The notes below the pieces were generated by a model, which made no database searches, was not told the origin of the DNA, and saw nothing but the letters and a program-made list of their open reading frames with translations. Made by a program: the position numbers and the translations under genes. Shown here one piece after another: positions 1 through 64,000 of a stretch of DNA of 64,000 nucleotides (position 1 is the stretch's first letter; each line of letters starts with the position of its first letter). This DNA comes from Octopus vulgaris (taxonomy: Eukaryota): assembly GCA_951406725.2 (NCBI GenBank), contig OX597830.1, forward strand, positions 31,310,001-31,374,000, written 5' to 3'.

Positions 1-84
1 AAATCTATCAAAAAATTTCAAAAAGCTAGTCGTGTTCGCCATACAAAATATTTAAACGAAAAGCCGCATCGCATTACGTAATTA

Positions 85-1012
<928 letters not shown>

Positions 1013-1319
1013 CAAACCTGCTCACACACTTGCACATAAGTGCACGCACAACTATCATTTATACACGCGTGTTTGTCAATGCAAGGTAAATTCATTTAAG
1101 ACAGGTGTGTTCTCAATAGTAGTTTTATGTTGCCTAACACGAACGTCCGAAGGATTCCTCGTAGCAAAGTGGCTGACGGACTGCGACCGTTGAAATAAGT
1201 ACCCACATGGTACGGAAGGGTGGCACCAACGTCTACGAAATATCTCTGCATTTGATTGATTGTCTGTCTGTCTGTCTAAACAGCCTGCATGATTGATTCA
1301 CTGTCTAGTTAACCGACTC

Positions 1320-1338
1320 ACACACACATAGACAGACA

Positions 1339-1383
<45 letters not shown>

Positions 1384-1787
1384 TCTAGTTAACCCACTAA
1401 ACACACACACTGTCTAGTTAAAATACTTACATACATACATACATACATATATACATACATACATACATACATATACACACACATACGTATATAAGTATAT
1501 CTTTGTATGTATCATGTATGTAATCGCATATATCTGTGTGCATGCATACGCATATAAATGAGTGCATGTATGTGTGTGTATATATATATACATACATATA
1601 TATATATGCATATACATGCATGTATACATATACATGCATGTATACAATATATATATCATATTTATATACATGTGCATATATATATATATACATGTGTATA
1701 TATATACATGCATGTATACATATATATATATCATATTTATATACATGTGCATATATATATATATATACATGTGTATATATATACATG

Positions 1788-1868
<81 letters not shown>

Positions 1869-1935
1869 ATATGTATGTATGTATGTATAATATATATAGA
1901 TCCACACACACACATAATATTATATATGTGTACAT
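1320..1935. repeat. Compound (CA)n/(TACA)n/(TA)n microsatellite with an internal ~75-bp tandem duplication
   Basis: Simple repeats; ATATCATATTTATATACATGTGCATATA occurs twice, near 1653 and 1728. Confidence 0.9.
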
Positions 1936-2660
1936 TATGAAATATATTTATACGCACACATATATCTATGAATGTCTTACAAACTTTCCCCACGTAATGT
2001 TTATATATGTGTGTACAAAATCAGAATAAATACACATGCATTGATAGATGCATTTTTGTAAATGAATACACAGATAGTATCGTCTGCTTATTCGCTTGCG
2101 TATTGGTAGGTCCGAAGTAGCTTACATGCACGCATGCGCACAATCACACACATAGACACACACTCACGAAGAGAGAGTGAGGGAGAGAGAAAGCGGGGAG
2201 TCGGTACTCAGACATGTGTGCATTTGAAAATCCATATCTATGATACACAAAGGCATAATCTATATCCTGAAATGGGTTACGATGCTACGTAACCAATCAA
2301 ACTCGCACAAACAACGTGTGTGAGACTAAAGAGGTGGGTACGTACCACTGCGCGCACTGTGTGTCTGTGTGTGTACGTTCGTGATTTTCATAAATTGTGT
2401 CGACCGATAATAGCAATGTGTGTGTGTGTGTGGAAAGGTAGTAAGTCGTATGTGAATGAAACGTTGGTTTCGTAACAGTTGGGACAGCTGTCCTTGGTGA
2501 ATATTATGAAATGAGTTTTATAGCAGAAAAAAAAATGCCTTTTTATATATATATATATATCCATGTCAAACGTTTAAAGATGGGCAAACAATTATGGAGA
2601 GACGTTATGTGGGAAAGTTTGTAAGTAATCCATATACATATATAAATATATATGTATATA

Positions 2661-2855
2661 CAGGATTGGCCAAAAATCACCTGACAGTAAATCAAACCCA
2701 TCTAATTCCAAGATTCATTTATGTTTAACAACTGAATGAATTTATAAAATGTTCGAAGTGAAGTCCTTGAGCGATACATTTTTCCATTCGAGTCAATACA
2801 GAATTAGAGATAATATTTACAGAATTTTGATTTACTGTCGAGTAACTTCTGACCA

Positions 2856-2861
<6 letters not shown>
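2661..2861. mobile_element. Tc1/mariner-type MITE (~200 bp)
   Basis: Left end TA|CAGGATTGGCCAAAAATCACCTGACAGTAAATCAAA matches the reverse complement of the right end TTTGATTTACTGTCGAGTAACTTCTGACCAACCCTA|TA (~36-bp imperfect TIR); TA flanks. Confidence 0.8.
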
Positions 2862-2913
<52 letters not shown>

Positions 2914-3894
2914 ACACGTATATATGCATACTTATGTGTGTTTTATATATATCTGTGTATGTATAAAACGCGTGCTGCACTAATCTCTTCTAACATTACA
3001 ACAATTAGTTTCGCTTTTATCTGTCTCTTCAGGAAACAGGCGGAAAGATTACTTGAATCCAGTTCACGTAGAGCAAACAAATACACACACACACACACAC
3101 ACAGACATACGCACACATACAGACACACACACACACACATACACACACACATACACACACACACTATATCTATTTCTTCTCTCTGTCTCTCTCGCATACA
3201 CAAATAGTAAATTTGTGTCAATGGATCTCCATTTGTTTCACCGACAAGCCTAATTATTTGGTCAACTGAATTATCTAATCAATGCAGATAATTCAGTTTA
3301 ATGTGGCTGAGTGTTCTGTAGACATATGCAATCGTAACTTAATCTTCAGGCATAATATCTATTCCACAGAGTGTATCATTCGTAGCCCTTTGCCTATTAC
3401 AGGTACACTCCATCCGACATGCTTTGTCAACGATTTCAGTCAACCACACAACCCACAGATCCCTATTGATCGAACTTTTTTTTTTCTTTGTGTCCCACCC
3501 ATCCCGCCTCGAAAAGAAAAAAAACTCTACATTGTATTTCGTCCATTTTTATTCTGTGTTTAGCCCTGTGTGGCCACAATAAAAAGTTATTTCAGTCAAC
3601 AATTTCAGTCTTTCACAATTTCTTTCACAAATCATGGGCCAACACTTATGCAACATTCCATACGGCGGGATCTTTGTGATTACCGAGCGAACACTTGGTC
3701 ATGCCAGCATCTATGCCCAACACACTCCTAAACACACGCAAAACAGAGAGCAAAAATTATCTTCTCTCGGAGAAACTTCTTGGTAATCTATCAAGTACGA
3801 GAAAGACAATTCTGCAATGTTTTGCTGAACGATTTGCACTGAATATTCGGTTATAGAAATCAAATTTTTGTGTTGTACATTAGTTCACTTCCTC

Positions 3895-4076
3895 CATCAA
3901 ATCAACATTGGCGCTACAGGTGCACAAGTGTGCCACACTTCAGTCGTCGAAGTGATCGCAGAGCAACGCGAAATGAAGTGTTTTGCCCAAGAACATTACG
4001 CTTCGCCCGGTCTACGAATTGAAACCACGATCTCGCGAGTGTGAGCGCAACACCCTAGCACTAGGCCACGCGCCCT
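3895..4076 (-). mobile_element. tRNA-derived SINE, family E
   Basis: Minus strand GCGCGTGGCCTAGTG (A box) ... GGTTTCAATTC (B box) ... TTCTTGGGCAAAACACTTCATTTC; homologous to 47710-47840 and related to 40320, 42968 and 48430. Confidence 0.75.
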
Positions 4077-4104
4077 CACATAACGGAAACTAGATAAAGC
4101 AATA

Positions 4105-4300
4105 AACGGTATGATTCAACGAATGGTACGACAGAATGGATAGTATGGCGCAATGTAGGGCATGGAACAATATATAATAAATGATATGGCTATGGTATAA
4201 TGTCATTTGTACTATGTACGGTACATAGTGCAATGAATGGTATGGTAGAATAGATGGTATGGCATAATGGTACAATGGACAGTAAAATGGACGGGATGAT
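4105..4300. repeat. Degenerate pentanucleotide-like (ATGGT/ATAGT) tract
   Basis: Recurring ATGGT/AATGG/ATAGT units. Confidence 0.55.
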
Positions 4301-4569
4301 GTGCTCATTACATCTTAGAACCGTCGAAATGATGGAGAAACATCATCAACTAATATATTTCTCTCCTTCTCTACCATGTCTGTCTTCTGGTTATCTTTCT
4401 ACCAATATCCCTCTCTCCGCGCCTGTCTAAATTTATGCACATATATACACTTGCATTATCAGCGGGGCCACGCAATCTGTTAGAAATAGGAACCAAATCT
4501 CACTCACAAGACACACACACACTACATATGGTTTCGCTAGATGCTCTAAATCCACGTTTATATCTTATC

Positions 4570-4613
<44 letters not shown>

Positions 4614-4614
4614 G

Positions 4615-4682
<68 letters not shown>

Positions 4683-5310
4683 GAGCCGCGAGTCAATATG
4701 AAATTCGTATATACACACACACTTATACACACTCGTACACTCATAATTGCACATAAAATTCATTCAGCTGGATATTATTTACACCGCTACTTAGAGTTTC
4801 CCTGCTCAATACGGATCGTCAGATAGCAACTTATGAAAAAAAATGCAGTGTGTCGCAGAGAATTGGAGTAACGGAGATGTTTATACTCACTAGGAATTTG
4901 CATAAAACGTTAGGTGTGGCCAATCAAGGAAACTGAAAGCTGGCAAATGGGTGGTATAAGGGTAGTGGGTGGATGAGGTGAGGTAGGATGGAACTTCAGG
5001 GTTGACTCTAATTGATTTAACAGTTGGGTAAATTCACGGTTAAATTTATAGGCGGGGGTATGAACAACATAGGAACGGCAATAGAATGTGTGTGCGTGTG
5101 TGTGTGTATCCATGTGTATGCTTCTATTTTTATGTTCGCGTATGCGTGTGTAAGTGTGTGTGTGTGCGTGCGTGTGTGTGTGTATGTGAGTGTTATCTCC
5201 GTTGAAATCGACTCAGTTGAAGTGAATAATTTTCACATGTAGTACTCATTACATGATATGAAGGTTGAGCTTCATTTCTTACATATATATAAATTCACAC
5301 ACACACACAC

Positions 5311-5387
<77 letters not shown>

Positions 5388-5477
5388 AACATGTATATAC
5401 ATACATTCATTATATGTACATATATATATATATATATATACATATGTATACATACATTCGCACACATATATGTACAT

Positions 5478-5526
<49 letters not shown>

Positions 5527-5649
5527 TATATATGTATATACATACATTCATGTATATATAGGTATGTGTAGAAAATTAATGTAGTCAGCAGTAAGCAATA
5601 CACACACACACAAATATATATACATATATATATATACATACACACACAT

Positions 5650-5686
<37 letters not shown>

Positions 5687-6037
5687 TCCATCTTCCTCCG
5701 TTATGAAGCGCTTGGCATTTGGTAATTTTCCTGCACTTATCTTTATCCCAACACAGTATTATGTGTTTTATCGCTTTATCCTCTTTTCCATGTTTTTTTT
5801 TTAAATGAGGGAGATGGGTTGTTTGGGGTCTAAGAGGGCTAATGAGGTTACTGTTATGTTTATGTATGTATATGTATGTTTTGCTTCCATATATTTGAGT
5901 CTGGACTTTGCAGTTATAGGATTGGTGTTGAGAGTATGTGAGTGGTGATCTGCAGAGGTTATTGGTGATGCATCTGGACGCTGTACTTGGTAGTATTGTG
6001 AAAATACTACCACCACCACTGCTGCTTCTACTGCTTC

Positions 6038-6038
6038 T

Positions 6039-6081
<43 letters not shown>

Positions 6082-6088
6082 TGTTATT

Positions 6089-6123
<35 letters not shown>

Positions 6124-6243
6124 GGTGGTGGTGGTGGTGGTGGTGGTGGTGGTGGTGGTGGTAGTAGCAATAGTAGATGCAGCAGCAGCAGCAGTAGTAG
6201 TAATAGTAGACGCAGCAGCAGCAGCAGTAGTAGTAGACGCACC

Positions 6244-6285
<42 letters not shown>

Positions 6286-6390
6286 GGTGGTGGTGGTGGT
6301 TGTGGTGGTAGTAGTAGCAATAGTAGATGCAGCAGCAGCAGTAGTAGTAATAGTAGACGCAGCAGCAGCAGCAGTAGTAGTAGACGCACC

Positions 6391-6426
<36 letters not shown>

Positions 6427-6450
6427 TGTAGTAGTAGTAGTAGTAGTAGT
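6038..6450. repeat. Compound trinucleotide repeat (AGT)n/(GGT)n/(AGC)n with a 150-bp higher-order duplication
   Basis: AGCAATAGTAGATGCAGCAGC...AGACGCACCAGTAGT block starts at both 6166 and 6316. Confidence 0.9.
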
Positions 6451-6971
6451 TAGAGAAAGAGGAGTAAGTGGGGCCCAGCATTAGCAACAGTCGTTCGTTA
6501 TCCACGAGTGTCGGCATTATTATGATACTGAAGGAACGTGAGTTAATTTAGAGCTTCTGTCAATAAGAAAAAAAAAACGAAAAAAGAAATTTAGACCCAT
6601 CCCCCCCACCAAAATCTCTTTATCTCAATGGCCTGTATATGGGGTTTACAATGCCTGTGGTACCGAACCTCCGGAGTTCATTTAGTAAGCGTTGTGCGTG
6701 AAGGAATTCCTAAGGGGAGCATTAACTATGGAGTTATCCTTCATCGAAAATTTTCCGATACTCAACCTTATTTAGATTTAAACTAAAATATTAGTTGAGG
6801 GGTTAAATCCACGCAACCTCCTTGTTTTAGAATAGATGCATCCTTTTGCCAAATTGTGTGGTACAGCATGCAACGTACACGCAAGTGTACATACATATAA
6901 ACTTGCACACATACATACATACATACATACATACATACATACATACATACATACATACATACATACCATAC

Positions 6972-7815
6972 AGATGGGACTTATCATGCTAAATGCTTGG
7001 CATGGAGCACTGACAAGTTTATGACATCCCACTTCAAAGGCTACCCCCTATGCAATTCAAGAACGAGACCCCCACCATGTACCTACAGCATAAAATGCAA
7101 ACACATTGACAGACAAGAGATATAGGCTGTGCAAGAGCAAGACTGAAGGCATCAACCACGTCATTGCCAACTGCGAGAGAATGTCTTCAACGTATTATCT
7201 TCCCATGACGCAGAGGCCAGAGCAATCTGGAACAAGATAACAAAAACGGGAAAACACCTATAGACGAAGGTGACTATATTGAAACTTACGTGTCAAAAAA
7301 ATAGTGGTGGACCTTGAAAATTAAAACACAACCGGCCAGATATTGCTTTGTGGGACCATAAGGAAAAGATATGTTCTGGTGTGGAAATTAGCTGCCCTCT
7401 GGACACCAATGTGGTTAGAAAAATATAAGCGAAGGAGTACATCTATGGGTCATTGATAAGAAGTTTGCAAATCCAGTGCCTAAGATACACTTACAGTTTC
7501 GTACCTATTATTACTCGAACAACAGGAAACATACCAACACGCCTGGAATTTGAGATCTTGGAAAGAGAATGCAAATCTTTAATTCATATGCTAGAAGCGA
7601 TCACGATATCTAGGACTATCAAAATCTGCAACATCTTCTTAAAGATTTAAAGGATGGTGGTTAAAACAAGATGCTTATTCTAAATTATAAAGGGAAAGAG
7701 AACATATATGCATACAGGGATACGGAGAGAAATTTTGTAAAGTGGAATGATATTGCCTCGGGGTACAAATCTCTGAAGATTGTGTGATATCCTCCAACCC
7801 CATCGGAAATTCATA
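6972..7815 (+). mobile_element. Decayed 3' end of an R4/Dong-like (restriction-like endonuclease) non-LTR retrotransposon
   Basis: Manual translation gives DKRYRLCKSKTEGINHVIANCERMSSTYYL (degenerate CCHC knuckle, ~7110-7200) and KHNRPDIALWDHKEKICSGVEISCPLDTN (PD..D/E RLE motif, ~7325-7410), then FVPII. Frameshifts and stops are present. Confidence 0.85.
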
Positions 7816-8454
7816 GGGTCCCGCTTAAGATCTCTCAGAACCGGATCGATGATTGCGTGCTTACTTCCATCCCTTTATTCATTTATCCATACCACACACA
7901 CACACGTTTATATATCAAGCTGGACCACACTTCTGTGTCTGAGCGTAGGTTTTAGGACCACGTGGAACTTGATGTAACATCATCAAGGACTTAGTTGACC
8001 AGGTAACTATATGAACTTGTATCGTTCTTATTCATCTTCATAATCAGATTTAATTACACTCCTGAAAGTAAAAACGGTGTGGTAAGAAACCATAGGGTAA
8101 CAAGATGAAATAGTGTTAGCTATTTATTTAGTTCCTTAGTTTCGGTATTCAGTCTGCGTAGAATCAACATCGGTTTTTCCACCTTTCGAGAAACGGTTCG
8201 ATGAAAGTAGGTTCCAGGTGTATTACTAGAGTCAACTGAATAATTGCTTCTCTCTCCATACATCTTCAAAATTTGTAGATATATGATGATATTAGGGATC
8301 CTGTGCTCAAACACTGCGATGTTCCATTTTATTTTTCATTGTCGTGGGGTTGTTATTCTTTACCGTCTTCCACCATTAAATCTATTCAAATCGTGCTGAC
8401 CTATGTTCAAATGTATTCTACCTGTGATCATTCCATCTTTTACTTTTTCTGACC

Positions 8455-8596
8455 CAGTATAGAAGCTCGCTTTGCAGTCATGTGGCGTCAGGCTCGGGCC
8501 CACTGCGTGGCACCTTGGGCCAGTGTCTTTTCGTCCGGGCCGAACCAATGACTTGTGAATGAATTTGGTTGAGGGGAAACGGTGGAAGCCTATCGA

Positions 8597-8653
<57 letters not shown>

Positions 8654-8890
8654 CACGCTTATATATGTAATGAATGTATACATATGTTCTTTGTATTTGT
8701 CCCTCCACAGCTTTACAACCGGTGTTGGTTTGTTTTGATCCCCCTAACATGACGGTTCGTCAAAAGAGAATGATAAGATAAGTAGTAGTCGATTTAAAAC
8801 AAAAGAGTATTAGGGTAGATTTGCCTACTAAACCTCTCAAGGCGGTAACTGCTGGGCTGCCCTCCAATGATTGAAACCAGTTAAAGACAA
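8455..8890 (+). mobile_element. tRNA-derived SINE, family D (internal TA/TG microsatellite), diverged
   Basis: CCCACTGCGTGGCACCTTGGGCCAGTGTCTT core and 3' half homologous to 13259, 30836 and 56665. Confidence 0.8.
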
Positions 8891-9373
8891 CAGGTTAAAG
8901 GTAAGTCTAAAAGTACGTCGATATCCGGGGTGTTCCTTTTTTTTTTAATGATAAGGTAGGGGTTTTAAGGGAGAATGGTTGCTATTTCTAGCTGACCAAA
9001 TAACAACTACATAGAGGTACCCTCGTTGGCTCAACATTCTAAAAGTCTCGTAAAATCAGAAACAGTCAAATAATTACACCCATCCATCTATTCAGCCAGC
9101 CAGCTATCCAGTCAGCCAGTTAGCCAACCAGCCATTACTACCACCAGCACCAACGCCCACAGATGTATACTGTATCCTTGTGCTTAAATCAGATACAATT
9201 ATCATAACCAGACTAGTACAAAGGCCACGTATCAGTCTAACGCCTGTTGGTATTTAGCTTTCTCCTTTGTAGCTTCTGAGTTCAAATCTAACTGAAGTCA
9301 ATGTTTGCTTTTCTACTTTCAAGAGTGAGGATCGAGAATGTGGCTGTCAACATTGAAGCACTCTTTCACTTTT

Positions 9374-9410
<37 letters not shown>

Positions 9411-9610
9411 GTATTCTTGTGCCAACGGTCAAATAAAATCACAATATGACTGATCATAAAAATCGAGTTCGGAATCACTGTAAGATTGATCATAATAACA
9501 GGTTAAGGAATCTTTATTAAAACTGATTAGAATAACCGGTTTTGGGACCAGCTCAAATCAGATCCACAGTTACCGAGTATAGAATTTCAATAAGACCAAT
9601 GGTAGTAATA

Positions 9611-9828
9611 ATCCTTTCTACTATTGGTATAAGGCCTGAAGCTGTTTTTGTGGTGAGGTGCTAGTCGATTACATCGACCCCAGTGATCAACTGGTACTAA
9701 TTTCATAGACCCTGAAAGGATGAAAGGCAAAGTCGACCTCGGTGGAATTTGAACTCAGAACGTAAAGACAGACAAAATGCCGCCAAGCATTTTGCCCGGT
9801 TCTCTTACGATTCTGCCAGCTCGCCGTC
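9611..9828 (-). mobile_element. tRNA-derived SINE, family A (Nin/Deu-like central domain)
   Basis: Minus strand GGCGAGCTGGCAGAATCGT...GAGTTCAAATTCC...GGTCGACTTTGCCTTTCATCCTTTC; more than 12 related copies in the window. Confidence 0.9.
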
Positions 9829-10282
9829 TTACTGCTAAAAATAATGACAATGATCGGATATAGAATCCTTATAAAACTTAATCGCAGGAACCGATGTATT
9901 TTTTTTTTCAGGTATGGACGACAAAAATACAAAGGATTTGAAACTGTGACATTTTTTTTTACAAACACATCAACAACTAATAAATTCCAAACGATTCTGG
10001 TGGTCAACAAGAGTGACCACTCAAACAGGTAAACATTCCACTTTCTGTTTTTTTTCTTTCTTTCTTTTTAGGGTAACAGCAAAGCTGATTGCAGTAAAAT
10101 AAAAAGCAACAAAAAAAAAATGACAAAAAAAAAAAGACAAAATAAAATAAAATAAAACGACCGAAGTATGTCCTCATCAATAGGTAAATAATAATAGAGT
10201 AAAAATTGCTGACCACATTGTTGATCCAACTGGTCTGACTGCCGACTGAGCACTCAAAGAAAAAAGTAGATAACGCAAATAT

Positions 10283-10401
10283 AATCTTTCTGATTTTAGC
10301 ACAAGACCACCAAATCTTAGAAGCGGGAGTAAGTCGATTACTTCGACCCCAGTGCTTCACTGATACTTAATTTATCGACCCCGAAAGAATGAAGGGCAAA
10401 G

Positions 10402-10404
<3 letters not shown>
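10283..10404 (-). mobile_element. SINE family A, 3' fragment
   Basis: GTCGATTACTTCGACCCCAGTG...TTTATCGACCCCGAAAGAATGAAGGGCAAAGTCGA, truncated at a (TA)n tract. Confidence 0.8.
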
Positions 10405-10437
<33 letters not shown>

Positions 10438-10442
<5 letters not shown>

Positions 10443-10604
10443 TATTTACATTTGACGGATATTTGTCCTCATCTAGTTTGTTGTATCACAATGTTTCGGC
10501 TGATATACTCTCCATCATTCATCAGGTGTCTTGGGGAAATTTCGAACCTGAGTTCTCATTCCTAAGGTATTTTTCGATGTTGCTGTTGTTGTTGTTGTTG
10601 TTGA

Positions 10605-10679
<75 letters not shown>

Positions 10680-10766
10680 CATCATTATTATCATTATTCA
10701 GGTAACTGCCTGGAATCGAACTCGGAATCTTGGGGTTAGTAGCCCGAACTCTTAACCACTACTGCT
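10438..10766 (-). mobile_element. Composite element: tRNA-like head + (AAT)n/(CAA)n linker + hammerhead-bearing tail
   Basis: Minus strand TAGTGGTTAAGAG...GGGCTACTAACCCC...GAGTTCGATTCC (tRNA-like, B box) at 10701-10766; tail contains GACAC-CTGATGA...GAAAC-ATT-GTG. TA-rich tracts on both sides. Confidence 0.7.
10485..10530 (-). ncRNA. Minimal type I hammerhead ribozyme motif, partly decayed
   Basis: GACAC CUGAUGA AUGAUGGAGAGUAUAUCAGCC GAAAC AUU GUGAU: canonical core boxes, stem I CAC/GUG, imperfect stem II. Confidence 0.6.
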
Positions 10767-11309
10767 GTATAAATATATATATATATAAACAGCAAAATAA
10801 TTTCATGGATCTTTGAGATAATACTGTGGACCCAATTTAGTATTTCGTGTATTCGGACTCCCAAAAATGTTATACGGACAACCAGGAGTTTTATGGAACC
10901 CGTCTGAGGACCACGGCTCTTAAGATTCTGCCAGCTGATCGCCTTATAGTAGCACCAAATTTGTTAAATCACCAAAATTACAAGAGACTAATAGTCGCTT
11001 GTAATTTAAGACAGCTATCAGTAGGAGTCAATCGGATGTCAGTCTACTGCAAGTTAACGATCTCAAATTTCGTTTGTATTTCGGATGAACTGCAGTGATG
11101 TAGAATTTATTGTCCGGGCTGGACCTCTTAAATCTGGCAACCTTGCGGTCTGAGGGACTTTTGGGACTTGACCATTGTTATTCAAGAGAATAATACCACA
11201 AACAGAAACTGACCACTTAAGAAGAGCCTCTACGCATAACAGCATAATACCAAACAATTATATATATTGCATGTTAATATACATACACACATACACGCAA
11301 ACACACACA

Positions 11310-11490
11310 CACACACACATATCTATGTATATAGATATATACGTATATTACTCAAACACACAGATATCTATGTATATAGATATATACATATGTACACACA
11401 CACACACATATATATACGTATATTACTCAAACACACAGATATCTATGTATATAGATATATACATATGTACACACACACACACACACAAAC
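11310..11490. repeat. 75-bp tandem duplication inside microsatellite
   Basis: ACGTATATTACTCAAACACACAGATATCTATG at 11341 and 11416. Confidence 0.85.
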
Positions 11491-11504
11491 ATAGATAGAG
11501 AGGG

Positions 11505-11576
<72 letters not shown>

Positions 11577-12124
11577 GAGAGGAATGTTTATAGATAGACA
11601 GATAGATGAGTAATTAGACATCAAGGATAGAACAAAACGTAAAACAGAAAATTTATATATGTAATTATGCTTCCATTGTTTCTTGCTATATGAACACACC
11701 ACTTCTTCCATGTAGTACAAACTAATGATGTCAGATACTAAATGCGTCGGATATTGTGAACTGCCGAACTATGGAGAGCTGTATTTAAGAAGTCCAGCCT
11801 ATAGGCTTCAAAACACATCGTGAAATGTTCTGCTGTGAGTTTGAAATGCTTATCATGTCATCTCCGATATCTTCTTCCGTTTCCGTAAGGTTTTCTGCAT
11901 TCAGTTAATGGCCGATCTGCTTCCGCTGAATTCTAGACGCTCCAACATGACAGCCAGCGTTACTATGGACACACGACCACAACAATTTTTTCCTCCTGTT
12001 TGTTGGAATTTAAACGAGTAAGGGAATAACATAAATAGTTTCGCTTTCGAAACAAACGTCGAAAGTAATAACTGGTATGATGTGTATGTATGTATGTATG
12101 TATGTATGTATGTATGTATGTATG

Positions 12125-12197
<73 letters not shown>

Positions 12198-12272
12198 GTA
12201 TGAATGCATGCGTGTGTGAATATACATATGCATACACATATGTGTGTGTGAATATACATATGAATATACATA

Positions 12273-12454
12273 TGCTTGACAACGGATGTTGGTGTGTTCA
12301 TGTCCCTGTAACTTAGCGGTTCGGCAAAAGCTACCGATAGAATAAGTACTAGGCTTACAAACAATAAGTCCTGGGGGTCGATTTGTTCGACTAAAGGCGG
12401 TGCTCAGGCATGGCCGCAGTCAAATGACTGAAACAAGTAAAAGAGTAAAAGAGT
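12273..12454 (+). mobile_element. SINE family D, 3' half
   Basis: CTTGACAACGGATGTTGGTGTG...TAAAGGCGGTGCTCAGGCATGGCCGCAGTCAAATGACTGAAACAAGTAAAAGAGT. Confidence 0.85.
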
Positions 12455-12477
12455 ATGCATATTTATATACGTATATA

Positions 12478-12535
<58 letters not shown>

Positions 12536-12536
<1 letters not shown>

Positions 12537-12670
12537 ACGGGAAGCTTTACGAAAATAAACAAAAGACGAAGGCAGGTGGAGTACAAACAAGCAAATGTAT
12601 TAGTATGGCGCTCAGGAATAGAAATAAAACAAGTCTTTTACGTTTCGAGCCTACGCTCTTCAACAGGAGA

Positions 12671-12672
<2 letters not shown>
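12536..12672 (-). mobile_element. Hammerhead-like family B element (PLE-type terminal repeat) between (TA)n tracts
   Basis: Minus strand CTGTTGAAGAGCGTAGGCTCGAAACGTAAAAGAC plus ~100 bp highly similar to 40928-41058. Confidence 0.75.
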
Positions 12673-12733
<61 letters not shown>

Positions 12734-13181
12734 CACACACACACACATACAAATGTATATATCTTTTAAATTTGCTTATGGGAACCGTTTTGAATATGCA
12801 AATAAAACTCCTATTCCATTATGTCGGCCACAGTCTTAATGATGCTGGCGAACCAGTATTTTGGGGTTGCATCGAGCTGTTTTGATATAATGTCGGATGA
12901 ATACAATAAGAATAATGATAATCCTTGGATGAAATTTATAGATTCAATCCAAAGATTATTGTTATTATTACGTATATTTAAATAAATGTGTGTGTGTGCA
13001 ACCACCGTGCGCGCGCATACATATATTTTAACATAGTGACAGCCTGCCATAAAGTCTTGTTTAATTAAATCGAACTCGGTACTCGATTATTGATATTCTG
13101 TTTTATCGACCACTGAAGATTGTCCGACAAAGCTGACCTTAGTGGGGGCAGGAACTCGAAAAATAAAGCGGCATCTGAATT

Positions 13182-13246
<65 letters not shown>

Positions 13247-13258
13247 CATATATGTATA

Positions 13259-13586
13259 GGCGCAGGAGTGGCTGTGTGGTAAGTAGCTTGCTTACCAACC
13301 ACATATTTGTGAGTGGATTTGGTAGACGGAAACTGAAAGAAGCCCGTCGTATATATGTATATATATATATATATATATATGCGTGTTTGTGTGTTTGTGT
13401 GTCTGTGTTTGACAACCGATGCTGGTGTGTTTATGTCCCCCGTTACTTAACGGTTCTGCAAAAGAGACCGATAGAATAAGTACTGGGCTTACAAAAGAAT
13501 AAGTCCCGGGGTCGAGTTGCTCGATTAAAGGCGGTGCTCCAGCATGGCCGCAGTCAAATGACTGAAACAAGTAAAAGAGTAAAGAG

Positions 13587-13587
<1 letters not shown>
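13259..13587 (+). mobile_element. SINE family D with an internal deletion of the B-box region
   Basis: GGCGCAGGAGTGGCTGTGTGGTAAG head joins almost directly to TTGTGAGTGGATTTGG; ~70 bp present in the 56665 copy are missing. Confidence 0.9.
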
Positions 13588-13625
<38 letters not shown>

Positions 13626-14273
13626 GTAGCTAAGTTTATATATTCCTATCCATCACAATGATAGAGAGGGGGGTACAGAGAGAGAAATTCATCTCAGAAC
13701 TTGGCTGGTTTCTTATAGCCATCGACCCCCCGCAAGGATGAAAAATCAAAGTCGGCTTGAGTAAGATTGGAACTCAGTGCGCAAAGAACCGAAACAAATA
13801 GCGCGACATAATCTATCCGACGTTCCAAAACATAGCTATCTGCCAGCTGGTCACCTCACTCGATAGCTCGAAACGAAGGAAGAAAATCCCAAAATGCTGG
13901 TATTAAGCACAAGAACAAAAAAAAATGATTTAAAACTTTGTTATATATTATCCAAGAGTCTTCTTAATAGCGAATGGTAACTCCGCCAAATGTCCATGTA
14001 ATTCCAACAGCAACAAGGAGTATCCAGTACAAGAAGAGATAGTTATTTTTTTAAAAATATGTTTGGTACATATTTTTTTTTATCATATATCGCAGACTAT
14101 TTTTTCCAATGTGCACATTGTTTTTTTTTTTTTATTTTTTTTTACAAGGCGATGTGTGTGATATAAATGACGCTCGGCTGCTATTTCTAGCAACTCATAT
14201 GACTAAATAAAATGCTACCTTGTTAACCCAACGGGTGAAGGTATTCGAAAGCGATGTGCTCTATTCGCTTCCA

Positions 14274-14376
<103 letters not shown>

Positions 14377-14466
14377 ATTAAAATAATTACACAGTTGATC
14401 ATTTACAAGAGTGTGTGTGCGTGTGTATATATGTATATATATGAAATGAAAATGAAAAATGAACAA

Positions 14467-14540
<74 letters not shown>

Positions 14541-14773
14541 GCGCAAACATCACATACAAGCATATGCATACACACATATACGAACACATTTACATACAGT
14601 TTACCAACACGCCGGGGAATTATCGACAACGAAAGAACGGCATTAGCTGTTTCGAAATATATAACAGATATATATTAACACAACGATGGTACTGAGCACC
14701 TTTTCTGTCGAACATAGCCAAAGGAATTTATACATACGTACATATACATACATTTAATATATATATATACAAT

Positions 14774-14814
<41 letters not shown>

Positions 14815-14949
14815 GATAGATAGATGATGTATATACCCACCTCAGTATACATACATACATACATACATATATACATACATACATATATACATACGTACAA
14901 ATATACATACATACATACATATACATACATACATACATACATACATACA

Positions 14950-14985
<36 letters not shown>

Positions 14986-14993
14986 TATATATA

Positions 14994-15036
<43 letters not shown>

Positions 15037-15138
15037 GAATATACAAGCACACACACACATACAGATTCGTTCTCACACATACATGAATATATATATAAAG
15101 GGATGAATTTATATGCACACATAACATCACACACATTA

Positions 15139-15173
<35 letters not shown>

Positions 15174-15649
15174 TAAGTGTGTGTATATTGTTTGAATGTG
15201 TGTATGTGTATATGTGTGTGTGCGTGTGTGTGCGTGTGTGTTAGTCTGCGTGTGTAATGTTTACAGTTTGGGTGATTGAATCAATGTTAAGATATTGGTA
15301 ACTTTGACTTGTGTCACGGCATTATTAACATGGGAATCGGTGTCCTGAGTACACGCCGGCGCAGAAGTGTTTGCGTGCATATCTCTGTGTATGCGTGCGT
15401 GTGTGCATGTGTGCAAGTGAGTGCGTGTGTTCGAGTGAGTGCGTGGTGCGTGTGTGTGTGTGCCTGTGTATTTGCATGTGTGTGTGTGTTTCTCTATGTC
15501 TGTTAGTGTTTGTGTATGTGTGTGTGTTTGTGTGTGTATGTGCTAAAACAAGTGTGAAAAGAAATCAAAATACAGCCATACGTATATGATGAGAAAAAAA
15601 TATGTGTAAGGTATATATATATAACATATATATTACATGTGTGTGTTTA

Positions 15650-15685
<36 letters not shown>

Positions 15686-15707
15686 TGTATGTATGGATTT
15701 GTGTGTG

Positions 15708-15765
<58 letters not shown>

Positions 15766-15833
15766 AACAAATGTGGTGATTTTTCGACTCAGTATGTTTG
15801 TCTATCTATCTAGTTTGATTGCTGGTTAGGCAC

Positions 15834-16305
<472 letters not shown>

Positions 16306-16579
16306 GAGATATACGTATATCTCTGAATCGAAACATGCGCTCACGCACGCACAAACACACACCCAGACGTGTGCAACGTCCTGTAGTTTTGACAAGTGTT
16401 CACGGAGAGTCTTAGTGGAAAGTCGCTCACTTTAGTCCAAAGAGTGAAGTGGGTTTTAAACTCAGTTATGAGACTATTAGCGACGTGTTAATCTGTAACA
16501 TCGATTATAACCAATACACCTTTTATCTCCAGCTATTCTCGTACAAGAGTCCCCTTACTTTAGTTCTCTTAAATTCATT

Positions 16580-16625
<46 letters not shown>

Positions 16626-16836
16626 GCATACCTTGTGCTGTCTCTTTCGGTGTATGTATATATGTATGCATATATGTATGTATATATGTATGTGTGCGTA
16701 CTATATGTTTTAAACGTATACGTCGGACATACACAAAGATAGAAAATGGAGATATATGACTACATATATATGTGGAGGGGGGTGCAAAGACACACACTTT
16801 CTCTTTCTCCCACACACGCAAATACACGCTCACACC

Positions 16837-16890
<54 letters not shown>

Positions 16891-16891
16891 T

Positions 16892-16943
<52 letters not shown>

Positions 16944-17019
16944 CAATAAGCATGCAGACACGTAAATATCGGATGCTCATAAAAATTTGTATGTGGAAAA
17001 AAATTTTACGAACAGCGGC

Positions 17020-17075
<56 letters not shown>

Positions 17076-17147
17076 GGAGAGAGAGTGAGAGGGAGAGACA
17101 GACAGACAGATATCTATAAATATATATAAGTGCATGTGTGTGTGTCG

Positions 17148-17195
<48 letters not shown>

Positions 17196-17555
17196 TCATA
17201 TATATATATTAATATACATTTATATATAACTTAGAAAATTTGTATACATACTCAGATACAAATGTATACATACATACGTACATACATACACACACACATA
17301 CATACACACATACGTAAGGTCATACACATACAAGTGCACACACACACACACACATTACACGCTAAGACACGTAGATATACAGGCAAAACTGCACTTAACG
17401 AAAAATATATATACACTTGCATGAACTGTACATACAGATATACACACACACGCACGCACACACACACACGCACACACCCACACACATAAACAACAAATCA
17501 GACCACACACACACACACACACACACACACTTTACGCATAAACATTTTATATCTA

Positions 17556-17610
<55 letters not shown>

Positions 17611-17885
17611 ATATATATATATATTTAAAATCTACATCAAACATCACTTAAGGTCACATCGATATATTAATCAGTACCAGACACGCACACATGCACACAC
17701 ACACACGTACTCACGTGCATACACAAACGTATATGCACACGTATGCTCTCACGTATAAACACACATGCGTATCCACATACGTACAGTAAGTATATCAGAC
17801 CACACACAGCACCGCATATAACTTCATTATACCTTTAAACCATATATTACGGATAACTTAAGTTACACAGTCATCATAATGTTAT

Positions 17886-17924
<39 letters not shown>

Positions 17925-18323
17925 CAAGCATACACACTCACACACACACATATATACACGCACACAATAAACTAGACCACACACATTATATATACATATT
18001 ATATAGCTATAAAATGTGCATTAGATATTACTCAAGTTACGCAGACATATTAATAATTAGTAACGCATATAACACGCACACACACACACACACACACACG
18101 CATACACACAGACACACACACACACTCACACACACACACACACACACATACACACACACAGACATACACGCAATAAATCAGTGAACACATTTATACATAC
18201 ATATTTTATGCGTTTGAAATATTCACTACAAATTATTAAAGTTACACTGCACATTAATAAATACACACACACACACACACACACTCTTTCTCTCTCACTC
18301 TTTCTCTCTCTCTCTTTATCTCA

Positions 18324-18361
<38 letters not shown>

Positions 18362-18457
18362 TACACATTACAGACACATACATAGACATACATACACATA
18401 TATATCAGTATGAACCATACGATACACTCATGTATACGAATAAACGAGAGTGCCTGT

Positions 18458-18632
18458 AGGCCACCTCTCGATCTGTTAGAAATAGTAGCTGTATCTGCCT
18501 CAAATGACGCACCGTCGTCATTAGAAAAGAAAAGGCACATAGGGAAAAGAGAGGATGGTCACGCCTGGAATGCCTTTGAGCTTGGGTCTGCTCCATGAGG
18601 GTTGACTTGAGGCTAAAAACACGAACGACAAT
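18458..18632 (+). mobile_element. Old interspersed repeat, family F (TAGAAATAGCAGC core, (CAA)n-like tail)
   Basis: Diverged homologues near 4460, 8960, 22396, 39460, 44515, 51860 and 62825; class not determined. Confidence 0.6.
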
Positions 18633-18918
18633 TTACAAGTGCACCCACACATACATAAAGATACACACACACACACACACACACACTCATCAGATACGTT
18701 GCATATACATATAAGTGTAAATTAAAACAATGTACAGTACACACATACACACACACACACTGCAGTATACGCAAACACATATGAGGTCAATAATTTAGAA
18801 TATACGCATTATAAACACATATATACATATAACATAAAATTAGATAGATTGACAGATAGATCGATAGATTGGTAAATATCGTTGTTAAAATACACACATA
18901 CACACACATACACATACA

Positions 18919-19028
<110 letters not shown>

Positions 19029-19087
19029 TGTGTATATATACATACATATAAGTGCACACACGCATGTGTGCTTGTGGAGTGTCAGAA

Positions 19088-19128
<41 letters not shown>

Positions 19129-19595
19129 CAGAGACAGACAGACAGAGAAGGAGTGAGAGACATAGACAAACAGAGACGGAGAAGGAGAGGTAGACTTTAA
19201 AAAAAAGAGAGGGAAAGAGAACGAAAGAGATAGATAGATAGAGAGAGAAAGAGAGAGAGAAAAAGCGACAAAGATAGATAGACAAACAGCAAGATAGACA
19301 GACAGAGAGAGAGAGAGATAGACAGAGATAGACAGAGAGAGAGAGAGTTGTTGATTAATGTCCTTACATCTTATTCTGTCATACTCCAATATATACACAT
19401 AGTAAATGTCCCTTTGTCATTCATTGTTCATCTAGATACACGACTGTCCGATAACATGACTCACTGCTAAATGCTCATTCTCTCACACTGCTCTATGTCA
19501 AACACAGACTCTCTCACCAATTACAGCTACCCATCTATATCCAACCATCCAACCATCCATCTAGCTTTCGTTCTAGCTATCTATCTGTCTGTGTA

Positions 19596-19638
<43 letters not shown>

Positions 19639-19945
19639 GTTTCTCTCTCTGTCACTCTCTCTCTCTTTCTTTATCTCTCTGTCTTTCTCTCCTCTGTGCC
19701 TCGCTCTCACTATCTCTCTCTCTCTCTATCTTACTCTGTCTTTCTCTATCTTACTCTGTCTTTCTCTCTTTTCTCGCTTTTGCTCTCTCATCATACATCG
19801 CCTATATAAACACAAACACATACACACGCGCTCGCACACACACATGTAAATATGTGTAGGTGTATATATAGTAATACATGTATGTGTATATGTAATATAT
19901 ATTATATACACACATATTTATCTGTCTGTCTGTCTGTCTGTCAGC

Positions 19946-20012
<67 letters not shown>

Positions 20013-20103
20013 CACATATATACACATATACACACACATACATATATATATATAGAGAGAGAGAGACACACACACACACACATATATATATAGAGAGAGA
20101 GAG

Positions 20104-20154
<51 letters not shown>

Positions 20155-20260
20155 CAGATAGATAAATAGATGGATAAGCAGACAAACAGATGCATACATA
20201 TATACATACATACATACATGCATACACAAACGTATGCACTCGCAGATAAGTATTTTCGTA

Positions 20261-20313
<53 letters not shown>

Positions 20314-20522
20314 TTGCGTATTAATGTGCATATGTATGTGAGACGGATCCAGTGTATGAAATATGTACAATGTTTTTTTTTTTTCTTCCCCTCTGTATTT
20401 ATTATTCCACCGCATACCTATCTATGTATACGCTCGACACAGAAGAATACGATGAAGATGGGAAGACTACGTACGAATAGTTCTACAAAATTGCACACAC
20501 ACACAAATACTTAAAACATACT

Positions 20523-20574
<52 letters not shown>

Positions 20575-21254
20575 TATATAAGTATGTATATAATAAATAC
20601 AATTTTACACAGACACATATTTATAATATAACCCAAAATGTGAGTTATGTATGTATATATGTATGTAGCTATATCTATCTACATACATACATGTATACAA
20701 ACATGCAATATACAAACGTACAATATATGTATATATCGAGATATATAGATTATATACACTAGGGAAAAAAAAATATGTATCACATATTGAATATTTTCAC
20801 AGTTACATACGCACACACACTACTGTCGAAAAAGTATCGATCAAGTTAGGGAAAAACCGTTCAGATTTGTTTTGAAGGAGAGACGCCCCGAGGAGAAGCT
20901 GTGATGTTGATGCCTCATCACCATCAAGTCTGGATGGGAAATTTAACATGAATTTAAAGGTGGTTAGAAGCAGTTTGAAAATGAGGTCAAGCTTCTTGGA
21001 CAATACATGCTGGCCTGCTCACAAAAAAAAAAAAAAAAAAAACTTAAATAAAAAAAAATAATGCTTTCGGACGTAAGACATATGCAAAGAGTAACCACGG
21101 TTTAAGCTTGTAGAGCAGAAGGTAAGCTACCGGTTTCGATGCTCGGGTTTCACTTCTTGCCCCATGATTATCGCTAAAGTAACTTTTGATTACGAATTGA
21201 TTGTTCTACAATAGACTATATATCACGTATTTTGTTATTCATTAATTCTTTTAG

Positions 21255-21635
21255 TGGTTTTCATTATTCGATTGCGGTCGAACTGGGGCACCGCTTTGAA
21301 TGGTTTTTTTTTAGTCATACAAATCGTCCCCGAAACTTTGAGAATGGTACTTAATCTATCATCAATCAGTCTATCATTTATTTACTTATTTATTTATTTG
21401 GCCGAACCGATACTGTACAAGAATGCAAACAAACCCACATCGGTTGTCAAGAGGTTATACACACACACACACACACACATACACACACACACATGGAGCT
21501 GTTGCTTCTGAAGCGGTTTGTCAATCAGATATTATTTCACAAGGGTCTATACTTGCACAAGGTGCCGCATAGTGGGTCTGAACTCGCTACCACATGGTTG
21601 GAAGCGAGCTTCCTTAACCACACAGCTATGCCTGT
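21255..21635 (-). mobile_element. SINE family D, diverged
   Basis: Reverse-complement homology to family D head (CCACACAGCTATGCCTG) and 3' half. Confidence 0.75.
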
Positions 21636-22262
21636 GTCAATGGCTAATTTTTTTTTCTCGTTATTTTTTTCATCCTGACACAGTATGGACTCTTAGATTT
21701 TTCTATCACAAAAATTTTATGAGATTCAGTGGCGTGCATTCCATTCCACCCCCACCCCCAAAGATTAGTCGTAGATATAATCATTTAGATTAGGTTAATT
21801 GTATGATGGTGTAGATAATAAAAGATGTGACGACATTGATGCTGTTACTCCAACGAGTAAAATAAAAAACCCGTTCCAACTGGGAATCGAAACCCGGTCG
21901 CCTCTCTCTGTACAGATGTACAGTCATACTCCATATAAAATAATGTGTGTGAGTATGCGTTTATGTATTATACCGACGCACACACACACACATATATACA
22001 CACACCCAAACACACCCACACAACACACGTATACGCCCACCCACACATACACACACAAACACACATATATGAATGTATGTATGTAGGTCGAGGAGACATC
22101 GGCTTATTTTTGTCCCAAAATATTTTTCATCCCAAGTCATTTGCTTTTATTTATGGTTTTATGTGCTTCGAGATCCACTGTTCCATAAAAAAAAATACAC
22201 ACACACAGCGAGCACACACGCACGCGAATGCATGCACAGTCATACATACATATACATACATG

Positions 22263-22307
<45 letters not shown>

Positions 22308-22329
22308 ATGCATGCATACACGTAAATGC

Positions 22330-22377
<48 letters not shown>

Positions 22378-22395
22378 ATGCACACACAATACTGC

Positions 22396-22640
22396 AGTTG
22401 TTTAGTGCTCCAGGTCATCCCTGACTGAGCTGGCCTATGATGCTGCTATAATCAAACGTTTTTCCAACCGTGACAACCACATATTTTTTTTAAAACATAC
22501 TATAGTAAAATAGGACTCAGTAATTCAACGTGTCCTTCCTTGAATATTTTGAGACACTTGGGTGTAATTTGAGGAAGGTTTGGCTGCCATATTCAGGAGA
22601 TCGTGTAGATGTGTACATGATGGTCCCCCGTTTGATTAAT
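22396..22640 (-). mobile_element. Family F repeat
   Basis: GTTGTTTAG...CAGGTCA..CCTGACTGAGC...TAATTTGAGGAAGGTTTGGCTGCCATATTC is the reverse complement of the 18458 element. Confidence 0.6.
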
Positions 22641-22913
22641 CAGAACATATGCATGTGTTTGTCTGGCGAGAGATGTATATGTAAAATGATTGCTTCACAC
22701 TAACTGTATGTGTGTGTGTGTGTATGTGTGTGGGGGTGTGGGTGTAAATAACTATGTACACACACACATAAATTTATATACAGAGACGGCTAGCTAGATA
22801 ATTAATTTTAAAATCCTTTAATTTTTTTAGTCACTGCCTACAAGGTGGTCGTTTTTTTTAAGGGGATCAAATATCGACCCCCAACAAATCTTCTTGTCTG
22901 GTTTATATATCAG

Positions 22914-22993
<80 letters not shown>

Positions 22994-23019
22994 CATCCAT
23001 CCATCCATCTATCCACATA

Positions 23020-23075
<56 letters not shown>

Positions 23076-23316
23076 GATTTTTATCGATCAGCTCTGATCT
23101 ATGGGACATAGGTATGATCAGAAGACATTCCAACGGAGACTCTCGGGGGATTACATTACGTTGTAGCAGGTAGGTAGGAATCGTTTGTGGGAGACTTGGG
23201 TGCTATCTCTAACACGTATAACGATCGGATCGAGGCCACCTTGTTGGCTAAAAAGAAATGACTCTCAGGAAAGGTTGTGGAGGGAACCAGTCCAACGCAA
23301 CGTTCTTTTACATCGG

Positions 23317-23351
<35 letters not shown>

Positions 23352-23431
23352 ATAAACACATACACAGAGGCAGAAAGACTTGCATAAAGACATATATGTG
23401 CCCCCCACACACACACACACGCACACACGCA

Positions 23432-23482
<51 letters not shown>

Positions 23483-23590
23483 GTATATATATACATATAT
23501 AAAGCACTCTAGGGCAATTCTGCATGACGAATGCATAGTTGATGCAGGCTATCACAGTTATCGTGGTGATCACGTTAATTATAGTAGTCT

Positions 23591-23670
<80 letters not shown>

Positions 23671-23696
23671 TATATAGATGTTTGTTCGCGCGTGTG

Positions 23697-23731
<35 letters not shown>

Positions 23732-23878
23732 ATATTTAGGTATATATATATATATATATATGAGTCTATAGATATACTTAAATTCCTAGGATATATATAT
23801 ATATGCGTGTGTGTATGTATGTATACATACACACACAAACACACACATATATAGCCAGCCAGACACATATAGATAAAC

Positions 23879-23967
<89 letters not shown>

Positions 23968-24474
23968 CAGACAGATAGATAGATAGATAGACAGACAGGC
24001 AAATAGACAGACAGCCAGACAGGCAAATAGATAGACAGATAGATAGATAGATGTAGATGTTCCTACTTATACATGTGTTACTGTGTACGTGTGTGTGCGT
24101 GCGTATGCAGTTGGTGCAGCCGTTACCGTTACTCTCGTCTTGGCCTCCATACAACCACAGCAGATGCTGCCGTGTCAACAAGACCGAAGCAAGACATTCC
24201 AGGTGTAGATCTATGCTTGAGTGACACTGACGGAAGCCACACACACACTCACACACACACACTTGTGTATGCGTAATTGTGTGTGTGTGTGTGTGTGTGT
24301 CTATATCTATGTTTGTGAGTGTGTGTGCGTGTGTACGTTTTTATTGCCAGAATATGAAAAATCACACAGTGAATGAATTAAGAGGTTTTTCATTTGTCTC
24401 TTACCGACCGTTGTATCGTTATGTCTGGACTTTTGAGATGCATGGCTGCTCGTATAGTCCCTCCGCGTGCGTGC

Positions 24475-24517
<43 letters not shown>

Positions 24518-24692
24518 TGTGCTTGTGTGTGTGTGTGCGTGTGTGTGTGTGTGTTTGTGTGTGTGTGTAACACAATGTGATTGAATGAAGCTGGGGTATG
24601 TAAGAGATGGATGGATATAGAAACTGCACGTCTGCGTGTGTGCTTGAGTGTGTGTATGTGTGTGTGCTTGAGTGTTTGTGTGTGCTTGTGTG

Positions 24693-24751
<59 letters not shown>

Positions 24752-25157
24752 CACGTATTGTCGTCTGACCTCTTGCTCATACGTTCATGTAAAGTCTCGG
24801 ACAAGAAATACGTGGAATGTAATAATAGTTAATAAATAGAACAGTTATAATTAAACTCTCCCTAGTACGGTTTCGTTTCCTTATCAAGAAGATAATCATT
24901 GATGGCCACCTCCCGACAATTTCGACGTATGACAGTTTGAAGAAAAGGATTTTTTTTTTTTTTACTTTAAAGAAAAAAAGTCAGAAAAACAAACAAACAA
25001 AAAAAAAATATGAGACAAAGAGAAAACAACTTAAAAAAAAAAAAGAAACTGCATCTTTTTTGCGATGGGTGCGTGAATGTAATTTGAGTCCAAATATGGA
25101 TTTTGCTCTGAAGTCACAATGGTGATTTCACTGGTGATTTTGAAGGAAATAATAATA

Positions 25158-25765
25158 ATCCTTTCTATTATAGGCACAAGGCCTGAAATTTTGGGGGAAG
25201 AGAATAGTCGATTACGTAGGTACTTGATTTATCGAAACCGAAAGGACGAAAGGCAAAGCCAACCTCGGTGGAATTTGAACTCAGAACGTAGCGACGGAGA
25301 AAATACCTATTTCTTTACTACCCACAAGGGGCTAAACACAGAGAGGACAAACAAGGATTGACAAACGGATTAAGTCGATTATATCGACCCCAGTGCGCAA
25401 CTGGTACTTATTTAATCGACCCCGAAAGGATGAAAAGCAAAGTCGACCTCGGCAGAATTTGAACTCGGAACGTAACGGCTGACGAAATGCCGCAAAGCAT
25501 TTCGCCCGGCGTGCTAACGTTTCTGCCAGCTCGCCGCCTTTCATAATAATAATAATAATAATCATCCTTTCTGGTGGAAGCACATGGCCTCAAATTAGTA
25601 GGAAGGGGGACTGGTCGATTACATCATCCCCAGGAATTCACTGTTGCTTAATTTATCGACCACAAAAAGATGACAGGCAAAGTCAACCTCGGCGGAATTT
25701 GAACTCAGAACGTAGCTAAGCATTTTGCCCGGCGTGCTTAACGATTCTGCCAGCTCGTCGCCTTT
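25158..25765 (-). mobile_element. Cluster of three tandem family A SINE units
   Basis: GAATTTGAACTC(A/G)GAACGTA occurs near 25271, 25455 and 25695; the middle unit (25307-25539) is full length. Confidence 0.9.
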
Positions 25766-25766
25766 C

Positions 25767-25814
<48 letters not shown>

Positions 25815-25853
25815 GTAATAGTAATAATAATAATAATAATAGTAATGATAATA

Positions 25854-25901
<48 letters not shown>

Positions 25902-25913
25902 GTAATAATAGTA

Positions 25914-26000
<87 letters not shown>

Positions 26001-26012
26001 GTAATAATAGTA

Positions 26013-26048
<36 letters not shown>

Positions 26049-26060
26049 GTAATAATAGTA

Positions 26061-26112
<52 letters not shown>

Positions 26113-26123
26113 TAATAATAATA

Positions 26124-26154
<31 letters not shown>

Positions 26155-26180
26155 TAGTAATGATAATAATAATAATAATA

Positions 26181-26238
<58 letters not shown>

Positions 26239-26288
26239 TAATAACAATAATAATAATAATAATAATAATAACAATAATAAAATAATTA
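25766..26288. repeat. ~520-bp (AAT)n microsatellite with AGT/AAC interruptions
   Basis: Directly visible. Confidence 0.97.
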
Positions 26289-26664
26289 TGACAGGCATTG
26301 GTAATGTTTTTCTAGAAGCGGGCTGCACTACTAAAACAATACCACTTAATTTTTACGTTAGGCGTGACATTCAGGTAGGTAGTCCCGCGGGGAGGTGCTG
26401 GCCCAAAACTGATTTACCACATGAGGAAAAATAGATAAAAAAGATAAAATAAAATAATAAAATGATAATGATATACTAAAAAAAAAAAAATCCTGCATTA
26501 TACTGGGGACTGATGTAAGATGGCCAAGAAAAAGGCATGCTAATCACAACATCACGTTCCTTTTTTTTTTTTGCTTTCCCATTTAGCCGAAATACATTAT
26601 TGTTCATTTCATATGTATTTCCTTCTTTTCAGTAACACATTGGGATATATGTAAGTATCTGTGT

Positions 26665-26710
<46 letters not shown>

Positions 26711-26725
26711 ATGTATGTATGTATG

Positions 26726-26759
<34 letters not shown>

Positions 26760-26769
26760 TGTATGTATG

Positions 26770-26868
<99 letters not shown>

Positions 26869-27010
26869 TCACACACACATATATGTATGTATATATAATA
26901 TATATATATACATACATATATGTGCAAAGAAAAGAAAAATAAATAGATAAAAGTGTAGTCGAACGAGAATTTAACTTTTTTTCTCTCTCTCTGATCATTC
27001 TCGAGTAGTC

Positions 27011-27052
27011 ATCCCCTGATGATGAGGGTAACTTCACCTGAAATATAAGGAA
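27011..27052 (+). ncRNA. Degenerate hammerhead-like motif
   Basis: UCCC CUGAUGA UGAGGGUAACUUCACCU GAAA UAUA AGGA: both core boxes, a short stem II and a weak stem I. Confidence 0.4.
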
Positions 27053-27511
27053 CCGATACATATCTCCAGGGTAACACTACGATCCTCTCGTTGTTATTGT
27101 GTTATTGTTGCCTCTGTTTGTGTATGTGTGCGTATGTGTATGTGTGCGTGTGTGTGTGTGCGCACATGCGCACGAACACACACGCACACACACACACACA
27201 CATATATCTGTTTCCTCACTGACACACACACACACACACACACACTCATATATGTATTTGGTTCGGTCTTTACAGTGCCTCCGCGACCGGTGATATCGAC
27301 GTTTTTAAGCATTTGCAGATCAACGGCTGTAGGAGAGAGACGAGGAGCAGGGAAAGCTTTTACAAAGGACCAACGACTATGGATTAGTGTGTTAGTTAGA
27401 AGTCTTGCAGGAGGCGGCGGTGACCGTTGTGGTGACGCTGGTGGCGGCTGTAACAGCAGCGGCAGCGTTGATGGTGGTGATGTCGGTGGTTGTAGCGACA
27501 CATTACGAGTG

Positions 27512-27562
<51 letters not shown>

Positions 27563-27847
27563 GAGTGAAAGAGTAGAATACCTTTATGGAGGCGATATGA
27601 AATCAACAAGCTCTGAGGAGTAGAGAATACTACACAAATACAGAAAACGAGCAGAGAGAGAGAGAGAGAGAGGGGGGGGAGAGAAAACGGTAAGAGAGAG
27701 GGATAAGATAGATAGAGAGAAAGAGAGAGAGAGAATGAGAGAGAGAGACAGACAGATAGAGAGAGGGCGGGGACAGCATATCCAAGGATTGGAAGATGTG
27801 TTTTGTTGAGTGACTTTTACTCCAATCAGAGTGACCATTCTCTGGAA

Positions 27848-28181
27848 CAGTGGGCTCAACTAGGGACCATATAAGATCTTTGGAGGTCCACGCAACCAAA
27901 ATAGAAAATCAGGGGTCCACAGCAGTATTTATAGGGTCAATGAAAACCTTTTGTTCGATGTGTGTTTATAGCCACAAACAGTTCGGTTCCTTTGTCACAG
28001 TTCGACATGTTTCTGGCCACTGAAACATGATCTGTGGCAAAGTTACACGAGTGTACATGTGAAAAAACACAAAATAGGAATTTTGAAAGAAGTATCTATG
28101 AAAGTAGTTTTTAAACATGGAAGGCCTATGAAGGGCCCACCAGAATGCAATAGTAACCAAGGAAACTGTTGGCAGCCACTG
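27848..28181. mobile_element. hAT-type MITE with 8-bp TSD
   Basis: CTCTGGAA at 27840-27847 and 28182-28189; ends CAGTGG.../...CCACTG. A related fragment lies near 10790-10916. Confidence 0.85.
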
Positions 28182-28721
28182 CTCTGGAACCAGCAGTTGT
28201 TTAAGCTACCTAAATGTATTCCAGTAGCACAGACCAAGACGTGGGGGCGAAATTTTTAAGTGGGTTTCATTTGCTAGTAAGTAAATCTGTATGTATAGTA
28301 GTAGATAGACTGTCCAAAATATAAGACAAATACTCAATTCTGGGCCTTGCCCGTATTTGTAGAGGGTTACTAGTTGTTGGGGGTAGTGCTGTGTGAAAGC
28401 AAATTCGTACTGGGTTATACAATCGCCCAGGATTTCCACTAGACTTGAGGCTAAACTAAGAAAGCTGTGGTTGTGTGTATAAAACCTTCAGTCAAATGTT
28501 TTGTCCGTGGGTGGGTATGTTACCATGCTACAAAGACGGCTCTTCTTTGCGCGTTGAGGGCTGAAATTATGTCTGGATTTTAGAGACGAAGCCCCAGTCC
28601 TTGGTCTTTGTGATAAACTCTTCGCTATTATCAAGATGTATAATCGCTAGGAGACGCCCTCATTAACGTTGTTAGCATTCTTAACGTATCTAGTTGTTAC
28701 TACGGGGTCACCCTAGCAATG

Positions 28722-28828
28722 TTTCAGAGTCCACAAGGCAGATCAACGCACCGGGCCCTACAGTACCTATATATTGATTGTAAGCTACAGTATACCTAGA
28801 TAAAACTAACCTCCTTAATATATACTTA
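28722..28828 (+). repeat. 107-bp direct repeat, copy 1 (copy 2 at 29647-29753)
   Basis: Ungapped match with 7 substitutions counted by eye. Confidence 0.92.
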
Positions 28829-28844
28829 TTGATTACACCAAAAG

Positions 28845-29040
28845 AGGGAACGAGCTTGGCACAATAGTTTGCATGCTAGACAAAACGCTTCGCGGCTTTT
28901 CGTCCGTCTTTATGTTTTAAGTTCAGATTCCGCTGAGGTCGACTTTGCCTTCCATCCTTTCGGGATCGATAAATAAGTACCAATCGACTTATCTCTTGCC
29001 TTGAAATTGCTGGGCTTGCGCCAAAATTTGAAACCAATAT
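28845..29040 (+). mobile_element. SINE family A, diverged
   Basis: GAGGTCGACTTTGCCTTCCATCCTTTCGGGATCGATAAATAAGTACCA. Confidence 0.8.
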
Positions 29041-29076
29041 TAATTAAACCAAAATTATGGATACAAAACAAACGCT

Positions 29077-29146
<70 letters not shown>

Positions 29147-29274
29147 CACACACGCACACACACACATACAATTATAAGTATTATCTATATGTAAGTATAG
29201 GCATGTGTATATATCTGTATATGTGTACGAATATACATACATATACGCATGTATATATACATATATATATAGTG

Positions 29275-29464
29275 AAGACAGATATGGCCGATTTATGGGG
29301 TTACCCTGGGTATCATGTCCATAAAGCTTCATGGCATTTCTTCAGACCCTAAAACCCCTTGGCCTATGGCCAAAGGGTTTTAAGATCTGAAGAGACTCTG
29401 TAAAGCTAAGCGCTTCATGGACGGGAAACCCGGGCTAACCCCATACACGGGCCATATCTATCTT
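29275..29464. mobile_element. ~190-bp fold-back element made of two inverted hammerhead-like motifs, inside (TA)n
   Basis: Imperfect palindrome centred on TTTGGCC-TAT-GGCCAAA; each arm reads CUGAAGA-hairpin-GA(A/U)ACCC..G.UA-ACCCC outward. Confidence 0.75.
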
Positions 29465-29480
29465 TATATATATATATATA

Positions 29481-29867
29481 TTCTTTTATTCTTTGTTTCA
29501 TTAATTTGACTGCGGCCATGCTAGAACGCCGCCTTCAATCGAACACATCGGCTTCAGGATCCACTGTCAAGCGATGGTGGGGAGATAGACGCTCAAAGAC
29601 ACATACATGCATATATATATATGACGGGCTTCTTTCTGTTTCCGTCTTTCAGAGTCCACAAAGCAGATCAAAGCACCGGGTCCTATAGTACCTATTTATT
29701 GATCGTAAGCTACAGTATACCTAGATCAAACTAACCTCCTTAATATATACTTAGGTCGGCCCGAGGCTATAGTAGAAGACATTTGCCCAAGCTGCCACGC
29801 AGTGGGACCGAACCCGGAACCATGTGGTTGGTAAGCAAGCTACTTACCAGACAGCCACTCCTGCGCC
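29481..29867 (-). mobile_element. SINE family D interrupted by the 107-bp insertion
   Basis: Family D head at 29754-29867 and body at 29481-29646. Confidence 0.88.
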
Positions 29868-30184
29868 TTAATAAGTAATAAAGGTGGCTTGTCCGCAATT
29901 TTACAACGGAAAGGTAGAAATATATGTTTGAGGATACTAGTTAGTACTAACTAGTATTTCTAGCAATGCTAATGCTGAGTAGTGCCCCTCTATTACTTTA
30001 CTGACGTATATATACATATATATATAAAGTTATTGCTCCGGAAAATTTGGACATGGTGGGTTCCAAGTTTAACATTAATTTTTTTTTTCGTGGATGTGTT
30101 CTAGAAATAAAAACCTTCATATGCGCTGTGATCTGTTTTATTTTCCTAATTAAGTTGTTATTTTTTCTTCACATTACAGAGATA

Positions 30185-30240
<56 letters not shown>

Positions 30241-30333
30241 CAGAAGGAAAATGGATTTATTTGCATACAAAGGTATTGTATGTAAGTATATTTATGTGTG
30301 TATGTGTGTGTGTGTATGTATGTATGTATGTAA

Positions 30334-30368
<35 letters not shown>

Positions 30369-30578
30369 CTATGTATGTGTGTGTGTGTAAAGTATATATG
30401 TAAATATCTCTCTCTCTCTCTCTATATATATATGTATATATACACACACAGGCACATACAATATTAACATACATTTATTCATACGCACTTGTATTAAATG
30501 TATATGTGTATAAGTGCATGCATGTGCATGAGCATGCTTGTATGTGTATGTGCGTGTGTTTACCTGTCTGTGTGTAAG

Positions 30579-30628
<50 letters not shown>

Positions 30629-30835
30629 TAGCTAAACCATAGAAGCGTGTGCTTTTAATAATTATACAGTTTGGCCTCTGTGAATGTCAAAACTGATTAA
30701 GACCACAAGATTCAAGATTTTCTCACATCATAAGGAAAAAAAATGTGTATCTACTGAGAAGAACACGTGCTCGTAAGGTTTACCTTACATTTCTAATTAT
30801 CATAAAACCGAAGCATTGTACATCAGTTAATATAC

Positions 30836-31200
30836 ACGTGGCCGCGTGGTAAGAAGCTTGAGTTGCAACCACATGGTTCCAGGTTCAATCTGATTGCCTT
30901 CGGCAAGTGTCTTCTGCTATAGACTTGGGCCGACCAAAGCCTTGTGAGTAGATTTAGTAGACGTAAACTGAAAGAAATCCGTCGTATATGTGTGAGTGTC
31001 TTTGTCCCCACCACCGCTTACAACCGATGTTGGTTTGTTTGCGTCCTCGTAACTTAGCGGTTCGGCCAAAGAGAACCGATTGATTAAGTACCAGGCTTGA
31101 AAACTAAAGTCCTGGAGTCGAATCATTTGACAAAAGATTCTTCGGGGCGGTGCACCAGCATGGCCGCAGTCTAATAACCGAAACAAGTAAAAGATAAAAG

Positions 31201-31201
<1 letters not shown>
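30836..31201 (+). mobile_element. SINE family D
   Basis: GTGGCCGCGTGGTAAGAAGCTT...GGTTCAATC...GGCAAGTGTCTTCT...AAGTAAAAGATAAAAGAT tail. Confidence 0.85.
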
Positions 31202-31257
<56 letters not shown>

Positions 31258-31263
31258 AGTATA

Positions 31264-31300
<37 letters not shown>

Positions 31301-31460
31301 AGTATGCCATATATATATATATATGTATATATATACGAGTATACCATATATATATATATATATATATAGTAGTGGCGGTTTATTTCTTTATATTAAAAAT
31401 TTTTATGTATTGATTAAGTCTTTCCTTGTTTGTTTTGCAAAATAGTGGTTTTGTCTCGAA

Positions 31461-31509
<49 letters not shown>

Positions 31510-32013
31510 AGTATACCATAACTTCGTTTCGAGACGTGGCATTTTCAACTTTAGCCCCTTTGCATATTTGAAGATACTAATGGGGTGAGTAACCACCAAT
31601 TTAAGTCACTTTATCCGATTTTACGTCGGTATCAGCGAATATATCTCAGAGCTAATTTTTTTTTTTTTTTTTTTGTTTTTGAAAACACGTCCACCAAAGA
31701 AACTAACACAAGTAGAAAAATCACATGAAATATACGCGAAAATATGCAAATATGTACAAATTATTTATGCAAAGAGATGTAAGTTAATGAATATACTGAA
31801 GTGCTTTTCTTCTTTTTTTGGGGTGGGGTGGGTGGTGGTGTTACGTTGTTGCATGACTTGCAGCCAATTACCGACGTAAGATGAGGTATGCCAATATACA
31901 TGCATACGTACATGCATACGTACGTACATACATACATACATACGTACATACATACATATGTACGCACGTATGCATGTATGTACTTACGTATATATACATA
32001 CATACGTAGGCAA

Positions 32014-32047
<34 letters not shown>

Positions 32048-32479
32048 TCGTACATACGTACGAACGTATATCTACATAGATACGCACGTACGTATATATA
32101 CATACATACGTACGTACATATATATATATACATACATACGTATGTGTGTATGTATGTATGTATGCATGAACGCATATATGTATGTATGTATTCATGCATG
32201 CATGTATGTATGTATGTATGTATGTATGTATGAACGCATGTATGTATGTATGTATGTATGTATGTATGTATGTATGTATGTATGTATGTATGTATGTATG
32301 TATGTATGTATGAATTCATGCATGTCTGTATACGTTAATTAAAGGCGAAAAATTCTTTACAACTTGCTTGTTTTTCGGCTTTAATAAAAGCACACTACTC
32401 TACTTTCGGTAATCGAGTAAATTTTATTTTTTCCACCCTGTTTTGCATCCGTGTGTGTGTGTGTGTGTGTGCATGTGCG

Positions 32480-32580
<101 letters not shown>

Positions 32581-33506
32581 GTAGATGTGTATGTACATAT
32601 ATATATATATATATATAAGGATAAGATCGTTATTTAAAATACCGATCTTATCAGGTGGCTAGCATGGGAATAAAAACTTCATAAGTAATAATTATTATTA
32701 AAATTATAATTAAGGGTATGTAAGAGATACCGCCATACTAGATAGAGCAGCCAAAACTTAACTCTAAAACCACATTAAATGTTCATACCGCACCAGGTGA
32801 GAAGACAAAGAGACAAAATAAACTAGCAAAAAAAAAAACTAGCATGTATGTATGTATGTATGTATATGCTTGTGGGTGCTCCAGTAATATGTTTTACGTA
32901 ACGTGAATTCGTGTGTACGTGTGTACGTTATCAGTGAGCAACTACACGACAAACGATACCTATAAGTACATTGTGAATCAGCCTGGGTAGCTCCCTGCCT
33001 GCATATGTCTATGCGTGTGCGTTATGAAAAGGTGCGCTATTATGTAAACAGGCTATATGTATTTATATATACATGTATATATATATATGTATATATATAT
33101 GTCACGTCGTCATATGTGTCTGAGTGTGAGTGTGTACTTGTGTGTATGTGTGTGCGTGTGTGGGTGTGTGAGTGTGTGTGAACGGGCTACGTTTCGTAAG
33201 AATTGTGTCTGTGTGTCTGTGTCAACGAACTGTCTTGACTGCGATTGCCGGTACGTCAGCGAGTGTGGGTGAGTGTACAAGTTTGTGTTTGTATGCGCGT
33301 GCATACGTCTATGTATATATGTAAATGTGCGTGTGCGTGTGTACATGCCTTCTTCGATTTTTGCTGTGGGCTGCTTCGGTTATCTGTCTATATTTACAAA
33401 CACACACACCCAAACACATAAACACGCACACACACATTTACATATATACATCGACGTACATATATATATATTATTTATGTATATGTGCGAGTGTGTGTAA
33501 TTGTGC

Positions 33507-33567
<61 letters not shown>

Positions 33568-33663
33568 TAGATAGATAGATAGATGGATGGATAGAACTGT
33601 TTAACCCCCCTTATCCCAGTGAGCTCTTAAGACAAACCAGCACATAATATACATACATACGTG

Positions 33664-33708
<45 letters not shown>

Positions 33709-33801
33709 ATGTGTGTGTGTGTGCATACGTATGTATATTCATATATATAGATGTATATACATGTGTGTGTGTGTGTGTGAGTGTGTGTATGTATATATGA
33801 G

Positions 33802-33840
<39 letters not shown>

Positions 33841-34079
33841 ATGTGTGTATGTATGTATGTATATACACATACGTGCATACACACATACATATGAGTGAAT
33901 GTCTGCATATATAACAAAAAATAAATATGCACACGTGCATAGAATATTTATTATTATATATACATTTTTTAATCAAACATGTATGTGTGCCTGTGTGTGA
34001 GTTTTAAAAAAGAATATAAAACATAACTGCGGCTGCCAAAATTGTTTATACTGATAAAGCACAAAATATAAAACAGACG

Positions 34080-34122
34080 TTCTCACGGCGTTTCGGAGAA
34101 AGTCCTTCGTCGGAAAGAGAAA
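34080..34122 (-). ncRNA. Degenerate hammerhead-like motif
   Basis: Minus strand UUCUCUUU CCGACGA A GGA-CUUUC-UCC GAAAC GCC GUGAGAA; two substitutions from the CUGACGA...GAAACGUC pattern. Confidence 0.35.
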
Positions 34123-34554
34123 ACAATATCAATTTCTTAGATTTGTGAGTGCAGAAATACTGGAGAAATTACTTACTAGCCATAAAAATATTTAGAAGAC
34201 GGAGGAAATAAAATTTACGGAAAATGAAGATAGATATGATTTGAGGTTGAATAGCGGAATGAAGAGAAGTAAACATTGGTGAGTATAAAACAGTGTATTT
34301 TTTGTTGGTGGTAGTGGCAACAGTTCAGTAATCTGTATATTATTTTTGCTGTGCTCATATATGTATGTAGCTGAAATTCGTCTATTAACTCACACATTTT
34401 TGCACAGACACACCCCCCCACACACACACACAAAAGATAATACAAAAACATTCAGCTGTGAATGCATTGCATCCTGTAGCAGAAACAAATTTAAGCCAAT
34501 GAAGTGCATTGCATAATTCTTTGTTCTCTTGTCATTTTTGAATTTCTTATAAAA

Positions 34555-34936
34555 CTAGCAGTATCGCCCGGCGTTGCTCTGGTTTGTTTCGACCCTTTAG
34601 AATTGGAATTTTTGAAAAGTAAAAATTTTGCATTATGTAGCTTGTTATTCTCTTTAAATCAACATTTTTTCTGATTGAAATACACCGAAAAATGGCGACA
34701 CAGCAGTCAAAAATAGGGATTTTCATAGTAAAAAAGCACCTTTTTGATGTAAATAATTTTTGTTGTTAACATGGTCCGATTTGAATTTTTTCTTCTACGG
34801 AAGGAAGGGCAAGCCGTCGTCTAACATACTCTCAATTTTGGTCAACTTGCGCCGTAGGGTCTCGGAGGAGACAGTGTTAGTTGAAGGCTACCAAACCTGC
34901 CATATACAGACAACTTCAGCTTTATATAGAGAGAGA
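34555..34936 (-). mobile_element. Non-autonomous Helitron
   Basis: Minus strand begins A|TCTCTCTCTATATAAAG and ends with GC-rich hairpin-like CCAGAGCAACGCCGGG, then CGATACTG-CTAG|T (TC...CTAG inserted in AT, no TSD). Confidence 0.8.
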
Positions 34937-34960
34937 TTAGTCACACACACACACACACAC

Positions 34961-35000
<40 letters not shown>

Positions 35001-35302
35001 ATATATATATATTTAGAATAATATTAAACATTTGGAAGTGTGTAGTATTTAAAAAGTAATTAGTAAAGTAGGTAGGTAATAGGGCCGATGTAATCGACAT
35101 CGCTGCTCCAGCTTTGGCGTAGTCCAACGAAAGCTGTAAAAGAATAAAACAACATGCTATTGAATATCAAAACACGTTCCTCGTACTTTGACAACCTGGT
35201 CAATGACATGGACTCATTGTTTTCTAGGTTAGACAGATATTTATTTTTTGTTATATATGCAGACATTCACTCATATGTATGTGTGTATGCATGTATGTAT
35301 AT

Positions 35303-35340
<38 letters not shown>

Positions 35341-35354
35341 ACATATATATATAT

Positions 35355-35502
35355 AGCCGTATTTCGTCTGTCGTTACGTTGTGAGTTCAAATTCCGCCGA
35401 GGTCGACTTTGCCTTTCATCCCTCCGGATGTAATCGACTTAATCCCTTTGTCTGTCCTTGTTTGTCCCCTCTGTGTTTAGCCCCTTGTGGGCAATAAAGA
35501 AA
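35355..35502 (+). mobile_element. SINE family A, 5'-truncated with internal deletion
   Basis: GTATTTCGTCTGTCGTTACG...GAGTTCAAATTCCGCCGAGG...TTTAGCCCCTTGTGGGCAATAAAGAAAT. Confidence 0.85.
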
Positions 35503-35533
35503 TATATATATACATATATACATACACACACAC

Positions 35534-35571
<38 letters not shown>

Positions 35572-35573
<2 letters not shown>

Positions 35574-36011
35574 CATTATTGGTGAATTGAAGAAATGGAG
35601 CTGAACGCAGATTGAACAGAAATCGTTTTATTTCATTCTACACGTGTTTCGAAAGGCACAAATTACCAAAATCCGATGCAATAATAGGACCATATTGTGT
35701 CTTTCTCTTCAGGAAGAAAATAGAAGAGAAAGACACAATATGGTCCCATTATTCCATCGGATTTTGGTAATTTGTGCCTTTCGAAACACGTGTAGAATGA
35801 AATAAAACGATTTCTGTTCAATCTGCGTTCAGCTCCATTTCTTCAATTCACCAATAATGTTCTAATTTCAATTATCCGCACCAACGCACGGTTGCAACAC
35901 CATATGGTTGTACCTCCAACCGTGCTGTTTTACTGCTGTGATTTTTGCTACTAAGGTATCGGTTAAACTTTTGATTAATCTACTACAAGATTATTCATCT
36001 TTCTATTTCAC

Positions 36012-36013
<2 letters not shown>
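35572..36013. mobile_element. PLE-like non-coding element with a 139-bp inverted duplication, flanked by (TA)n
   Basis: Arms 35572-35710 and 35723-35861 are reverse complements with 2 mismatches and a 12-nt spacer. The right arm continues ~150 bp to a (TA)n tract. Confidence 0.85.
35629..35722 (-). ncRNA. Type I hammerhead ribozyme, apparently intact
   Basis: Stem I UAUUUUCUUC/GAAUGAAAUA (9 of 10 pairs), CUGAAGA, stem II GAAAGaCACAA/UUGUGcCUUUC, GAAA, palindromic stem III ACACGUGU, GUA triplet (predicted cut between 35639 and 35638). Confidence 0.8.
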
Positions 36014-36061
<48 letters not shown>

Positions 36062-36192
36062 TATACATACGTAATAACAAACAGCTTGCGAGAGGAAAGA
36101 AGGAGAGAGAGAGAGAGAGTGAAAGAGAAAGAGAGAAGGAGAGAGAGAGAGAGAAAAAGTAGACAAAGTGGCCGATAAGAAATCTACAAATC

Positions 36193-36583
36193 GGGACAGC
36201 CGTAGTTGTGTGGTAAGATGCTTGATTCCCAGTCTCATGGTTCCGAGTTCAGTCTCACTACATGGCACCTTCTACTTTAGCCTCGTACCGACCAAAGGCT
36301 TGTGAGTGGATATGGGAGATGGAAACTGAAAGAACCCTGTGTGTGTGTGTGTATATGTGTGTGTAGCTTGAGTCTATGTTTGACTTTTACCACGCTTGAC
36401 AACGGTGTTGGTATGTCTACACCCCTGTAACATAGCTATTCAGCAGAACATACTGATAGAATAAAAAAAAAAAACAAAAGAAGAAAATAATTACTGGGAC
36501 TGATTCATTTGATTGTAAGCCTTGAAAGTGGTGCTCCAGACTGGCCGCAGTCAAATGACTGAAACATGTAAAAGATAAAAGAT
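36193..36583 (+). mobile_element. SINE family D, diverged
   Basis: GTGTGGTAAGATGCTTG...GAGTTCAGTC...GGCCGCAGTCAAATGACTGAAAC. Confidence 0.8.
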
Positions 36584-36609
36584 AGGAGAAATCTTCTACG
36601 TAAGCTTTT

Positions 36610-36972
36610 GATGTTGGAGCACCACCTTAAAGGGTTTTCTTAGTCGAAGAAATCAAACCCAGGACTTATTCTTTGTAAGCGTAGTACTTATTCTATCGAT
36701 TGCCTTTGCCAAACCGCTACATTGCGGACACATAAACTCACCAACATTGGTTGTCATGCGATGAGATGGTAGTGGTGTCGGGTTACAAAAGCAGACACAA
36801 AGACACACACACATCAATATATACATCGACCGCAGTGTTCAACTGACACTTATTTTATTGGCCTCGAAATGATGAAAGGCAGAGTCGACCTCGCCGGAAT
36901 TTGAACTCAGAATGTGAAGACAGACGGAATATCGCGATGCATTCACTCGGCGTGCTAACGATTCAGCCAGCT
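36610..36972 (-). mobile_element. SINE family D 3' half followed by a family A copy
   Basis: GGAGCACCACCTT...GGTTGTCA (D) and GAAAGGCAGAGTCGACCTCG...GAATTTGAACTCAG (A). Confidence 0.75.
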
Positions 36973-37027
36973 GGGCTCTCTCTAATATTTCAGAGTACGC
37001 TTCTTTTTAGGATATGTAAACTTCTGA

Positions 37028-37430
<403 letters not shown>

Positions 37431-37834
37431 GACTACATTGGAGCACAAAATACAGATTATAGAATAAAGAGAAACAATTATGTTATATAATTATGGAAGT
37501 TCACTCCCATTTGCGAATTACTCTGTTTTATCAATACGAAGCTTATTTTACTCCCTCCACCACTCACTACTCTGTGTGTGCACGTGCACGTAGGCAGAAT
37601 GGGCACACCTGCGATGATTTTGATCTTATGTCAGTAGGTCTGCTCGATCAGGGACGAGCAGGGTCCCAATATCAGCGACAACAAGAATAATTTCTGGGAC
37701 AAACAAAATCTCTGAGGTCTTGGAATAACTTCAAGTGTCAGTGGTTGGTCGCAATGATGACGAAAATAGCATTATCTTTTATTATCTTTAACGTTTATTA
37801 TCTTTAATGAAGGAGGTCGACGGTCGGTCGGTAG

Positions 37835-37980
37835 CACTAGCCTAGCTAGTGGAGGGGGGAGGGGATCGGTAGGTGCAGCACTTTTGGGTCTGCTGTAGGC
37901 AATATGCGTTTTTTTTGTGGGGTCCGGGGACGGTAAACGGAAGGGCCGTCCCGGGCGCACACACTCTAGCTATGCTAGCG
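37835..37980. mobile_element. GC-rich hAT-type MITE with 8-bp TSD
   Basis: GTCGGTAG at 37827-37834 and 37981-37988; 15-bp TIRs CACTAGCCTAGCTAG / CTAGCTATGCTAGCG (2 mismatches). Confidence 0.85.
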
Positions 37981-38261
37981 GTCGGTAGATAGTAACATTG
38001 GAACTCTAGACAAACTTAGGACGTACGTACATATATGCATACATACATACATACCTACATACATACATACATGGTACTATAAAAACCTGCAAGATCTTTT
38101 TAAAATTTAAAGAATGAGGAACAAAACAAGAAGCTTTCTTTCATAACTTTGCTATGGCCGTTCAAAATTGTAGGTGGCCGCTCAAAATTTACTCTAAATT
38201 AAAGAGAAAGAGAAGAACGAACATACATACATACATACATTAGGCGGCGAGCTGGCGGAAA

Positions 38262-38350
38262 CGTTAGCACGCCGGGCGGAATGAGTAGCCGTATTTCGTC
38301 TGCCGTTACGTTTTGAGTTCAAATTCCGCCAAGGTTGACTTTGCTTTTCA
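38262..38350 (+). mobile_element. SINE family A, 5' part only
   Basis: GGCGGCGAGCTGGCGGAAACGTTAGCACG..., ending abruptly at TTTGCTTTTCA. Confidence 0.85.
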
Positions 38351-38649
38351 CACACACACGCATACACCACCTGAGCAAGTACGCATCAACTGCTACACAC
38401 AGCACACACACACGTTAGCCTAAGACATATACACACGTCCATACACATATTCACCCATATACACACATCCATACGCACATACACACCCATTCGTCCCATT
38501 CATACATACACACTCACGCACCCCATTCACACATACAAACTCACGCACACCATTCTCACATACACACAGGCGCTTACGCACCTTAGTTCGTTGGGGTCAT
38601 TGTTACCGTTATTATTATTATTACTATTATTATTATCTCCCTTTCATTC

Positions 38650-39190
38650 AGCCTCTTTTGTTCCAGTCATCTCGGTATGTTGTACTGTTGAACGTTGCAC
38701 ATTTTTCTCTCTCCGTTTTTTTCATTCTCACACCATTTTTTCCCCTCTTAATCCTTTCTATTGAAAAGCGTAGCCTTGAAACGTAAAAGACTTTTCCATT
38801 CTTCCCAAACATTACACTAATGCACCTACTTGTTGCTCCTAAACATGTCTTCGTCTTTTGTTTTCCGTAAATTTGAACTATCTGGTCTAACGACTCTCCA
38901 TGTTTGTTTTCGTTCGGTTTCCTTGTACCTCTCCACTGTCCTGTTTTTGTTCCCAACTTTGACCCTCCATAAATCCTAAATTTTATTTCGGAAATTATGG
39001 GAGCAACTATCTCTGAAGATTCATACTGCCGTTTAATGCTCGAAATGAGGAGTAGATAGACAACCGAAAACTGATGAAGAGTCGTTTCTCTGAGTTTACC
39101 TGTCCTGTTTTCCATTTGTCTCTCGTTGTTTACGTATTTAACTCGATTGTCTAAATGTTGTTGACATAGTTGGTGACGTCCTGTACCCAT
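38650..39190 (+). mobile_element. Family B (decayed hammerhead-like, 38753-38790) fused to family C module
   Basis: B homologous to 40923 and 47075; C (38881-39190) is the reverse-complement homologue of 46502-46820 and 44160-44288. Confidence 0.75.
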
Positions 39191-39211
39191 ATATGCATAT
39201 ATATATATATG

Positions 39212-39342
<131 letters not shown>

Positions 39343-39639
39343 GAACCTCCTATGGCAGTCAAAATATGCTCTGATACGACTTGTTTGAAACAGCAATCAA
39401 GTTCTTTTAATTCACAAATTCCAATCTTGAACAAAATGATAAATACATTCGAAATAACATGATTCTAGATTTACAAATAGATAGGCTCTTCATGGTCGGA
39501 GCACCTTTGAAGGATAGCAGATCTGGAGCTACACAACAAGTAGAATACTTTTGATTGTAGGTTTGCTGAGGGCACACTGACCCAGGGTTAAACAACAACA
39601 ACAACAACAAAACAAAGTATCACCACTATGATAATGGAA

Positions 39640-40140
39640 GTCTGTTGGGGTTCAACAATGACATCAGGCTTGTCGCTTCTGGTCCAGGCTCTTGAGGCGC
39701 TTTTCCTCAAACAGCCTAACACCCTTTTGGACAGCTGGACGCCAGGCGCCATAGTCAGAGGCAAGCGATTCCCAGCCATGGCCTGAAATGCTGCAGGCCT
39801 CAAGGGAAGTGTTCAGGTTGTCCTTGTATCACCTCAGTGGCCTTCCAGGGTTTCTTGCTCCAGAAGCCAGATCAGGGAAGAAGATTATCTTTGGTTGACG
39901 CGCATCGTCCATTCGGACTACATGTCCAACCCACCGGAGCTGGGCCTTCATGATGAGGACTTCGATCTCGGGCATTTCGGCTCTGTGAAGCACCTCAGTG
40001 TTGGAGACTCTGTCCTCCCAGGAAATTCCCATGATTCATCGCAAGCAGGGAGGTGGAACTGGTCAAGTACTCGAATTTGCCTCCTATACAGTGTCCACAT
40101 CCCACAGCAGCCATAGAGCAGAGAGGTGATGACGACTGCT
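39640..40140 (-). mobile_element. Decayed RTE-clade LINE, C-terminal part of ORF2
   Basis: SLLYG..WTLYRRQIRVLDQFHL, then GISWEDRVSNTEVLHRA...AQLRWVGHVVRMDDARQPK...GARNPGRP..YKD, typical of the RTE post-RT region; frameshifted. Confidence 0.9.
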
Positions 40141-40319
40141 GATCTCAAACAACAACTACTGGATATGAGTTTAGCTGAGGCCACTTAAACTAATAGAAAT
40201 AGTAGGAAAATTTCCCTCAAATCATACCCCTCTTTCTTAACACTGGAAGGACACCTGAAATAGTGTTTCTTAGAGAGGAGCCACAGTGACCCCTTGAAGA
40301 CAGGCATATTCAGTCAAAG

Positions 40320-40560
40320 TGGAGGTGCATGGCTTAGTGGTTAGAGTGTTGGACTCATGATTACAAGATTGTGGTTTCAATTCATTGATTGGGTGATGCA
40401 CTTCATTTCATGTTGCTCCAGTCCACTCAGCTGGTAGAAATGAGTAATCTTCTGATGGACTGGAATCCTGTTCACAGAAATATATATACGTCAGAGAAAG
40501 CAGGAAACCAGCCCATATTCGGTCAGAGCTAACTTTGGAACTAAATAACAACAACAAAAA
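40320..40560 (+). mobile_element. SINE family E, CpG-decayed
   Basis: GGAGGTGCATGGCTTAGTGGTTAGAGTGTTGG...GGTTTCAATTC...TTTCATGTTGCTCCAGTCCACTCAGCTG; (CAA)n tail. Confidence 0.75.
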
Positions 40561-40745
40561 CCATAGCAACACAAAAACCACCCACTGTCAAAAGGCTGCA
40601 GCATACTGTGCTCACAAACCTTCAGAAAATATATGAAAATTACTTATAGGGAGAATAATATAATTCACTCATGCCTGAATGATGCTAACTGCACAAACTT
40701 TTCCTGTTTGTAATACAATATTTTGGTCTTCTTCTGGCATTCCAA

Positions 40746-40782
<37 letters not shown>

Positions 40783-40799
40783 GCTTATATATATATATC

Positions 40800-41058
40800 T
40801 CGCTCTCGCGTCTCATGTTTGATCTTTGACTTCTGGCCGAAATCAGATCACCATGTTGATTCGTTAGTTACTGCACGCATATTTTTTTCTCTCCTTCTTT
40901 CTGTGTTTTTTTTCTCTGTGTATCTTTCTGTTGAAGAGCGTAGGCTCGAAACGTTAAAGACTTGTTTTATTTATATTTCCTGAGCGCCATACTAATACAA
41001 TTGTTTGTTTGTTTTTCACCTGCCTTCGTCTTTTGTCTATTTTCGTAAATCTTCCCTA
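40800..41058 (+). mobile_element. Family B element between (TA)n tracts
   Basis: Pyrimidine-rich leader, hammerhead-like motif and a ~100-bp tail shared with 12536, 38750, 47075 and 52410. Confidence 0.75.
40923..40960 (+). ncRNA. Minimal hammerhead-like motif with variant core CUGUUGA
   Basis: UCUUU CUGUUGA A GAGC-GUAG-GCUC GAAAC GUU AAAGA: perfect 5-bp stem I, 4-bp stem II, palindromic ACGU. Confidence 0.65.
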
Positions 41059-41097
41059 TATCTATATGTATATATATACATGTATATAGTTTTAAGT

Positions 41098-41400
41098 GGA
41101 GGCACAATCGCCCAGTGGTCAGGGCAGTGGACTCGCGGTCGTAGGATCGTGGTTTTGATTTCCAGAATAGGCATTGTGAGTGTTTATTTAGTGAAAACAC
41201 CTAAAGCTCCACGAGGCTCCAGCGGGGGTTGGGGGGACCCCTGCTGTACTCTTTCACCACAACTTTCTCTCACTCTTTCTTCTGTTGGCTTGCTCGCTTA
41301 GCCAGCGGGGTGGTATCATTTGAAGGCTAAAACAATGTGAAGTGCATTGTGACCAGCGATGTGTAGCAACATCTGATAGCCTGGTCGGTCACGGTGATAT
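41098..41400 (+). mobile_element. tRNA-derived SINE (family E-related)
   Basis: GGAGGCACAATCGCCCAGTGGTCAGGGCAG...GGTTTTGATTTCC head with a distinct body. Confidence 0.65.
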
Positions 41401-42774
41401 AGTTTCAAACGGATAATTTCGCACTAATTTTTGGTGCCTCAACCTAAGTACCTAATTCATCTGAATCTCAGTTATATATATTTATATATATATATTTATA
41501 TATTTGTATATATATGGATATATATGTATATAGGTATATATGTATATATATATGTGTGTGTGTGTGTGTTTGTGCTTGTGTATACCATTGTCTTCATGTC
41601 CTGTGATGAGTGTATATGAGCATCACTGTCATACACAGAATGTTGGGTCATTTCCAGGTTTCCATAAAAACATGTCAGGCCATGGGGAAATACTACCTTG
41701 CTTGGAAACCAGTAAGGGTTGGTGACAAGAAGGGCAACAAATTCAGTTTAGCTCATACAAATACAGAAAAGCGAGTGTTAGAACGATGAAAATGATGATG
41801 TGTTATTGAAATTAATAAAACTGGCGACTGTCGTTATGAAGGTGGGGGAAAGTTTTGACAGCATGGTTAAGTGATTTGCCATGCACTCATTGGATGGCTG
41901 TAGGTCCAGATTCAATTCCTCTGTACAGCATGTTGACCATGTGTCTTCTACCAGAGGCACCGGTCAATCCAAGCCCTATAAATGAAACTGAGTAGATACA
42001 AACTAAAGTGGAAACCCACTGAATGGACAGCATCAGTTTTTAATTAACCACCTGACTACCATCACCACCACTACCACCAATACCACCACCATGACCAGCA
42101 CCAGCTCCACTACCACTATCACTCCTTAAGCAGTGGGTGCCTTTAGTGAATTTCGATTGATTGTATGTACTGACTAGTCTATGCCAATTCTTGGATAGCA
42201 GACTTAATTCATCAACTTCAATTAATTTACCATCTCTGCTTGACCAGTGAGGAGCACATTCTACTGAATTCCACTTGACTGTATGGACGTGTGTATATGT
42301 GTGAGGCTAACGTGTGTGTGCTGTGTGTAGCAGTTGATGCATACTTGCTCAGGTGGTGTATGCATGTGTCTGTGTATCTGTGACCAAATAGTGTGCATGT
42401 AAGCAAATGAGCCAAGTCTTTGTTCTCGGAGTACCTTCCTACCTTCTTCCCAACCAATCATACAAGCCATGGGTGCTACCAATCCTTGGCAAACTCAGCC
42501 ATTTGAAAATGAAACAAATTACTAGTTGCACCCTGAAGCAAATATTAATAATTCTCCTGTAACTTATCCCCAAGTGTTAAAATAAACCCACAGGGTTACT
42601 ATACATACGAAAACCTACCAACAAGCCCTTCAGAAAACCTCTTTATTGCCAGCTTATTTGCCCTGAAATAACAACCATTTCTCCCAAATTTCACAGCTAC
42701 CAAAAGGAAGTACAGATTAAGTAAAGTACTTGTAGACACACTGGGCTGAAATAAAAGAGAGGTGCATGTGTGGC

Positions 42775-43272
42775 TAGGCACAACCATAGCTGTGTGGTAA
42801 GGAGTTTGCTTCACAATCACTTGATTCCGGTTCAGTCCCACTGTGTGGTATCATGGGCAAGTGTCTTGTACAAGAACGTTGAGCCAGCCAAAGCCTTGTG
42901 AGTGAATTTGGTTGGTGGAAACTGAAAGAAGCCTGTCGTGCACACGTGCATATGTGTGTACATATATCACATGGCTCAGTGGTTAAAGCATTGGGCTCAC
43001 AGTCGTAAGGTAGTGAGTTTGATTCCTCGACCAAGCTGTGCATTGTATTCTTGAGCAAGTCTCTTTATTTCACGTTGCTCCTGTTCACTAAGCTGTAGAA
43101 ATGAGTTGCAACGTCACTGGTGCCCCAAACTTTATCGGCCTTTGCTTTTCCCTTGGATAACATCGGTGACATGCAGAGAGGAAACTGGTACGCATGGGCA
43201 AGATTTGTGCTTCGGAGGGGAACTTTCTTGGTGCAATCCCATCATCATTCATGACTGAGGGGTGTTTACCCT
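42775..43272 (+). mobile_element. SINE family D 5' half (42775-42938) followed by a family E SINE (42968-43272)
   Basis: D core GGTTCAGTCCCACTGTGTGG; E head TGGCTCAGTGGTTAAAGC...GAGTTTGATTCC...CTTGAGCAAG. Confidence 0.8.
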
Positions 43273-43410
43273 TTTTATATATTTAAGTCACAATATATGG
43301 ATTGAAGTAAACCGGTAGAACTCATAAAAAAAGCTCTTTAATGTATCATTGTATAAAATTGTATAGAATACATCGTACAATACAAGAGAAAAAAATAAAG
43401 AGTGTATAAT

Positions 43411-43490
43411 GTCATAAACGACAGAGAAACAGTTTGATAAAATTTTATTGTTAAATAAAATTTCATCAAACTATTTCTGTCATTTATGAC
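43411..43490. repeat. 80-nt AT-rich fold-back (37/39-nt arms, 4-nt loop)
   Basis: GTCATAAACGACAGAGAAACAGTTTGATAAAATTTTATT-GTTA-AATAAAATTTCATCAAACTATTTCTGTCATTTATGAC. Confidence 0.85.
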
Positions 43491-43911
43491 CTCATATATA
43501 TATATACATGTATGTGTGTGTCTATATGTATGTATAGATGTGTGTATCTGTGGGTATAGGTTTGTATCTCTTTGTCTTGATGCTGAATGATAGTTGTAAA
43601 ACAATTGTTGCTGTCATACAATCGATGCAATGTCATTCTCTTTCGATATTATGAGAGAAAGTATGTGTGTGTGTGTGGTGGGGGGCATGGGGAAATATTA
43701 CCTTGCTTGGAAATAGGTGAGGTTTAGCAACAGGAAGGGCAACCAGCTATAGAAAAATCTGCCCCAATAAAATCTGCTTTTAACCCTTGCATGAGTAGAA
43801 ATGTGGACATTAAAAACGATGGCAACAATGATGATGATGATGATGATGATGATATGATGATGTCTCTTTCTCTCTCTGTATGTGTGTGTGTGTATATATA
43901 TATACATGCAT

Positions 43912-44139
43912 GCGGCGAGCTGGTAGAAACGTTAGCACGCCGGGCGAAATTCGTAGCCGTATTTCGTCTGTCGTTACGTTCCAAGTTCAAATTCCGCCGA
44001 GGTCGACTTTGCCTTTCATCCTTTCGGGGTCGATAAATTAAGTACCAGTTACGCACTGGGGTCGATGTAGTCGACATAATCCCTTTGTCTGTCCTTGTTT
44101 GTCCCCTCTGTGTTTAGCCCCTTGTGGGTAGTAAAGAAA
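43912..44139 (+). mobile_element. Full-length young family A SINE with 17-bp TSD
   Basis: TATATATATACATGCAT at 43895-43911 and 44140-44156; intact A and B boxes. Confidence 0.93.
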
Positions 44140-44337
44140 TATATATATACATGCATATATGTGTACAGGACATCACCAACGGTGCAAATAACATGAAATA
44201 CATAAAGGAGAGAAAAAACAGAAAACAGGACAAGTTAACACAGAAAAAAGGACACTTCAGCAGTTGTCAACTGTCTCTCTACTCCTCTCTATATATAAGA
44301 TGATGATGAAACGATGATGATGATGATGGTGATATGA

Positions 44338-44369
<32 letters not shown>

Positions 44370-44435
44370 ATGAGTATATGATGAAGATGATGATGGCATG
44401 ATGATGACGATGATGATGATGATATACATCTATGT

Positions 44436-44474
<39 letters not shown>

Positions 44475-45462
44475 TACTAAAGCACACAAAAATGCATACA
44501 TAGACAAAAACTAAAGAGGACCTCTATGTTGTTGTGCAAAGTGTTAGAAATAGCAGCTAAGTTTCAGATTTATCACTAGAATCTTAAACAAACAGGGTCG
44601 TCATGGGTGAAATGCTTTGGATGATGAAACTGCTGGATCCTGCCTAAGTTGTGTTTAAATTCTAACAACAATAAAAACATCAACGTTTCTTAGTTAAGAC
44701 AGATTCATCCATTTTGATACTAACGTTGTAACAACTGCAGAAATGACCCAACAAGGAAACCACAAGAGGTTAGTCAACATGCTATAAAATGCAAGTCAGA
44801 GTTTCAATTATCTAACCTCTTGTCTTAAAAATATAGCAAGGGCAAGTTTGATGTTGTAATCATGGATATATTATTTCTAAAACAAAGAAAGCATTGAGAT
44901 GACAGAATCGTTAGCACATGAGACATAGTGCTCAGTGGCATTCCTTCCAGCTTGTTTTCAAAAATCTGAGTTCAAATCCCACTAAGGTCATCACTGCCTT
45001 TCATCTATGTGGGTTTGACAAACTAAGTACCTGTTGGGCAATGGGGTTGATGTAATCAACTTGCTTTTAGTCACAAAATTCCATGCTCTGTTTCTGTAGT
45101 GGAAAGAAACATGTCCAAAAGAGATAGTGTTTTTAAGGTGCAACGTGTGATTATATATATATTAGTACTGATTATATATATTAGTACTCATTATGAAAAA
45201 TCAAAGCAACAAATGCAGTAAATATACATACATGTACAAACATGCATGCACACACACATACACGTTTCTTTCTTTATGCATTAGTATATATGCTTCAGGC
45301 TGTCAATCAAAATAGCATGCATGACTACAAAATAGTATACCAATACATTTATTGGATGCTCAACATTTACACCGAGTTTGATTACATACACACACACACA
45401 CACACACATGTACATATATACATGTATGATTATATAGATATAAATGTGCATACACATACATA

Positions 45463-45507
<45 letters not shown>

Positions 45508-46049
45508 ACACATATATGTGCATATATATTTATATATATATATACATAAATACATACATATGCAAACATACATATATATATGAGAGCACTTCGTCGGTTA
45601 CAACAACGAGGGTCCCAGCTGATACGATCAACAGAACAGCTTGCTTGGGAAATAAACGTGCAAGAGACTGAGCACTCCAACAGACATGTGGACCCTTAAC
45701 ATAGTTCTCATGGAGATTCAGCGTGACACAGAGTATGATAAGGTGTTTGTGTGTATATATATATATATATATATATCACAGCACTACAATATAAAGCAGA
45801 CCATCAGATGCTGTTCTACACCCCTGGTCACAATGCACTTCCAATCCTGTTTTCATTGTGCCATTATTTTCTATCCTGAACAAAACTGCTTAGCTAAAAA
45901 AAAAATCTTCCCATCCTCATAGAAGCTTTCCAAATGGAATTTTCCAACCTCTTGGATACCACTTACCAGCTGCATGGGTTGTCTGTGAAACTTGTGACAT
46001 GTCTGGCCCAGCAGAACCCATGCTTTTGGTACTCTGGCATCATATAAAG

Positions 46050-46212
46050 AGATACAGGAGTGGCTGTGTGGTAAGTAGCTTGCTCACCAACCACAAGGTT
46101 CCAGTTTTAATTCCACTGTGTGTCACCTTGGGCAAATGTTTCCTACTATAGTCTCAGGCTGACCAAAGCCTTGTGAGTGGATTTGGTAGACAGAAACTGA
46201 AAGAAGCCTGTC

Positions 46213-46256
<44 letters not shown>

Positions 46257-46450
46257 TTTGTGTGTCTGTGTTTGACCTTCACCATTGCTTTAAAACTAAT
46301 GCTGGTCTGTTTACGTCCCCATAACTTAACAGTTTGGGGAAAGAAACCAATAGAATAAATACTAGGCTTACAAAGAATAAGTCCTGGGGTTGATTTGTTC
46401 GACTAAAGGTGGTGCTCCAGCATGGCTGAAACAAATAAAAGAATAAAAGG
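46050..46450 (+). mobile_element. SINE family D, CpG-decayed
   Basis: CAGGAGTGGCTGTGTGGTAAGTAGCTTGC head through to AAATAAAAGAATAAAAG tail. Confidence 0.88.
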
Positions 46451-46501
46451 ATATCGTTCACTCAGCTCCATTCTCAAATGTATATATATATATATATATA
46501 T

Positions 46502-47195
46502 ATGGGTACAAGTCATCACCAACTGTGTATACAACATGTTGTATGAAAACAAACGAGTTGAATATGCAAACAACGAGAGTAAAAAATGGAAAACCGGACA
46601 AGTAACAGAGAACAATCCTTCATCAGTTGTCGGCTGTCTATCTACTCCTCATTTCAAGCATTCAATGACAATATGTGTGTTGTTGAAGACAGTTGCTCCC
46701 ATAAATGCCAAAATAAAATTTTGGATTTATGGAGGATCAAAGTTGGGAACAAAATCAGGACAATGGAAACATACAAAGAAACCGAAACAAAAACAAAGCA
46801 TGGAGGGTTGTTAGACCAGAATGATAGGGAAATAGTGAACACTGGGAGAAATATTTTCTTTAAAAAAGAGAAAAGATGGAAGAGAGAGATAGAGGCGTCT
46901 AGTCCTTAGAACGTTGTGCAGGAAAAGAAAGACAGATGATGGTCACGTGTGAGCAATGGGAGAGAGAAAAAGAGAAAGGGAGAGAGAGAGAGACAAGGGG
47001 AGAAAAAAGGAATTAGAGAAGGATAGGGGGAGAAAGATATATATATATTCTCTCTCTGTTTATTTCTTCATGTTCCTTTCTGTTGAAGAGCGTAGGCTCA
47101 AAACGTAAAAGACTTTCTCACCTTCCTGAACATCAAACTAATACACCTGCTTGTTATTTATACACCTGTCTTCATCTTTTGTTTTTCTGTAAAAA
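46502..47195. mobile_element. Family C module (minus, 46502-47036) head-to-head with family B (plus, 47050-47195)
   Basis: C is the reverse complement of 38881-39190; B motif CTTTCTGTTGAAGAGCGTAGGCTCAAAACGTAAAAG at 47076-47111. Confidence 0.75.
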
Positions 47196-47212
47196 TATAT
47201 ATATATATATAT

Positions 47213-47575
47213 ACCGATCGTGGTCATTGCCAGCCTCCCCTGGCACCTGTGCTGATGGCACGTAAAAAGCACCATCCGTACATGGTCGATGCCAGCGCCA
47301 CCTTGACTGGCTTCCATGCCGGTGGCACGTAAAAAGCACCAATCGATCGTGGCCGTTGCCAGCCTCCCCTGGCACCTGTGCTGATGGCACATAAAAAGCA
47401 CCCACTACACTCACGAAGTGGTTGGTGTTAGGAAGGGCATCCAGCTGTAGAAACACTGCCAGATCAGACTGGAGCCTGGCGCAGCCTCCTGGCTTCCCAG
47501 ACCCCGGGCGAACCGTCCAACCCATGCTAGCATGGAAAACGGACGTTAAACAATGATGATGATGATGATGATGAT
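47213..47575 (+). mobile_element. (GAT)n-tailed retroposon, family G
   Basis: Three units ending GGCAC(G/A)TAAAAAGCACC (47257, 47324, 47386), then AGGAAGGGCATCCAGCTGTAGAAAC and a (GAT)n tail. Confidence 0.85.
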
Positions 47576-48429
47576 AATGGCCTCTGCTGTCAAAGATGAC
47601 GTCATGAGTGTTCAGCTTTTGTTGAACGCCCTACACAACAGATTTGTTTATAATGATTAAAAGTATGTGCTGTATATTAGCTCACTCTCTCCATGGTGTA
47701 TCAAGCATCAGGTGTTGAAGCAATCACAGAGTAATGCGCGATGAAGTATTTTGCCCAAGAACATAATACAACATCTGGTCTAAGAATTGAAACCACGATC
47801 TTGCAATCACAAGTGCAATACCCTAACCACTGGGCCACACACATTCATTGATGCCTATTACTATGCATCTGTCTTTTTACTTCCATAGGTACATCATGAG
47901 GGCGATTATTGGCACTGTAGATTTCCTAAAAGATCTAAGGAAAGGAGATGCTGGGGAATCAGATTTGGATTTCCTCTAAGTATTACTTGGTCACTATCAA
48001 TACAATACAAATTTCTCTCTTTCTTTCTTTGTGCAAACATGGATGTGTGTGTGTGTCGGATGGGCGTGGGGCAGTGTATCCTGTTACACTTAGAAGCAAG
48101 GCATAGTACCAGGAAATGTAGACCTAAAATGAACATATTAAAAACATACACACACACACACACACAAATAAATATATATATATACATATATACATGCACA
48201 CACACACACATATAGATAGACACTCACACACATATATAAATAGATAGACACACATACACATATATATATCATGGTACAGGCTCACGCATCTAGGCAGCAG
48301 ACTTAAAGTTCATCAATGTGTCATTAAATCATCGTGATTGCACAATGATTCTGTAGGTGTTTCGTGTAATGCACTTATACCCATGAGAAATACAAAATTT
48401 TTATTTCAGGGTCAGACCCCCTACAGTGT

Positions 48430-48748
48430 TATAGGCCATATTGCAAATCAATGTACCATGCCCTATAAAGGGTAAAAGCCTCCTTTGGTGAGAATAACCA
48501 TAGAATTGCACCTAGAAAGTTTACATCCTAGGCACAAGCCTGAGCAAAGTTTTTTAAGGAAGACCAGCAGTCACCCATGCGTGCCAGTCTCCCCTCTCCA
48601 TGCCTCAGATGTTATCCAAGGGAATAGCAAAGGCCGATACAACTTGCCACCGGTGACATTGCAACTCACTTCTATAGTTCTGTCTGGGAATCAAACTCAC
48701 TACCTCATGATTGTAAGCCCAGTGCTCTAACCAGAGCCATACGCCTTC
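48430..48748 (-). mobile_element. SINE family E
   Basis: Reverse-complement homologue of 42968-43272 (GGAATCAAACTCACTACC, TGTTATCCAAGGGAA). Confidence 0.75.
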
Positions 48749-48782
48749 CCATGTGCCTTCACCCTGCGGTAAAGTGTTAATT

Positions 48783-49020
48783 CATTGACAGCAATCCACA
48801 TTATACACAGACTAGGACTGAGCCTGCAGGCCTACAAGAGCGCTGAGCAAATCAGTGTTGTGGACCCTATAGTATTTGTCGACAGCAAGATACAGCATAA
48901 CTAGATTAGCACTGGGCTCCCTAGATTGCAGATGTCCCTGAGCAAATCAGTGCACCAGGGATTATAGTATATATTGACAGCAATCCACAGCATGTACAGA
49001 TTAGCATTGAGTCCCTAAGT
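48783..49020. repeat. Diverged 94-95-bp minisatellite, ~2.5 copies
   Basis: GACAGCAA at 48787, 48881 and 48976; CTGAGCAAATCAGTG occurs twice at the same period. Confidence 0.8.
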
Positions 49021-49270
49021 GAGCAATAGGTGACTGCCATATGCATGCCTTAAGATGCCACTGTGAACATGAACAAGTAGAGCATATCACCAGAAATAAT
49101 GAGTGAGTGGGCTGCATGCTAAGACTATGTCCAGCAGAGAATCTACAATAGTTTGGAAATATATATATATATATGTCAATTCATATAAATATATTTGTAT
49201 GTGTGTGGAGTGAAAAGTTATCAGTCTTCTATTTAAATACTAAATGTCAAATGGTATATATAAATAAATG

Positions 49271-49333
<63 letters not shown>

Positions 49334-49792
49334 AAGTATTGGTATATTTTATGTATATATATTTATGTATATACATGAATATATATTTATATATATATGT
49401 ATGTATCTGTATATACACATCTATGTGTGTGTATATATACACACATATATAAAAACACATACATATATGTGTATATGTGTGTGTGTATATATATATAAAC
49501 ATATATATATATACATACATATAAACATATGTGCATATTTACACATGAATATTAACACATATATATGTGTACATATGAATATATAAGTTTATATAAACAT
49601 ATATGCATATTCACACATGAATATTAACATATATATACATATATGTATGTGTGTGTGTGTGTATACACACATGTATTTATATAGTTACATACATATATAT
49701 TGATCATATATACATTTATATAGCTATATATATATATAGATATGTAAATATATACATACACACACATATGTACATACATGTAATTATATATC

Positions 49793-50013
49793 TATTTCTT
49801 TACTACCCACAAGGGGCTAAACACAGAGGGGACAGACAAATGGATTAAGTCAATTACTTCGACCCCAGTGCGTAACTGGTACTTAATTTATCAACCCCGA
49901 AAGGATGAAAGGCAAAGTCGACCTCGGCGAAATTTGAACTCAGAACGTAACGGCAGACGAAATACGGCTAAGCATTTCACCCGGCGTGCTAACGTTTCTG
50001 CCAGCTCGCCGCC
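49793..50013 (-). mobile_element. Full-length young family A SINE
   Basis: Close reverse complement of 43912-44139. Confidence 0.92.
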
Positions 50014-50016
50014 TTA

Positions 50017-50156
<140 letters not shown>

Positions 50157-50852
50157 ATTATATATCACCTACATTGCACACAAGTCCACTTTGACATGGG
50201 TTGCTCGGTATTCTGAGAAGCAGAGTCTAGATGCCCGTATCGTTGCCAACCTTGACCTGCATCTAAGAAAGGTAATGAGTCTCAATAGCCAGACATCACT
50301 CCAACACAGGGAATCAGAAAAGAAGTACACCAGTTGTGTGACAGTCACATATACACACGTACTTCAAATCAGCATGTGATTTATACACACATACATATAG
50401 ACAGACATATATGTGTGAATGTCTATATATATTATATATATACACACACACATTTATATATATATGTGTGTGTGTATATATATATATATATATAAAGTGC
50501 ATATTTTACATGTATAAGCATTCAAATATATATAATGTAAAATATCGCAACAGTTACATAAATTCCTATGCACGTAGGTAGCATAGAGTTATTTATATCC
50601 ATATTTATGACAAAAATGTTGATGTATGATGTATATATGTATAATACATACATACATATAATACATATATAATACATACATATATACATACATATATACA
50701 CATATAATATATATATATATATATTTATTTATATATATATACATACATGTAGATATATATATGTGTGTATATATATATAACTATATAACTACTGTAAATT
50801 GCTTGTAGCATGTATATTATATATATATATGTATATGTATATATGTTTATAT

Positions 50853-50891
<39 letters not shown>

Positions 50892-51285
50892 CATCTGTAT
50901 TATATATATATGTATATACATACATATGCCATATGCACACACATATTTAGACAGGCCGACAGATAAATAGAGAGAGAGAGAGATGGAAGGATGGATACAT
51001 AGACAGACTTAACAGGTCGCTTGTGGGTGCCACTAATATCATGTAACTCAATGCAACCTGCTGCTGCAATGGCAATCCTGCTGAGCTTGCATGGTGATGA
51101 AGATGATTGCAGATGCCATGCATAATAACATCCTCCCACAAAATAGAAAAAAATACCTGTAACAGGGTGAATGAACTCGCGTGAATCAATGGTAGTCTTA
51201 TATTATATACACATGCATATATATATATATATATATATATACATACACACACATATATATACAGATATAGATAGATATACATTCA

Positions 51286-51325
<40 letters not shown>

Positions 51326-51340
51326 AATATAAATATATAT

Positions 51341-51554
51341 TCTTTTCAACTCTAGGCAGAAGGCCCGGAATTGTTTGGGATGGGTCAGGTCAATTAGATT
51401 GACCCCAGTACATGACTAGTACTTGAGTTATCGACCCCAAAGGGATGAAAGGCAAAGTCAGCCTCACCAGAATTTGAACTCAGAATATAAAGACAGATGA
51501 AATACCACTAAGCATTTCGCCCGGCGTGCTAGCGTTTCTGCCAGCTTGCCGCCT
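51341..51554 (-). mobile_element. SINE family A
   Basis: GATGAAAGGCAAAGTCAGCCTC...GAATTTGAACTCAG...GCCAGCTTGCCGCC. Confidence 0.85.
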
Positions 51555-51713
51555 TTACAAATGTACATATATATATATACTAATACATATATGTATGTGT
51601 ATGTGTGTGTGTGTGTGTTTGTGTATGTTGTATGTGTATGTATATACATATATATATATATATGTTGAGGTGTATTTTTATGTATATATATATGTATATA
51701 CATATATATATGC

Positions 51714-51755
<42 letters not shown>

Positions 51756-52071
51756 AGAGGGACTGTAATCAGCCAAACACCAATTGAGAATTCCCTAAAT
51801 TACAGTCCCTCCCAGCATATACGTATACAATTATTGTGTTTTAACAACAGTATAGGAGCACTTTAGCTCTTATTTCTAGCAATGTAGATGTCCTAAAATC
51901 CTTAGTTGCATCTAGCGACATTTACAGTTTTCCTTTTTGGTAACACGTTGCACAGTGTTATTTATGTTAATTTATATATATACATATATATATATAATAT
52001 ATATATATATATGTATATATATATATGCATATATATATATATATATATATATTTAAATATGAATATTCATA

Positions 52072-52139
<68 letters not shown>

Positions 52140-52159
52140 TATATACACATATAGAAGGT

Positions 52160-52792
52160 ATATATGCATGACTGCATGTTAAGATATTTGTTTCCCAACC
52201 ACATGGTTCAGTGTTCAGTCCCATAGCGTGGCACCTCGAGCAAGTAAGTGTCCTCTACTATATCCTCAGGCTGACCAATGCCATGTGAATATGGATTTGG
52301 TAGATGGAAACTGAAAGAAGTTTCTAGAATCATATATATATATATATATATATATGATTCTACTAACTTATTTATATATAAATAATGCTCCAGTTTGGAC
52401 CTCTCAACACTTTCAGTAGAAGAGTGTAGGCTTGAAACATCAAAAACTTCTTCATTCTTCCCGAGTGTCATGCTAATACACCTGCTTGTTGTTTCCCCAC
52501 CTGTCCTCATCTTTTGTTCTCTGTAAAATTGATCCATATATATATCTATATCTACATCTCTATACGTGTGTCTGTGTTTGTGTGCGCGTGCGTGTCTTTG
52601 TGTCTGTTTTTTCCTCACAACAGCTTTGGTGTTGGTGTGTTTACATCCCTATAACTTAGCCGTTCAGCAAGCTAAAGCAATAGAATAACTATTAGCCTTA
52701 AAAAAAAAAAGAAGCCCCTGGGTCGCTTCATTCGACTGGGTGCCCCAGCATGGCCGCAATCTAGCAATCTAATGTCTGCAACAAGTAAAAAA
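52160..52792 (+). mobile_element. SINE family D with a family B element (about 52400-52535) nested in its internal microsatellite
   Basis: D 5' half 52160-52322 and 3' half 52565-52792; between them TTTCAGTAGAAGAGTGTAGGCTTGAAACATC plus the B tail. Confidence 0.75.
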
Positions 52793-52850
52793 AAGGGCCA
52801 CCCTTAAAAATCCATATTCATAATTTGTGGTGTATCTTTATTTTATATAG

Positions 52851-52920
52851 ATGCAGCATGGACGAAATAAACAAAAACAGCATTAAGTTATACTCTGAAC
52901 ATTTGTGGCTGGATCCTAAT
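52851..52920 (+). other. Candidate 70-nt exon, product unknown
   Basis: TCTTTATTTTATATAG acceptor and AAT|GTAAGC donor; one frame reads CSMDEINKNSIKLYSEHLWLDPN. No recognised homology. Confidence 0.25.
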
Positions 52921-53418
52921 GTAAGCGACTGGAATGGGTGGTAATAGACTGTTATGCTTGGCTTGATTTTATGATACGGAGCAGACAAATGGTAAGATGC
53001 TTTATGGCTTGGGCCACACATCAAGTTAGCCGGTTGCACAAGATCTACATGTCACTCCATCCGTTTCGGCATTCTCCTGCGTTTTTCTACAATCTCTGCC
53101 GTCTTGATTTTTATCTTGACACGGGGAGATTATTGTGAACATGGGTGGTGGGACTTATGTGTGTGTAGTTCTTTATCAGCTAAAATAAATAAATGAAAAC
53201 TTGCACTAATCTAGTGTATGTCTATGCAGCTGTTAAACTATTGTCAAACATGATGGGTGAGTTATCATTTTTATCATATACTTATATACATACAGACATG
53301 CATATGTACATATATATACATGTATGCTAATATTCATACATATTTGCAGACACACACACACATATATTTATTTACGTTTACAATTCCACACATAAATATA
53401 CATGCACAAACACACCTG

Positions 53419-53507
<89 letters not shown>

Positions 53508-54144
53508 GTATTTATGTATATATATATATATATACATATATACATACATACATACACATACAAGTATATGTTTGTACACATATATATGTATACATATATT
53601 ATACATATACCTATGTACATATATATATATATAAACATACATCGCTTTCCCCTCTCCCACTTATATATATATGTATGTACGTGCATATGTATTTATATAA
53701 ATATATATGTATGTATTTATGTGTATGTGTGTGTGAGTATATATATATATATTGAAACATATATATATATATGTATACATATGTGTAGAGTGTGGGGGTT
53801 CACGTGTGTGCATGCATGCCTGTGTGTACATGTGTTTGTTAGTGTGTGTGTGTGAAGATATATATGTATATATGCATGATGATAAGCTTACATGATGAGT
53901 GTGTGATGCTGTGATATGCAATGCGGCCAAGAAACAAAGAAATAACTTTGGTACTCAGTACGTCTAAGAAGATTGGAAATGAGGTACTTTGCCACTTGGT
54001 GGTACTTATCAACTCAGAAACAACAGTAACTAGAAACTTTAAATATCTAGTAAATACTGACACACCTTTCAATAAATTTATGCACATAAATATATATATG
54101 GAGCTATACAACATACACACACACAAGCATATATACACACTCAC

Positions 54145-54177
<33 letters not shown>

Positions 54178-54268
54178 TACACACACATATATATTATTTG
54201 GATAATATATAAATTTGGATGTGTGTGAGTGTATGTGTGTGAGTGTATGTGTGTCTGTGTCTGTGTGC

Positions 54269-54305
<37 letters not shown>

Positions 54306-54355
54306 TATATAATTACATCCAAATATACGTTCCTCTTTCTCTCTGTATATACATG

Positions 54356-54387
<32 letters not shown>

Positions 54388-54593
54388 TATATAGAGAGAG
54401 AAATAGATAAATGTAAGCATGTCTATGTATATAAATATTAATTTTTTGATATATACGTATATATATATATAAGAATATACACAGACATTGATATGTATAT
54501 TGAAATATGCACAATATCTTACATGCTCACATATTCATATATAGTTATGTATGTATATATAAGTGTGTGTATGTATATGTGTATATGTGTGTA

Positions 54594-54628
<35 letters not shown>

Positions 54629-54759
54629 GGTAGACTACATAGACATTTATGTAGTAATACTCACACTCATACAAACATGTATGAAAATAAACTCAGAGAA
54701 ACTCATGGAGATGAGAAAGGTGAAATATTGAAACATAAAGTTATGCAAACAGTCAAGAA

Positions 54760-55230
54760 GAATGTACAATATAGGAGAGGAGGAGAGGAGGAGAAGGAGG
54801 TAGAGATGGCATGGAGGGAGAAGGGGAGGAAATGGGTGGTGGAGGGGAGAAGGGAAAAGAAGCAAAGCAAGAAGAAGAAGAAGAAGAAGAAGAAGAAAAT
54901 GAACAAGTAAAACAACAAAATCAAAAAATAGTGGAAACAGAAGATGAAGAAGATGAAGAAGAAGAACAACATGCAAAACAACAACAAAAACAAAAAAAAT
55001 AGCAGAAGCAGAAGCAGAAGAAGAAGATGGGTAATAAAAGTAAAACAAAAGGAAAAGAAAATTGAAAGAATAAAAGAACGAAGATGAAGAAGACTCACAA
55101 TAAGCAAGTGAAAGAAATGATAAAAAAGAAAAGAATAAAAGAAAAATATACAACAATGAAGAAGAAGAAGAAGAAGAAGAAGTGAAAAAGGAAAAAAGAA
55201 GAGGTAGAAAAAGAAGAAGAAACAGAAGGG
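54760..55230. repeat. Purine-rich (GAA/GGA) low-complexity tract
   Basis: Directly visible. Confidence 0.85.
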
Positions 55231-55357
55231 AGTGCTGTTTGCAGATTAGTATTTAGAAGTGAAGATGAATTGGTACAAATTAGAAAACAATAATACAACA
55301 CAAGTTAATCAGCTTAAAGAGTGAACAGAGAGAGACTAGCAAACACACACGTTTATA

Positions 55358-55404
<47 letters not shown>

Positions 55405-55741
55405 TATACTGGTCCTGATTGCATTACACAACCACACACACAAACACACACACACACACACACATGCAAACACACATACATGGACACATGCACAAGCGTT
55501 TACTCACTGGAATACTGATGCATGTGTACAAACACATACTCACACAATCATACATGAAAATGAATATATATGTATATATATTATGTATATATATATATAT
55601 ATATATGATATATATTTGTATATATAACATATATATAATAAAACAAATGCAGTTCTCTCTCTCTCATATATATATATATTCTCTAGTTTCAGCTCAGAGC
55701 TGTGGCCCTGTATATACATACAAACATACATACATGCATAC

Positions 55742-55809
<68 letters not shown>

Positions 55810-56593
55810 TAACAGTTATATACATATTCACATGCCTTTGTGAATTTATTTCTTTACGTACAAAACTCAGTATATGTATATATACACACATATATCTGTA
55901 TATATAGATGCAGTGTATATATATATATATATATAAATACACACACATACGCTCATGTATACATATATAAGTTAAATATTTATGCAAGTGAACATGTGTG
56001 TATTGTTAGACCACTATATACTGCATTACCAGCCTTGAGAGGACTTCTCATATAGATGCATGGTGCATAAAAGGATATGAAAGGTCCTATCAAGTTAAGT
56101 AATTCAGTATTCAGCACTCTAAACATACATCCACTTTCAGTTAGATATAAAGATTGGTATTTTGTACTAATACTGTTTCTATCCCTAATAATAATAATAA
56201 TAATAATGATAATAATAATATTAATAATAATAATAATAATAATAATAGAATAATAATAATAATAATATATATATATACACATGTGTGTGTACACTTGTAT
56301 ATACATATATGTATAGATTAGATTCTTAGCCATCAACATTACTTGTAAGTGCAGAAGGTCATCACATATACCATATTTTTTTCTATTATTTTAGGTACAT
56401 ATGAAGTCGCAGGTAGACGTGGACATTATCCCAACCATTCTTCTCTACCTCGATGCAGTGGAATAATGAGGATGCAATGCTTGGAGAAAGAGAGATGTTG
56501 GTACTGGAAGGTGGCTGGTACTTTATTATGATGAGTACTCAGATTTGACGTGAAAGGAAGTACCTTACTCAACAGAGGATAGAAATCTATATT

Positions 56594-56664
<71 letters not shown>

Positions 56665-56666
<2 letters not shown>

Positions 56667-57088
56667 TCTCTTTACTCTTTTACTCTTTTATTGTTTCAGT
56701 CATTTGACTGCGGCCATGCTGGAGCACTGCCTTTAGTCGAGCAAATCGACCCCGAGACTTATTCTTTGTAAGCCCAGTACTTATTCTGTCGGTCTCTTTT
56801 GCCGAACCGCTAAGTGACAGGGATGTAAACACACCAGCATCGGTTGTCAAGCAATGCTAGGGGGACAAACAGAGACACACAAACACACACACACATATAT
56901 ATACATATATACGACAGGCTTCTTTCAGTTTCCGTCAACCAAATCCACTCACAAAGCATTGGTCGGCCCGGGGCTAAGACACTTGCCCAAGATGCCACGC
57001 AGTGGGACTGAACCCAGAACCATGTGGTTGGTTAGCAAGCTACTTACCACACAGCCACCCCTGTGCCTATCCACACAGCCACTCCTGC

Positions 57089-57091
<3 letters not shown>
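56665..57091 (-). mobile_element. Full-length family D SINE with duplicated 5' end
   Basis: CCACACAGCCAC(C/T)CCTG(T/C)GCC occurs at 57047 and 57071. Confidence 0.92.
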
Positions 57092-57125
<34 letters not shown>

Positions 57126-57228
57126 ATGTATGTATGTATATATGTTTGTATGTATGTATGTAAGTTTGGACGTATTTATAAATGTATGAATATATGTATG
57201 CATGTAAATATATATACATCATTTTTCA

Positions 57229-57326
57229 TAAACAAGGATATTACTGATAGTGACTTTGAAGTTTCGGGCAAATAAGCCATTGTCTGGCTGAAGTTTCAAA
57301 CTCACTTTCAATAATATTCTCGTTTA
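57229..57326. repeat. Diverged ~98-nt fold-back
   Basis: TAAACAAGGATATTACTGATAGTGACTTTGAAG... pairs imperfectly with ...TTCAAACTCACTTTCAATAATATTCTCGTTTA. Confidence 0.7.
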
Positions 57327-57446
57327 AGAATACTACACAACAAAAGGATTGAGTAACCCTTCAGATTAATGTAAAATTAATAACTGAACATAGATGCAAA
57401 CATTTAATGCATATATATATATGTATGTATATATATGATATATATG

Positions 57447-57485
<39 letters not shown>

Positions 57486-57702
57486 CAAAGAGAAAGAGAG
57501 AGAGAGATAAGTATAGATATATATACACATACACACACACACACGCACACACATATATATACAAAGACATACATATGTGTACATATATCAGTTTAGTGTG
57601 GACTGTCAGAAAAAATCGGACTGAATACTATAATGGAGAGTAGCAAGTGTGTTTTATTTCACTCTGAGTTTTGCTTGTGGCTACACAGGGATCTTCAGTT
57701 AT

Positions 57703-57765
<63 letters not shown>

Positions 57766-57895
57766 GTGTGTGTTTGTGTGTATGTGTGTGTATGCATATA
57801 TACATATGTTCTTTTATTTGTTTCAGCCTTGCAGCTGCAGTCATGCTATGTATGTATGTATGTATGTATCTATCTATCTATCTATCTATGCTATC

Positions 57896-57929
<34 letters not shown>

Positions 57930-57942
57930 ATCACTGTCTCTG

Positions 57943-57975
<33 letters not shown>

Positions 57976-57977
57976 TG

Positions 57978-58068
<91 letters not shown>

Positions 58069-58202
58069 TATACTTCATTTCAGTTACTGTGCTGCACCCA
58101 CCCACGCTCCTGACACAGGAGATTAATCGATTAATTGTACAACAATACATATTTTGCCAATCACTTCTTTCTTCTGTCAAAAAGCTAACTTAATAGATTT
58201 AA

Positions 58203-58431
58203 CCTTTTGTTACCATATTCTAATTACATACAGATATTGTCAATTCAAATAAATTTTGAAATTAACCAAGTAAGTTAATGAAATAACTTTTATTCTTCAT
58301 TGTTAAACTGGCGTTCTGAACATAAGCTGACATGAAATTTCGATGGCAGGTTTTTAATTTTGATTGCATTAAAACAGGAAATTTGCATCATAGAATCAAA
58401 GGCAGTCTGAGACAGACTGGTTTCAAAAAGG
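58203..58431. mobile_element. piggyBac-type MITE
   Basis: TTAA|CCTTTTGTTACCA ... TGGTTTCAAAAAGG|TTAA. Confidence 0.7.
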
Positions 58432-59034
58432 TTAAAGAGATATTGAAATAATGAAAAAGTGGTAAATATAGATTTTTAGATAAGCAAAAACTCAATCATA
58501 AGCACACACATGCACACAGATACACAAATATGCATATATACATACACATGCACATACAAATATGAATATATATATACATACTAGATATACACATGCAAGC
58601 AGATATACCTTTATACATACGTGAATATTCACATATATGCAAACATAAATACATAGATACATACATAGGTACACATATGCATGTGGATTTAGGTATGTGT
58701 GTGTGTGTCTTTATGTGTATATGGTTGATGGGTCTCTGACTAGTTTCCGTCTAGTATATTCCATTCATAAGATTATTGGTAAACTTCTGTTTATTGTGGA
58801 ATTCACATGCTTCAGGTGCCACACATCAAGAGCAGACATGAAATCACATTCCTACACACACACATATTTGCATAAGTCTGGAGTATATATATATATATAT
58901 ACGTGTGTTTGTGTATGTATATATACATTTGGTTATGTCAAGAACTTGGTAAAAGTTAAGGTTAAGACACGAAACTCTCAGTCCTTAAGTCACTTTGTTA
59001 TTTGTTGCTAACAAATTATCAATGCACACACTTA

Positions 59035-59135
<101 letters not shown>

Positions 59136-60160
59136 TATACATACAGATATTTGGTGAGTTGGGTACCACAAAACTTAAATCATTAGGAGCTGAGTAAAAG
59201 TAATTAAGAAAAATATATGTAACATCTACAAAATGCATTGAGTGTCATTTTCTTTCATTTATCCCATCATCCATATATATATATATATACACACATATAT
59301 ATGTATTTATATATATTTATTTATATATGTACATTCATATATGTTGAGAGAGAGTGACATATGTCATTGTAATGTTGATTTAGAATAAGAATCTAGTTTC
59401 TGTATATGATACAAAACGGCGATTAAAAGTCACAAATGGACACCCTGTCCTAAAAAAATGTGCTCTGAAGGGCATTGTCCAATCCATGCCAACATGGAAA
59501 ATCAGTCATCAAACTAAAGTGTTTATGATATTGATGATGGAGGTGGCAAATTTTGAGAAAGGAGGTGCTGTAGAGAGAATGTTTGATTTCATTCATATAA
59601 TATATGAAATATATCTCTAGAGAAACATATCTGGCTTTTACAAACTGCACACATGCACGCACCCACACACACACATACACACATCCGTATACATATATAC
59701 ATTCTCATTTGTATGTACTTACACAAATACATGTGCCTATATCAATCTGTCTATCTATCTATATGTATATATATATGTAAATGGAAAACAGAATTAGGTG
59801 TGTGTGTGTGTCTATATATACATATATATAGACACACACACACACACACCTTTTTCTGTTATATATATATGTATATATATAAATGTATATCTGTGTAAAT
59901 TGAATTACAAGAATTAATTAGAAGCAGTATTATATATATATATATGTAATTTTTATATATATTCATGAACCCAATACACAATTTCAAATGCAAACATCTA
60001 AGTAATTACTAAAATATACAGTTAGATGCACTTTTATAGAAGTGCAGTTTTCTATGTACCAATATCCTGTCTGTGCTTGTATCAATATATGTAATTCTGA
60101 ATGCATTTATGCCCAACCATGTGCACAAGAATATGTATATACACAAATGTGTGTTTCTTC

Positions 60161-60192
<32 letters not shown>

Positions 60193-60509
60193 ATATGGAT
60201 ATGTGCAATGTGTATATTCATGGATATCAATGTTTATCTACTGCATTATATATATATAATGAATTTTTCCGTATGTTTACATATATCTACAGCTACTGTA
60301 GAAATTCACATGGACAACGCAAAAATGAGTATGGATTTGTATATATCATGTTTTTTTGAATTTGTGTACATGTTAAGATTTGTCCATGTCCATGTGTATA
60401 GATATCTGCTAGAAACTTCACACACACACACACACACATATATATGTATATATAAATGTGTGTGTGTGTCTGTGTGTATATACATATATATATATATATG
60501 CATACATAA

Positions 60510-60564
<55 letters not shown>

Positions 60565-60631
60565 CATATATACATACATATCTATATACATACATATATA
60601 TATATATACATACATATTTACACACACACAT

Positions 60632-60679
<48 letters not shown>

Positions 60680-61033
60680 GTATAAATATATATATAAATA
60701 TATACCTGCATACATATATTTGTACAAACACATATGTCATGTGTGTGTGTGTGTATGTGTGTGTTCAACACAGAGATTAATGTATAAGTAGATAGATATA
60801 CCAATAGCTAGATAAAGACATGATTAGATTATGAAAAATTAATCAAACAAGAAGTGACAGAATTAAGGAATCATAGAAAAATATATTAATGATTAAATTT
60901 CTTTCTACCTACCTACCAACCTACCTGCCTACCTACCTATCTGTCTGTCTTTTTACCTATCTATCAATATCCATTTCCAGCTATCTATATTCATAGTATT
61001 TAGACATATTATGTATATAATAAGCATACACAA

Positions 61034-61156
<123 letters not shown>

Positions 61157-61349
61157 TGAGTATAGATGGATTGATATTTATATGTATATTTGTATATATA
61201 TATATGCATGTTATCATTATCCCCTCTCTCTATATATACACATGTATATATGAGTGTACACACATACTTAAGCATGTGTATATATTATGTATGCATGTAC
61301 AAAACAGATGGGGGTGGTATAGAGACTAGCTAAAATGAGGAAACCAAGA

Positions 61350-61570
<221 letters not shown>

Positions 61571-62111
61571 GACTGATTGATTAGCAGAAAAACAGATAGA
61601 GACGATTAAAACTATACTATAGAAAGACCTACAAAACAGCTAAAAGAACCAGTAATCAAAACGAAATATAGACGTAACAAAAATTATGATATATCGTCTT
61701 CGTTTCCACCATAATGGCTCTCTGCTATGTAAAGAATATATTTCTACATTGCAGAAACAATTTTTTTTGTTTGTTTTGTTTTTGTTTTTCCCAGCAGCCC
61801 ACTGACCATATCAGTAATAACACGAAGGAAGAGAAACGTCGTGTAACGGTAGATGTTAAGTGCTCCGTGTGTGTTCGTTTGTCTGCTACTGTTGTTGTTG
61901 TTGTTACTGGTGGTGGTGGTGGTGGTGGTGGTGGTGGTAGTGGTAGTGGTGCCGGCGGCGGCGGTGGCGTTTAGCTCAGCTCCAGGAGGTCAGCTGTAAT
62001 TGAGCGAACCTATGGATCAGAGACAAGAATCCAAACGCGACCCTCCCGTCTTTATTTAAGAAATAGACGTTTCCAAGAACGAATCATGCATGTATTAAAA
62101 CTTACACACAT

Positions 62112-62174
<63 letters not shown>

Positions 62175-62191
62175 CACACATACATATATAT

Positions 62192-62246
<55 letters not shown>

Positions 62247-62255
62247 CATATATAT

Positions 62256-62290
<35 letters not shown>

Positions 62291-62539
62291 CATACATATA
62301 TATATATATATACACACATACATACATATATATATATACACACACACATACATACATACATATATATATATACACACATATGCATACATATATATATTTA
62401 TATACACACCCACATTTTTATAGATAGATATACATTATCTACTTCTCTCTCTACTATCTTTCTCGATATATGCATTATATGACTGTATATACGTATATAT
62501 ACATGTTTATTTAACTATATATGTGTGTGTATATATATG

Positions 62540-62606
<67 letters not shown>

Positions 62607-63332
62607 GTATAAACTTATATGGGAATGTGTATGTGGTTCGTGCGTGTTGTGATTCTTCCCTTCTAAGAAACCAGAGCAGTGATTTGTAAAATATCTAACT
62701 GCTATTTCCAGCAAGTCCCGTACTTACTACAGCATAGTCGTCCGTACGTGTGTGTGTGTGCGTGTGTGTGTGCGTGCGTGTATGCATGTCTGTGTTGATG
62801 TGTGGGTAATCCCGTTTACACATATGTTGTTGTTTAGTCCCAGGTCAGCCCTGGTTGCTCATACTAGCAATCCAAAGAGGATCGTCTCTTGGATCACCCA
62901 GACTTTTCCCTACGTCTGTGTATAACGAAACGCTGCTTCACAATGTTTTTCCTCCCCTCTCACGGTAGGGCGTAACTTGAAGGAATTTAACTACTGATAT
63001 TAGGAGATCGATCTGTTAGCTCATTTGTGTATATGTATGAGCGTGTGTGTGTGTGTGTTTGTTATTTTCTGCTATACTTATTCTCCTGTAGAATAGAACT
63101 CCACATTTTTTTTATATACATGATGGACACACAACGATAGAAGCGTATATATATATTTATAACTTTGAATTTATAACTTTGAATATGTGTGTGTGTTGGT
63201 ACGTTTATGTCAATGTGCACACACGCTTGTACACACACACATAGATGCATGCTTCTTTGATAGATGGAATATACATATATATATAAACTCCTTAACTAGT
63301 TTCAGCTCGAGAGGTGCCATGCTGGGGCACCA

Positions 63333-63402
<70 letters not shown>

Positions 63403-63405
63403 ATA

Positions 63406-63446
<41 letters not shown>

Positions 63447-64000
63447 TGTATGTGATTCTATCTCAGACGAGCAACTCGTTTTAAAACTGTCAACAACACC
63501 ACCATCACCCCCATCAGAATGAAATCATCATCACTATCGACAACATCCGTCACAAAGAACATATGCCTATATCCACTGCTCATTTGATGATGACGACGAC
63601 GACGACGATGATGATGATGATGATGATGATGGGTGGTGGTAGTGGTGGTGGTGGTGGTAGTTTGGAATGTTTTTCACGGTGTAGCGCTATTTAAGCAAGG
63701 AGGCAGTAAAAAGCAATTGTAGTTTTAAGCTCGTTCCAGCATGGAAAGAAGCTAAAAATGTGAAGTTGTGGCATTCTTGCATTTCTCGAACGGTTCAATT
63801 AGCGAACAAGAAGCTTAGACAAAAAAAAAAAAAAAGAAGTGAGAAGAAGGAAAAGAACAACAATAGCAACAACAACAACAACAACAACAACGAGAACGGT
63901 GGTGTAATTGATGCGATAATCGAAACAAGATTCTTCAAAACTCCATGGATTCGAAATGGACATTATTAGCCACGAAGAATAACGAACATTAATGAGTTCA

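Follow-up and report, generated by a model that had tools for sequence, protein, structure and literature searches.

The window analysed here is a stretch of 64,000 nucleotides from one contig of the Octopus vulgaris genome, in which a palindromic insert of 442 bp lies between (TA)n-rich flanks. The inverted repeat at this position is as the first-pass annotation had described it, with arms at 35572-35710 and 35723-35861 that are identical at 137 of 139 positions (the 2 mismatches of 139 are at 35679 and 35686) and are separated by a spacer of 12 nt. The same source had noted that the plus-strand arm begins at GAAGA, without CU, and extends beyond the mirrored part to (TA)n; this also agrees with our analysis, the extension amounting to 152 bp. 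The locus consists of the following features, in which positions of the parent element (described below) are those of its repeat unit.

35502-35571, no strand: (TA)n-rich target microsatellite, left flank
35572-35722, minus strand: inverted arm, which spans parent positions 3473 to 3323, stops at an internal fixed site ("site 2") and includes the 12-nt spacer
35629-35722, minus strand: the parent's terminal-repeat hammerhead motif of type I, complete, with a long stem II and a self-complementary stem III
35679-35686, minus strand: two substitutions private to the inverted arm, in distal stem II (found in 1 of 527 genome matches)
35722-35724, no strand: head-to-head junction, where the G at 35723 can be assigned to either arm (1-nt microhomology)
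35723-36013, plus strand: forward arm, parent positions 3335-3625, 100% identical to the parent and ending at the distal fixed site ("site 1")
35862-36013, plus strand: one-sided "tail", the ~150 nt between the two fixed sites
36014-36069, no strand: AATA (the parent's next four bases) passing into (TA)n, right flank

Read along the window, the insert is parent sequence from 3473 to 3323 in inverted orientation followed by 3335 to 3625 in forward orientation, with one G in common, and the remaining sequence of the parent is absent elsewhere in the window. The forward arm's hammerhead is cut off within the core. We considered whether the two substitutions in the left arm mark a second source copy, and we reject this idea because both are unique (1 of 527 matches). 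The tail has a predicted hairpin at 35875-35945, which is weak (z -1.9); a self-complementary 10-mer lies within the hairpin between the two start sites. A similar motif, namely TTCAC followed by an ATAAT-like patch, precedes both start sites (window positions 35850-35870 and 36000-36020) and may represent a priming signal that was duplicated. On either side of the insertion lie fragments of a SINE-like repeat of very high copy number (35354-35490 and 38286-38350), and sequencing contigs suggest that about 30 internal bases are missing from the left one. The contigs resolve neither the window locus nor its private variants.

The origin from a Penelope-like element (PLE) suggested by the first-pass annotation is borne out by identification of the parent, for which intact open reading frames and tandem copies were found. 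The parent is a tandem unit of 3,625 bp with an ORF of 895 amino acids. Units of this length in tandem occur at loci L031-L033, with partial tandems at L107, L130, and L135; the segment L031-L032 (G000:C1:119514151-119526689) holds three and a half head-to-tail units that are ~99% identical and is a candidate source locus. The right arm has 1,471 candidate matches in the 2.8-Gb genome, and the 40 that were scored are all 100% identical. Searches with the parent protein gave no significant match in Pfam, PDB, or other sequence searches; the set of its homologues comprises 107 proteins of ~28-42% identity, one of them from Argonauta hians. The AlphaFold model of the protein has a mean pLDDT of 75.9. 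Its reverse transcriptase (RT) matches telomerase first (Foldseek, VIA; Z 15.8, rmsd 2.9, 264 aligned residues), a score tied with those of a DGR RT (15.6) and yeast telomerase (15.0), and residues 774-877 match the GIY-YIG catalytic domain of I-TevI (Z 10.3, rmsd 2.5, 89 of 92 aligned).

Elements of the Hydra clade of PLEs, including Hydra-1_Obim, were described by Craig et al. 2021 (PMC8557442), and we compare the parent with the clade as it appears in excerpts of that paper. Both have a C-terminal GIY-YIG domain, DKT, CxxC and CxH around E/N, no CCHH motif, (TA)n targets, and a hammerhead with a canonical core and a short self-complementary stem III. In the alignment the parent reads SDKT, with DKG changed to DKT, and its C855/C858 and C883-x-H, which surround a conserved E and N, align with those of homologues. 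The parent differs from the clade in its length (3.6 kb, compared to generally less than 3 kb), in RWL instead of RWK (sister families have RWK, RWR, or RWA), in the loss of the CxCX5C linker, and in long low-complexity inserts in the ORF. Of the linker a single Cys remains in most copies and CxC in 3 of 45 motif reads (some loci overlap), while 4 of 4 sister-family ORFs checked, from three sister lineages, have the complete motif. The region between the core boxes of the hammerhead spans ~55 nt in the parent, whereas the six Hydra rows in File S2 of PMC8557442 have a stem and loop of 12-23 nt. In view of the missing linker and of a unit longer than 3 kb, the parent would, on its sequence, be called a Hydra-like PLE and is not filed as a member of the Hydra clade.

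The (TA)n ends persist in this family without the CxCX5C linker (L033:5171-7858, residues ~740-765), which has been proposed to direct (TA)n targeting; the family may be mobilised in trans by sister families that retain the motif. The low-complexity inserts are long, N/S-rich, and modelled with pLDDT below 50 (L033:5171-7858, residues 486-559 and 632-765; also in the ORFs of L139 and L156), and they resemble asparagine-rich inserts described in rotifer Penelope elements.

Insertions of the family have two fixed ends. On the forward strand, pattern counts over the genome give 515 junctions with TA for site 1 and 201 for site 2, and therefore roughly 1,000 and 400 ends in all; reverse-strand junction counts are inflated by a variable gap. 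Our insertion sample consists of all 65 site-1 junctions listed in the first 151 Mb of contig C1, which correspond to 64 insertions (one insertion has two junctions), chosen only by the site-1 end and all from one contig. An inverted arm is present in 50 of these site-1-chosen insertions. The outer ends of 46 inverted arms lie in view at 3456-3476, one more is at 3476 as seen in the overlapping locus L039, and none is at 3625; among the other inverted arms, one has its outer end out of view and two, in older copies (L123 and L125, 88-90% identity), end elsewhere. The pattern of one end at each site is found in 47 of the 50 inverted insertions, and two distal ends in none. One insertion scored as non-inverted (L089) has a site-2 arm just beyond the edge of its locus (L046). 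When 20 loci were instead chosen by site 2, five of them picked for showing no partner earlier, 13 were paired with site 1, 7 were solo, and none was paired with site 2. The two fixed sites are ~150 nt apart, ~45 and ~200 nt upstream of the ATG.

In a sister family (~38% identical in the RT), all 30 hammerhead-anchored ends fall into two clusters 121 nt apart (13 and 17 ends), and each of the nine opposite-strand pairs combines one end of each cluster. The sequence (TA)4 is found within 20 nt of 29 of 30 site-1 ends, which were not selected on their flank, and of 44 of 47 site-2 ends, compared to 10.8% of the 20-mers in the window. Parent bases that match the TA tract, up to four, are often retained (16 of 30 at site 1). 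The palindromic layout is also common: a palindrome of 50 nt or more is present in 31 of the 64 insertions, and in 29 of these it takes in the whole hammerhead, so the window locus is ordinary for its family, with the same layout in 29 of 64 sampled insertions. Individual loci vary; L111 is a complex insertion with a repeated inverted junction, L030 is a young copy beside an older remnant of 78% identity, and L051 has a duplicated 5' end that carries an extra G twice.

The inner ends and the sequences of the arms bear on the template. A G precedes all seven arms truncated at 3239, where the parent has C, although two of these seven G residues could also be read as part of the inverted arm, and several other arms, which end at 3240, show no consistent additional base. 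Extra G residues derived from the cap are known from LINE and LTR elements, and we read the G at 3239 as a possible copy of the cap at an initiator-like start. The hammerhead cut site is read through by 80 of the 86 arms that reach the hammerhead and only 2 end at 3403-3410, which indicates that the templates were mostly uncut. The alternative of hammerhead-cleaved or circular RNA as the main template is unsupported, with 2 of 86 arms ending at 3403-3410. Sequencing contigs cover the parent and cross the cut site; they come from runs that are only guessed to be RNA. Ends also cluster at 3389-3403 and 3530-3550; these clusters, noticed post hoc, fit palindromic words or the foot of a hairpin.

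The two arms of an insertion agree at 80 of 81 recurrent subfamily variants (9,361 overlapping bases) and share 14 rare variants. The inner ends were compared in 47 of the 50 inverted insertions (L111, L123, and L125 were excluded). They lie within 7 nt of each other in 6 of 47, compared to 1.1 expected (permutation p 0.0003), or in 5 of 44 if pairs at the start site are left out (p 0.001), and within 40 nt in 13 of 47, compared to 4.4 expected. The offset of 13 nt in the window falls within the near-coincident class. The site-2 arm leads in 32 of 47 insertions, which is no more than permutation gives (p 0.24) and counts against a simple ordered model; in 13 of 47 it is the site-1 arm that extends further. 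Junction microhomology allowed no call in 15 of 48 cases, and many junctions have inserted or mismatched bases.

The full type I hammerhead core reported on the minus strand is present, and the predicted cut falls between 35639 and 35638, as reported. It is composed of CUGAAGA (C3 at 35712, in the spacer), a stem II region of 55 nt, GAA, ACACGUGU, and A17 at 35639, with 9 of the 10 pairs of stem I formed, and it occupies positions 3323-3416 in the terminal repeat of the parent. Against the Rfam model Hammerhead_1 it scores 14.8 bits (gathering 34, E 0.47), the long stem II being handled as an insertion. A scan of 6 kb around the locus against Rfam lists no hammerhead, only microsatellite or hairpin matches to microRNA models, all below gathering. 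The active fold of the isolated 94-mer has an energy of -10.9 kcal/mol, compared to -13.4 kcal/mol for the predicted minimum, and an ensemble probability of ~1e-4, and the 94-mer folds no better than shuffles (z 0.54). Stem III of a monomer has only 2 bp, while two copies are computed to pair through it at -12.3 kcal/mol, in keeping with hammerheads of the dimer type described by Cervera and De la Pena 2014. In excerpts of that study (PMC4209133), metazoan PLE hammerheads are of type I, with weak monomers and a palindromic helix III that points to activity as a dimer, and opposite-strand hammerhead pairs 100-700 bp apart are already noted; the helix II region of the parent is far longer than the 6-8 bp given there.

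The sister families have hammerheads of the same design (a long stem II, an 8-nt self-complementary stem III, and a GUA site) with different sequence, located 280-340 nt before the ATG. The core elements CUGANGA, GAAA, and UH are invariant in an alignment of 7 sequences drawn from two families and sublineages of these. In stems I and III 96% of 77 cells are paired (31-50% in slid controls) and 5 of 11 pairs have two-sided change, a test of modest weight in that the 7 sequences are related and the structure was drawn from those same sequences. The first-pass annotation had called the ribozyme apparently intact, a word that holds in the sense of the complete core sequence and the covariation between families, rather than in the sense of folding energy or activity. 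The four recurrent variants inside the motif are all in distal stem II, and this confinement, together with the design and covariation of the sister families, suggests that the motif is likely kept for a function in the parent. The hammerhead is the parent's own terminal-repeat ribozyme and likely works as a dimer through the self-complementary stem III. At the window locus the motif is likely to be inert according to folding predictions, in which a read-through RNA from either strand would bury it in a 139-bp duplex.

The 442-bp insert, 5'-truncated and with its arms head to head, derives from a young Hydra-like Penelope retroelement. Taken together, the fixed and paired ends, the variants shared by the arms, the coupled stops, the extra G, and the read-through of the cut site make it probable that it was produced by two target-primed starts of reverse transcription, at two fixed sites that lie ~150 nt from each other on a single RNA, capped and uncut. 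In this model the GIY-YIG domain would cut a (TA)n tract on both strands, and the DNA 3' ends would each prime at one of the two sites, where the RNA has a short AU-rich patch, perhaps with the help of an RT dimer. Both cDNAs would then be extended toward the 5' end of the RNA, the trailing one displacing the leading one, and their ends might be joined by way of microhomology spanning a few bases, with fill-in. Gene conversion, or the use of two RNAs transcribed from the same source locus, could also account for the concordance of the arms. In twin priming of LINE-1, two primers on one RNA give rise to an inverted 5' segment joined by microhomology, with a variable second start and arms that do not overlap; in the insertions studied here the second start is fixed and the arms overlap by at least 50 nt in 31 of 64.

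Of the other explanations we considered, the palindrome could result from fold-back or self-priming, where the second arm arises by copying of a single cDNA, or of an antisense template, that has folded back; self-priming on an antisense template was proposed for rotifer Penelope palindromes (PMC3846280, from excerpts). The excess of near-symmetric junctions and the variants common to both arms, including the 14 rare ones, speak in its favor. There is also a hybrid form, in which the site-2 cDNA folds back, copies itself, and anneals to the site-1 cDNA, and the loop in the window belongs to the site-2 arm, as this form requires. However, pure fold-back fails for 32 of 47 insertions and for the window, where each arm has sequence missing from the other, and many pairs have no overlap at all. 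Moreover, the extra G at 3239 indicates a sense, capped template, and the two substitutions in the window occur in one arm only, although they may postdate the insertion. We therefore consider an origin by folding back, hybrid form included, to be unlikely.

A functional or selected role of the palindrome at the window locus, as a dsRNA or ribozyme module that serves as a substrate for editing or siRNA production, appears quite improbable. Any read-through RNA is predicted to form the 139-bp hairpin (-263 kcal/mol), and contigs from runs guessed to be RNA contain the family's terminal repeat running into TA, the sequence to be expected if some insertions are read through. On the other hand, the stub lacks the inferred start site (3239) and is promoterless, the same layout occurs in 29 of 64 insertions of the family, the insert is too young for conservation to be read, and no host exon is evident by eye among the 251 stop-to-stop frames. 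Least of all do we expect an assembly artefact from a fold-back chimeric read, even though no contig among those listed bridges the junction in the window and consensus errors could explain the two private substitutions, which lie close to the tip of the hairpin, because such a read mirrors everything past the turn, while here the mirror stops at the family-wide site 2, both outer ends are at family-wide fixed sites, the flanks differ, and each arm has sequence that the other lacks (the spacer, for example, is parent sequence that only one arm contains). A non-LTR retrozyme was also considered and rejected; the insert in the window is a single inverted stub of a coding element and there are no tandem short non-coding units at the locus, which is what a retrozyme preprint (10.64898/2026.07.22.740005), in the excerpts used here, is concerned with.

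The insert shares several properties with the inverted copies of EN+ PLEs, as given in excerpts of two papers (PMC8557442, Fig. 2 legend; PMC3846280), namely a truncated copy in head-to-head orientation, an extension at one end, and microhomology at the 5' junction. It differs from those accounts in the length of the tail, which is ~150 nt here (121 nt in the sister family) and 30-40 nt in the published elements, and in that the rule of one end from each site is counted here, over 56 inverted insertions. In the literature searched, mostly openly accessible papers other than the original descriptions of the tail, we found no tail longer than 100 nt and no counted rule of this kind. A biochemical parallel is the Poseidon element PAc of Anolis carolinensis (Frangieh et al. 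2024, PMC11167929), for which excerpts describe RT initiation at two internal sites, cleavage and extension of both strands, a predicted dimer, a substrate that is mainly uncut RNA, and the adjacency of the two starts, which accounts for a tail of 30-40 nt. The parent shares with PAc the two internal initiation sites, AT-rich targets, and an uncut RNA template. The PAc sites are adjacent, inside the ORF, and said to be non-homologous to the target, whereas those of the parent lie upstream of the ATG and often keep bases that match TA. Double priming on one RNA thus extends the account of PMC11167929 and disagrees with the antisense self-priming idea of PMC3846280, as far as the excerpts of both go.

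More generally, we lean towards a model in which priming in PLEs is obligately two-ended, such that a separate dedicated site would serve each side of the cut (TA)n target, both on the same capped RNA that the ribozyme has left uncut. Two priming sites, 120-150 nt apart in these families, would then account for the inverted repeat and the "tail", and (TA)n targeting would persist without the zinc-finger linker proposed to cause it. The route by which PLEs form tandem and inverted insertions is named as open in the excerpts of PMC8557442 and is partly addressed in vitro in those of PMC11167929. The insert is a real, young insertion of a known kind; what is new is the long tail, the rule of one end from each site in two families, and the genomic signs of a single capped, uncut template. 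A study of Octopus vulgaris (PMC13282606) reports 336 recently active Penelope-like insertions, in passages that mention neither hammerheads nor the Hydra clade.

The window locus itself is of little importance. The parent family is young and abundant, has intact 895-aa ORFs, and has start sites far enough apart for unambiguous scoring, and it is a good system for testing the two-site model and the role of the hammerhead. Hundreds of such near-perfect hairpins are also a possible source of dsRNA in this genome. Among loci L137-L166 there are two or more additional Hydra-like families, whose ORFs are open over ~840-1,000 amino acids; one of these families has 919 exact matches to a 30-nt hammerhead anchor. 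A motif scan found no hammerhead in the 14 loci of a third family (the L137 group), whose terminal repeat may fall outside those loci. A further hammerhead of the same design, with a long stem II, a self-complementary stem III, an AUA site, and unrelated sequence, is located on the minus strand of L144 at about position 270.
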